Translations under genes and position numbers: made by a program
The notes under the pieces: model-generated
The model's input: the letters and a program-made list of their open reading frames with translations, nothing else
The model's database searches: none
Told to the model about the DNA's origin: nothing
Shown here: positions 1 through 64,000 of the stretch, piece by piece
How the letters are laid out: each line of letters begins with the position of its first letter
Position numbering within the stretch: the stretch's first letter is position 1
Assembly: GCA_013265495.1 (NCBI GenBank)
Contig: MU058037.1
Coordinates: forward strand, 1,799,498-1,863,497
Source: Vicugna vicugna
Taxonomy: Eukaryota
Direction of reading: 5' to 3'
Length of the DNA stretch: 64,000 bases

Positions 1-136
1 TTACTTTTGCTGTATTCTGTTCATTATAAGTGAGTCACTAGGTTCAGCCCACGCTCAATGGGTAGAGGATTACATAAGGTTGTGGACACCAGGAGGCAGG
101 GATTATTTGGGCCCATCTTAGAAGTTGCCTACCACA
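1..136 (-). mobile_element. MaLR solo LTR fragment (MLT1E-H-like), 5' end
   Basis: Reverse complement begins TGTGGTAGGCAACTTCTAAGATGGGCCC...CCTGCCTCCTGGTGTCCAC, the typical MLT1 start; truncated by window edge. Confidence 0.75.
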
Positions 137-1089
137 CTGCTTTTACAGAAAGTCCTCTTCCTCTAGGTTAGCTGGTTTGGAGTAGAATGGCAGCCAGTTC
201 TAGTTTTTATTTATTAAACATTCAGAGTTTTGTTTTTGAAGCCAAAATTATAGCTAGCCCCTGGCATTTCAGCAGAGGGACCACTTTAGACCAAAATGTA
301 CTGTTAATTTTTAAAATTAAAATATATTAAAGATTAAGTAAAATATGGCAACAAGTATCTGAGACTATGAGGAATTGAGAAGGGGTATCAACTAAATAAA
401 CTAAGATAATCTTCCTCATACCTTCCTCAATTAAGTAAAATTATCTTTATAAAATTTTACATGGCAAGAAAGAAAAAGCAGAGTCAGAGGAGGTATGAGA
501 GTAATGACAGCTGCCCATTGAGAAGGATGGGGGTAAATAAGTCTCTTCTTAAAAAACCTGGAATTGGGATGATAGAGCCTGAGGGAAAGAAATCAAATCA
601 CAGTATTAGCTTTAACATATTGTTAAAAGACTCTGAAGAAACAATACAAACCAGGGATAGTTAACATATAGCCCTCATTCTAGGAATAAAGTTTGTTAGA
701 AAAAAACAAAAACACAACCAAAAAACTTTTGCTCTTACAACTTGGTATAAAAGGGATCTCAAACAATCTCATATCCTTATTGAGCTTTCCTCTGGTAGGG
801 CTATGGAGAGTGGTTCAAAACTATATCATAATTTTTAAGATTGTGCCTTTGGGATTGCAGTTAGGAACCTCTTCTGTAGCATGAGCTGCAGAGGTATGGT
901 TAATAGGAAAATGTCATGTTATATTATAGCTCCTATGATTTAGTCAGAAATTTTTTCATGTAAAGACTCAAATCAGTGTCCATATAAGGACTCTAAGCAG
1001 TAGTCCAAAAGGATTCCTGTGATGAGGCTGTCCTTACCACTCTAAACCCTTAGCCCCATCTAGCCATCTGGTTTTAGAGTTAAAGAGGT

Positions 1090-1518
1090 TGTAGTAGATA
1101 CTGCCTCATTCAGATCCTTTTTGCATCCATTTGCCAGCCGCTGTGAATTTTGCCTGCTAAAAGCTCAAAGCTGCACCCTTCTCTGGAAGGAATTGACCTT
1201 GACAGAAGGGAACTGCCTTGCCTGGTAGGCCAGCACACCTTCCTGTCGGGCAGGGAACAGTCTGAAGCCAATGATTGACTGAAACTAAGGTATCAAAGCC
1301 TGACTATCTTGTCTTGAGGTGAAATTCATGTCTTGGAACTTCCTAGGGGATGAAGATGAGGCTAATCTGCTGACACCACACCTTTGGTTAGCTCTTCTCC
1401 TACCCTATCTTGATTTCTTCACGCCTTTACAAGATCCTTCTGAGAGCACTCCCTCTATAAATAACTTGCACAAGAATTTCTATCTCAGGCTCTGCTTCTA
1501 GGAACCTGATCTAAGACA
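1090..1518 (+). mobile_element. ERVL solo LTR (LTR16-like)
   Basis: TG...CA ends; 3' end ATAAATAACTTGCACAAGAAT...CTCAGGCTCTGCTTCTAGGAACCTGATCTAAGACA typical of the LTR16 group. Confidence 0.7.
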
Positions 1519-1734
1519 GGAGTCAACAGGAAATAAGTTGGGGACTGGGCAGTTCTTTTTAACAACATTGGAGAGTAAGAACCTACTTTCCTGTTTTGGT
1601 TTAGGGTGCTCTTTATCACTGGAACTATTCCCTTGTGTGAAACGTCTTCCTCCCATCTAAAATTATAGGAATTGAAAAATAGATAAAATGGTTAACCTGT
1701 AATACCCTAGTATTTCTGCCTTCCTATGAACCAA

Positions 1735-1835
1735 CCTCTCTTCCTTCCATCCTCCCTTCCTCCTTTCTTCCTTTCCTTCTTTCTTCCTGTCATCTTTTCT
1801 TTTCTTTCTCCTTTCTTTCCTTCTCTGTCTTGCTC
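1735..1835. repeat. CT-rich low-complexity polypyrimidine tract
   Basis: Degenerate TTCC/TTTC units seen directly. Confidence 0.8.
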
Positions 1836-4800
1836 CAGAAAAGATTTAAGGTATCCAAATTAAAACATGAATAAAAATGGCATATGGTAACAAGTGTACC
1901 TGGATTGCCCTTCTTACAAAGCTCTCTAAGAAGCCAATATCCCCTTTAGTGGCAAATATTGAATTCCCAATCTATACAGAACAAAGAAATGGCCAAACTC
2001 CCTCACTGGCATTCTTAGATGAAGATGGTTGAAAAACAATTAACAGAAAAAATATAGAGCTATCAAGGCCATATGTTTCACAAATTCTCTACCCTTAGTT
2101 CATGTATACCTGATAAAACCCACATTTTTAGAAGGCAAAGCAAAAGGGAAGTGGTCACTGTGGAGGTTCTTCTGTTCTGGAGGGCAGAGGCTCTGTGCCT
2201 GTTGTGGCTGTTGAGCTACTAAGTCCTCAGTCACTTTTCGTGGGTGCCTTTTAAATGAATGCTTTAACAATTCTTGACTTTTTCCCAAATACAGGAGATA
2301 CTCTGCAAAACTCATATCTTCACGACCCATAGATTTTTGTTTTTTGAGCAAAGGTAGTCACATCAAATCTTGGTACATTTCTCACTGCCCCTTGCTTGCC
2401 ACCCTTCATATTTTTCCCCCATAATACATACTTTGCCCCAGCACGACTTCTTCTGTTGTTTTGCCAGGGTGCCCCAGTAAAAGCAACCCTGATTAAAACA
2501 GGTCACTTTATGTTTCACTTATAATATAAAATCACTTAAAACCGAGCATACAAATTAAAGCTTTCTGTAAGAATCAAACAAGACCCTTTAGGTGAGTTTA
2601 AGTTAGCTATAATCAACTGACAAATACTCTGTCTTTAATGATGAATCAAAGTCCTTTGTGGGAAAAACTTTTTAAGGACAAAGACTGAATCTGATATCCC
2701 TTTCATGGTTTCCATTGGTGTACCACTGCAGGCTGCTTACAGAGAGCCCCAAGGCTTTCTCAAGAGCGAGAAGTGTTCACATTTGTGCCCTTGAATGATA
2801 GCAGAAAATAAACTTCTACTGCCAAGGGGCATTCTCATCTCTTTTTCCCAAACGCAGCTATGCCATTTTACATGCCTTCTCTCATCTGAACCAACAGCTC
2901 CCTTAGGCACCTTCATAAGCATATTGTAATATAAGGATTGGTTATTCATTCTGCATTTCATCCTTAAAAAATTAGAAAGGCCAAAGTTTTCAAATGAGGA
3001 AGTTTAAAATTTTAAAAATATGCACAGCAGAATAGTGATATGGATGCATCCAAAGAGAATTGCCTGTACTTCCCTAAGACAAAATTGAAATATAGGCATA
3101 GTTCTTCTCCATCTTCCTTCTTTCTCCCTTTTCATGCTTCTCTTTTGCAATTGGGAACATAGGTCCTGATGCTTTCCCATGTCTGCTGGAGTCTCTCCGT
3201 TGAACCATGCATACTATTCTGGCTTGCAGCCCCTGGACTCAGCCTCATACCTTGTTTGTCCTTCTATTCTCAAAATTTGCCTGTTTTATGTCCTATGTCT
3301 TACTGTAACAATTTGACATAATAATTTATTTGAGTTTATGGACTAAAGACTGTTGATGATTTAATATTTTAACCTCTTGGACTTGTTTTGACAGGCACTC
3401 CATGGAAGATAAAATTTTTTTAACTCAAAGGGAGAACTGGTGCAATTTCAAGCCCTTCGCTAGGTTGGTGGGAACAATGTTTAGGAGACAGGGGTTCAAG
3501 GTTTTTAACGGAGAGCTTGCCTGCTTTGTTTGGGTATTAAGCTGGCCCTGTACATATGGCCATTATTTTGGCAAACAAGACAAGATAAACATGTTTAAAG
3601 CCTGAAAGTGCACACTATGGACATTTTCTGTTGAAAAGAACTATATGGTTTTGTTAAAAGAAACTTTTCTACATTTTGTCCTCCTTTTAATGAATTATTT
3701 TTTTTTCCTGTGGGAATAAAAGTCTCTTCCAGCTGTCTTCAGTTTCATAACCAAAGTATCCATTTTTGTTGCACTCAATCAGCTCTAATAATTACTTCGA
3801 AAACCTGAAATTTGTTAATCCAGGTATGTGGCTCATCCTGCTGACTACATGAGTAGCAAATCTATCAGTTCTACCATGCGCAGTATTTAATGCTATGTTC
3901 GTTGCTGTGTGCAACTAATTTTTTTCCTTTTTGGCAGGAAGTGGCTGACTGCATTTCATCAAGGGAATGTGGTGGCAGCTTCAGGCTTAAAATATTTTGA
4001 CGTAATACAAGAGTGACTCTCTTCACTTGACTCCAAGGCTGTCTGTTCCTTAGAAACAAATTTACTCATGGCTATCGTTTTGGGGGTTCAGCTGAATGGG
4101 GATTAAGTCAGTTATTAATGTTTTTTATATATCACTGGCAAAATGCATCTATTAAATATATGAGAATTTTATAGTTCAATCAGAAGAGAATTGTCATTGG
4201 AGGTAAAGCACTAGTGAATAGACATATCATTTGTCATTATAATACAGCTAATACTTCTGTCTTGACTTGGCACTGAACAAGACAGAATCTTCTGCACATT
4301 TTGAAACTGTAATATTTTCTACTTTCTGTATCCTATCACCTTTTTCAAATTCCTGTGCTAAATCAATATCTATGAAATATTACAAAAATTTTTGATGTGT
4401 AAGCCATTAAAATGACATGAAGAACACCAAGCATTTTCTCCCAGAGACCTTGAATAAATGTTAGTTATTGACATTATTATCTAAGCAGAAATCTCAGCTT
4501 CATGATTACTATAGGATTAATAAGTAGCCCAACTTCCCATAACTAGTTCTTTGTGTATTTGGTAGCTAGAGACTAAGTCAGGACAGACTCCATTTTTGTC
4601 GGCATTTTCCTAAATGTTTAAAAAATATTCTTTGAGCACAAATGTTATCTGTATGTACACAATGCAGGAAAACAACCTGGATATTTAATAAACCTAATTG
4701 TTAAATTCATTTTAAAATAAATTAATGATAAATATTTAAAAGAATGGATGAAACAATGATTAAGTAAGTGAGTATGATGGGTATAATAGAACTATGTTTC

Positions 4801-5034
4801 ATATACGAGGTCACATAACATAACATTCTTTTACAAGTGGCAGAAGACCTTGAAGATCTTATAATCTAGCTCTTAATTTTGTAGACAAGGAAACAGACAT
4901 GATATAATATGCTTGATCACAGTGTTAGTTGGCGACGGCCCCAAACTCTTAATGATTTCCACTCTTTCCATGACAAATCACATGAGCTTTCTCCAATATA
5001 CCTTAGGCCCTGGGAGCTGCCTAGGGCATTACAA

Positions 5035-5212
5035 AGAGCATGGCCTTGAGAGGCAGAGAAACCTGGGATTGGAGCTCAATTTTGCATTTTCCAGTTGTGT
5101 GTTCCTTGGTGAGTCATTTAACCTGAACCTTAATTTCTCATCAGTAGCATAATATCTGTCTCACAGGGCCATTGTAAATGATATAACTTGTGTAACATAC
5201 CCAGCAAAGAGT
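5035..5212 (+). mobile_element. MIR SINE
   Basis: ACCTGGGATTGGAGCTC...TGTGTGTTCCTTGGTGAGTCATTTAACCT...TTTCTCATC MIR core motifs. Confidence 0.65.
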
Positions 5213-5415
5213 AATGCCCTTCTCTGCCTTTGACATAGCATATTGTAAAAGAATTATGTGAACAGAGGGTGTCAGTCAGTTCAGTGATCCTACATAATTT
5301 ACTTTTAATTTAAAGCTAACATCAGAGCTGATCTTACCATATCATTGGGTATCTGAAGGTGAGTAAGAATTTTATTTCCCCATGATAGGAAATCTCATTT
5401 CACTGTTTTTCCATT

Positions 5416-6057
5416 TGTATGGTCTGGCCACTCAAGATGGCTGTTCTCTTGCTCTCTGTACATCCCCTGCTCAACCAGGCTCTGCTTCACTCACATGACT
5501 ATCCAATCCTCTTAATTGTAGGGCTTAATTAGTAACTGCCTACATGCTTGCCCCCTGCCCCAGCTGCTGATTTCCCTGGTAACTGATGAGCCAACCTGAC
5601 GTCAGTTCCCCGTAATGGTAACCTCTTTCTCCCCCTGTAGCAAAGATTGCTGTCATGTCCTGCTTGCTATCGTACACAGTGGAGTGTCGCTTCAGGGCCT
5701 TTTGTTTTGGACTTGTTCAATTCTCTATCCATTAAACCATTGATGTCTCCGTCACTGTCTCTGAGCTCTTTCTTCAGACTTTTTTTTTTAATTCAGAGGA
5801 GATTTTATTTTATTTTATTGAAGTATAGTCGATGTGTGATATATGTTTTTTCATATACCTTTTCATTATAGGTTACTACAGGATATTGAAAATAGTTCCC
5901 TGTGCTATACAGTATAAACTTGTTGTTTATCTATTTTATATATAGTAGTAGGTACCTGTAAATCCCAGACTCCCAATTTATCCCTCCCTCCCCTCTTTCT
6001 TCAATCTTAAGGCTGGATAGTTACAAAGCTTGCAGGCCTGCAAGATGCAGCCCAACA
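5416..6057 (+). mobile_element. ERV solo LTR interrupted by an L1 fragment
   Basis: TG (5416) ... AACA (6057) ends; flanking CCATT/CCATC TSD; ATTAAA polyA signal near 5731; TGACGTCA motif near 5597. Confidence 0.7.
5780..5992 (-). mobile_element. 5'-truncated L1 3'-UTR fragment nested in the LTR
   Basis: Poly-T tail, TTTATTGAAGTATAG L1 end, ATAGTTCCCTGTGCTATACAG motif; TSD CTCTTTCTTCA at 5766-5776 and 5993-6003. Confidence 0.85.
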
Positions 6058-6609
6058 CCATCTAAGAAAATGCGGATAATGAACTGGTTATAGTATAGAT
6101 TGTTATGGATAATGAGTTATCTTATCTACTTGAATTCCTCCCTGTTAAATACATGAGAACTGGTGAAGTTCTCTCTCAATAGAGTTAGACATTTTGAAAT
6201 TTTCTATGATTTTTTTTGTACTCCAGTCATACCTAAATCACACCTTTGACTTTAAACCATTTATCCCTTTGGCCCCATTCTCCTGTTTGCTAAGATTCTG
6301 TAGGAAATTCTGGCATTGGGTACCAAGTTTGCTGAAAGCAAATAGCACTGTCTTCCGCATCCTAGAATGACTGACAATCTCCTAGAAAAGGAGATGTTGC
6401 ATCTGCAGCAGGGAATCATAGATGCAAACTGAGGAAATTAAAAACAAGATAAAAGACCCAGATCATCAATTATCTTTGCCAGTTTATTTTTCTGCAGAAG
6501 TGGATTAAATCATTTTTTCTATGTTGGGAAATAAAATGAAGAGTAGCAGCATGACTTTTGCTCATTTTATTTTCTTCATCTGAAAACAAATAAAAAAATC
6601 ATGATGATG

Positions 6610-6780
6610 GAATGACTAAAACAAGACTTAGTGCATGATGAATATGTACTAGGGACTTGTGTATTATCACAATAGCCCTGTAAACTAGGGAAACGGAGTC
6701 TTAGAGAGTTAAGTAATTTAATGAGGATCATACAGGGAGTGGATCTAATACTCAAACCCACATCTGCTTTTACTCCTACT
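6610..6780 (-). mobile_element. MIR SINE
   Basis: GGGAAACGGAGTCTTAGAGAGTTAAGTAATTT...GGATCATACAG = reverse MIR core. Confidence 0.6.
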
Positions 6781-7364
6781 TAATACTGACTGAATATTAA
6801 TCAACCTACTTCTGTGGTTTTAAAACCACAGTGGAAAAAGTGAAGTACAGTCAAAATATGGATAGATTTGCCATGCTAAATATTACCTACTGGAAGAAGA
6901 CTCGTCACTGAAAATCAATTTACCAAAGGCCATTCGCCTAAAGCTAATTTGTCAAATGACCATTTCACCAAATGACCGATTGGCCATTTTACTAAATTTA
7001 GAAATTTACCGAGAAATACGATTTGTATTCAAAGACTAAGAATACACATTAAATGAATGTACTTATGAATATATCCTTTATTAATTATTTACACTTAAAT
7101 ATATTTAAATTACTCCATATTATTCACAATCATCTTTCTTATAAATATGTTGATAAAAAGAATATGTTCGTAGAAGACTATGCCATTCTATGACCCTTAA
7201 CTTTTGACCAATTGAACATTCCTTAAAATGCTGCTAAGAAGCATATGATTGTTGAATATATTAATTAAATTCAAGACTATTTCTTAAAACATGCTTTGGT
7301 AACTTGATAAATTTAGGAAGTTTGGCAAGTGGTCATGCAAACTTTTATGTGAATATAAATCACT

Positions 7365-7525
7365 CACAATGGTTATGTTAATCTTAGTGTGCATCATTTG
7401 GGGATCTTGTTAAAAAGCAGATTTTGAATCTGTAGGTCTGGGTGTGGCCTGAGAATCTGCAGTTTCTAACAAGCTCCCAAGTGATGCCTATGCTGCCTGC
7501 TTCAGACCACATTATGAATAACATA
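7365..7525. mobile_element. MER5A-like hAT-Charlie MITE
   Basis: CTTGTTAAAAAGCAGATT...GTAGGTCTGGGTGTGGCCTGAGAATCTGCAGTTTCTAACAAGCTCCCAAGTGATGC. Confidence 0.75.
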
Positions 7526-8192
7526 GATTTATAGAGAATTAACTTTCACTGAGTCGATAAGGAGTGAACTGAACTAGAATTGTATACATCACACCTATTT
7601 TACTCCCTCACTGCACTGACCTTTGTTTAAGACACCCTGTATAAAGAATATTTTGCTTAGCTATTAACATGACTCATCTTTGAACTGGTACAGATTTGGG
7701 TAATGAGACAAAAGCAAAAAATTGCTTTATTATTGTGTCAGTTATCTAAACAGTTTGAGGAAAGCCATGATACCATCTGCTGTCCTGTCTAATTTCTCCT
7801 AAGCTCTCAGCATGAAATATGTCCATAAAATTTTTAGCAGTTAGAAACATGCATACTTAGCATTATTGCATAATAATGGAGTTTTAGCAACTCACTGACA
7901 ATTTGAAGTACCTGTTTTCATTGCATGTAAATAAATGTGATCATGTTGGATATTTTGAAAACTAGGATACAAAGAAATATGCTGTGCATCATAGTTCTTT
8001 GACCTAAATTACCTTGATAAAATGAATTATTGATAGTGAAGAAGAAAATGTGTATTATCATCTACAGCTGTGAAGAATACTTCATTATGCTGATGAAATT
8101 GCTTTTTGCTTTGAGAAAAGTATCTTTCAAATAATAACTTCAAATATCTAGTTAAGTATGATTGGTAATAGAGCTGAGTTGTAGGTTTTGTT

Positions 8193-8345
8193 TAGTGCAC
8201 GTCTCAACCTTGGCTGTATGGAATCACCGGGGGAGCTTTAGAAAAATCCTAATACTCAAGCCACTCCGCAGATTATCTAAATTTGAATAACTGGTATAGA
8301 TTTTTCAAATTTCCCCAGGTGGTTCTAATGTACAGACACAGTAGT
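8193..8345. mobile_element. MER5-like hAT-Charlie MITE
   Basis: TCTCAACCTTGGCTGTATGGAATCACCGGGGGAGCTT...CCCCAGGTGGTTCTAATGTACAG. Confidence 0.65.
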
Positions 8346-9634
8346 GATGCTTTTCTTATTCTCTGAATTTATATAACTCGTCCTTATTCTTTCTTCCTGA
8401 GCATGCCATTATCACACTCACACACAAGTCTTTCTGTTCTTTTGGTTATTTACATGTTGGACCATGTTAAGATGGCATAATTCTTGCCTGTAAGTCGGAC
8501 CAAGGCAAAAATTCCAGTCAAAGACATACAAATATATGGGTAATCCTTATAAACCCACTGTTTATTATATGACAAAACTGAGATTCCCCCTAGGAAATGA
8601 TTATTATTTGAACCTTATGTCTTTGATCTGGGTTCATATATAATCATAGAACAGCAAATAAGCAGAGAAACCAAGCAATGGCAATTTGAATGACATATGC
8701 AAGTAGTTCAACTCATTCCATTTGACAGTATCTTCATGGCATGTAGTTCCATTTAAAAGTGCTGAGTTTAGAAACACATAAACACTATTTAGTGTTGTTT
8801 ATTTTTTAAAGGTTCTACTGAATTTTGAAAAAGGTCATACGAAGAACTGAAAAAATGTGTAAGAAACTGGTGTGCTGGCATGTGGGCTTTTAATGACATT
8901 GCTGTGTACAGATATTGTTGTCTTCTATTTCTGGTTAAGAAATGGGGGTGCAGATTGGTATAATCCGGGGGATAAGCTCCTTCAAAGCACAGATTCAGGT
9001 TATTAATTTTTCACTCTCCCCTCACCCAATGTTCAACATTTGACGTAGCACATAGTAATAAATTTGGCTGATGTAGAGGAAGATAATCTGGGGAGAGACT
9101 CATATAGGTCAGTATGATAGAATAAGGGTACTTTATTTCCAAAGCAATGATCTTAATTCAGAGGATCACAAAACTTAAACCTTCAGTAAAAAAAGAATAG
9201 GATCTCTTCAAAGATAGGGAAAATGAGTCAGATATAACGTTCAACAACTGATGAATAGAAGGAATGAAATGAGAAACCAGAAACTTTGACTCTGTTAAGC
9301 ACTCATATTGTTATAGAAAGGGCTCTCTGTTGGACCAAACACAGAATAGCTCTTGTTTTTTCCAAAAGATCTTGTAACACATGATTAGGACTAAGAAGTA
9401 AATAAGACAGTAATGGTATAGAGAAGGGACAACATGGAGAAAAGGAATGGAGTCAAAAAGTGTTTGTAAAAAGCATATTTAGGAGAAAAAAATGATTGAT
9501 TATTGAATTTGTGAATTTGAGGATAAACTAGACATTTGTCAGGGTTGCTTTATTAAATTTTATTTTGCTAATTCACAATTCTTAATTATTTATCAATAAT
9601 CAAGGAGATAGTGGAAAAGAAACCGTAAGATACA

Positions 9635-9757
9635 GAGAGGGGGTTCTCAAACCTATGAAAATCAGTGTTCCCTTTTTATAACATAATTTTTAGGTCCTTT
9701 TTATTTCCCTGAAATGAAATTCATATATAATATAACACTTACACAGATGAGTTTTTT
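9635..9757. mobile_element. hAT-Charlie-like DNA transposon, left part (split by L1)
   Basis: AGGGGGTTCTCAAAC TIR-like start; appears to resume at 14210. Confidence 0.45.
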
Positions 9758-10307
9758 AAATAAGAATTAAAGGTTTATTAGTGATAATTTCAACACTAAC
9801 TCAGACAAAAGACTGTAATAATCACTTGTGACAGAGAAAAATAAGCATATGATTCTTTTTGGTTTTATTTTTATTGAAGTATAGTTGATCTACAATATTA
9901 TAATAGTTTCAGGTGTATAATGGAATGATTTAATATCTTTATGGATTATACTACATTTAAATTTATTATAAAATATTAGCTATATTCCCTGTGCTATACA
10001 ATATATCCTTTTTGTTTATCTATTTTATACATAGTAGTTTGTATCTCTTAATCCCATATTCCTAATTTGAACTCCCTCCTTCTCTTTCCCCTGTGGTAAC
10101 CACTATTTTGTTTTCTGTATCTGTGACTCTATTTGTTTTGTTATATTCATTCATTCATTTTATTTTTTAAGATTCCATATATAAGTGATAACATACAGTA
10201 TTTGTCTTTCTCTGTCTGACTTATTTCACTAAGCATAATACTCTCTAGGTGCATCCACGCCACAAATGACAGAATTTCACTCTTTTTATGGCTGAATAAT
10301 ATTCCTC

Positions 10308-10343
<36 letters not shown>
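10308..10343. repeat. (TG)n microsatellite within L1 3'UTR
   Basis: Interrupted TG run seen directly. Confidence 0.9.
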
Positions 10344-10344
<1 letters not shown>

Positions 10345-10927
10345 ATCACCTCTTCTTTATTCATTCATATCTTGATGGCAAGGTTGCTTCCATTTCTTGG
10401 CTATTGTAAATAGTGCTGCTATGAACATTGGAGTGCATGTATTTTTTCAAATTAGTGTTTTCATTTTCTTCATATGTATACTTAAGAGTGGAATTGCTGG
10501 ATCACATGGTAGTTTTATTTTAGTTTTTTGAGGAACCTCCATACTGTTCTCCATAGTGGTTCCACCAATTTACATTTCCACCAACAGTGTGCAATAATTC
10601 CCTTTTCTCCACATCCTCACCAGTGTTTGTTATTTGTAGACTTTTTGATGATAGCCATTCTTACAGTTGTGAGGTGATATCTCATTATAGTTTTGATTTG
10701 CATTTCTCTGATGATTAGTGAAGTTAAGTGTCTTTTCATGTGCCTGTTGGCCATCTATGTATCTTTTATTGAAAACTGTTGACTCAGATCTTCTACCTAT
10801 TTTTTAATGAGGTTTTTTTTTTGATATTGAGTTGTATGAGCTATTTGTATATTTTGGATATTGACCCCTTATCAGCCATATTATTTGCAAATATTTTCTC
10901 CCATTCAGTAGGTTGTCTTTTTGTTTT

Positions 10928-11070
10928 TTGTGTTTTTTTGTTTTTTTTTTTAACATTTTTTATTGATTTATAATCATTTTACAATGTTGTGTCAAATTCC
11001 AGTGTTCAGCACAATTTTTCAGTCATTCATGGACATATACACACTCATTGTCACATTTTTTTCTCTGTGA
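10928..11070 (-). mobile_element. Young camelid-type L1 3' fragment nested in older L1
   Basis: Long T-rich tail; TTTACAATGTTGTGTCAAATTCCAGTGTTCAGCACAATTTTTCAG; perfect 12-bp TSD TCTTTTTGTTTT at 10916-10927 and 11071-11082. Confidence 0.85.
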
Positions 11071-14000
11071 TCTTTTTGTTTTATCAATGGTTTCCTTTGC
11101 TGTGCAAAAGCCTTTAAGTTTAATTAGGTCCCATTTGCTTATTTTTGCTTTTGTTTCCTTTGCCTTGGAAGATAGATCCAAAAAAAATATTGCTATGTCA
11201 TAGAGTGTTCTGCCTGTGTTTTGTTTTCCTCTAGAAATGTTATGCTTTCTAGCCTTCCATTTATGCATTTCATCCATCTTGAGTTTATTTTTGTGTGTGG
11301 TGTGAGAAAATGTTCTAGTTTCATTCTTTTACATATAGCTGTCCAGTTTTCTTAGCACCACTTATTGAAGAGAATGTCTTCTCTCCATTGGATATTTTTG
11401 CCTCCTTTGTCATAAGTTGATTGACCATAGATACATGTGTTTATTTCTGGGTTCTCTATTCTGTTGCATTGATCTATGTGTCTGTTTTTGTGTTAGTACC
11501 ACACTGTTTTGATTACTGTAGCTTTGTAGTATAGTCTGAAGCCAAGACGCATGCACCTTTATTCTTTGTTCTCAAGATTTCTTTGGCAATACGGGGTCTT
11601 TTGTGGTTCCATATAAATTTTAGGAATATTTTTCTAGTTTTGTGAAAAATGTCATGGGTATTTCAATAGGGATTGCATTAAATCTATAGATTGCTTTGGG
11701 TAATATGGATATTTTAACAATATTAATTCTTCCAATCCATGAATGTGGGATATTTTTACCTGGTTGTCTTTGTAGTTCTCTGTTGCTTTCTTCTTCTTTT
11801 AGTTTCTTTCCATGCTGTTTGATGATTTTCTTTAGTGGTATGCTTTCTTTCTCTCTTGTTTTTGTGTATCTATTGTAGGTTTTTGATTTGTGGTTACCAT
11901 AGGGTTCATATATGTTGATCTATAACTATATATACTTATTTTAAACTGGTAGTCATTTTGGTTCAAACACATTCTAAAAGAACTATATTTTTACTCCCTT
12001 CCCCACATTTTGTATTTGGATGCCATGTTTTACATCTTCATATTTCTCCCTTCACTTTTCATTGTAGTTGTGACATTTTACAAATGTTTGTCTTTTAATC
12101 TTCTTACTAGCTTATTTAAGTGGTTGATCCACAGCCTTTACTCTACATTTGCCTTTACTAGGGGGATTTTCCTTTCTTTATAGATTCTTACTTCTTATTG
12201 TACCCCCCCTTTTTTTTTCAACCATTTAAAGAAAGCCTTTAACATATCTTTTATGGTAGGTTTAGTATTGATGAACTCTTTTAGTTTTTGTTTGTTTGAG
12301 GAGTTCTTTATCTCTCCTTCAATTCTGAATGATAATCTTGCTGGGTAGAGTATCCTAGGTTACAGATTTTCCCCTTTAGTATTTTAAATATGTTATGCCA
12401 CTCCCTTCTGGACTGCAAAATTTCTTCAGAAAAATCCACTGATAGCCTTATAGGGGTTCCCTTGTATGTGATTCTGTTTTTTTCTTGATTTTCTTTGTAT
12501 GTTTAACTTTTGCCATTTTAATTATATGTCTTGGTCTGGATCTGTTAGGATTCATCTTGTTTGGGATCCCATTTGTTTCCTTTACCTGGGTATCTGTTTC
12601 CTTCTTCACGTTTGGGAATTTTTCAGTCCCAATTTTATCAAATACATTTTTGACCTTTTTCTCTCTCTCTTCTACTTCTGGGACACCTATAATGTGAATG
12701 TTGATATACTTGATGTTGCCCTAGACATTCCTTAAACTGTTATTTTTTAGAATTTGTTTTTCTTTTTGCTGTTCTGATCATGTGACTTCCATTATTGTAT
12801 CTTCCAGATTACTTATGTGTTTTACTGTATCATCTATTTTGCTGTTAATTCCTTCTAAGTATGTTTTTCATTTCAGTTATTGCATTCTTCAATCTGAGGG
12901 TTTTTTTTTTAATATTTTCTAGTTCCTTGTTAAAATTCTCACTCTTTTCATCGATTCTTTTCCCTAACTCAGTTAGCATTCTTATTACTAATGCTTTGAA
13001 TTCTATCTCATAAATTGTTTATTTCTATTTCATTAGTGTTTTTAAAGTGTTTTTCTCTTATTCCTTCATTTGAAATAAATTCCTGTGTCTTCTCATTTTG
13101 CTTAACTTTCTCTGTCTCTTGAAATTAGGTGAAACACCTATTCTGGTCTTGAAGGGGTCTTTAGGTGGGAGTGTCCCTATGCATTCTGTGTGTGCATAGT
13201 GCCTTTGGTGGGAGAGGTAGCTCCAACATGTACATGAGTAATGTCTTCCGTCTAGGTATGCTGGCAGCTATGTTAGGAGTTGGGGCTGGAGATGGAGGGG
13301 CTAGAGCCAGAGCCAAGTGTGAGCCTGGACTTCTCTGCTCAGTGGCCAATGCCACCCTATTGAGTGTGGCGGAGGGCAGTTCCCAAGTTGCTGAAGCAGA
13401 ATCCCTGAGGATCAGGTCCAAGCTGGCTCCATTCCCTGTAAGTGTGTGTCCCCCACTTCCCAGCACAAGTACCCTTGCCCCAGAGGAAGGCAGTGCTGGA
13501 GCAAGAGGGGCTGTAACAGGCACTCAGCATGGGCTGAGGCACTGGCTGTGGCAGTCCCAGCATCAGTGAGAGTCCTGAATGCTGTTCCTGGTTCATGCTG
13601 CCTCTGTCTTTCACAGCCACACACTCCCCTCAGCCGTGACAGCCCTGACCCTAGTGTGGAGCTGCCTCTTGTAGTAAGAAGGGTTGGAACTGGTGCTTGG
13701 CTCAGGCTGGGGCATGCACTGGGGCAGTCACAGGAAACCACCCAAAGTCCCTGGCAGTTTCAGTCTGCTTCCACAGCCTTGTTTTGGGAATACACAAGAA
13801 TGTGCATACTCTTCATGAGTGGAATGTAGGTTTCTTACAGCCGTACTGTCAATCCCAGTGGTCTTCAAACCAGCTAAGGGGACTTGTCCTCTTGATGTCA
13901 CACCCCAGGACTAGGGTGCCCAATATGTGGTTTGCATGGCTCACTCCCTAGGGAGAATCTCCAAGCCCGTGTAACCCCCCTCCTCTTCTGTGTCCCTTCC

Positions 14001-14209
14001 CAGGGGTACAGGTCCCTACTTAATTGCCTCTCTTCTCTTCCTACAGGACTCTGTGGATATTTCTTAAAGCCTTAGTTGTATAAGAGTCATTCTGCCAGTC
14101 TCCAGTTTGTTTTTAGTGAGAATTGCTCCATATGTATATTTTTTGATGTATTCATGGGGAAAGGTGAGCTCTGCATCCTTCTACACTCTGCCGTCTTGAT
14201 CCTGTCCTC

Positions 14210-14900
14210 ACACAGATACATTTTTTAAAAGCAGTAAAACATCCAAATTGTAGTATAAAGGAGAAATAAAAGGAAAGTATAATAAATGTGTTTCAGTGAT
14301 GTGTTTTATAGTATGTAGTTCATTTCAACAATGTATTTTATTACATATAATACATTACATAGAAATATGTAATTTATAATATATTTCAATATGTGTATAG
14401 GCATGATTACACTTTAAAACATGATGTCAATTGCTTGCATCCATTATTATAATCAGTAAATACAACAGCTATAGATGCAGATCAATCCAGGTGTGTTGTA
14501 CTAGTAACTCAAATATGTACACAGCATTGCCTTAGGGATATGATTTTTCCTGAAAGGTAAATAACTCTTGTTAAAGTTCCAAAGAAGGCTCATGAAACAA
14601 AATACAGCCTTGCTTTGATTTATACAGTGGTTGCATTTCTATAAAATTCAGTGCAGATTAATACCTTTCAAAAAACACTTTGTGTGACATGGAGTTAGGT
14701 TCTAAGTGTAAATACTTATAAATGGGATTTTCACCTACATGGCTATCAGGGAAGATATTAGAAACTTCTGTGGGATATAGAACAGTTGTTTGCTGTATGT
14801 CAGTGTTTTACCCCTGGCCTACCAAATGGCAGTACCATCCCCAAATCATTGTGAAAATTAAAAATTCTCTTTCAAGTTTCCAAAATACTCATTATTGGCA
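14210..14900. mobile_element. hAT-Charlie-like DNA transposon, right part
   Basis: AT-rich body ending CCCCTGGCCTACCAAATGGCAGTACCATCCCCAAATCATTGTGAAAATT, resembling MER20/Charlie subterminal sequence. Confidence 0.45.
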
Positions 14901-15624
14901 GTTCATATCCTGATGGGTGTTGGGGGTCAGCCACAGACTTCAGCCAAAGGTTCGTTTTACCTCTTACACTAACATTCTCTGACCTTGGGCAAGTCATTGT
15001 ATCTTTTTGAATCTCAGTTGAGAGAATGGTGGGGGGATGGAACTAGGGATGCATAAAGCCTGTTTTGCAGTATAAGGTGGAGAGAGACTCGTCTTCAGAG
15101 TGTATCAGTCATACAGCAGCTTCAAGACTCTTAGCTGCTAGTGCTTTGGGAGATCTTGCTCAATATTCTTCTGGAGTTCAGACCACATCAATCTCAGGAT
15201 AAGAGTTATACTTGTTATGAATCAAATCTTTCTTATTTTTTCTGTTGACTCTTGATTTATTAGACCACCCAGTCCTTTGAGAAAATCAAGACTAGAAAAA
15301 TTTTCACTGGTACTCATCTCCATGCACTAATTGATTCCCAAACCCTGCCCCAAACCTTAAGTATTCTCACTGGACCTCCAAATAAGAGCCTATTTCCCAC
15401 CTTACACCTTGGATGCATTGGAATGTCAGCACAGGCTGTTTGATCAGGCTCTCTGAGTCTAGTCAGGGAGAAAGAATGAAGACATCATTGGAACTGAGAG
15501 CGTGTTTCCAAATCCTAGATTCTCACTCTCCAAAAGGAAGGTGAAAAAGTAAAATACCTTCAGGTTATTTTGGAGTAGTGCTAGTTGCATGTCTTTTTCC
15601 TCTTTATAGTAGTAAGCAGAGTGA

Positions 15625-16093
15625 TAGATGGTATTAATTTGTTTACAAATCTTTCCCTCCCTGCCCTTGCCATGGATTGTGAATGTAGAGAATATACTTC
15701 CTCAATCCACTAATGTTTGGCTTAGTCATAAGATTTGCTTTAGCCCATTTAAAGTGGGCAGAATTGAGAGTATGACAGTTTTCAGTTGTAGGCTTCAAAG
15801 AAATATGGAAGGTTTCTGTCAGCCCTCTTATAAACCTATCCTTTGTCATGAAAAGAGCTTGACCTGTTGAACAGCTACTGGTTCCAGAATGAAGGGATAT
15901 GCAAAACAGACGTATGGTCAGTCATAGTCGGGAGCCAAGACATGTAAGTTCAGTCAAGTCCATTTGGCCAACAGCTGACCTGTATAAGTGTCAGAGAAAT
16001 ACGTATTTGTGGTTTTAAGCCACTGAGAATTGGAGAGGGGAGGGGAGGGAGAAGTCTGTTAAGCAGTCCTAATGTTAAAAACCTGACTGATAT
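15625..16093 (+). mobile_element. MaLR solo LTR (MLT1H-J-like)
   Basis: TTTGGCTTAGTCATAAGATTTGCTTTAGCC and 3' GGTTTTAAGCCACTGAGAATTGG...CTGACTGATATA. Confidence 0.7.
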
Positions 16094-16869
16094 AGCAGAC
16101 TAGTTCCACAGTAGGCACCTCACAACATCATGAAAGAAGACACCACACATTAAGTTGTGGTCAACAGCTAGGTTTGCCCCTTGAAAAAGAGGGTCTAACT
16201 TCTCTAACTTGGAGATTCAGTAAGGTACTTAAGGTTTTTGGCAAAGAGTGAGGATCAGGTAGTAAGAAGATATGATTACCACTGAAAGTTTTCCTAGCCT
16301 AGATTTTCTCAAGGGATTGGGTGGCTTAAATAAAGCACTAGTCATATGAAAAAAGGAAAATTTGCACTATATCATGGGTAGCTCTTATCTTGAGAATGGT
16401 GATATCTAAGCCCCAGAAGACTATTGGCCAAGATGCCCCCAAAGCATTAGAAGTCTCAAAGCTGCTATGTGATTGATATCCTCTCTGATCTCCTTATACT
16501 TTAAAATTATTTCATTCAATGGAATGAATGAAAAAGAGGAACTCCATTGGAAGTGGTTAGTAATAGTAGTAAAACAACACTCCATGTGTCTGAAAAAAAT
16601 TGAGGAGAAAAATCTGAAGCAGATAGAAGCAGTTTGGTGTGAATTGTAATGGTGCCCATATTGGAGTGCTGCTTCAAAGTTAATTAGCACTTAGAGACTT
16701 GGTAATGAAACCTGAACAGTTATGCTGGAATGAGGGGCATCATTTACACAGCTGAAGGGAATGCTTGGATTGCCAATTGAAGTTACTGTGGAGAACCTTA
16801 TTAAATTAAATCTAATGAAGGAATGGGATGAAACATCATCAACTATATTTTCATCAACATTTTAAATTT

Positions 16870-17035
16870 CAGAGGATCATAGAATATTTTCAAGCTGGAA
16901 GGGATCTTGGAATTTGGTCTAATACTTTCAATTTTACCAGGAAATTGAGATGCAAGAAAATTGAGTAGTTCTGCCTAAACTCACAGATAGTAGCAAATTT
17001 AGCACTGGAGTCCAGGATCCTGAGTTTACTGCCTC
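16870..17035 (-). mobile_element. MIR SINE
   Basis: AAGCTGGAAGGGATCTTGG...GGAAATTGAGATGCAAGAAAATTGAGT reverse MIR core. Confidence 0.55.
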
Positions 17036-18167
17036 TTTTCATCTTTTGTTCTTTGTTTTTTTAATTCTTAATTTTAATAATTTAATCAAATTATCCTAGG
17101 AAATAAAGAGAAATAAAAGAAAAATTCCCTTAAAACTGCTACCTAATCTGTTTCTTGAAAGTTTGATATTTTGCTGAGTGGGTATGGGTGATTGGTTTAG
17201 ACACTTAGCTTCTTTACTTTCTGCTCTGACAACGTTTTGAAGATATTTTTCTTTCTGCTACTATTACTTGGAAATTCCAGTACTTCAAAGCCTTATGTAA
17301 ATTTCACTTCATAGAGGAGGAGCTGGTGAAACAAGTGGCAACATGAGAGGTTTTTAAAGTCCTGAGGACATATACTAACAAAAATATAGGTCTCTGTTTA
17401 AGGGAGGATAAAGAATGTTTAGATTACTTCCTGCTTACTCTTAGTGAGTTCTGTGTAATGTTTTTTAATTGAAAATTTTTATTTGAGATAATTTTAGATC
17501 ACATACAGTTGTAAGAATACCACAGAGAAATCCAGTGTACCCTTTACTCAATTTCTCCAAATGGTAACATCTTGCAAAACTATAGTATGGTATCACAAAG
17601 GACATTGACATTGATATAATCTACCAATCTAATTCAGATCTCCTGTTTTACCTTTATTCTTGTGTATGTGTGTGTATGTCCTATGTAATTTTATCATATG
17701 TGCTCACTACTATGGTCAAGCAAAAAAAAAAAATAGTTCTGTCACTGTGAGGATCCCTTGTATTGCCCACCTCCCTCTTCCTACCCAGCCCCAATCCTGA
17801 TACCTAATCTGGTCTCCATTTCTATAATTTTGTCATTTCAAAATGTTATATTAATGGAATAAATCAGCATTTAACCTTTTAGGATCAGCTGTTTTCATTC
17901 AGCATAATTCCCTGGAAATTCATCCAAGTTGTTTTGTGTATCATTCCTTTTTATTGCTGAGTAGTATTCCATTGTATGGATATACAGTAGTTTGTTTAAT
18001 CAATTACCTGTTAAAAGATATCTGGTTTGTTTTCAGTTGTTGGCTATTATGAATAAATCTGCTATGATCATTTGGATATAGGTTTTTGTGTGAACAAAAG
18101 TTTTCATTTCTCTGAGATAAATACCCAAGACTGCAATTGCTGGCTTATGTAATAATCACATATTTAG

Positions 18168-18372
18168 TTTTTTTTAAATTGAAGTATAGTCATTTACTAT
18201 GTGTCAATTTTTGGTGTACAGCATAATGTCCCAGTCACACATATATATGCATATATTCATTTTCATATTCTTTTTCATTAAAGGTTATTACAAGATATTG
18301 AATATAGTTCCCTGTGCTATACAGGAGAAATTTATTTTTTATCTATTTTTATATATAATAGTTAATTTTTTT
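18168..18372 (-). mobile_element. Camelid-type L1 3' fragment nested in old L1
   Basis: TTTTAAATTGAAGTATAGTC...GAATATAGTTCCCTGTGCTATACAG; imperfect TSD TCACATATTTAGTTTTT / TCACATATATTGTTTTT. Confidence 0.8.
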
Positions 18373-20346
18373 TCACATATATTGTTTTTAAAGAAATTGC
18401 CAGGACTGTTTTCCAGAGTGGTTGTACCATTTTACATTCCCACCAGGAATTTGTGAGTAATTCACTTTCTCCATATCATCACCAGCATTTGGTATTGTCA
18501 CTATTTTTTATTTTAGCCATTCTGATGGATGTATAGTGATATCTCATTATCGTTTTAATTTGCATTTCCCTTATGGTCAATTATGTTGAACATCTTTTCA
18601 TGTACTTGATGTGATATTATTTTTTTGGATACAATTATCAAGTTTCTCCTTTTATGGATTTTGCTTTTGATATGAAGTGTAAGAACTATTTGCCTAGCCC
18701 TCGATCCTAAAGATTTTCTCCTGTTTTTTCCTAACAGTTTTATATTTTACATTTAAGTACATTATCCATTTTGAGTTAATTTTTATATAACAGATGGGGG
18801 TCAAGTCAGGATTTTCCTTTTCCCATTTGTATCCTTGTATTTCTTGAAAAGGCTGTCTTTCCTCTTTTGAATTACTTTGTATGCATCTTTGTCAAAAATT
18901 AATTAAAAATATTGATTTGAGTCTTCTAGGTTCTCTATTACATTGGTCTATTTGTTTATCCCTTTGTTCACACAACATAGTTTTGACTATGTAGCTATAT
19001 AGTAAGTGTTAGTATTGGGTAGAGTGATTCATCCTGCTTTGTTCTTTTTCAAGATTGTTTTAGGTATTCTAGGGCCTGTGTCTTATCATATCAATTTTAG
19101 AATAATAATCTGATATCTATAAAAGTATTAATGGAATTCTGATGGAAATTATAACCTATAAATCAGTTTAATGAGAATTGGTACCTTTGCTTTGTTGTCT
19201 CCTCTAATACTTAAACATGATATGTCTCTTCACTTATTTACATAATCTTTGATTTTTTTATCAGCATTTTGAAATCTTTAGCATACAAAACCTTATGCAT
19301 TTTGGTAAATGTATAACCAAATATTTACTTTTCTTTGGAGTCAATGTAAATGATATCACATTTTAAATTCTGCATGTTTATTATTAGTATGTAAAAAGGG
19401 TAATTGATTTTTGTTTGTTAATATTGTATTTTGTAACCCTGCCAAACACACTTTTAATTCTAAGATTTTTTTTGGAGATTCGTCAGGATTTCCTACATAG
19501 ATAATCATTTCATCCACAAATAGGGACAGTTTTATTTTCTTCTTTCCAAACTGTACCCTTTTTATTCCTTTTTCATATGTTATTGCAGTGGTTCCAACTT
19601 CAAGTTCTATTTTGAATAAGACTGGTGAGAATGATCATCCTTCCCTTGTTACCAGTCTTAGGGAGAAAGCATTCAATCTTTCTCCATTAAGTATGATGTT
19701 AGCTTTTGGTATTATGTAGATGTTCTTTTTCAAGTTGAGGTAATTTTCCTCCATTCCTAAGCTGCTGAGAGTTTTTATCACAAATGGGTGTTCTATGGGT
19801 GATATAGAAATGATTTTTCTATATCAATTGATATGATTATACTACTTTTCTTCTTTAGTCTGTTTATAGGGTGGATTACATTGATTTTCAAATGTTAAAC
19901 CAGATTTTCAGAACTGCGATAAATCCTACTTGGTCATGGTCATCTTTCTACACACTTTTAGATATTGTTTGCTAATGTTTAATTTTGAGAATTTTGCATA
20001 TAAGTTCATAACAGATTTTCTGTAACTTTTTTTGGGTACTGTCTTTGATTAGTTTTGGTATAAGAGTAATACTGGTGTCATAGATTGAGTCGGGAAGTAT
20101 TCCGTCCTCTTCTTTTATCTGGAAGAGCTGGTATAAAATTGATGTTAATTATTTCTTAATGTTTTGTAGAATTCTCCTGTGCAACTATCTGGGCCTGGAG
20201 ATTTCTTTTACAGGAGATTCTAAATCATAGATTCAATATCCTGAATAGGACAATTGAGATGATCTGTTTCATCTTGGTTGTATTTTGTAGGAATTGGTCC
20301 TTTTCTTTTAAATGGTCATATTTATGAGCATTAAGTTGTTCATATT

Positions 20347-20816
20347 TGTACTGATTTCCTAGGGCTGCAATAACAAAGTACCACAAACTGAGTGACTTAG
20401 AACAACAGAAATTTATTGTCTCCTACTGTAGGCTAGAAGTCCAAAATCAAGGAGTTGATAGGGCCATGCTCCTTCTGAGACCTGTATGGGAAGGATCATT
20501 CCTTGACTCTTTCAACTTCTAGTAGCCCCAGTTGTTCCTTGGCTTGTGGCAGCATAATTCTAATCTTTGCACAATGTTCTCCCTGTGTCTCTTCATATCA
20601 TCCTCCCCATATGCGTGTCTGTCTCTGCATCCAAATTTCTCCTTTTTAAAAGGACACCAGTCGTATTGAATTAGAGCCCACCCTGAATGACCCCATTTTA
20701 ACTTGATTATCTTTGTGAAAATCCTGTTTCCAAAAAAGGTCCCATTCTGATATGCTAGGGGTAAGGACTTCAATGTATCTTTTCTGGGAGAGAGTGGCAT
20801 AATTCAATTCATAACA
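20347..20816 (-). mobile_element. MaLR solo LTR (MLT1B/C-like) nested in L1
   Basis: TG...CA ends; CCTAGGGCTGCAATAACAAAGTACCACAAACTGAGTGACTTAGAACAACAGAAATTTATT; 5-bp TSD ATATT/GTATT. Confidence 0.9.
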
Positions 20817-23800
20817 GTATTATTCCCTTATTATCATTCTAATAGCTTCATGAGTTCTAGCGATAGCCTCTGTTTCATTCATGATATTGGTGATTGTGTA
20901 CTCTCTCTTTTTTTGTCAGTCTTGCTAGAGGTTTGTCAGTTTTCTTGATTCTTTCAAAGAACCAGCTTTCATTGATTTCCTCTTTTGTTTCCAATTTTCA
21001 ATTTTATTAATTTCTGCTCTTATCTTTATCATTTATTTCCTCTTGTTTGCATTGGATTTAGCTTGTTTTTCTTTTTCTAGTTTCTTGCAGTGGGAACTTA
21101 GATTAATTGATTTGCCACTTTTCCTCATTTCTAATATAAGCATTTCATACTATATATTTCCCTCTCAGAACCTTTAGCTGCATCCCACATATTTTGACAT
21201 GCTGTATTTTAATTTTAATCTATCTTTAAATTTCCTTTTAGACATCCTCTTGGACCTATGGATTTTTTTGTGTGTTATTTAATTTCCATGTGTTTAGATA
21301 TTTTCCTATTATCTTTCAGTTATTGATACCTAGTTTGATTCTGGTATGGTAGGAGAACATAGTCTGTATGATTTCACTTCTTCTAAGTTTGTTGAGGGTT
21401 ACTTTATGGCCCAGGATACAGTCTATCTAGTGAATGCTCAGTGTTGAAAAAATTGTGTATTCTGCTGTTGTTGAGTGGAATGTTCCATATATGTCCTGCT
21501 GGTTAAGTGTGTTGTACAGATTTTCTGTATCCTTGTTGATTTTCTATTAGTTTGACCTCTTGTTGAAAGGTAGGTTTTGATGTACCCAACAATAATTTTG
21601 GATTTGTTTATTTTTCCTTTCAGCTCTATCAGTTTTTGCTTTATATATTATGAGGCTCTTTGGTTAGGTATCTACACATTTAGAATCATTTTGTCTTCCC
21701 AGTATATTTATCCTTTTGTCATTATGTAATATCTCTCTTTGTTTTTTGTAGTTTTATTTGCTTTGAAGTCTTTTTTATCTAATATTCATATAGCCACTTC
21801 TGCTTATTTGTGATGTTTGCATGGTATATCTTTTTCCATCTTTTTGCTTTCAACCCATGTATGCTGTTGAATTTGAAGTCAGTCTCTTGTAAACAGCATG
21901 TAGTTGGGTCATGCTTTTTGAGCTCTTATGCCAATCCTGGTCTTTTGATTGGTTTACGTAGATCACTTACATTTAAAGTAATCATTGATATTTTAGAGGT
22001 TAAGTATGTCATTTTATTATTTGTTTTCTGTTTTTTTCCCCACTAGTTCTCATTTATTTGTTTCTCTTTCATGTCTTCCTATGTGTTATTTGACTATTTC
22101 TTAGGATTCCATCTTGATTTGTTTATAGTGTTTTTGAATGTCTATAGTTTTTATAGCAATTAATCTGGTTGTCATAGTGTATATATGATATCTACTGGTA
22201 TTAATATTTTACCACTTATAATAAAATATGAAATCATATTTCCATTTACTATTCCATTTACCATTTCATTTATACTCCCTACTTTTAAATATCATTGTCT
22301 TGAGCATCAGATTATGTTATAATTTTTGTTTCGATTATCAAATATTATTTATAAAACTCATGCAGATTTTTATTTTTAATACCCATATTTTTGCTCTTTC
22401 AGTTGTTCTTTCTTTCTTTTTGATGCTCTGAGTCCCTCTTGTTATTTCCTTTTTATCTGAAGAAATTCCTTTGGCCAGTCTTTAAGGGTGTATTTGCTAG
22501 TGACAAATTCTTTCAGTTTTCCTTCATCTGAAAATATTTTTATTTCCCCTTCATTCCTGAAGGATAGTTTCACCAGATATAGAATTTGAAGTTGACACTT
22601 TTTTTTCTTTTAGCATTTGAAAAATGTTTGCCACTTTCTTCTAGCTTTCATGGTTTCAGATATCATTTTAATTAGTGGTCCTCTCTAGGTAATTTGGTGT
22701 TTCTCTTGGTGTGTTTTCAAGAGACTTTTTCTTTGTCTTTAGTTTCCAGAAGTTTAAATATGATGAGTCTTATTTTTAGACTTATCCTACTTTAGTATCA
22801 GTCAGCTTCTGAAGTTTGTAGGTTTGTGTCTTGCCAAATTGGGAAAGTTTTCAGTCATTATTTCTTCTTAAACTTTTTCAGCCCCATTCTATTTCTGCTC
22901 CCTTTCTATGATTCTGATGATAGGAAACTTGGATCTTTTGTCATTGTCCTGCAAGTCTCTGAGGTTTTGTTTGTTTTTCTTTTTCAGTCTATTTTTCTCT
23001 CTGTTTTTCAGATTAGATAAATTCTATCACTTCTTCCTCAAGTTCACTGATTCTATTCTCTATCATCTCAACTTTACTCTTGAGCCCATCCACGAAGATA
23101 TCTTTTAAAATTTCTTATTCTATTTTTCAGTTTTATATTTCCATTTGGTTCTTTTATAATTTTTTATTCTTTGCTGAGATTTTCTATTTTTTCATTATTT
23201 AGAAGAGAATTTGTAATTGATTGTTGAAACTTTTTTTAAGATGGCTACTTTAAAATCTTTCTCTGATAATCTCAACATCTGACTCATCCTAGTGTTGGTA
23301 CCAGTTGATTATTTTTTCTCATTCAAGTTGTGATTTTTTTTGCTTCTAGGAATTATGAATAATTTTTAAATTGTATACTGAATATTTTGCTATTATGTTA
23401 GGAGACTCAGAGTGCCATTTAAATCTTTTATTTTAACAGGCTTTTGCCCTCTTTAAGTTTAACAAGGAGGTCTTGGTCTACTTTGGTGGGCTGTAGTTCC
23501 AATGACAGTTTAATTTTCAGAGCTTTTACAGTAATTTGGTTTACTTGGTTTATCTGGTGTCACTGGGTCTCCCACTAGTCTCTGCTGATGCTGCTGAGGA
23601 GGTGGAAATGTCCAGTTTTTTTAGATGGGAGAGGAAAGTCAGTCTCAAGCTTGTGGGGATAAAGAGGCTCCCCAGGTTGGGCTGCTTTTTGCAGCAGCAC
23701 CTCTCTACGTACTGCCTGGCTGGTCTCATAAAGTTTTAAAGTCTTTTAAAGTTATTTAATCCATCCTTTCATTTATTAATTTATTCAGTAAATAAATACT

Positions 23801-24211
23801 TATGGGGCACTCACTATAAGCTTGTCTCTGGAATTTTTATGATTCTCCAATTGTTGACAAATAAGAATTCTTAAGTATTCTTAAGAATTACAATCCCACA
23901 ATTGAAGTGGTTGTGGGAATGTAAGATCTGAAGTGACCTTAATCATAGTTTAAATTTAGCTAAAGCTCAGAAACAAAGGTCTAACTTTATTTTTCAGAGG
24001 TATAGCTAAATGAGAAATGTAACAAGGGAACATTTGACTCAAGGGTATCATTCAATTATATGTTTTGTACTCCTAGTTTTACACTGTCAGTCTAAGTATT
24101 TATTTGTCTTTTAGTGCATTTTATTATAGAAAATTCTACTTATCTTTCAAGACTATAGCCTTTTCTGATTCCCTCTAGATTTGACTTGTTCTCTTACTAT
24201 GCATTTGGTAC

Positions 24212-24545
24212 TATAGTGATTGTAAAAATGGCTCCAATCTTCCACTCCTCCCTGCATCCACTCCTTTTGCACTGATACTTTGCTGCTCCTCACATCAAGA
24301 GATGGAGCCTGTATAATTACTCCTTAAATCTAAGTTGGCCTTGTGACTTTTCCTTGACCAATGAAATACAGTGGGAGTGACAGTGGTCCAGTTTCAAGCA
24401 TGGGCCTCAGGAGTCCTTAAGCACCTCTCATTCTTTTATTCCTCTGCCCTTTTCCATGAGAACTATCTTGGGCTAGGCTGCTGGGAGATGAGCAAGCACA
24501 GGGAGCAGAGGTAAGTGGTTCCCACTAAGACTTTTGTAGACCATA
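24212..24545 (+). mobile_element. MaLR LTR fragment (MLT1G/H-like)
   Basis: AAAAATGGCTCCAATCTTCCACTCCTCCCTGCATCC...CATCAAGAGATGGAG...TTGGCCTTGTGACTT. Confidence 0.7.
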
Positions 24546-26121
24546 AATAGCTGTCTTGCAAGTTGACTTCATGACTGTCTCATCCACTAGACATGTGTTT
24601 TTGGAGAGTTGGAACTATTTATTTCAGTATCCTTTGAGTCTGGGAAAATATCAAGTGCATAATGAGTAGCTGGCAAAATGCTAATAGAAAGGATAAATAA
24701 GCAAGTGATCAACATTGATGAGTTGAAGACCAAAAGGAGGCAAAAACAAATGTGTTGTTGCATAGTGACAGTTTATTGCTAATATAAGATTAATTGTTAT
24801 TGGACAAAAGGAATGCTAAAATATGTGGTTAAACTGTGAGGCTATTTAAAGTAAATAAGTTTTTTAATTAGATTGAGTTAAATATGGTTCTTCTTTGTAA
24901 AAACTTAATTGGAATTAAGGAAGACCATATCTTATTTCTCCAAAGAATATGTTATCTTCCTTAAATAATATCTGAAAAGTAGAGGGAAAGAAGGAAAAAG
25001 TATTATTTAGCCTTGATTTAATGAAAAACCTTTGAATGGAGAATTTTTTTCAGCCTTAGTATTATGCCTTTTGGTTTGTTTATTTTTTAAATATGCAATA
25101 ATTAGCTAATCTTGGCCATGTTCTTGTGAATAGTAAGATCTATTACCTACATTGCACAGTCGAGCAAGGTATTTAGACACAAATAAGAACTCTTAGTAAA
25201 AATACAGAGACTACTCAGAAAGGAAGGCCTTGATGCTTTGCCATGATATGAGAAAAGATGGAAGGTGGTATCAATTTTCTTAGAAAATGGTCACTGGACA
25301 CTTAACTTCCACTATATTTTTATTATGACAGGACTTAATTTCCTACTGACATTTTTTTTCAAGAACAGTTCTGGATCATCTCAAGAGCAGAGGATTATAA
25401 TTTGGTGGGTGGCTGAAGAGGCCTTTTTACTGCAATGAAAGAAAAAGGGTAACAGGGAGTCAGAACATATTAATAAAAGGTTTAGGAATAACCAAGAGAC
25501 AGAAAAGCTGGAGAGCAAATCTTTTTTCATCATATCTCTTTTCCATGCACTCTATGACCTCCATATTTATTGTGTTCTCTGAAATGTAGTGCTATATGTG
25601 TAATTAAGAATGGGTTCTACATGTGCTCTCTACTTGCAAACATGTAGTTGCTACCATGGCAACAGCAGGAGAACCAACATAAGAGGCACTCTCTGATTAA
25701 TGTAATTACACAGCAAGCTGTATAATACCCTTAAACACCATTTATTTCTGCATGAAGAAGATATTAAAATGGGTATTATGTTCAGAAAGTTAACATCCTC
25801 AAATTCTTTAGGATCACATGGTTTTCATGTCATGATTAAGATAACATTTATCTTGTTCATTCAAGATCATAGCCTAGGAATAGCTGTTGTATTTTAGTTC
25901 AATTCAATTCCTCAGAATAATTGTTGAATGCCAACTATGGGGCAGAAGCTATTTGGACCTGCAAATATTACAACAATGTGTATGATATGACCACTACTCT
26001 TAAAGACCTCACAGTCTAACAGGCCTAGATTATTACCAAGCAAAATAGGGTTTTTTAAAGCATGGGATGTTGCAGTAGACTGGAAAAACACTATTAATCC
26101 TTGTGAGTTGTCAGGGCATAT

Positions 26122-26735
26122 TGTATCAGTCAGGGTCTCTGCTAGAAACAGATGGCACACTTAAACTGGGTAATCTGAGAAGAGTTTAATAAAGGCACTA
26201 TTTACAAGATATGGGCGGGGAACAGGGAAACTACAGAGTTAGTGGAATACCTCAGAAGATGGTCACAGCAAGGTACCATCAGCACTGAAGGGACAAAGGA
26301 AGAAGGTACAAGGGAACCTGGAAAGAAGGATGGCTTGCATGATAGAAAAACATTTTTTAAAGTTCTTTTTTCTTTTTTTTAAATTGAAGTACAGTCAATT
26401 ATAATGTGTCTATCGCTGTACAGCACAATATCCCAGTCATGTGTATACATACATGTATTTGTTTTCATATAGAAATTTTCATTTTCAGTTGAGGTGGTGG
26501 CCAGTCATAGTCAGAGAGTTAGAGGAATAGATATCTGGACCTTTCTTTTTTGTTGTCCTCTGATCTGCTGGTGCTTCTCCCATAGTCTGAACCTAACAGG
26601 AAGCCAGAAGTTAAGGAAACCCTTTGATATAATTTATACAATTCAGTCTCCCAGAATACAAAGTAGGTAGAGAAGAGTGGAGAATAGATCTAGGGAGGAA
26701 TCCGGAGCAGGGAAATTGAGGATATCCAGGATACA
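26122..26735 (-). mobile_element. ERVL solo LTR (LTR33-like) with nested short L1 3' fragment (~26360-26470)
   Basis: TGTATCAGTCAGGGTC...AAACAGATGGCACACTTAAACTGGGTAA start; AACCTAACAGGAAGCCAGAAG; nested AAATTGAAGTACAGTC L1 end. Confidence 0.7.
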
Positions 26736-27119
26736 TGTACATATATAGGCATGCTCGCTAAGGGCACACACATGCATATTTCCATACTCACATACCTCAG
26801 ATATATATATATCTCCAAACTTTTGTATCTGCATACAGTGTCTATCTCTCTCTCTTCTTTTTGCTTAGAATGTCTCCAGATATTTTTATATTTGTAGAAG
26901 ATCAATGAGATCTGAGATCATTTCTGTCTCTAGCACCATTAAAATTTCAATAAATATGACCCCATGCATCATTTTTCTCTCCAAGTGGCATATGGACTGA
27001 ATTACTTATAGGTTGGGTGGTCATCACCGAACATTTCTAAGCCACGCATCCATGACAGTATGCTACTATGGGAATAATCTGAAATGGGAGGAGACAGTCA
27101 TTCAACAAGCAATTTTTAA

Positions 27120-27533
27120 CATGTACTGATTTCCTGAGTTTGTTTCATTGACTTGGCTAAAGAGAAACATCAGCATGAGATCATAGGACATGAAGAAAGA
27201 AAGAAGTTGGGATATCTCTTCCCTGTTCCACCCTGCTTTTCACCTTGGTTCTGGCTGTGGTTGAGTCCCTCCATGACTACAGCTTCTGCTGGATGTTTCC
27301 TCCTCCACCATTCCAGCTCTCACTGGTTTCTGGTATTATCTATTTCCTCCCCTTTCCCCTTCAATCCTAGGGTTGGTAATGGCTTCCAGCTATGACTCAT
27401 CTCTGAATGCTTCAACCTTATTTGATGTTTCCCTTAACCTCACTCACACATCTGAAAGTAGTCCTTTATTAAAATCTCCTCACTGAATCATCTGAGTAGA
27501 ATTCTAATTCCTGCCAGAACCCTAACTGGCACA
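27120..27533 (+). mobile_element. ERVL solo LTR (LTR33/LTR41-like)
   Basis: 3' end CTTTATTAAAATCTCCTC...TTCCTGCCAGAACCCTAACTGGCACA. Confidence 0.6.
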
Positions 27534-28479
27534 TTTCTCCATTAGAAATTGCTAAAAACTACCATGCAGTTGAAAAGTAGATATGAATGACTGTATTCCT
27601 TTTATAGGGATGGGAACAGTATGACAAGAAACAAGGCTTCTTTCCTGTCCATAGTCCTGGATTTTAGTGCCAATAAAAAGAGTTTCCCCTCTGTACATTT
27701 GAAATATAACCCAAACACAGTTGATTGTCTGGTTCCTGGTATATCAAGGATGCCATGAGCTATTCATGCATACTCTTATAAAGACATATGATATGAGCAA
27801 TATGTGACCAATTAATTTTGCTCACTATGTACTACTTAGTAACAGAATAAAATAATAAAAAAAGAAAATGTTTGTGATACTTAGTTCCAGGTAATATACT
27901 GATACTTCATAGAAGCCAAGGATAAAGCTACTCTTTGAGAGGGTAATTCCTCTCAAAGGCAAATTGATTCTTCTTGACCATCAAGCATAGCTTGCATGCA
28001 ATCTTTCCTTTTGTTTAAACCTGTTTTTAAACTCCATGGTGATATGTACATTAAGCTTTCATTATTGTTTCCCTAGAAAAGAAATGCTCTAAAACTTGTT
28101 GGTCTACATGAAATTCCCAGTGTTAGTAAATAAGATTGGCCTCAGTGAAATAGATTTTCTGTCATAAGGTTCATATCAATGTCAAACTAACCTGATGTGG
28201 ATTGTTATCTATCAATACAGTGACACCAGTATCTCCTCATACTCTCCCCTCATTAGAAGAGAAGAAATTAAGCCTCCAAATGGTGGTTATACAGCTAGTT
28301 GGTTAGTTGGTGAGCAAGGGCAATGACTCAGGACTCTTAATTGCTAGCTCAGCATCCTCTCCCATACCTAGCACCTGCACAGAGCCCAGACAGTTAGAAT
28401 CCTGAAAAATCAATCATTTTACTCTTCAGTCTCATCCCGTTGCTTGGCTAACCTCTTTTAGAATACTTCTTGAAATATG

Positions 28480-28830
28480 CAATTCCCTTTTCCCTGTGAA
28501 GCTATTATATTTCTGCATGGCTGTCCCTTACATTGATTTGAATCTGTCTTCCTGAAGCTTTCACCCACTGGCCCAAGTTCTGTCCCTTAGGGTCATAAAG
28601 AACAAGTCAAATCTAGCTTCCATGTAATGCCTCTTCAGATATTTGAGTTCAGTTATCAGATGTGTTTCTCTTGCCCACATGTTTTTCTCCAGGGCTTAAT
28701 AGACAAATTCTTTAAGATGTTTCCCATGTAGTATGGTTTTAGGTATCTTGACTTCCAGTCTGTTTATCTCTATCCCCGAGCTCAAAGTACGTCTCCAAGT
28801 GCTTATTAATGGTTGTGTTATCTGTGGCTG
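28480..28830 (-). mobile_element. L3/CR1 LINE fragment
   Basis: CACCCACTGGCCCAAGTTCTGTCC...AGAACAAGTC...CTTCCATGTAATGCCTCTTCAGATATTTGA resembles antisense CR1/L3 ORF2. Confidence 0.6.
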
Positions 28831-29304
28831 TGAGTAGACTGCTATTTCTGTCCTTTGCTGGAAGAGGCGCTGTTTTGACAATGAATGGTAGGTGTTTCAC
28901 AAGGCTAGAAGAAAAGGCAGTGGCACTGAATAGAGAAGATAAATGCAGAAATAATTAAGGATGCTAGGAACAAATTGCTAGTATGACCTTGTATATCCTA
29001 TTTCTGGTGCTGAGACTGAAAATATGTATCTATATATCTCTATCTATATTCAGAATAGAAGGTAGGGATGTCAACAGGATAGTTTATGGCTTTTCTACCT
29101 GTCACCAGACTCTCTCATGAATTATAACTCCCATTAGAATGACTGTAAATATGAAACGAACAAAAACCCTCTACTGAGCTAACACAGCCAATGATGAGAC
29201 CATAATTTCTGAAGCTTCCTAAGCACAGTTCCATAAAGAGTTAACAAGAAGAGAAGAGGAGCGCAGCTAGTAAGGGGCAGCAAGTATTCAGTCCAAATAA
29301 AGCT

Positions 29305-30195
29305 ATTTATTTTTTTTAGATGATAGATCATTGTATTATACTTACTGACATTTTTACCCTTGCTTTTCTTAGAGTTTTACCTTATAGTTATGTTTGCTTG
29401 TTTTTGAACTTAAATAAATGGAATCATACTACATGTCTTTTGCAACTTCCTTCATTCTCTGATTTTTATGTCTTAGAGATTCATTCATGTTGTGATGTGT
29501 AACTTTAGCTGATTCATTTTTGCTGCTCTATAGTATTCCATTGTATACATACATCATACTTTATCCATTTTACTATTGAAAAAAATTTTAGTTGTTTTAA
29601 CTTTTTGATGATATGAGAGCACATTTACTACTATAAACTTGTACACATCTCCTGACACACATGTGTGAGAGTTTCTCTAGATTAGTCCCTTTATTTATTT
29701 TTATTGTTTTAAATTTTTTATGTTGAAAACTTTCAAACCCATGAGAAAGTTGCAAGAATAAATTAATCTTTATTCATAATTGTTACTTTTTGCTGAATTA
29801 TCTGCAAGGAAATTATAGATGTGATATCTCTTCACCTGAAAATACTTTAGCATGTGTCTCCCAGGAATAAGACATTCTTTTACATAACCACGATACAGTT
29901 AACCAATTTGGGACATTTATCATTGATACAATAGCATTATTTTATAGACCACAGTCATTCAAATTTCTTGAATTATTTTAATGTCCTTTAAATGATTTTT
30001 ATTTTCCTGACCCAGGGTCACTTATTACATTTATTTGTCAAGTCTTTTTAGTCTTTTACATTAAGAACAATTTTTCAAACTGACTTTTAGATTCATAATT
30101 TTGATTTTTTTGAAGAGTAGAGATCAGTTGTTTTGTAGACTATTTGAATTTGCCAACTATTTCATCATGATTAGATTCAGTTTATCTCCTTTTTT
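29305..30195 (-). mobile_element. Ancient L1 (L1ME/L1MC-like) 3' fragments
   Basis: TAAATGGAATCATACT...GATTCATTCATGTTG...TAGTATTCCATTGTAT; second fragment AAATACTTTAGCATGTGTCTCC...CATTCTTTTACATAACCAC. Confidence 0.7.
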
Positions 30196-30664
30196 TTTAA
30201 ATTCTCTCCGTCAAAATTTTTAATTTTATATGTGAAATATTTCTAACAAAGAGTCCTCTCAACACCTTCTGGAGTTATATAAAAATCCAAATCTGCTGTA
30301 GATGTCTAAACAAGAGTGAATAGTTTAGGTTACTCGAACTATTCTCATTGACGTGCTAGTTTTAGAAAATAACGAGAAGCAAAACGATTTTTTTAGATTT
30401 AGATTTTAGATTTCTACATGTGCTAAGTGATTTAATTTTCTGAAGACCCCTAATTAAGAATTTATTCCTACAATATATAATACAAAATCATTCTAACATA
30501 GTGGCCACCTCCTAGCAAAGGACCAGAAATGGAAGCACACACAATAATTTTCTAGTGCAACTGCCTTCTTGACCTTTTATCGAGCCCAAGAACATTTCTT
30601 CTCCAGCCCTAATCATTATCCTGAGAGCTGGAATTTACTCACATTTCCTAATTTGAACTGGAGT

Positions 30665-31100
30665 CCTATTACTGTGTGGCAAGCAGTATGTTAGGCATTA
30701 TGGGAAAAATGGCGAAAATGCAGCATTTTTTCCCTTCAGGGGTTCATAGTTCAACTGGGGAGTCATATACCTATATAAATGATAGTATAATGAGATAAGC
30801 ACCTTAACTGCATTATGAATGAAGTGTGGTCGAAGCTCAGAATAGGGAGCAACTAACTATTTTGGAGTTGCATTAGGGTTGACTTTTGAGCTAAATCTTT
30901 AAAGATCAGTAAGGGATTCCTACACAGAAAAGAAGAGACAGAGACTATGTGCTAGGCAGAATTCTAGATACTTTGGAGGAAGTCTTAATCTAATAAAAGA
31001 AACAGACATAGATGTAAACTATAGTATGAGGCAGCTTGCCTGCCAGTCCTACTGTTCTAGAAGCACAAAGTGCAATGAAAAGAGTGAGATGTTGAGATTA
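30665..31100 (-). mobile_element. L2 LINE 3' fragments
   Basis: TACTGTGTGGCAAGCAGTATGTTAGGC...CCCTTCAGGGGTTCATAGTTCAACTGGGGAG reverse L2 tail. Confidence 0.55.
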
Positions 31101-32242
31101 GTCTGACCTGGAGGAGTGCTTCTTAGCTTTCATGTCTACAAACAAAATTCCTGTACAAACATCTCTTTTTTGTGGTCCAGAATATAATGTAGGTCAGTAA
31201 ATTCCCTCAAAGAAAGTTGACCAGACAGCAAAACTGCTTGGATTACATTATATTAAAAAAATCCATCAGTTCTACCTTTTGATGTGTGGAGAACACTCAA
31301 TGAATGTCTCCCTCCATTAACTTGGCATAGATGTCATCAATCCTAAGAATTAGATGAAAGGTCCAGCTAGGCAGTTTTATTTATAGTCCACTAAAATAAC
31401 AACATATCATTATGTTCTTGTCAGGTTTAATAGAGGCAACTATAGGGTTTGCTTGTTTTGAAAATCATTCAAGCCCAATAATTACCCTCTGTTTATTAAA
31501 TAAATCAGATTGCTCACTTCATGGTCAGCTTTCTCAATTTTCCTCATATAAATGCCTAATCATAAGCTGTGAGTACTTTTTAAGCTCTAAAAATCTATTT
31601 TGACATGATTTTAAGTTTCTGTCCTAAAAGGAACCCTCTTCCTAGTTAATAATGCATTATTTCTATTAGAGTTTGGTAGTCTTGTCAAATGGACTTACAC
31701 ATTATCCATTCATCCACTTATCAACCCATCTATTCACATCATCATTAATCTTTGGCAATTGCACATGTGTGTGGAGAGCTATCCTCAGGTTGTAGTCAAT
31801 CTAGAACAACCTGATCCTTTTTGCAGGGGAATCTCACATTTCTTAGGATAACTCAAGGAGGTGGCCTTCCTGGTCAGTGCTAAAAACCACCCTTGTGCTC
31901 ATAAACAAACCATCCTCAATCAGCCAGCCTTTTTTATCATCAAAGCAAAGTGGGAAAAACCAGCTTCTCCTCTTTCACACACATTCCTGAAACCACATGT
32001 CACCATTTTTGACATTGTGTCCCCTTAATGATTTCCCTTAATGTTCACTGTGAACTGATTTGATCTGAATAAAAATGCATGAAGTAGAGGCACAAGGCAG
32101 GGTTTGTCTTTACACTGCCAAGTTTCTGAGTGAACTGTACACCTACCTTCATCTATTCTTGCATAAGAATTTACAGAGCACTTAGGCCTGGGGATGCTGA
32201 AAGGAGCAAGCTGGTCTCTGCTTTTATGGACTGCAAATTCTA

Positions 32243-32280
32243 TATAAGTACCGCGCGCTAACCGATTGCGCCACTGGAGC
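32243..32280 (-). pseudogene. Tailless retropseudogene of the tRNA-Ile(TAT) 5' exon (5' half)
   Basis: Reverse complement GCTCCAGTGGCGCAATCGGTTAGCGCGCGGTACTTATA matches the recalled mammalian tRNA-Ile-TAT 5' exon through anticodon+1; no 3' half or B box; perfect 16-bp TSD TGGACTGCAAATTCTA at 32227-32242 and 32284-32299; no poly(A). Confidence 0.93.
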
Positions 32281-32604
32281 TTCTGGACTGCAAATTCTAA
32301 TAGGGGAAACCCAACTTTAATAGACTTATTCTCAGAGGATATTATGAGAGCAGAGAGAAAAAGACCTTGTGACTGGGAGACTAAGTTTTGCAGAAAGAGT
32401 AATTGGCCTGGGAGAAAAGCAGAATATACAAAACTTAATATCCCCCTATGAAATTCATGGTGGTGCAAGAGGGCATGGGAGGTAAACCTAGTAGATATGC
32501 ATGGCAAGATTATATTCTGAAACATTATCCTATGTTTCTTTCCCTACTATTTCCTGCTGCTCATACTGATGCCTCATTCAAATAATCATTAGGGTATTCC
32601 TGAC

Positions 32605-32985
32605 AGATGCTGTCAGAACAGAATTTGCAGAAGTGACTGGGATTTTTTGCCACAGTCCCCACTCTCTCTCTCTCTCCCCACCTCTCCCAGTGGGCAGCTC
32701 TTAATCAGTGACTGATGGAGTTAGAGGATAAATATTCCAACTCCTTTGCCCCTTGAGGGGGAAAACTCCGAGCAGTGACCTCCATTGTCTCCAGGGGTAA
32801 ACCCTGGGTTAGAGCCAAAGTTACCCTCTTACAGGACTTAGCTTAATATTAAATTCTTGCTTGGCATCCTTCCTTTCCATATTCCAGTTCTTACTCTACT
32901 GCTTTTTTAGGGGAACATGTTTTAATAAATTACTTTCACACAAATTCTCATCTCAAGGCCTGCTTCTGGAGACCCAACATGAGAG
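32605..32985 (+). mobile_element. ERVL solo LTR (LTR16-like)
   Basis: GGATAAATATTCCAACTCC; 3' AATAAATTACTTTCACACAAATTCTCATCTCAAGGCCTGCTTCTGGAGACCCAAC. Confidence 0.7.
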
Positions 32986-33779
32986 AATATTTTACATTTT
33001 CTACTCTCAGGGTACAGTTACTTCAAAAGAAATACAAAGGGGAAAGAAAGGAGTCAATGCTCAGCTTTTTAGGCTCAAAACAGCCTTTTGAGACTCCCAG
33101 AAGAGACAATAATGTTGAGAGTAAAAATTTTTGAGTTGAATAGTGTCAAGATCCAGAACCTCAAAGGATTCAGGACACACAATTTATGACATAAATAAAA
33201 GACAAGAAAAAGTAGACAGGTCAGGTCAGTTTTTCCCACCTGCTTAAATTAGATAGTATTCTTGCAGATTGGTGTGAAAGAGTGGAGGATCAGGAGGTGC
33301 AAATACTGAAGTACATTTTGGTGTGTGTCCCTGAGAATGGATCCTCATGTCTCATTCCTGAGAACTGGTCCTCAAATCCCCATCCTAGCCCTCTCCCTGA
33401 AAGGAATAAATAAGAAGCTGAGTTGGAGGAGGGTAAAGGATGTATGGGGCTGTTTGGTCATGGGAAGGACGGCAGATTGCCCTGCAGATACTTGACAATT
33501 GGAGACTAGAAGGAAATGAGGATGCCTCAGACTCTACCAGCAGAGCTAGAGGATGAAGACTAGATAAGTGGAGCCTTAACTGTTTCAGTAGACCCCAGCC
33601 TGGATCGATTATGACACCTAAATATCACCCACACTGTGGTACATCATGGCTTTTCTACTGGAGTGTGGTAGAAAATTTTGGTGTCCCATACCACACTCTT
33701 TTGGCTACCCTCAGATATTAACTGCAGCTCTGGTAGATAGTTCTTGTGCATACTCTCAGCAAACTACTCTAAGTGTGCA

Positions 33780-34176
33780 TGTAAAATTTACTTTTTACTG
33801 TTTTAGGATTTTTTTTGAAGATGTGGGGGTTTTCTCAACCTGCATGCAGGATAGATGAGAAGTACAGGCCAATTAATACCTCCAGGGGAAGTACTCAACC
33901 AATGAGGAGTGGGATTTGGAGGATAAATGCTCCAATTCCAGCACCCTATTTTTCAGAGAGAATTATGGGTTGCATTCTAACCAGCTGTTAAGGGGTTGCA
34001 GTGGAATAGAGCCCCAGTTGCCAACATCTCGATAACAGTTTACTGTGTTTTTCTTCTCCCATGTCTCACCCTTCTTGCTCTCTCATTGTTGTTTCCCAAG
34101 ATCGCATCTCACGTAAACTACCAGAATCCAATTCCTCATCTCAGATGCTGCTTTTAGGGTCACCCAAACTAAAACA
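33780..34176 (+). mobile_element. ERVL solo LTR (LTR16-like)
   Basis: CTCAACCAATGAGGAGTGGGATTTGGAGGATAAATGCTCC; 3' CTCATCTCAGATGCTGCTTTTAGGGTCACCCAAACTAAAACA. Confidence 0.7.
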
Positions 34177-34449
34177 TGTGGAGAAGCAGTAAGGGAGGAA
34201 CTCTTATTTGACTGAGAAAACCCTGAATTGAGCAACTTACCTTAAATTATGCAAGCCTAACTTTTTGCCATCAGAAGGATAAAGTTTCAAAATAGAAATT
34301 TAGTTCAGTTGTAGTGAAATAAAAGTTATATTTTTGCCTACCTCAATTCATAGTCTGTAAATATCTTATCCATATACATGCTAGTTGTCACTGACAAGCC
34401 CATTACCTCTTTTTGAGGAAAATCACCTGAGTCAAACCTCCATGCTGAG

Positions 34450-34915
34450 TGAAGGCATCTTGGTGAATAACAGCCACTTAATGGGCTGGAAATGGACACA
34501 TGGCTCAAGAGCTGCCAACCCTGGTTGGCTGTCTAGTAATAGATGAGATTTGTGGCCAAAAACTGTACCTAGAAAAGTGACGACAATTAAGTGGGTCAAT
34601 CATAGGCTCTAGCTTTCGCTTCTGAGCAGAAATAATGGAGACCATCAGATAATCAGTAGAGAGAGAAGATATATACAAAGATAAAGAAGGCAGAGAATTA
34701 AAGAGTAGTGGTAGAACACTATTGCAAAGTTCCATAGAATCTTGCTGCTTAAGAATTGACCAATGGCTTGATGCCATAGGTCCTGAATGGCAGCTATTCC
34801 TAATTTTGTATGAGATTCTTTTCTCCTATATTAACTTGTAAAGTTTTACAATATGTCCTAACTACCTTAGATGGATAGAATGTCTCTGTTTCCTGTAAAC
34901 TAAAGAATCTAACAT
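34450..34915 (+). mobile_element. Old MaLR LTR fragment (MLT1K/L-like)
   Basis: 3' end TGTCTCTGTTTCCTGTAAACTAAAGAATCTAACA. Confidence 0.4.
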
Positions 34916-34919
34916 ACCT

Positions 34920-35490
34920 GTGTCCAAGGAATTGCAAGTAGTTCAGAAAGGGACTAAAGTAAAGAGGCAATAGGTAAGACTGGAGGCCTAGGCAGAGTTA
35001 AAATACTATCTTGAAGATAATAGGGAGATAATGAAGAATTTTAAGCAAAGGAATGCTTCCCTCCCAATTCTCAAATGCTGAGTTAAATATTTGAAAGTTG
35101 CAAGACTGGAGGTTTTTTTCTGTAATCAGAGCAACAATGAAGGACTGAAGCTGAAGTTACAGCATATTTGACTGGGAAAATCATGAGATCAGTTTTAGAC
35201 TCCATGAATTTGAAGTCCTGGTACTTTCAGTTGAGATGTCTAGAGGCTGTTGGATTTATGGGTCTGAAGTAGAGGAGAGATATCTGGGCTGGTAACATAG
35301 ACATTAGCCATAGTCACTAGTATTGGTGGAAGCCATGGCTGAAGGTAGGACCTCCCCAAAAGATTATCCAGAGTGAAAAGAGGACAGTATGTGGATTTGT
35401 GGGAGCAGCAAAATCTAAAGGGGAGGGAAGAGGAGGAAGTACTCGGAGATTAAAGAATTGCCAGATAAGTAGAAGGGAAACCAAGAGGTG
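34920..35490 (-). mobile_element. L2 LINE fragment
   Basis: TTGAGATGTCTAGAGGCTGTTGGATTTATGGGTCTGAAGTAGAGGAGAGATATCTGGGCTGG typical antisense L2. Confidence 0.65.
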
Positions 35491-37359
35491 CTCTCTCTCT
35501 GAGTTATATTAAATGCATACATCTGTCGGCTGAATGAATGTCCCCCCACAAATCCTTGAAAAGTATCCTTTGGAATTTGTAATTATTTGCATTTATTTGG
35601 TTAAAATATATATACATTTGCCTTTGTAATACTTGGTAGACATATTAAATGAATCCAGTGCAAGATAAGAGTAAAACACAAGGGTTGTTTTTCTACTCAC
35701 ACATTGGGGTAGATGTGCCACATTGACTCACAGCCCAAATAGTTGATTCATCATTACAGTCCATGTGCCCATCCTACTGTCTGTTGCTGCAATTAAACGT
35801 ATATTCACAGCATCCACTCATTCTTCCAGTATTATTTTTAAGTGAAAACTAATTGAAAGCTTTCATATATTGATAAATTATAAATTACTGCTTCTATCTT
35901 TTCCATTCTTACATTTGTTCTCTCTTCTCTATTCACATTGGCATATGACATTGTTGCTCTCACCGAATGAGTCATTTGAAGTGGGAATATTAATTTAACA
36001 GGTTAAGCCATCTCAAAAAGAACTGTATTCCCCTCTTTATATTTATGACAAATGTAACAACTGCAGAATGAAGTGTAAATTCACAACTCTTAGTAGTTTA
36101 GACTGATAAAACATTTCCACCATCATAATTTTACAAGTAGAATTTATTTTTGCTGACACTTTACTTTGTGTTTCTCTTGTAAGCATCATTGTGTTTCAGT
36201 GAGATCTATCCAACTGGTATAACTGTCAATTGAAATGTACCCCTAAAAAGATATGAAATGGAAGTTACTCTACTTTTCAAGTTTGGTTAAATGGTTGGAT
36301 GCTCAGCAATATAATGAAAATTAGGTAAATTAAAGATTGTACAACTCTCATCATGGATAGTGTACATAATTGAGGATCTTCTCTTTTACTTTTGACCTTG
36401 GCTTTACTTTTTCTCTTGACCTTGGCTTTAAAATGTATAACCTTTTATTTTTGAGTTAAAACTATAGTATATGTTCACTGTAGAAAACTTGGAAAATACA
36501 GAATAGCAAAAGAAGCAAATTAAATCACCTATCATATCACTATCCTCTTACGATTTTCTTCAATACATATATATAATTGAAACAAAAGGCATTACACTGT
36601 ATATACATATAATTTTTATGTTTAAAAATTAATGTATTAGGCACATTTCCCCTTATAATACATATTCTTAGATACCATTTAGTGGCTTTGTGATTTGCCG
36701 AGATATTGATTTACCGTCTTTTATTTTCTCAGGCTCTGCTGTGCAAATGAGTATTTTAAATGACAATACAAAGTTGTTACTTAATTGTTCTAGTTGGCAT
36801 TACAAATGACTGGCAGCACTATAGAGGATTAAATGGGGGTAATACGTGTAGAACACTTTGAAAAGGCATGATAACAACTCTGAAAATCTTCTTATAAGTG
36901 AATCAGAAAAGTAAACATATCAAAGTTAAGAAAGGCAAAGTGGAATGAAGCTCTGAATTAAGTGAAGTTTTAGAAAGGAATAATTCTCTACAACATCCTG
37001 TAAGTGGGATGAACATACACTGAATTTTTTGAGACGATTCTGGCTTTATATATTTTTATCTTGTTGACTCTCCATTAACCATCAAATGTCCAGAATTCTC
37101 AATATTTAAGCACTCAAACTATCTCTCAGACTGCTTTTTGCATCTGGAAACAGCACAAACACCAGAGAATCTTAACATTTGGATTAGAAAATATAATTTC
37201 CATATAGGTATTAAATAGCCCAAAATTGACTGTGCTCCTATCTTTCTTAGCAGATTTTAAGTCCTGTTTAATATCAAAAAGTAATTAATTAACTGTATGT
37301 ATTTTAAATTTTCTACAATGAATATGTTATTATTTGTGCAATTTTACAAAGTTATATAT

Positions 37360-37904
37360 TGTCAGAGACTGTATTTTCCAATGATAGCCATTTCCCATTC
37401 TATATACTCTTCTTAAAATGAACTTTGCCACTCCCTCACTGAGAGGTGAAGTCTGTGTTCCCTCCTGAAGCCACAAAGATGACTGTATGTACCAATAGAA
37501 TATAGCAGAAGTGATACCATGTTACTTTCAAGACTAAGTTATAAATGGTGATAGAGCTTTCATCTGGCTCTTCCTGGGATGCTTGCCCTTGGAACCTAAC
37601 TGCAACACTATGAGGGAATTTAGGCTACATAGAAGGGCCATATGTTCACATTCTGGCCTAGAGTTCCAACTGAGGTCCCAGTCAGTTGCCAGCATCACCA
37701 CCAAACTTGTGAGTGAGGAAAAAGTTGAAATGAATCCAACTACCTACATGCAGCTGAATGAGAAACTCTGAGTAAAAAGGGCCTAGCTGAGCCCACTCAA
37801 CCCAAGAAATGTGAAATAATAATCGTAATAATAATAAATGATTGTTGGTAGCTTATACCACTAAGTGTGGAGTGGTTTGCTATATAGTAATAGACAACCA
37901 GAAC
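37360..37904 (+). mobile_element. MaLR solo LTR (MLT1F/G-like)
   Basis: TGTCAGAGACTGTATTTTCC start; CCAATAGAATATAGCAGAAGTGAT; CTAGCTGAGCCCACTCAACCC; end TGGTTTGCTATATAGTAATAGACAACCAGAAC. Confidence 0.8.
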
Positions 37905-39344
37905 TTACATAAAAAAATAAATTAAAAAGAGGGCTGTAAAACATTAATTTGTCTGCATTGATGAAATGCTTGTGTTAACCCAGTCCTACTATACAGTGGA
38001 GGCAACAGTCACCCAAACCCCTGAATGGAGAACTGAAGTAACCACAAATTGAGAAGGCAAAAGGAGCTTTTAAAAAACACTTTTAATCACAGCTGCAAGA
38101 GAGGTCTACATTGCTGGGCATGACTGGAAAATACTAGCAGCTGTTGGACAGGGCTGGCAAAAATCTTAAGGGAGCAGGAAAGCCCAGTCTGGACAATAGC
38201 TTGAGGACAACGTTGTCTCTGAGAGGCAGGGTAGAGAACCAAGTGACTCTGCAAACAGTGGTCACAGCTGCAAATCAAAGAGCCATTTCACTTTTGGATT
38301 TTGGCCATATGATGGTCATTTTTTTCAACACTCATGCAAAATGAGCATGACGAGACAGATATCTCTGCTTGAACCAATACTTTGAATGTTAATGTTACAT
38401 CATACAGATTTCATTAGTAGAGCAGTGCTCTGCATAACCTTATCCATACTTTTATTTTTCTTTTTAACTGATTAAACAAACAGCACAGCCTAAAATGAGT
38501 CAAAACTGTTCTTGAAAGATCAGAAGGTATGAGGGGAGTTCTGAGAACTGGGTCACAAAAAGTCTGTCACAGGAATACAAGTCTTCAGTGACACTGGGCT
38601 ATAAGGAGGGACCTCAGGGTCTGTGAAATCAAGGGCAACAATTGGGAACTGGGAAAGCGGACCCATCTGGAGAGTGAATAAGGCTGGATCACAGACTGCA
38701 GGGAGAAAACAAGGAAGGACAATTTGGAAACTTCTTGAACATTTATCCGTCTCTTCATCCTTATAAAATTTGGCAGTAAGTCTTTTGTAAGGCTAGAGAT
38801 TAATTCTTAAAGGGCAAGTCTTGGTCTTCTGGCTATCAGAGCCATGCTAGGCTTTCTTTGAGCTCATCCAATGGTAGATTTCACACACTTAAAAGCCTGT
38901 TAGTTGTAGAATGAGTAATCGGGTTGATTCTTCTGTCCACACCTTTCCATCATATGCTTTGTCAGTCTGGGAACTGTCTAAGAAAATTCACTGTATACTT
39001 ATCCTACTTACAGTACATTGTAGAAGACTATTTCCTTCTAAAACTCCACTTGATTCAGAGCTTTATGCCACTTTGCCTTTCTTCTCTTTGATGTGTTTGC
39101 TTTCCTGATTCACTTAGAAGAACATTTTCAAGTTTCTTTTATGCTTTTTCAAAGTGTTCCACATGCATTACCCCCTGCACTGAGTATTATTAGTCACCTT
39201 TTTAATTGCTGGGAACCAAGTAAGAGGTGGGCTTCTATGAGGCCTGGCAACACAGGGAGTGTTGAAATACAAAGTGTATGCATACATGTGGTGGTGACAA
39301 GCTGGGCATAGTGAACAGTCGGGTTGACTACCTAGGTGAGTCAG

Positions 39345-39765
39345 AATTGCAGGTTGGGCTCACTGGGAAGCAGACTCAGAGAGAGATTAGCATGCAGGAG
39401 GTTCATTGGGAAGTGCTCTACAGATCAAAACCTGGAGGAAGCATACCCGACAGAGGGAGAAGTTGGGTGTTAATGCAGTCTTAAGAGAGACTTCAACCAA
39501 CCCCACATGGAGTGCTGAACCCTGAAAGGTTGCCCTGCATTACAAAAAAGGGTCTATGTCTTTATACATCCCCATTATGTTCATTGGATACAGGTTGCCC
39601 CTGGGAAAGATACATGACCTTAGGTGAAGCAGCTCTTTCCAACTGCAATTTCTGGAGAGGGCTGACAGCCGAGGACTGTCTCTTGGCTGCATTACCAGAA
39701 GCTGAGGAAATGAGTCCTTCAGTCCCAAAGAAGGATCTAGATGGCACAATGCAGTATCTACTATA
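39345..39765 (-). mobile_element. ERVL solo LTR (LTR16-like)
   Basis: GGTTGGGCTCACTGGGAAGCAGACTCAGAGAGAGATTAGCATGCAGGAGGTTCATTGGG...CAGTATCTACTATA; end mirrors the start of the 1090 copy. Confidence 0.75.
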
Positions 39766-39964
39766 CTCAAAATGGGTCCAAGGACACATCTTTAAGTTTG
39801 TGCCAGATCTGGTTGATGCATTTGACTTGAGAAGAAGTGCTTGGGAGGGCAGGGGAAGTAAGGAAAACAGTTGCTGTCTCAGACTACATTCTCTCAAAGT
39901 GGAATCTTTAAATACTTCTCAAGATATAGATATAAGTTGAAAAAAATACTAGGGGAAACAGTTT

Positions 39965-40570
39965 GAAATATCTGATTGAAACACTAGTTTTCAGACTATG
40001 AGATGAGTAGAGATGGTAGTCCAAGGGTGTAGATGAATGGTTTGTAAAGGTAATCCATTAGAAATGGAAGAAGAGAACCACAAAAGAATTATGTCATGAA
40101 AGTCAAGGGAAGAGATAGTTTTAAGAAAGAATATTCAACAGTGTCAAATTTCAAGTAATTTCCTCCCCCTCCCCAATAAAAGGGCTCAGGAAGTAGTCTG
40201 GTAATAGTCACTCTGGACAAAATCATTTCAAACGAATGGATGGGGCAGAAGTCAGACTGCAGTGGATTAAAAAGTGAGTGTAAAATTGGGAAAATATATG
40301 AGAGCGAATCACTATTTTTTCCTTCTGTGGAGGAAGAAAATATGAATTCATCACTTGTACTGAGATTTTAGTCTGAGGAAAGTTTTCTTTTGAAAATGGG
40401 AATGAAGTGAACATGGGTATAGGCTGAGAGGAAGGAATTAGGTGAAAAGAAAAGTTGAAGATAAAGACAGTCAAGGATAATCAATGATTTCTGGTCCTGA
40501 AGCTGATGGGAGGCAATGGAATCCATGGCACAAGTGTAAGAGTTGGATTTGGATGGTGATTTCCCTCTTC
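39965..40570 (-). mobile_element. L2 LINE fragment
   Basis: GTCATGAAAGTCAAGGGAAGAG...CAACAGTGTCAAAT; GGGGCAGAAGTCAGACTGCAGTGGATTAAAAAGTGAGTG. Confidence 0.65.
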
Positions 40571-40899
40571 AGAAACAAGCTAAAGAGAGGCAAGTGTAAT
40601 TGTTTTAAATATTCATGAATAATAGCACAATAAACTCTTATTTACTAAGGAATAAGTAAGAAAGACTATCACACAGCAAGGATGGCCTTTAGCTAATAAG
40701 AAGCCAATATGGATACCTCATGTTTCCTTAAGCTTATTTAAGTAGGTGACTTATTTAGGATTATAATACTGCATCAAGTACACACTTGTCATCATCCACA
40801 TGTTTGGCTGGGATGTTACTTATTAATAAACTTATAGAATTTTAAAGAAGAAAGGGACAATTTTAGGCAACTATGACTATAAATATAAGGTTTATTGAG

Positions 40900-41310
40900 G
40901 AAAATGATCTAGGCAGTTTCAGATACTGAGATGACCTTGTTCTGTATCATGTGATCCTATACCCCTGGCCTCAGCTGCCTAGACTAGGGAGAACATCCAA
41001 TTCTAAAGCAGCCAAACTACAAGCTATCTAGTGGTTCACTGGACAAGAGGTCCTGGTAGTCCCAGTGGCCTGTGAGAACATTGTTCATCAGGAATGTTGG
41101 TGATGGATTGAACCAACTTAATCTCTTTCAGTTACTTGGGGTAAGAAACAAAAGGAAAAAACAAGAAAATTGTTAGTGGCAGCAGAAGCTGAAAGATACA
41201 CAAAGAGAAGGCTGGTAAGAGAGGCCCTGAGGCAACTTGGACTGTGAGCGCCTCATATTTGAGAGGAAGCTAGGAAAAAGGAGGAACTGGGAAACAAACA
41301 GAGAAAAAGG
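40900..41310 (+). mobile_element. Old MaLR LTR fragment (MLT1K/L-like)
   Basis: CATGTGATCCTATACCCCTGGCC...TGATGGATTGAACCAACTTAATCTCT resemblance. Confidence 0.4.
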
Positions 41311-41439
41311 TGAAGTCAATGCAATGCCAAGTGCTTGGCCCAAGGTCACAAACTTAGTGACTAGCAAAATCTGAATCAGAGAGCTATTTAGTCATTTTTC
41401 TTTCTGTTTCTGTAACAGATGAATGCCTTCAGCTATTCC

Positions 41440-41640
41440 ACAGTACCTTCCAAACCTGGCTGTGAATCAGAATCAACTGAAAAGCTTTTGAAAAAATACA
41501 TTGCTGATCCCTAGGTCTCACTTCTGGAAATTCTTCTTCTCTAAGTCTGGCTGTAGCCTTTGGGTCTGTGCTTTTGATAAGCTCTGCAGGTGACTCTGAT
41601 GTGGGAGGTCAACTAACCTGTATCTGGGAATCACTTTCCC
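41440..41640. mobile_element. MER5-like hAT-Charlie MITE
   Basis: CCAAACCTGGCTGTGAATCAGAATCAACTG...AAGCTCTGCAGGTGACTCTGATGTG...GGGAATCACT. Confidence 0.7.
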
Positions 41641-42299
41641 AGGACATAGCTCTGTGCCCAAGTGCCTTTAGTTACTCATTTAAAATTCAGGTCCAGGAAG
41701 ACTTCATTGTTACTATGGTGACGGAACAGGCGTTAATAGGAATATTTATATTACTAAGATTGGAAATGAAGGGAATTGCATTACCAGCATAGCAATTACT
41801 CTTTCCTGGGCTGGCATCAAACCTAGAAGCTCCTGTTTAGAAAGCAGATCATGCATTCCTTCCCCTAACTCTTTAGCAAAATGACTAAGCCTGAGTTTCC
41901 ACTGCATTTTTTGTAATTTTTCACATCTTTGTAAGCGTACCTACCTATACATAGAAAAGTATTTTTCAGAAGTGCCTTCCAGAGGATGAAGTCTTAATGT
42001 AATTATGTTTGAAATTCATGGCAAATATTTGGGGCATATCAGAAGAGGGTCTGTGCACGTGGAATAGATGTTTAGAGAATGGACCTTTTTTATTTTGAAC
42101 ACTACCCTGTGTCTTGTATCTGCATACCTACGCAGCACAGTCAGAACTCAATAATCTCTTGTTGATTGATGCTTGATTGATTGATTAGGCCCTTAGGTTA
42201 AAGTCATGGTAGCCTTATTTTCATTTCTTTCCACCATTACCCTTCACTCTTCTTCCTTCTCCAGATAAAGTGGAAATCCAGTGAACTGTTATCTTGTAG

Positions 42300-42589
42300 T
42301 TTGGAGGCTTCCAAGTAGTCCTTCAAGCCCTCCAAGTAAAGCATGCCTTCTCAGTGGAGGTGATATCACCTCTGAGGGGTCCCAAGTCAGTTCTTGGTGG
42401 AGCCCCCCCAAAAATCTTAGATATTATAATGATCTGTGGCTGCCAAAGGGCCACATAGTACATAAACAGATACACAGTGAATCTGTGGTGTTAAAATTTC
42501 ACGATGTGGGGAGGTTATTTGGGAAAATATGTCTAAAAAAGTCTCCTTAGGTGGGAAATAGTAATTTAAAAAAAGGTTGAGAAATACTG
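42300..42589. mobile_element. hAT-Charlie-like MITE fragment
   Basis: Ends AAAAAAGGTTGAGAAATACTG (reverse CAGTATTTCTCAACC, hAT TIR type). Confidence 0.5.
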
Positions 42590-43714
42590 TTTTAAGGACA
42601 AAGTCCTTATAAAGTCCTGGCTGCCTAGCATCTGGGCTTTGTCTCAGGGCACAAATGGATTACCATAAGGAGTTTCAGTGGTGGATTGGCAGAATGAGTC
42701 AGTCAGGCGGGCCAGCTCCCTGGCTGGCCATTAAAGACTCCCTGGGTAGCATCACATTAGCAACCAAGTGTTCTGTTTGAGGAGTACTTGAAGAGTTAGC
42801 ACTCTTCAGAGGAGCCTGAAGGATTTAATATAATGAACAGGATTTCAAGGGATGAGTGGGCTTTTATAGATGAAGGCCCCTAATTCAGTTCTACAAGAGG
42901 AAATGGGAATCAGCTGATTACTAATGGGGGCATTACAATAGTGAAATAGCCAACTGATGAATGAGTTATTCAAAATGTTATTTGCCCAGAGACACTTCAA
43001 GAAATGGAGGAGAGACAAAAGCCTATAAGTTAACCCAAACATCATGACCTATTTGAGTATGTTGAGTCCAAAAGTCATAATGTGGCAGAAATAATTCATC
43101 TAGACAGTGTTTAGAATCATTTCTATCAAACTCTCTAATGGAGAATTGATTTGATTATTTAGGTAACTACGTGATCTAGAGTTGTTTAAGTGACTATTTT
43201 TGTCAAATTATTGACTTTTTGTATTCAAGACTAAGCCAGTTGTGTTGATATGAACAATGCGTTAAAGTTATAATTACTATATATACAGTGACAATTTGGG
43301 AAACAGAAACAGAAATGAAAGATTAAGGTACAAATATATCATATTTAAGTTTCTCAAAATGTGTTATTGTAGGCTCAGAACTGCACATTAATCTCCTATA
43401 ACAGATTATTTCACTTCATGCATCTCTCATATGTTGTTGGTAAATACCTGTAGCCTGTTAAACCAATATAGCTCTGGGATGCTGAATTTTCAGATAACAG
43501 TTTATCAGTGTATCATAACTTTAGACTACTGTATTTACAATACAGTATACTATTTATCATATAGTTTACTTAAATTATTATATTCATAGTACAATGCATC
43601 CTATATTAATCTTGCCTTTCACGTTGTGACATGAAGGGGTCTTGGCATTATCATTAGAGCAATGTCCAAAAACATCCAATGATGAGGTAGGGCTTCTAGG
43701 GTGAGTGTCTTACA

Positions 43715-44157
43715 TGTGTCCTTTTATATCCCTTATCCTTATATCACTCCACCTGCTACTCTGTGCCCCAGGAGGCTGACGTCTGCAGGCTGCCTCAGCA
43801 GGTTCCCTTGCCCTTTGGCTTTCCATTTGGCCAATGAGAGGCACCTACAAGAAACACGAAAGTGGGAGAAATAAGAAGAGGGTGTTTATCCCCTCCCCGC
43901 CTGGTCACCAGGAGTTCACTGCTTCTCTCTAAGCTGTCTCCATATAGCTACTCTCCCCAGCTTCTAGTAATGACTCCCTCCCCTTACTTCTTCAGGCTTC
44001 AAATTCTCTGATGTTGCTATCCCTGGGGCACTGCAATATCCCATGTTGTTTTTCCAAAACTCTTCCTAAACCTTTGCAAATGGTTCAGCCCTTGAATTCT
44101 CCTTAGTTACCCAGTTTGAGTGTACCATCTTTTTCTGCAGGAACCTATACTGACATT
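43715..44157 (+). mobile_element. ERVL solo LTR (LTR33-like)
   Basis: CTCTGTGCCCCAGGAGGCTGAC...TCCCTTGCCCTTTGGCTTTCC...TTGGCCAATGAGAGGCACC...TTACCCAGTTTGAGTGTACCATCT. Confidence 0.8.
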
Positions 44158-47100
44158 ACACCATAGTGGTCTATAGGATTATGTCAGATCACTGACCTTT
44201 TACTGTATTATGCTCTCTAGAAGCTAAATTGCTAGAAAAGGACATTTGACTTTCCAAGCCCCAGATATTAGTAAATGAATTAGTTAGAGCACAGCTGTGA
44301 AAGCTAGAATATTATGCAAAGGTGGGCACTGCTCCTGTGCAGAATACTATTGCATGCCATTTAAGACAAATTGAGGTGCCCATTAATTGTGAGGAAGGGC
44401 TGTTGGTAATGCAAACATTTTACCTTCAATTTGAGACAAGCAGAATAAACAATGGACATTTTGGAAGATACTAGCAAAACAGTGGATCCAGACAGCTTTG
44501 CTTTTATTACTAAGAAAGGTAACAAAATTAATTTCCTGTGGAGACTGAATGATTTTTATTACTTCCCTTAAGCCAGAATTAATAATTTAGAATGGTTCAG
44601 AATAGCCTTAAAAATGCCTCAAATTTGATGTGGACTTACATAGCAATATTCATGTCTACCTATCAATGTGCAAGCTTTCAAATATAGAAAATACAGGTAA
44701 GAGTTTGTTTGTTTGCATGTATAGATAGCTTTAAAGCTAATAGACTAGAGCGAATTCAAGTTTTTTATTCTGAAATGTGTGCATGGGACCACCATTGATT
44801 GTGCCTACCACTGAGAAATATTAAGCAATAAATTTCAAAGCAAAGGAAACTTAGAAAGTCGTCATCACTTCACATTTGGAAATCCTTTAACTCAGCTTTG
44901 TTCCACAGAGAACTGAGAGGATACTGGGTTATCTCTTCATGCCTTCCTTTTTGTAATCAGATTCATCTGAGACTAGCTGCTGAATACATTCTAAGTGTCA
45001 ACATTATTATGCTTCTTTTTTGCAAAGGAAAATTAAATGTGCATGTATTTTCAGTAGTTAGGACTGTGGATTGTTGACATCCCCTAAACATCTTACTACG
45101 GAGAACTCTATGAAAAGTTCCTTGGCACAGGCAAAGGCAGATCTATCAGACAGATGTACCTCTTACTTGCACTGGAATTCCTCTAGGGTCATATATGTCT
45201 ACATAAGGCAGATGGCTTAATAATTACTTCTGAAGAGTTCATGAAGACCAGCTATTCAAGGTCAGTGAGGGTGCTGGAAATTTCCATATTGATGAATACA
45301 TTTCACACTAGTAATATGGGCAGAGAGAGTGATTGTCCTTATTTGGTCCCCTACCCCCAGCTGGGCCTAGCTCGCTCTGGACACTTGATGAATATTAATT
45401 GAGATGGAAATTAATTGAAGTGATGAACTCCCAAAGAGGGAGAAGAACAAGGACTGAGGGCATGTTATCAATTGACATGTGATGGGTTTTCCCTTTTCCC
45501 TGGACCCCTAGAAGAAATATAGATTCAAGACCTAGTCATTTTCCCCTACTGGCAACTCCATCTGGCATCCACGCGAAGAGGTCTGTCGTGCAGCCTTGTG
45601 TTTTGTAGCCGTACAGAATCCAGCACTAGGTTTGCACGCCGCTTAGTCAGTGGAGAAGCCCTCCAAGTGCACTCCCACCGCTAGAGTGGCAAAGAGCCTT
45701 TGCTAATCTTTTCCGTCTCCATGGGGTTAGCCCTTAGAATTATGGGACCGAGCCATAACTCTGCTTGCAAAAGCCATAATAATGATGATTTCATCTCAGG
45801 CTGTTTGTAGAACTCTGACTCCCCTGTGGAGTCTGAGAGTTAGGGGAAAGACAGGTTACATAAGAGGGAGAAGTAAACACAGATTGGCTGGCTGTGTAGT
45901 ATCTGGGGTTTTCATTGGTACAAGTAGAAAAATATTTGTTCTGTGAAGAAAAGTGAAGGAGTCTTTTTCATTTCTATCAATTTGGCATTTTTTTGCTGAG
46001 GTCTTTTCTAACACTCAAACAATTACACTGCCAGAGGTTTTTTCTTCCCAGGGCAAAAAGCACTGTATACACATTCTCTCTCTTTCTCTCTGTCTCTCTC
46101 CCCTCCCCCAACCCTGGCTTTTGAACTGCTTGGGTGCATTTGTGATATACAGATTTCTGTAGTGTTTTTATCTTATTGTTCAGGGGTTTTTTTTTGCCTA
46201 TTGTCCTGTATTTCACATGACAACATTTTGGACAATTCTTAAGCATGTTTTATAACCATTTATTATTGAATTATATTACCCCAGCTGACTGACTGAATGT
46301 ATTGAAATATGTAGACTCATCAAACTGCCTTTTTTCATGATGATTCCAGTGAGGCATTTAATGCCCCTGCCCTAACCCCATCCTTGGGACGTTATCACAA
46401 AATTAATAATGAAACAAAGTTTGACACATAAAAGGTACAGATAATACCTTTTATTACAGATATAGATAGTACACATACAGAGTCTGGATAATACTAAAAT
46501 ATTATTATCCAGGTTTACTAATAATAAAGATATATACTTTATTGTTTTCTTAAAAGTGAAAAAAAGATGAAAATAATTTAATTCACCCAGTCATCTGGAT
46601 CATTCAAGTGAAAAACCTCTTTTTTTCGAGGTATTTTCAGACCACAAGATAATCATCAAGGACACTAAAATCTTGGTTATTTACCAAGTCATCCTAAGAA
46701 CACTCAGATTTGTCTTAAAGGTTGATTTATAGACAGAGAGAATATGGTAACTTAGAATCTGAGAGTTGATTTCATGTTCAGGCAATTTACTTTGAGGGAA
46801 TCAGAACTGAAGTGAGCCTAGACTCAAGCATCAGATACTTTAATAGCTCCTTTTCACTTCCCTCAGATACATAGGGCATATTTTTAAAAGATCTCTGAAA
46901 AATAAACAACCAAAAATCCCACCTCTACCAGTCCCATGATTTGAAATCAGGCACAGCCATACCAGGATGCTCCCAATCTCTTTTCATTGTGGATGGCTGT
47001 GTACTGTGTAATAATTCAGTTCTGAATAGAACATATCGTTTAGCTTTCATGGGAAATCAATTTTCTTCCTGGTTTGGAATAATATTAAGTTGTGTTTTTC

Positions 47101-47269
47101 CCATCTGTGCCTATGAGTACAGACCAATGAAGGATTCAATGGAAAAGTTTTCAGAGATTTGATTCAGATAAATCTTCTTTATGTTGAGTACACATTTAAA
47201 GCTTATATAAGACATAGTAAATTAGCAAAATGGCCAATGTTGTGTGTCTCTAGTCCTTAAGGATGTGCA

Positions 47270-48330
47270 TAAACAGACATACTGGATATTTCCCCACAGG
47301 CATTTCATGAATATCTCTAACTCAACATGTCTCAAACTGAACTTATTACCCCACCTCCCTGCAAGCAAACCTGTATTCTCTAATGCCACCACCATTCACC
47401 TAGTTAACTAATCTAGATATTGGGAGTTATTCCAAGATCCTTTCTTTCCCTCATTGATTATGCTGAGACTTCTAGATGTTTTCCAAAATCTATTTCTTTT
47501 TCTTCCCGGGCATGGAACTAGACTACACTTCCCAGCCTCCAGTAAGATATGGCCATAGTACTAAGTACTAGTGAGTGGAATGTGTCTAGAAGTGTTATGA
47601 GCCATTTCCTGGCCAAAGCTTTTAAAATGAGGGTGTGCCCCTCTTCACACTCTCTCCCCTTTTGCTGACTATCAGGGGGTTCTAAGGGATGTTGGAACCA
47701 TAAGATGGAAGGAGACTGGATTCTTGGATCTTCAAATGAAGGAAAGCCTCCAGCTGACAAGGAACATCTTTCTTGGAGAGTTACATGTGGAAGAAATAAA
47801 CTTTTGTATTGTTTGAACCACTGTACATAATTGGGTCTTTTTTTTTTTTACTGCAGCGTAGCCTACTTAACTAATATACTGCTATTCCTAAGTTATTCCG
47901 TTCTGTCTCGTAGCTAGCTCTCGAATTCTCCCATCATCTCCAGCCCAGCTGTCCTTTCTTTTATCTAGGTTCTCACTCTCCTTAGACTGAGACCCTACAA
48001 TAGTCCTGATTTAGTTTCCTGGCCTGCCTTTGGCTTTATGTCTCTCCAAAGCATTATCTCAAACTGTCAATAATTACCTTTCTATGATATTCAGTGGGAA
48101 AACATTGCTGGCTTGAAAACTGTTCAGTGATCCTCATCATCTATACTAAAAATTCTACACCCTTGGCTCAGCAGTAAAGGCTCTTCATAGTCCCCTGCCT
48201 TCTCTTCTGGTTACACCTCTTGCCTCATTACCAGCCTTTACCCTGGGATCTACCTTCACTGATCTGCTTCTGGTCCCAAGAAGATGCTCATGCTGCTCCT
48301 CCTCCCCAGAATGCCCTTCTTCCTTCTGCT
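47270..48330 (+). mobile_element. L2 LINE fragment interrupted by an MLT1 LTR
   Basis: CTGGATATTTCCCCACAGGCAT...CTCAACATGTCTCAAACTGAACTTATT; resumes after 47880. Confidence 0.65.
47461..47879 (+). mobile_element. MaLR solo LTR (MLT1I/J-like)
   Basis: CTAGACTACACTTCCCAGCCTCC...ATGGCCAT...AAGATGGAAGGAG...AGAAATAAACTTTTGTATTGTTTGAACCACTG. Confidence 0.8.
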
Positions 48331-49309
48331 CAGTCCTTTCGTCTGGAGGGGCAGTTCATAGACTATCTCACTGCTTCCACTCCCAAGGAGGAGGAATATT
48401 GCTGTTGCCACTCAGGTATCTAATCGACCCCTAGTAGTTCTTTTTGAACTCCTCCAAACTGAAACTCCATTCACATAAAATGATGAATGAATAATGATTG
48501 TATCCAGGATTAAAGGAAACTTACGGGAGAGAGTTTTTTGCTCACAACACACTGCAGCAATTTAAATGTCTCCATTTGATGCTTTGATTCTTCCCCTAAA
48601 TCTTTGTTCAGGCTCTCTAACAGTCAGGGGCCTCATCTCCTTGATCTTTCCTCCAGGAAACTCCCAAACTTGTTCTTATTTAATGTGCAGCGACCCTCTC
48701 TCATTTTTGATGAAGCTTGAGCAATCTGAGAATTATTTCTATGCCATGGTGAGCTTATCAAAGCCCTTTTTAATAAAACTGTTCTTTCCCTGCAAAAATG
48801 TTCTTATACCACCTGCTAATAAAATAAAATGTTTTCTCACATATTTCATATATGTTGTTCAGGTTCAAGGATGAACACTGTTGGGGCAAACATTCTTGTT
48901 TTTCCTTTTAGGAACATCAAGAACAGCCCCATCAAGTTTTCACTCTTTTTCTTCCAATACTACATCTACTTCTGTGGCTTCTGTTACTACCATCTCAGTA
49001 TTAGCAATCAATAATACTTAATGAACTATCATAGTGTGCTAGGCATTTTTCTAAGTGTTTATATATTTATTGATTTTTTGGTCTTTCTTTAATCTAACAT
49101 TTCTATTTGGTGGGAACTGGACAATATAGTAAATTACACTGAAAACTCTCCTACAACATAATAGTTAGAAAATATAGATAAAATATTACAAACATTCTTA
49201 GAATCATAGCTGAGCTTGAAAGTAAGTGAAGGAAACTGTTAGGCATCAAAAATGAAGGGGAAACAGAAAACCAGAGTATCCGTTGGCAGACACTCTGAAG
49301 TATATTGTA

Positions 49310-49540
49310 TATAATTCTACAGGGTAACTGATGTAGTCTCCCAGAAATTTGCAGCAGGATTATGCTCCAGCCACCCACAGTGGCAATTTGCTCGATAATG
49401 TACTCTATTAGCTTTCTTCCCTTTCCTATCTCCCATCTCTCTTACTGGAGCTTCCTGGAATCACTTCTCAAATAAACTACTTATACTCAAATTCTCTACT
49501 CAGGCTCTGCTTCTGAGGGACTAGAACCCAAACTACGACA
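49310..49540 (+). mobile_element. ERVL LTR 3' fragment (LTR16-like)
   Basis: GCTTCCTGGAATCACTTCTCAAATAAACTACTT...CTCAGGCTCTGCTTCTGAGGG...CCCAAACTACGACA. Confidence 0.7.
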
Positions 49541-49747
49541 GGTCTTGACTCACCTGTTCATTTTCAGTACATTGTGGTATCTTGTACTTTAAATGTGGTC
49601 TAATTATAGTTGCTATTCTGTTAATCTAATCATAATCAAGGTGACCCTCACAAAATTGACAAATAGCTTAAAAGATTTCTGTGAAGAAAAACAACAAAAA
49701 CAACAATTCAAGTACAAATGAATAAAAAGAAAATAGAAGTGCTCTTT

Positions 49748-50320
49748 AAGATGTGGTCTGTGTATACACACACACACACACACACACAAAATGGAATATT
49801 ACTCAGCCATAAAAATAATGAAAGAATGTCATTTTCAGCAACATCTATGAACGTACAGATTATCATGTTAAGTGAAGTAAGTCAGACAGAGAAAGACAAA
49901 TATGATGTCACTTATATGTGGAACCTAAAAAAAAAGATACAATTTTATTTGAAAACAAGAAATACACTCACAGACTTAGAAAACAAATTGTGGTTACCAG
50001 GTGCGAAAGGTAGGGGAGGGATAGCTTAGGAGTTTGGGATTAATAGACTCACATTAGTATATATAAAATAAACACTAAGGACAAGGAACTTACATTCAAT
50101 TTCTTGTAATGAGCTGTAATGGAAAAGAATATAGTTCCCTTGTATAGCACAGGGAACTATATTCAATTTCTTATAATGAGCTGTAATGGAAAAGAATCTA
50201 AAAAAATATATGGATGTATATGTACAACTGAATCACTTTGCTATACACATGAAACTAACATTGTAAATTGACTACACTTCAATAAAAAATAAGAACTAAG
50301 AAAAAATACTAAAAAAAGTA
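49748..50320 (+). mobile_element. 5'-truncated L1 3'UTR (cetartiodactyl-type) with (CA)n
   Basis: AAGATGTGG...(CA)n...AATGGAATATTACTCAGCCATAAAA...CTACACTTCAATAAAAAA and A-rich tail. Confidence 0.9.
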
Positions 50321-50619
50321 TTAAATGCAATGATAATTTAATCAGTTGCATCTGAAGTCAACCCATAAAATTATTTGATAGACTATTTGAAATACAGGCT
50401 TAGGTACATGCTCTCTGATGATGAAGCATGACTTATCTATATTATATGCCTTGAAATATTATCTAATAGTGGCTGGGAATGTACAGTATATATAAGGAGG
50501 TTCATAATGGAAAGGGTGTTGGCAGCCAGCCTGCCTGTCTGCTACTTTGCTTCTGTACCCTGAAGTGAGGGCTGCCATTTAATGGTGTCCTACTCACAAC
50601 TGAAGGTTGTTAGTTAGCT

Positions 50620-53260
50620 CTTTTATTCTGTGATTTTAGAGCACAATGAAAGGACAACCAAGGATCAGCCTATATTTGAGAAAAGCCAACAGCACAAAAA
50701 TGAATAAACAGAGCAAATAACCTACAGTGGAATCAGATAATTCAGAGAAGTTAAAAAAATTTTAATGAGTATCATCAGAGACATTTGAGAAGAGGTTGCA
50801 CATACAAAATAAAATTCATCTGCTAAGAAAAAAGAGTACAAATAAGAGCAACATAGAAGTTCAAAATATTATTGCTAAAATTATAAAATGAATAAGAAGA
50901 CTGAAATAAAATAACCAAAGAAATCTTTTGTAACAGAGGAGAAATATGAAGAAAGTAAAAATATGAGAAAGAAGGAAAAGATTAAGAAAAATGATCTATG
51001 CTAAATTCCTAGAAATAAGACAGAAGTAATGAAGGGATAAAATTATGGAAGAAATAATACAATATTTCTAAAAGCTGAAGAAAAATTTTAATGTTCAGAT
51101 TGAAAGAACCCCCTCTAATGTCCAGCAAGATAAATTAGACATATTCAGAGTGTCAAAGATAAAGAAAAGAACATAAAATATTTTAGAGAGGAAAAAGCAT
51201 GTTAGCTACAAAAGAATCACAATAAAATTGTATCAGTCAGTTATTAGGAGGCAATACAGCAATGCCTTCAGATTTCCAATGGAAAATTATTATTATTATT
51301 TTAGCATTAAAATTTTTTTAAATTGTGGTAAAAAGGACATAACTTAAAATTTACCACCATAACCATTTTTAAGTGTGTGGTTCAGTGATGTTAAATACAT
51401 TCACATTGTTGTTGAACCAAATTCAGGAAATTTTTCATCTTGAAAAACTGAAACTCTATACCCATTAAACAATAACTTCCCATTTCCTGCTACCCCCGGC
51501 TCCTGGCAAATACCATCCTACTTTCTGTCTCTCTGAATTGAACTACCCTAGGCACTTCATATAAGAGAAATCATACAATATTTATCTTTTTATGATTGGA
51601 TTATTTCACATAATATAATGTCCTTACATTTCATCCATGTTGAAGTATGTGTCAGAATTGTCTCCCTTTTTAAGGCTGAATAATATTCCATTGTATGTCA
51701 TACTACATTTTGTTTATCCATTTGTCCATTGACGAACAGGTGGGTTGCTTTCACCTTTTGACTATTGTGAATAAAGCTGCTGTGAACATGGGTGTACAGA
51801 TATCTTTTTGAGACCTTACTTTCAATTTTTTTAGATACATATCCAGAAGTGGAATTGCTAGATCATATGGTAGTTCTATTTTTAACTTTGTGAAGAACCA
51901 CCATATTGTTTTCCATGGTGGCTGCACCATTTTATTACATTCCTGCCAATAGTATACAAAGAGTCCAATTTATCTACATCCTCATCAACACTTGTTATTT
52001 TCTTTCTTTTTAATACAGCAGCCATTCTGATAGGTACGTTGTGATATCTCATTGTGATTTTGATTTGCATTTCCCTAGTGACCAGTGGTATTAAACATCT
52101 TTTTCATATGCTTATTGGTCATTTGCGTATCTTCTTTGGAGAAATGTCTATTCAAGTCCTTTGCTCATCTTTTAATTGAGTTATTTTGTTGCGGTTGTTG
52201 AATTACAGGAGCTCTTTGTATATTCTGGATAACTCCCTATCAGATAATGATTTGAAAATATTTTCTCCCATTCTGTAGGTTGCCTTTACACTTTGCTGAT
52301 TGTGTCCTTTGATGCACAGAAGTTTTAAATTTTCATATAGTTCTAGAAAATTGTTTTTAACCTAGAATTCTGTATACACCTAAAATATCAATCCTTTATG
52401 AAGGCAGAATAGATATTTTCAGATTTGCAAAGACTCAGATAATTTTCCAGTCTGGAAATACTTATTTGAGTTTATTTTGAAGTAACATGAAGTTGGGAAG
52501 AAGAGGCTTCTAAGGAGCAATAGAATAATATAGGGTTATACTAAAAAGAAACTCCCAGGATGCAGCAGGATGCTACAGACCCAGAAAGTATTAGTATGGT
52601 TAAGAAATTGTATGATCTTAGTGACATGATGATAAAGGTACATATTTCCTGGTTATTAAGATAAAAGAATGTCTCCAGAAAAAAATATGTACAAGAAAGT
52701 CACAACTCAAATATGGAGCAAACTAATGCATGATTTGATTTTAAGCAACTGATACAGTCAGTGCAAGAGAACCAATTCAATCTTGACAGTTGGAGCTGTG
52801 GCACAGGTTCTTAGTGCCAAAGGTTTTGTGACATATATTTAAATGTCTTTATTGTACAGTCATGCACCTTGATTCACAAGGAAATAAGATTTACATTAAT
52901 CATAAGAGTATAGATATGTTCATTAGCTTTTGGTTGCAAAATCTTTCACAGTAAATTTGATTATGGTAAAGGTAAAGCTGACAGACGGCTGGGAAGTGGA
53001 GGAAAAATGAAAAATAGCCAAGAGTAGCAGAGGTTAAATTTCTTATGCTATGTAGTGAAAGTCAATATATACCATGTAAAGTATCAATAAGTGAAGGTTT
53101 AATTGCATTATAAAATTATAATGGCAATCAGTAGAGAAATTAAAACTAAAAATATCATCACAAAATATTGAAAAGGAGAGAGGATTGTGTGCTAAAATTT
53201 CTCATCTTCATTATCGGAAAGTTCCTGCTAATAAGTAGATTGACTAAAATATAGAGATAT
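50620..53260 (+). mobile_element. Ancient HAL1/L1ME-like ORF1-region remnant, interrupted by a younger L1
   Basis: Very A-rich; TTCAGATTGAAAGAACCC, CAATGCCTTCAGATT...GAAAAT, AACCTAGAATTCTGTATACACCTAAAATATCAATC are ORF1-like motifs. Confidence 0.6.
51295..52345 (-). mobile_element. 5'-truncated L1 (L1MB-like)
   Basis: AAATTGTGGTAAAA...AAAATTTACCACCATAACCATTTTTAAGTGT 3' end; ORF2 C-terminal remnant MQIKITMRYH in ORF 51882-52070. Confidence 0.9.
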
Positions 53261-53274
53261 AAATGTATACTTTA

Positions 53275-53462
53275 TAATGGTATTTTTCAAAGTTAGTCCC
53301 ATAAACTACCTGAATCAAAACTACTCACAGTAGTTTTTAAAAATTCAGATTCCTTGGCTATACTCCAGATGTTTTTGGAGTGATGTCCAGTTATCTGCTT
53401 TTGAAGCAAGCAGCAAGCTTTTCAGGTAACTGTTGTGTACACAGAAATTTAAGAACCACTAA
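53275..53462. mobile_element. MER5B-like hAT-Charlie MITE
   Basis: TTTTTCAAAG...AAAATTCAGATTCCTTGGC...CAGGTAACTGTTGTGTACACAGAAATTTAAGAACCACT. Confidence 0.65.
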
Positions 53463-54299
53463 TTTAGAGTAATGGAAGTAACCACCAGAAAAATTAAACA
53501 TAAAAACTGCCTGTTACAATTGGGTATTAGGATTAGGAGGTGATAAGGAGAAATATTTTAAGCTTTCCTCTTATTCTGTATGGCTTGAATTTTTATCCCC
53601 ATATGTTAATATTACTTTTATAACTGTAAAAAGTGTGGCAGAATAGGGGTTGCCAGTGTCTTTACTGAACCCCTTCATCTCATTCCCAGATTATTAGAAG
53701 GCATGGGAACCACTTGAGGGAGACCCAGTGTATGTTCTTCAGCCCTGACTGAGTTATCTTTGGAATCTGGATGCTCCCTACTATTAATGATAATAATATT
53801 TGTAACCCCTTAGTTATCTCTTAGTTATGTATGTAATGTCTGGGATGGTATGCATACACAGTTTATTGCTAAAAATAAAAAATAAAAGTGGGAGAAGGAG
53901 AAGGAAAGTTATAAAATTATCTTCAATATATACTGATTATAATTTTTGTACTGATCCCATAAAGTCCTAAGAGTCCACACAAAGTTACCCTTATTTCTAT
54001 GGCCTCTGCCCCTTTTCTCCTACCTCAAGTCCCCCGAGTCCCCTCAATTTCTTCTGCCTTCCTGCCCTCTCACCATATTTTTTGTTCTATCCTCAAGGGT
54101 AACTCCAGATTCATCCTGACCTGTGTATCTCTAGAGAACTTTAATTTCTTTCTGTTCTTTTTTCTAATATTGACCTTATCTTCTAATTTCTGTGTCTTAC
54201 CTCACTAATACACTTCCTACCTCTTTACTCCATTTTACTAAAGTTTCCATCCCATCTAACACTTTAGCCATAAGAGGTGCGTTGTATCGTGTTGATTCG

Positions 54300-54530
54300 A
54301 AGCCAAGAGCTGTTCCAAAAGCTTTACAAGCATTATTGCCCTTAATCCTCACATCAGCCTTATGAAGTAAAGGTATTAGTTTCATCTTATAGATGAGATA
54401 AGTGGGTCTTAGAGAGGTTTAGTGACTTACACAAAACTACACAGTGAGAAAGTGGCAGACGGCTGATTGAAATTCAAGTCTGTCAACAGAGCCCAAGTTC
54501 TTAAGTTGAACAACATTCTGCCTCCTTAAT
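54300..54530 (-). mobile_element. MIR SINE
   Basis: TTAATCCTCACATCAGCCTTATGAAGT...TTATAGATGAGATAAGTGGGTCTTAGAGAGGTTAGTGACTT. Confidence 0.8.
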
Positions 54531-54728
54531 TAGTCCCTATCAGGCTGCCATACTTGTCATCATCCCCATATCTTCCATCCCAACTCAGATTTTATCTCAT
54601 AGAGATGTACGTGGGTTACAATATGAAAGTATTAGATTTCCTTTATTAGAGTGAAATATTGGGATTTGTTCATTTTCCCCTTGCCCCAAATGGAGTTGTA
54701 GGAACATAGTTCAGCAAGTGCTTTGGAT

Positions 54729-54851
54729 TTCTTTTTTTTCATATTGTTTTGTGTATATATATATATTTATTTTAATTGGAGGTACTGGAGATTGAACCCA
54801 TGATCTCATGCATGCTAAGCATGCTCTGTACCACTGAGCTATACCCTCCCC
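54729..54851 (-). mobile_element. tRNA-Ala(AGC)-derived camelid SINE (vic-1-type)
   Basis: Reverse GGGGAGGGTATAGCTCAGTGGTACAGAGCATGCTTAGCATGCATGAGATCATGGGTTCAATCTCCAGTACCTCCA plus A-rich tail; A and B boxes present. Confidence 0.88.
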
Positions 54852-54879
54852 TCTCCAAACTTCAAGGGATATAGGTCTG

Positions 54880-55110
54880 GTGAGGTAGTTCGAGCAGGAT
54901 TTTTGGATTCAAACAGGCTTAAATTTAAATCCCATTTTCACTACTTAGTAGCTCGGTGACCCTACACAAGTTGTACGAACTACCTAAGCTCCTTGCACCT
55001 CGTGGAAAAGTGAGACAGTACTGTTATGTTTAACTTAAGAAATGATTGTGAGGTAAAGTCGTGTAAAGCTCCTTGCATGATGCTTGCCAAATGGTAGTTG
55101 TTGCTCTTGT
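54880..55110 (+). mobile_element. MIR SINE
   Basis: GGATTCAAACAGGCTTAAATTTAAATCCC...CACTACTTAGTAGCTCGGTGACC. Confidence 0.65.
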
Positions 55111-55175
55111 TAGAATTATTGTTATTATCATCATCATCATCACAGTTAGCATTGCTAATTCAGCAGCAACTTTCT

Positions 55176-56000
55176 TTTTTCTTTTTTTTTAACAGCTTTT
55201 TTGAGATATAATTCACACACCATACAATTCACCCATTCAATGATCTTTGGTATATTACATTATCAATGTTTTTAAACTATAATAAAAATATATATAACAT
55301 AAATTTACATTTTTGTCATGCCTGAGTGTACAAAATTCAATAGTATTAACTATTAACAATGTTGTGCCACCTTTGCCACTATTTCCAAAACTTTCATCAC
55401 TTCAAACAGAAACTCTGAAATCATTCAGCAATAACTCTCTGTTCTCCCTTTTCCCCATCCCATGTTAACTTTAATTTACTCTCTACCTCTATGAATTTGC
55501 CTATTCTAGATACCTCATTTACATGGAATCATACAGTATTTTCTTTTTGTGTCTGTCTTACTTAACTTAGCATAGTATTTTCAAGGTTCATCCATCCTGT
55601 AGCATATATCAGTACTTCATTCCTTTTAAAGGCTGAATAAGATTCCCTTGTGTGGATACACTGCATTTTGTTTATCCATTCATCTGTTGATGGACAGTTA
55701 GGTTGTTTGACCTTTTGGCTATTGATGGTAATACTGCAATGAACATTATCATTTAAGTATCTCTTTAAGTCCCTACTTTCAGTTCCTTTGGGTATATACC
55801 TAGAAGTATAATTACTGGGTCATCTGGCAATTCTATATTTAGCTTTTTGGGGAACCACCGAATTGTTTTCCATAGCATCAGCACCATTTTACATTTCTAC
55901 CAGCAATGTACAAGGGTTCCAGTTTCTCCACTTCTTCTCACACAATTGTTATTTTATATTTTTGAAAATTATAGCCACCATCATCATAAGTGTGAAGTGG
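55176..56000 (-). mobile_element. 5'-truncated L1 (L1MA/L1MB-like 3' end)
   Basis: TTAACAGCTTTTTTGAGATATAATTCACACACCATACAATTCACCCATT end; perfect 17-bp TSD TTCAGCAGCAACTTTCT at 55159-55175 and 56001-56017. Confidence 0.9.
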
Positions 56001-56834
56001 TTCAGCAGCAACTTTCTAATCCAGGATTCCTCATGAATGTGAGATGTGACTAAGATCCTAGACAATGGAGATGAACCACACTTTTCGGATACTGTGCTCA
56101 ATCCTTAGCTCTAAGGCTGTTGGTGGAATTTTACCATAATCCCTAGAAAAAAAAAAGACAGTTTTCCTGTGTCTATAAGATTCTTGGAGAATAATTTTGT
56201 TGCCGAGAAGTTGCCTTAATTTGCAAGGTTTTGAGTAGGCTACATGTATTTGGAGGCAAATAATCACAGTGGACAATTAAACAAGTGTACAGATCAGGTC
56301 CAGTATTGTAACACAATAAGCAATCACAATTTTTTAAAAAATTGACTTAAGACATTAGCTAGAGGTTTGTGGAACTGACAACTAAAACATGATTCCTATA
56401 GAGACAAGCTAATTGTAATAGTGGCTGGAAGAATACCTGAAGCAATATCAAAATGATCTCCACTACATATTTAATAGGGTTTCAAATTCTAGCAAAAAAA
56501 ATTTAAACTAGATTTGTGTGATATCAGGTGGAACACAAGCTTTCTCTGATTTTCTTTTCCCTCTAGATATTATTCTCTGTAATGCTGAGAGTACATGCCA
56601 CTCTGGCTGGATATATTGGGCTGACTTCATGTCAAATCAATGTTTATCTGCCCTTTGGCACAGAGAAAGTGGAAAAGAGTAATTCAGGGTGTACTTGAGC
56701 TGAAACAAAGGATAGTCACTATGGCCATGAAAGTTGTGACATTTTCTTGTCTGCCAATATGGCATGAACTGAGGACATTCTTCCCTCGTGATTTCTAGCA
56801 GCATTGGCAAAATATGTGCTTCTGTGAAGTTAAG

Positions 56835-56905
56835 TTTTTTTTAATGGACTTACTGGGGATTGAACGCAAGACCTTGTGCATGCTGAGCATGTGCTCTACC
56901 CACCC
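56835..56905 (-). mobile_element. 5'-truncated tRNA-Ala-derived camelid SINE (vic-1-type)
   Basis: Reverse GGTAGAGCACATGCTCAGCATGCACAAGGTCTTGCGTTCAATCCCCAGTAAGTCCATTAAAAAAAA. Confidence 0.8.
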
Positions 56906-56965
56906 TAGTTTTTTTGTTTTTGTTTTTTGCTGCTATTAAACAGACATACATTTAAAAAAAAAAAG

Positions 56966-56966
<1 letters not shown>

Positions 56967-57001
<35 letters not shown>
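56967..57001. repeat. (CA)n microsatellite
   Basis: About 17 perfect units after an A run. Confidence 0.95.
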
Positions 57002-57004
<3 letters not shown>

Positions 57005-57144
57005 CTAATCTTTGAAATACCATGTAAAGCCTTGTGATTGAACCTATCTGATTCAATAAATGGAAGTGTTACATAGAATTTGCACAGAGCTAGTATCTTT
57101 ATTTGGCAGGTGGTACAGGCTAGTTTTTTTTTTTTTTTGAGCAC

Positions 57145-57400
57145 CAGCTTAGGACTTAAAGAAACCTGGCTTTACCACTTAGCTGTATGTCTCTGACCGT
57201 GGCTATTAATTTCTTTGAGTCTCAGTTTTCTCATCTGCAATAAAAAGATCATGACATCCACCTCATAATATGATTGTGAACATTTTATAAGTATCTGTAA
57301 TGTGCTTAGTATTTTGCCTCAGAGATCCTCTAAGTGCTCAATAATAATAACTGATGTTTATGAAATCTTAGTATAATGGCTCAATAAACAGTACCTATTA
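57145..57400 (+). mobile_element. MIR SINE
   Basis: CCTGGCTTTACCACTTAGCTGTATG...GAGTCTCAGTTTTCTCATCTGCAAT. Confidence 0.75.
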
Positions 57401-57544
57401 TCATAATTTTATATGTGTGGAAAATACTTGTCACATATTTTGTTAGTGGATACACATTGTGATATTATTTTATGTAAGTATAAAATAATAATAAATATAA
57501 TGATAATAAAGTCATGTCAACCTTAGAGTAATAATTTATTATTC

Positions 57545-57737
57545 TGGAGAGACTGGAGAGGAAGAAATGGTTCACTCCAATATGTCGACGAGCCATTCAA
57601 AGACAGAATGAATCAACTCTGGAATCCAGACATTCTCTGGAATGCTTTTAAGTATAGGCAATGACCAGTTGGTGGGAACATTGTGGAAGATACTTAAACA
57701 TAAATGACCTCCTAGTTCTCTTCCAACTCTGAGAGTC
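57545..57737 (+). mobile_element. L3/CR1 or MIR3-like 3' end
   Basis: AATGACCTCCTAGTTCTCTTCCAACTCTGAGAGTC terminal motif. Confidence 0.5.
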
Positions 57738-58479
57738 AATACTTTATTCTCATTTCCACTAATCCCTTGATATCAACAATGGCTTCCCCATCATTCATAA
57801 ACAGAACAGAAGGTTCAGAAAACTTTACCCCCCAAACCTTCCTTTAGCATAGCTGCAGAAAGAACTAGACTCAATTTTGTTCTAATTGGTGGAGAATAGA
57901 CTCCCTTGGGCTCCTTGAATGTCAGGTATAACTTGATCTGTTCCCCTTCTATTGAAAATGGGCTATGTTTACTTCCTTTTCTAAGCTGAGGTTTCTCAAC
58001 CCTCAATAGGTGGATGAGATATGGTTCTACTGCTAAGGAAATGAAGCAAAAACACCCACACAATAATCGTTCCTCTCTTTCTATCCTGGCTGAAATAAGC
58101 CAAAAGACAAACAGCAAAATATCAAGCTGAAAAATCTTTCAGGGAGAAGCAACCTTGGGGGCTGTGGAATCCTTCCTTATTTTACCACAGACAGAATGGC
58201 TGATGTAATAATAATTTGCAGTTAGATTAAGAAGTGAAGAGATGCATCAAAATATTAACACAAAGCTAATTAACTTTTAGGAGCTTTATGGTTTCAGAGG
58301 AAGATATAATTTTCATCATAAGCAAAAAATTAGTTATTGTTTTGGCTAACTTATCCCAATTTCTTTTTAGGCCCCTTATTAGAACAAATGTCTTTAGAAC
58401 ACCTTAGTTTCTGTTTATTGAATTCTTTTCTTTTATCCAAAAGGAAAGATGTAGCTCTGATCCTCAGGACCTTACAGAA

Positions 58480-58890
58480 GTAGTCTAGTGCTTAGGAATC
58501 AAGACATTGTAGGCATAGGTTTTGATCTTGAAATGCCATGTACTCTCTGTATAACCTTGCATAATGTCCTTTACTTTTCTGAGCTTCAGTTTTCTTATCT
58601 TCAGCATGTCGATAATAATACCTACTTAATAGGGTTGCTGTAAGGATTAAGGGAGATAGTGTATGTAAAGATGAGATAGGATATGAAATCTAGCATGTGC
58701 AGCCTTTAGTTACTGCTTCATCTCTTAGTGGGCAAATTACTCCACCTCCTCTGCCTCAGTATCCTCATCTATAAATTGGTGATAATAATTGTACTAGCTA
58801 CACAAGGTTATTATAAATTAATTATGTATAGTACTTAAAACAGTGCCTCAAACATAGTATGTGCTCAATTAGTGCTGGCTATTATTACTA
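58480..58890 (+). mobile_element. Two adjacent MIR SINEs
   Basis: TCTGAGCTTCAGTTTTCTTATCT and CTCTGCCTCAGTATCCTCATCTATAAATTGG cores. Confidence 0.8.
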
Positions 58891-59240
58891 TTGTTACTAT
58901 GATTATCATTACCACTACTACTGGAGTTTTTGAGAAATAAATTGTCCAAAATGATCAAGAAGTAGATCTTGAGGTTGTTCTTGAAAGATGGGAAAATTTT
59001 AATTTAGGTGGAAAAGAGAAGGTGATGAGAGCAAAATGAGTAAAAACCCATAGATGGATAGAGCTGTTCTTGGAAGTAGCTGGATTAGAGAAGTCAGGAT
59101 GCCTTGGTGGGAAGCAATACTAGGTCATTAATTTTAGACTTGATTCTAGAGGGTTAATTATCAGATGCCGACTCAGTTCTGGTTTTACATGCCCTTTCTG
59201 TATAAGTGTCCACCATCCCTAACTGAATTCAACAGAGTCT

Positions 59241-60035
59241 TTTTTATTTTATTTTATTTTATTGAGTTATAATCAGTTTACAATGTTGTGTCAATTTCCA
59301 GTGTAGAACACAATTTTTCAGTTATACAGGAACATACCTATATTCATTGTCGCATACTTTTTCACTGTGCTGTGAAAGATCTTGTATACATTTCCCTGTG
59401 CTATACAGTATAATCTTGTTTATCTATTCTATATATACCTGTCAGTATCTACAAATTTCGAACTCCCAGTCTGTCCCTTCCCACTCCCCTCCCCCTTGGC
59501 AACCACAATTTGTATTCTGTGTTTATGAGTCTGTTTCTGTTTTGTATTTATGATCAATTGTCTTTTACTTTTCTTTCTTTTTTTTTTTTTAGATTCCACA
59601 TAAGAGCAATTTCATATGGTATTTTTCTTTCTCTTTCTGGCTTACTTCACTTAGAATGACATTCTCCAGGGACATCCATGTTGGTGCAAATGGCGTTATG
59701 TTGTCATTTTTATGGCTGAATAGTATTCCATTGTATAAATATACTACATCTTCTTTATCCAGTCATCTGTTGTTGGACATTTAGGCTGTTTCCATGTCTT
59801 GGCTATTGTCAATAGTGCTGCTGTGAACATTGGGGTGTAGGTGTCTTTTTGAAGTAGGGTTCCTTCTGGATATATGCCCATGAGCAGGATTCCTGGGTCC
59901 TATTGTAAGTCTATTCCTAGTCTTTTGAGGAATCTCCATACTGTTTTCCACAGTGGGTGCACCAACCTGCATTCCCACCAGCAGTGTAGGAGGGTTCCCT
60001 TTTCTCCAGAGCCTCTCCAGCATTTGTCATTTGGA
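59241..60035 (-). mobile_element. Young camelid-type 5'-truncated L1, inserted in an old MLT1-like fragment
   Basis: TTTACAATGTTGTGTCAATTTCCAGTGTAGAACACAATTTTTCAGTTATAC (same type as 10928 copy); ORF2 C-terminal sequence; TSD core CAGAGTCT at 59233-59240 and 60040-60047. Confidence 0.9.
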
Positions 60036-62149
60036 CACTCAGAGTCTCAATTCTCATGCTCAGAAGAGAATTTGACTGGTTGGCTCAGCCTGGGCCATGT
60101 GTCCATCTGTGGTCTGAGCATCTGTGGCCAGGGGTTTGAGTCATAGGGCATATTAAGTTCAGGATTAACAAGTAAGGCAATGACTAGCAAAGGAGACATC
60201 ATTTTGTTTACATATCTGGATTGGAGCTAAGGCAGTCCAGCATGAGCTATAAGCAACTTGCATAGAGGCTTTATCTTATGCATCATGGTCTCCCAGTGTT
60301 TGGCACATAGTAGGCAGCTAAACAGATGTTTACTACATTGAACATGTACTCAAAAAGAAGGAATGTATTTAGAAATTCTCCATCTCCTTACTCAACTTCA
60401 CAGCATAGATACACAGAGCTAGCCTCTGCATTGGTATCACATTCAAAACTAATGTCACGTAAACTGCTTGAGTGAACAAGAAAGCCCATGCCAAGTCTAC
60501 AAGTGCTTTACAATTACTTTCTTCAAAGAAATGATCCATACAGTTTGGAAGTTCCAACTTTCAAATTCTTTGTGTAGTATTGTCCTAAAAGTGTATCCAC
60601 AGTTAAGGTTTTCTGTATAGTCACATTAAGGTTTAAGAAGAGTCTCCTTTGCTTAAGCATAAAATCATTTAGTTGGATCATTTCTTAATCCATAAAGTTT
60701 TTACTCTTCTGACAATTCACCTATGATAGAAATAGTTTATGAACTGGTTATGAAAAGTCCATTTAGAAGATCAAATAGCAGATGTCAAGATATCAGATAT
60801 GAAGTTTTAAAAAATACAATAAATAAATATTTTTCTTTATAAAAGCCTTGCCTATTTTTCTTTTAATAACTCCTTCAAATATATTCTAAATTAAAAGCAA
60901 GCATCTATAAACTTTTAAATGGTTAATTTTTACTTCTTTTTTCTCTCAATTCTATATGGCATTTATTATTCTCTTTTATCTAATTATATGTCTATGATGG
61001 TGTCACCCTTCTATAATGAAGCATATTTTGAGAGGCCTTTTGAATGATGGAGGTATGAAAATTTCAAAGGTCTTCATTAAATTCAGCTACAGGCAGAAGA
61101 AAAAATATGAGCCATGATCCTCAAGCCCAATTGGTTTCATGTATTCTAAATTTAATTCACATCCCATGACTTCGTCACTTTTTACTCAGTTAAAAGTATC
61201 CTATTCATAGATTCAATCATCTTATTAAGATCTGGAAAACATTTTTCATACTTTAACTCCACTACTGAAACACACTCTTTCTTCTTGCCTATAAAAGCTG
61301 GCACCATCTCAGTCCTAAAAAGGAAAATTCATCCCTAAAGAAAATTTCAGTGGCAAATTTAAGCACTTTAAGTATCTTGCTACCAATATTTTAAACTTTT
61401 TTTCATTTAAATTACATTCTGAATCACTTAAGGCCCTGAATTGCTAAGTAGAACAACAGTATGGCATGCTTTTTCCAATATCCATTTTGTATTTTAGGGC
61501 CTTGTGATATTAAACCTATATGGAAACCCCTAATTCAATGTATTTTTGGCCAGGCTGTCATTGACAGTCTTTTGGCCAGGCTGTCATTCTCTGCCCTTGG
61601 TCCCGATGGTCCTTGGTGAGCGACTTCATTGAGAGTCTGCGCTTGTATATGCTCTGTCCTTTGAGCATACAGAGAGGAGCGTTCTGGAATGAATCAAATG
61701 CACTGTCTTATGGCAGGTCTGTAACTTCTTCCCTCTCTTCATAGCTCTACAGAGATAAAGCAACTAATATTTTGAGTGACCTTTTGCACTTACAGTTCCC
61801 ATCTGTTGTGGCCTGAAATTACCATCTAAGTTCTTGCCATGTGAGGCTCTGCAGGGTTCCCCTTGATCTGTCAACCAAGCATGAGCAGTTATACAAATAG
61901 CACACAATTTCAAAGGCAGACAGGCTGGCAGAATCAGCCTCCATTTGCCCATTCTTTTACCATGTTATAAAACTAAGCTGTTCCCGTCTACTGCCCACAG
62001 ACAGAGGCCTTTTTTAAATTCTAGCAAACCTGATCCCAGGCACTTGCCAGCAAAGTCTTAGTCTTGTTAACTGATACTGGTAATGAAGTGCATCTGAAAC
62101 CAAGCTTCTTATAAGCAAAAGGTATCTCCATTTTCAGATCAAGTTCTTT

Positions 62150-62690
62150 TCTTTTTTTAGGATAATTTTTTCCTGATTATAATCAAGACATGTGTCTGTT
62201 GTGGAAAGTTTGGAAAATACATGAAAGAATAGGGAAGGAAGTAACATTACTCAAAAGTCAATTCCTACAGATAACCAGTGTTAAACTTGTACCGTATTTT
62301 CTTTCAAAGTTGAGATTTTACTCTGCACATAATTTTTAAAACATTATAACCATATTCATTTAAAGTAATATTTTAAAGTATTATTTTAATGAATGTATAT
62401 TAGCCCATTGTGTGAATACACTAATTATTTTAGTTTGCTGTAATTTATTTATTAATTCACTCAATATTGGACATTGTACACTTAGGTTTCCAATTATTCA
62501 GAATGATAAATAACCCTGTCAAAATATTCATTGGTCTCTATAATTATTTTAATAGGTTAGGTATCCATGTTCATCTTTTAAGTTCTTAACAGCCTCTCAG
62601 ATTGCTTTCCAAGAAAACTGTAATACACTCACCTGCTAATTTTATAGGTGAAAAATTAGATCTTTCTATTCCACTTCTTTTTAATTAAAA
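62150..62690 (-). mobile_element. Ancient L1ME-like 3' fragment
   Basis: TTTTCCTGATTAT...GAAAGTTTGGAAAATACA...GATAACCAGTGTTAA...CAGATTGCTTTCCAAGAAA. Confidence 0.6.
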
Positions 62691-63196
62691 TTTGGCTAGT
62701 ATAGAGACCATTCTGGATGCAAATCAAGAAAACAAGAGTAGAAGGAGTGGTGGCTTTGACTCTCTTTATGGTCCAGCCATAGGGGAAGGACAGTGCCCGT
62801 GGCTTCCACTTCCATCTTCTCTGAGGTCTTGCCTGGTGGTTGAGGAGCCGCAAGGAGAGACCTCTCTATAAGAATACTTCTTAGAGTGTAATAAAACCAC
62901 AATTCATATTTTATTAGCACTCTTCAGTTTATTAAGTTCCTTCACATTTATTGTTATAGTAGATTCTCAAACATCCTTTCTAAGGATGGTGTTCTTATGG
63001 AGATACATGGGTCCCTATGCTCTCAGGTTGCTAGAGTCCTCCATTTCCCCTAGCTTTTCTGGCCGTAGAAGTATTCTAGGCTGGCATGTGATAGATTAAC
63101 GGCTCGAAATTAAACTCCTTTCTGTTATTTTAATACTCTTTATGTTGTTACAGTCCTCTCTGTTATTCTTGCTGTTGTACCACAGTTCCTATTGCA

Positions 63197-63356
63197 AAGG
63201 CAGATGTATGGAAAAGAATTTAAGCTTCAGGGCCTCTCAATTGCATAGGTATTTTTGAAGGCCCTGTACTCAATTCTGTATTTGTAGTTTTGCCACCTTT
63301 TTAAAAAAAAGCCCCCCCAAAATGTGTAGGCTCCAAAAAATCTGGATCCACCCCTG
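63197..63356. mobile_element. MER53-like hAT MITE
   Basis: TTAAGCTTCAGGGCCTCTCAATTGCATAGG ... AAATCTGGATCCACCCCTG. Confidence 0.7.
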
Positions 63357-63919
63357 CTCCATAGATAGTAGGACCCTAAGAGCATAAATATAACTGCCAG
63401 GGGTTCTGGGGTAGGAGAAAGTGGTTAGAAACTTTCAGTTTGGGCTGGAGAGGGCAAAATATTGCTAGAGTATGGGCTGTAAAACTGATAATGCCAAATC
63501 TTTAAGCGCCTCCCAAATGTCTCTCTCAGGCAACAGACGCAATCATTTTCTTCAGAAGAATCCTGTGTCATTGGCCTCCTCAGGGACAAAGCTTAGCTGA
63601 TAACTGATTAGCATCGAGTCAGGACCCAGGGACCTTGGAGGCAAGGTGGGCAGAGGAGAGGCATTGCCCAAGTTGAGGACCTTGTAGAGAGGGCACAGTT
63701 GAGGCCAGATTGAGCTGATGTAAAAGTAAATGGATCTTGGTGTTTATAAGTTTGGGGAGGCACAGTACGCACAATGGGGGCCACTTATCTCAAATTATGA
63801 ATAAATTAGACATTGTATTAAAGACTTTAAACCCAACATATGATGAGTTACCTATCTTGTCTTGCCTGAATTGGCTTAGTTTCACCTCTGACTGGGCTTC
63901 CATCTGTGGTCAGGTCTAT

Positions 63920-64000
63920 CAGTAAGGAGTTCTCACACTTTTTTGTGCCATGAGCCCCTTTGACATATGATGAAGCCTATGAATTGAAACCTCTTCTCAG
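63920..64000. mobile_element. hAT-Charlie-like MITE start (truncated by window edge)
   Basis: TTCTCACACTTTTTTGTGCCATGAGCCCCTTTGAC...TGAAGCCTATG...CTTCTCAG. Confidence 0.6.

Follow-up and report, generated by a model that had tools for sequence, protein, structure and literature searches.

On the minus strand of the stretch of Vicugna vicugna DNA analyzed here (64,000 nucleotides, referred to as the window), a short tRNA-derived insertion occupies positions 32227-32299. Read from 32299 to 32227, it consists of TAGAATTTGCAGTCCA, the trinucleotide GAA, GCTCCAGTGGCGCAATCGGTTAGCGCGCGGTACTTATA and a second TAGAATTTGCAGTCCA, followed by TAA. The two outer elements, on the 5′ side (32284..32299, minus strand) and the 3′ side of the insert (32227..32242, minus strand), are TSD copies identical at 16/16 positions. 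Between them lie 41 nt. The larger part is a complete tRNA-Ile(TAT) 5′ exon (positions 1-37, 38 nt; 32243..32280, minus strand), which has 0 mismatches to the genes and is identical to the 5′ exon in each of the genome's five Ile-TAT genes, all of which have introns. The remainder is GAA (32281..32283, minus strand), which we read as the pre-tRNA 5′ leader, that is, as transcribed bases upstream of tRNA +1. The exon ends with A37, which directly abuts the second TSD with no A-run in between and no oligo(A) tail. This border is ambiguous by 1 nt, as the next base, T, is common to the TSD and the intron. Perfect 16-mers repeated <100 nt apart occur at 3 places in the window and in 0/20 block shuffles. 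The initial annotation had described a tailless, TSD-flanked retrocopy with a perfect 16-bp TSD, no poly(A) and five intact CpGs in CpG-poor DNA, and both the description and its coordinates proved correct.

The 5 CpGs of the 41-nt insert give an observed/expected ratio of 1.58; the ratio is 0.095 and 0.097 in the two 5-kb flanks and 0.109 over the whole window. The fragment contains the A-box region and is without a T arm and without a B box, so that transcription as a tRNA gene is not expected. ARAGORN made no call on the fragment and, of the 8 weak Rfam matches in 31000-33500, 0 overlap the insert site, a silence that is expected since the fragment is half a tRNA. The copy has no evident function and is probably a small inert by-product of L1. 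The insertion target, ...CCTAT/TAGAATTT, has T at the first W followed by a purine/A-rich run, and thus matches TT/WAAAAWW approximately, not perfectly. The nick site proposed earlier, TT/AGAA, requires the first T of the duplication to be assigned to the RNA; taken literally, the site is TAT/TAGAA.

Each of 20 public sequencing runs, from 8 studies and under 4 organism labels, holds 0.99 of 115 words sampled from window positions 31700-32800; 14 of these runs carry a flag marking them as a possible source of the assembly, and the other 6 are unflagged. Hardly any of these words occur in the runs of organism E. Since the insert and its junctions account for an estimated ~8% of the words, a run with only the empty allele should score lower, and the Ile-TAT insertion therefore looks widespread. 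The initial annotation had considered a polymorphic insertion; no sign of an empty allele or of polymorphism was seen in the 20 runs, where contigs show presence and not the absence of an alternative allele. A search for a paralogous empty site with the flanks (31950-32650) gave matches elsewhere in the genome only to the tRNA part.

The 2.03-Gb genome was searched for further Ile-TAT sequences with an exhaustive scan for the 38-nt pattern, allowing <=3 mismatches (12 places), and with similarity searches that returned 17, 15 and 17 places. The union of these searches comprises 18 places, every one of which was read, and they divide into 5 intact genes with 19-20-nt introns and 13 retrocopies. 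The genes differ both in the bases just upstream of the tRNA and in the start of the intron: GAA and TAGCAG in L003 (G000:C6739:1224039), AGA and TGGCAG in L006, GGA and CAGCAG in L007, CAT and CAGCAG in L009, and GTG and AGACAG in L011. It had been proposed that GAA is the leader of a source gene, to be recognized by GAA upstream and an intron starting with T; L003, one of the five genes, has exactly this combination. The bases at the splice site are predicted to be unpaired in the L003 pre-tRNA (P >=0.90) and to lie in a loop in 4/5 genes, which is a thermodynamic fold prediction only.

All 13 Ile-TAT retrocopies are flanked by TSDs and carry 1-4 extra nt between the TSD and tRNA +1. The expectation that 3′ ends of sibling copies would pile up at position 37 was borne out, as 11/13 copies end there (the copy at 32227-32299, hereafter L001, together with L002, L004, L005, L010 and L012 to L017), though the 38-nt pattern is blind to copies that end before position 37, so that this proportion is biased upward and should be read as an upper estimate. 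The other two are L032, which ends at intron +4 to +6, and L008, which passes through the intron into the 3′ exon. Neither spliced retrocopies nor copies of the 3′ exon only are present among the 18 places. Mismatches to the exon number 0 (L001, L002 and L004), 1, 2, 3, 4 (three copies) or 5 (two copies). The family spans a range of ages, with L001 as one of three undecayed members.

Leaders in the retrocopies match the upstream bases of present genes, GAA those of L003 and GGA those of L007. In 6/11 copies the leader is ambiguous at the TSD border, and L010 (GGT) and L015 fit no present gene. A repeat finder had offered a different reading of L001, with GAA as part of a 19-nt TSD with 1 mismatch in which GAA faces TAA, and this was rejected since siblings elsewhere carry the same GAA. 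L001 alone would allow an origin of GAA from the target; it is the recurrence of GAA in L002 and L005, which have unrelated flanks (the 3′ flank of L005 is ATG), that identifies it as leader.

Because the Ile-TAT paralogs differ in their intron starts, the first bases of the TSD can be compared with the intron of the gene that the leader points to. Among the 11 Ile copies that end at A37, the next base is T in six, C in four and A in one; T and C both occur as the initial intron base of Ile genes in this genome. Five copies have an unambiguous leader, and in each of them the TSD opens with the same two bases as the intron of the gene that the leader indicates: a GAA leader goes with TA (L001, L002 and L005) and a GGA leader with CA (L004 and L013). 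If G-U pairs are allowed, 2-3 nt of pairing to the intron start of a leader-compatible gene is possible in 10/11 copies, the exception being L015. The start of the L001 TSD shares 0 nt with the exon end and 3 nt (TAG) with the first three intron bases of L003, an agreement that is relevant only if the template kept its intron. Taken as a whole, the match between TSD and intron start suggests that the intron was still attached to the template. Two copies of other tRNAs behave similarly. The TSD of the Tyr copy L064 shows 7 contiguous nt of pairing that span the exon-intron boundary of L045, the gene matched by its leader, and in the Arg copy L084 the TSD starts with GAG, the intron start of L075. 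The possibility that the first T or C of the Ile TSDs was copied from RNA after a canonical Y/A nick was rejected as a sole explanation, given that the 5′ flank has the same base in 10/10 cases and that this base is C four times.

A census of other tRNAs was made with 20-nt 5′ probes, with which early truncations are detectable too. For Tyr-GTA, the best-matching 30 of 47 matches were read and comprise 12 genes, 1 degenerate gene-like locus (L050) and 17 copy sites, two of which (L072 and L073) are one duplicated locus. All 17 carry leaders. In 9/17 sites the end clearly falls within the intron (+3 to +7), with L065 ambiguous; 5 sites (four independent) end at 35/36, 1 ends in the D loop, and L070 lies outside the 16 resolved sites. 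Among 16 of 29 Leu matches read (6 Leu-CAA genes and 3 spurious matches), four Leu-CAA copies end at A35/A36, the Leu-CAA copy L125 continues into intron-like sequence, and the Leu-CAG copy L114 ends in the anticodon loop. The pile-up at the exon end that had been anticipated for Tyr-GTA and Leu-CAA as well thus failed to appear: G37 stands next to flank sequence in 0/16 resolved Tyr sites and is kept in 0/4 of the Leu-CAA copies. All 18 Arg-TCT matches were read, with 5 genes, 2 spurious matches and 11 copies, of which 8/11 end with A37, two show an odd TCT duplication and one has an uncertain end. Lys-CTT served as an intronless control, for which 20 scattered matches of 57 were read (2 genes, 1 full-length copy, 1 spurious match and 16 tailless copies). 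All 16 tailless Lys-CTT copies have leaders, of 3-8 nt except in L101, whose leader reaches as much as 12 nt with an uncertain boundary, and 15/16 end at A37/A38 of the anticodon loop. The base that follows the copied part is A in 5/8 of the Arg-TCT copies and in 12/15 of the Lys-CTT copies.

The degenerate Tyr-like gene L050 (G000:C1757:92066; upstream bases GCAC) appears to be the source of at least 8 tailless copies (L051-L053, L058, L067-L069 and L074), all of which consist of leader, 5′ exon and the first 3-6 intron bases (AGGTAAT or AGGTGAT), and which resemble a very small SINE family without tails, driven by a master of its own. Two Arg-TCT copies, L085 and L088, have CTTCTTCTA in place of the exon sequence CTTCTA, with an extra TCT at the junction that is perhaps the result of slippage at initiation. 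In two others, L078 and L080, the 5′ flank shares 6 and 5 nt, respectively, with the exon end (CTTCTA and TTCTA), upstream of the canonical position of the L1 nick, which would imply either a non-canonical nick or an RNA aligned across the nick. L123 (G000:C3564:4200822) is a full-length copy of Leu-CAG type with a leader and a 15-nt TSD (2 mismatches), without A-tail and without CCA, and looks like an entire precursor copied without a tail.

We consider it likely that L001 is a tailless retropseudogene of the L1 type, derived from a tRNA-Ile(TAT) precursor that was neither processed nor spliced and on which reverse transcription was primed in the loop at the 5′ splice site. What we observe is a leader and an exon between TSDs, and the existence of L003; from these we infer four steps. 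A primary Pol III transcript of an L003-type gene would have kept its 3-nt leader and its intron. In the nucleus, this transcript would have met the L1 reverse transcriptase at a nicked, A/T-rich target, ...CTAT/TAGAATTT. The nicked DNA end may then have paired internally with this RNA, at the U-A-G with which the intron begins and which lies in the open loop around the 5′ splice site. Synthesis of cDNA would have started at A37 and proceeded through the leader to its 5′ end. On this account, the copy ends at the exon boundary because the primer landed there and not because the RNA was cut there. The involvement of L1 is itself probable, and the features that point to it are solely the TSDs (8-21 bp in the siblings) and the A-rich targets.

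The main competing explanation is that a 5′ leader-exon fragment cut by TSEN and ending with A37 was reverse-transcribed by L1 from its end, which would make L001 the fossil of a splicing intermediate, as the initial annotation had proposed. This account would explain why the insert is exactly leader plus 5′ exon with its 3′ end at the 5′ splice site, why A37 is the last tRNA base in 11/13 Ile and 8/11 Arg-TCT copies, and why neither spliced copies nor copies of the 3′ exon only occur among the 18 Ile-TAT places. RNAs composed of leader and 5′ exon exist in cells and depend on TSEN, according to the summary of earlier work in PMC7527594 (Hanada, 2013), and a recent preprint derives the tRNA 1-37 pieces in tRNA/L1 chimeras from pre-cleaved halves (10.1101/2025.02.02.635956). 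However, the same pile-up is present in intronless Lys-CTT (15/16), and because copies with a leader and an end in the loop are the rule there, a TSEN cut is not needed for the pattern. Tyr and Leu-CAA copies never keep G37, although the Tyr fragment is the best documented in cells, and 9-10 Tyr copies extend into the intron; as many copies contain intron bases, uncut precursors appear to be common templates. Across the tRNAs compared, copy ends track the loop's A residues (A37 for both Ile and Arg, A36 for Tyr and for Leu-CAA, and A37/A38 for Lys) and not the splice site as such. The junctions point the same way. With an RNA ending at A37, 6/11 Ile copies, L001 included, share no base with the primer, whereas with the intron in place 10/11 have 2-3 nt of complementarity; the TSDs that start with C (4/11) are odd for an L1 target and fit introns that start with C. 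The 5/11 Ile copies that share 1-3 nt with the exon end could have been primed by a cut RNA ending at A37. On balance we regard a TSEN-cut template as unlikely for L001, and the Lys-CTT pile-up, the missing G37 in Tyr and Leu-CAA and the match between TSD and intron argue against taking the 3′ end as the mark of a cleaved 5′ exon. Broader still is the suggestion that the 11 Ile-TAT and 8 Arg-TCT leader-exon copies together form a germline fossil record of TSEN fragments, with the intron-like TSD starts reflecting nothing but L1 target preference. We hold this to be rather doubtful; if it were true, by-products of splicing would reach the nuclear L1 machinery often enough to be inserted into the genome.

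Truncation of the precursor in the anticodon loop by a nuclease other than TSEN, or by decay, before L1 copied it, whether or not an intron was present, would account for a loop pile-up that is common to intron-bearing and intronless tRNAs, and the 2025 preprint (10.1101/2025.02.02.635956) favors tRNA halves as templates. We nevertheless find this very improbable. The leaders indicate that the templates were nuclear precursors and not halves of mature tRNAs, and as all copies carry them, cytoplasmic cleavage of mature tRNA (e.g., by angiogenin) is excluded as a source; the match between TSD and intron start and the junction-spanning complementarity of L064 both need downstream RNA to be present. 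Noll et al. (2015; PMC5322556) saw no truncated intermediates, an observation that concerns 5S and U2 RNAs only. An assembly artefact or a duplication at the DNA level in place of a retrocopy is barely credible in view of the presence of the sampled words in the 20 runs, the flanks that are unique in the genome, and 12 sibling insertions with the same anatomy at unrelated sites. Priming within an uncut precursor has its own difficulties. The pile-up at position 37 is very tight (Ile 11/13, Arg-TCT 8/11), and the UA at positions 36-37 should prime as well, yet the UA/CA at intron +1/+2 is always included. The purine run AG at intron +2/+3 can be offered as the reason for this preferred landing site, but it is a post hoc explanation.

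Tailless retropseudogenes of tRNAs and other small RNAs were reportedly described by Schmitz and colleagues in 2004. Doucet et al. (2015; PMC4476161) cite that study for L1-mediated pre-tRNA retropseudogenes. According to Noll et al. (2015; PMC5322556), such tailless retropseudogenes are truncated at single-stranded regions, the target consensus is TT/WAAAAWW, the insertion site is complementary to the last 2-18 nt of the RNA that anneals to it, copies of unprocessed tRNAs are included in the class, and internal priming is favored. L001 shares the TSDs, the lack of oligo(A), a 3′ truncation in a loop (here in the anticodon loop, at the 5′ splice site), the A/T-rich target, the origin from processed or unprocessed tRNA and the internal-priming explanation. 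Nothing essential differs. Particular to this case are an intron-bearing source, which places the breakpoint at the 5′ splice site, and Ile-TAT paralogs that differ in leader and intron start. The Ile-TAT copy thus belongs to an already described class, and its interpretation as a splicing intermediate is the less supported reading.

Two other kinds of RNA resemble the insert in composition. The 5′ leader-exon fragments mentioned in PMC7527594 (Hanada, 2013) likewise consist of leader and 5′ exon. As summarized there, they are RNAs made by TSEN, whereas the evidence from L001 favors an uncut template, with the shared end set by the priming site; in the literature searched, no paper was found that links leader-exon fragments with LINE-1. 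The tRNA/LINE-1 chimeras of the 2025 preprint (bioRxiv 10.1101/2025.02.02.635956) also carry roughly tRNA positions 1-37, picked up by the L1 machinery. They are fused to L1, mostly in antisense orientation, and are ascribed there to twin priming on pre-cleaved halves. In contrast, L001 stands alone and has a leader, which halves of mature tRNAs lack. Tailless copies of intron-bearing tRNAs could therefore serve as a natural experiment on whether L1 uses pre-cut RNA halves, as the preprint argues, or primes inside intact RNA, as favored by Noll et al. (2015). Such paralogs carry two tags, since the leader names the source gene and the intron start lies just past the breakpoint. TSD bases that track the intron of the leader-named gene would mean that the RNA was uncut when primed, and the small sample analyzed here points in this direction.

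Three further elements of the window were recorded. The only tRNA called by ARAGORN in the window is an Ala-AGC at 54777-54848 (minus strand). It heads an abundant SINE family, with 3700 first-look candidates, 40 of which were scored at 87-93% identity over about 95 nt, and for that reason it was dropped as a candidate intronless control. At 50097-50198 (plus strand), a 36-nt direct repeat with 1 mismatch flanks a 31-nt perfect palindrome (atagttccct...agggaactata), an arrangement suggestive of a small inserted hairpin with a long duplication. At 61544-61589 (plus strand), the 19-nt direct repeat TTTTGGCCAGGCTGTCATT, with a spacing of 26 nt, is probably a small local duplication.
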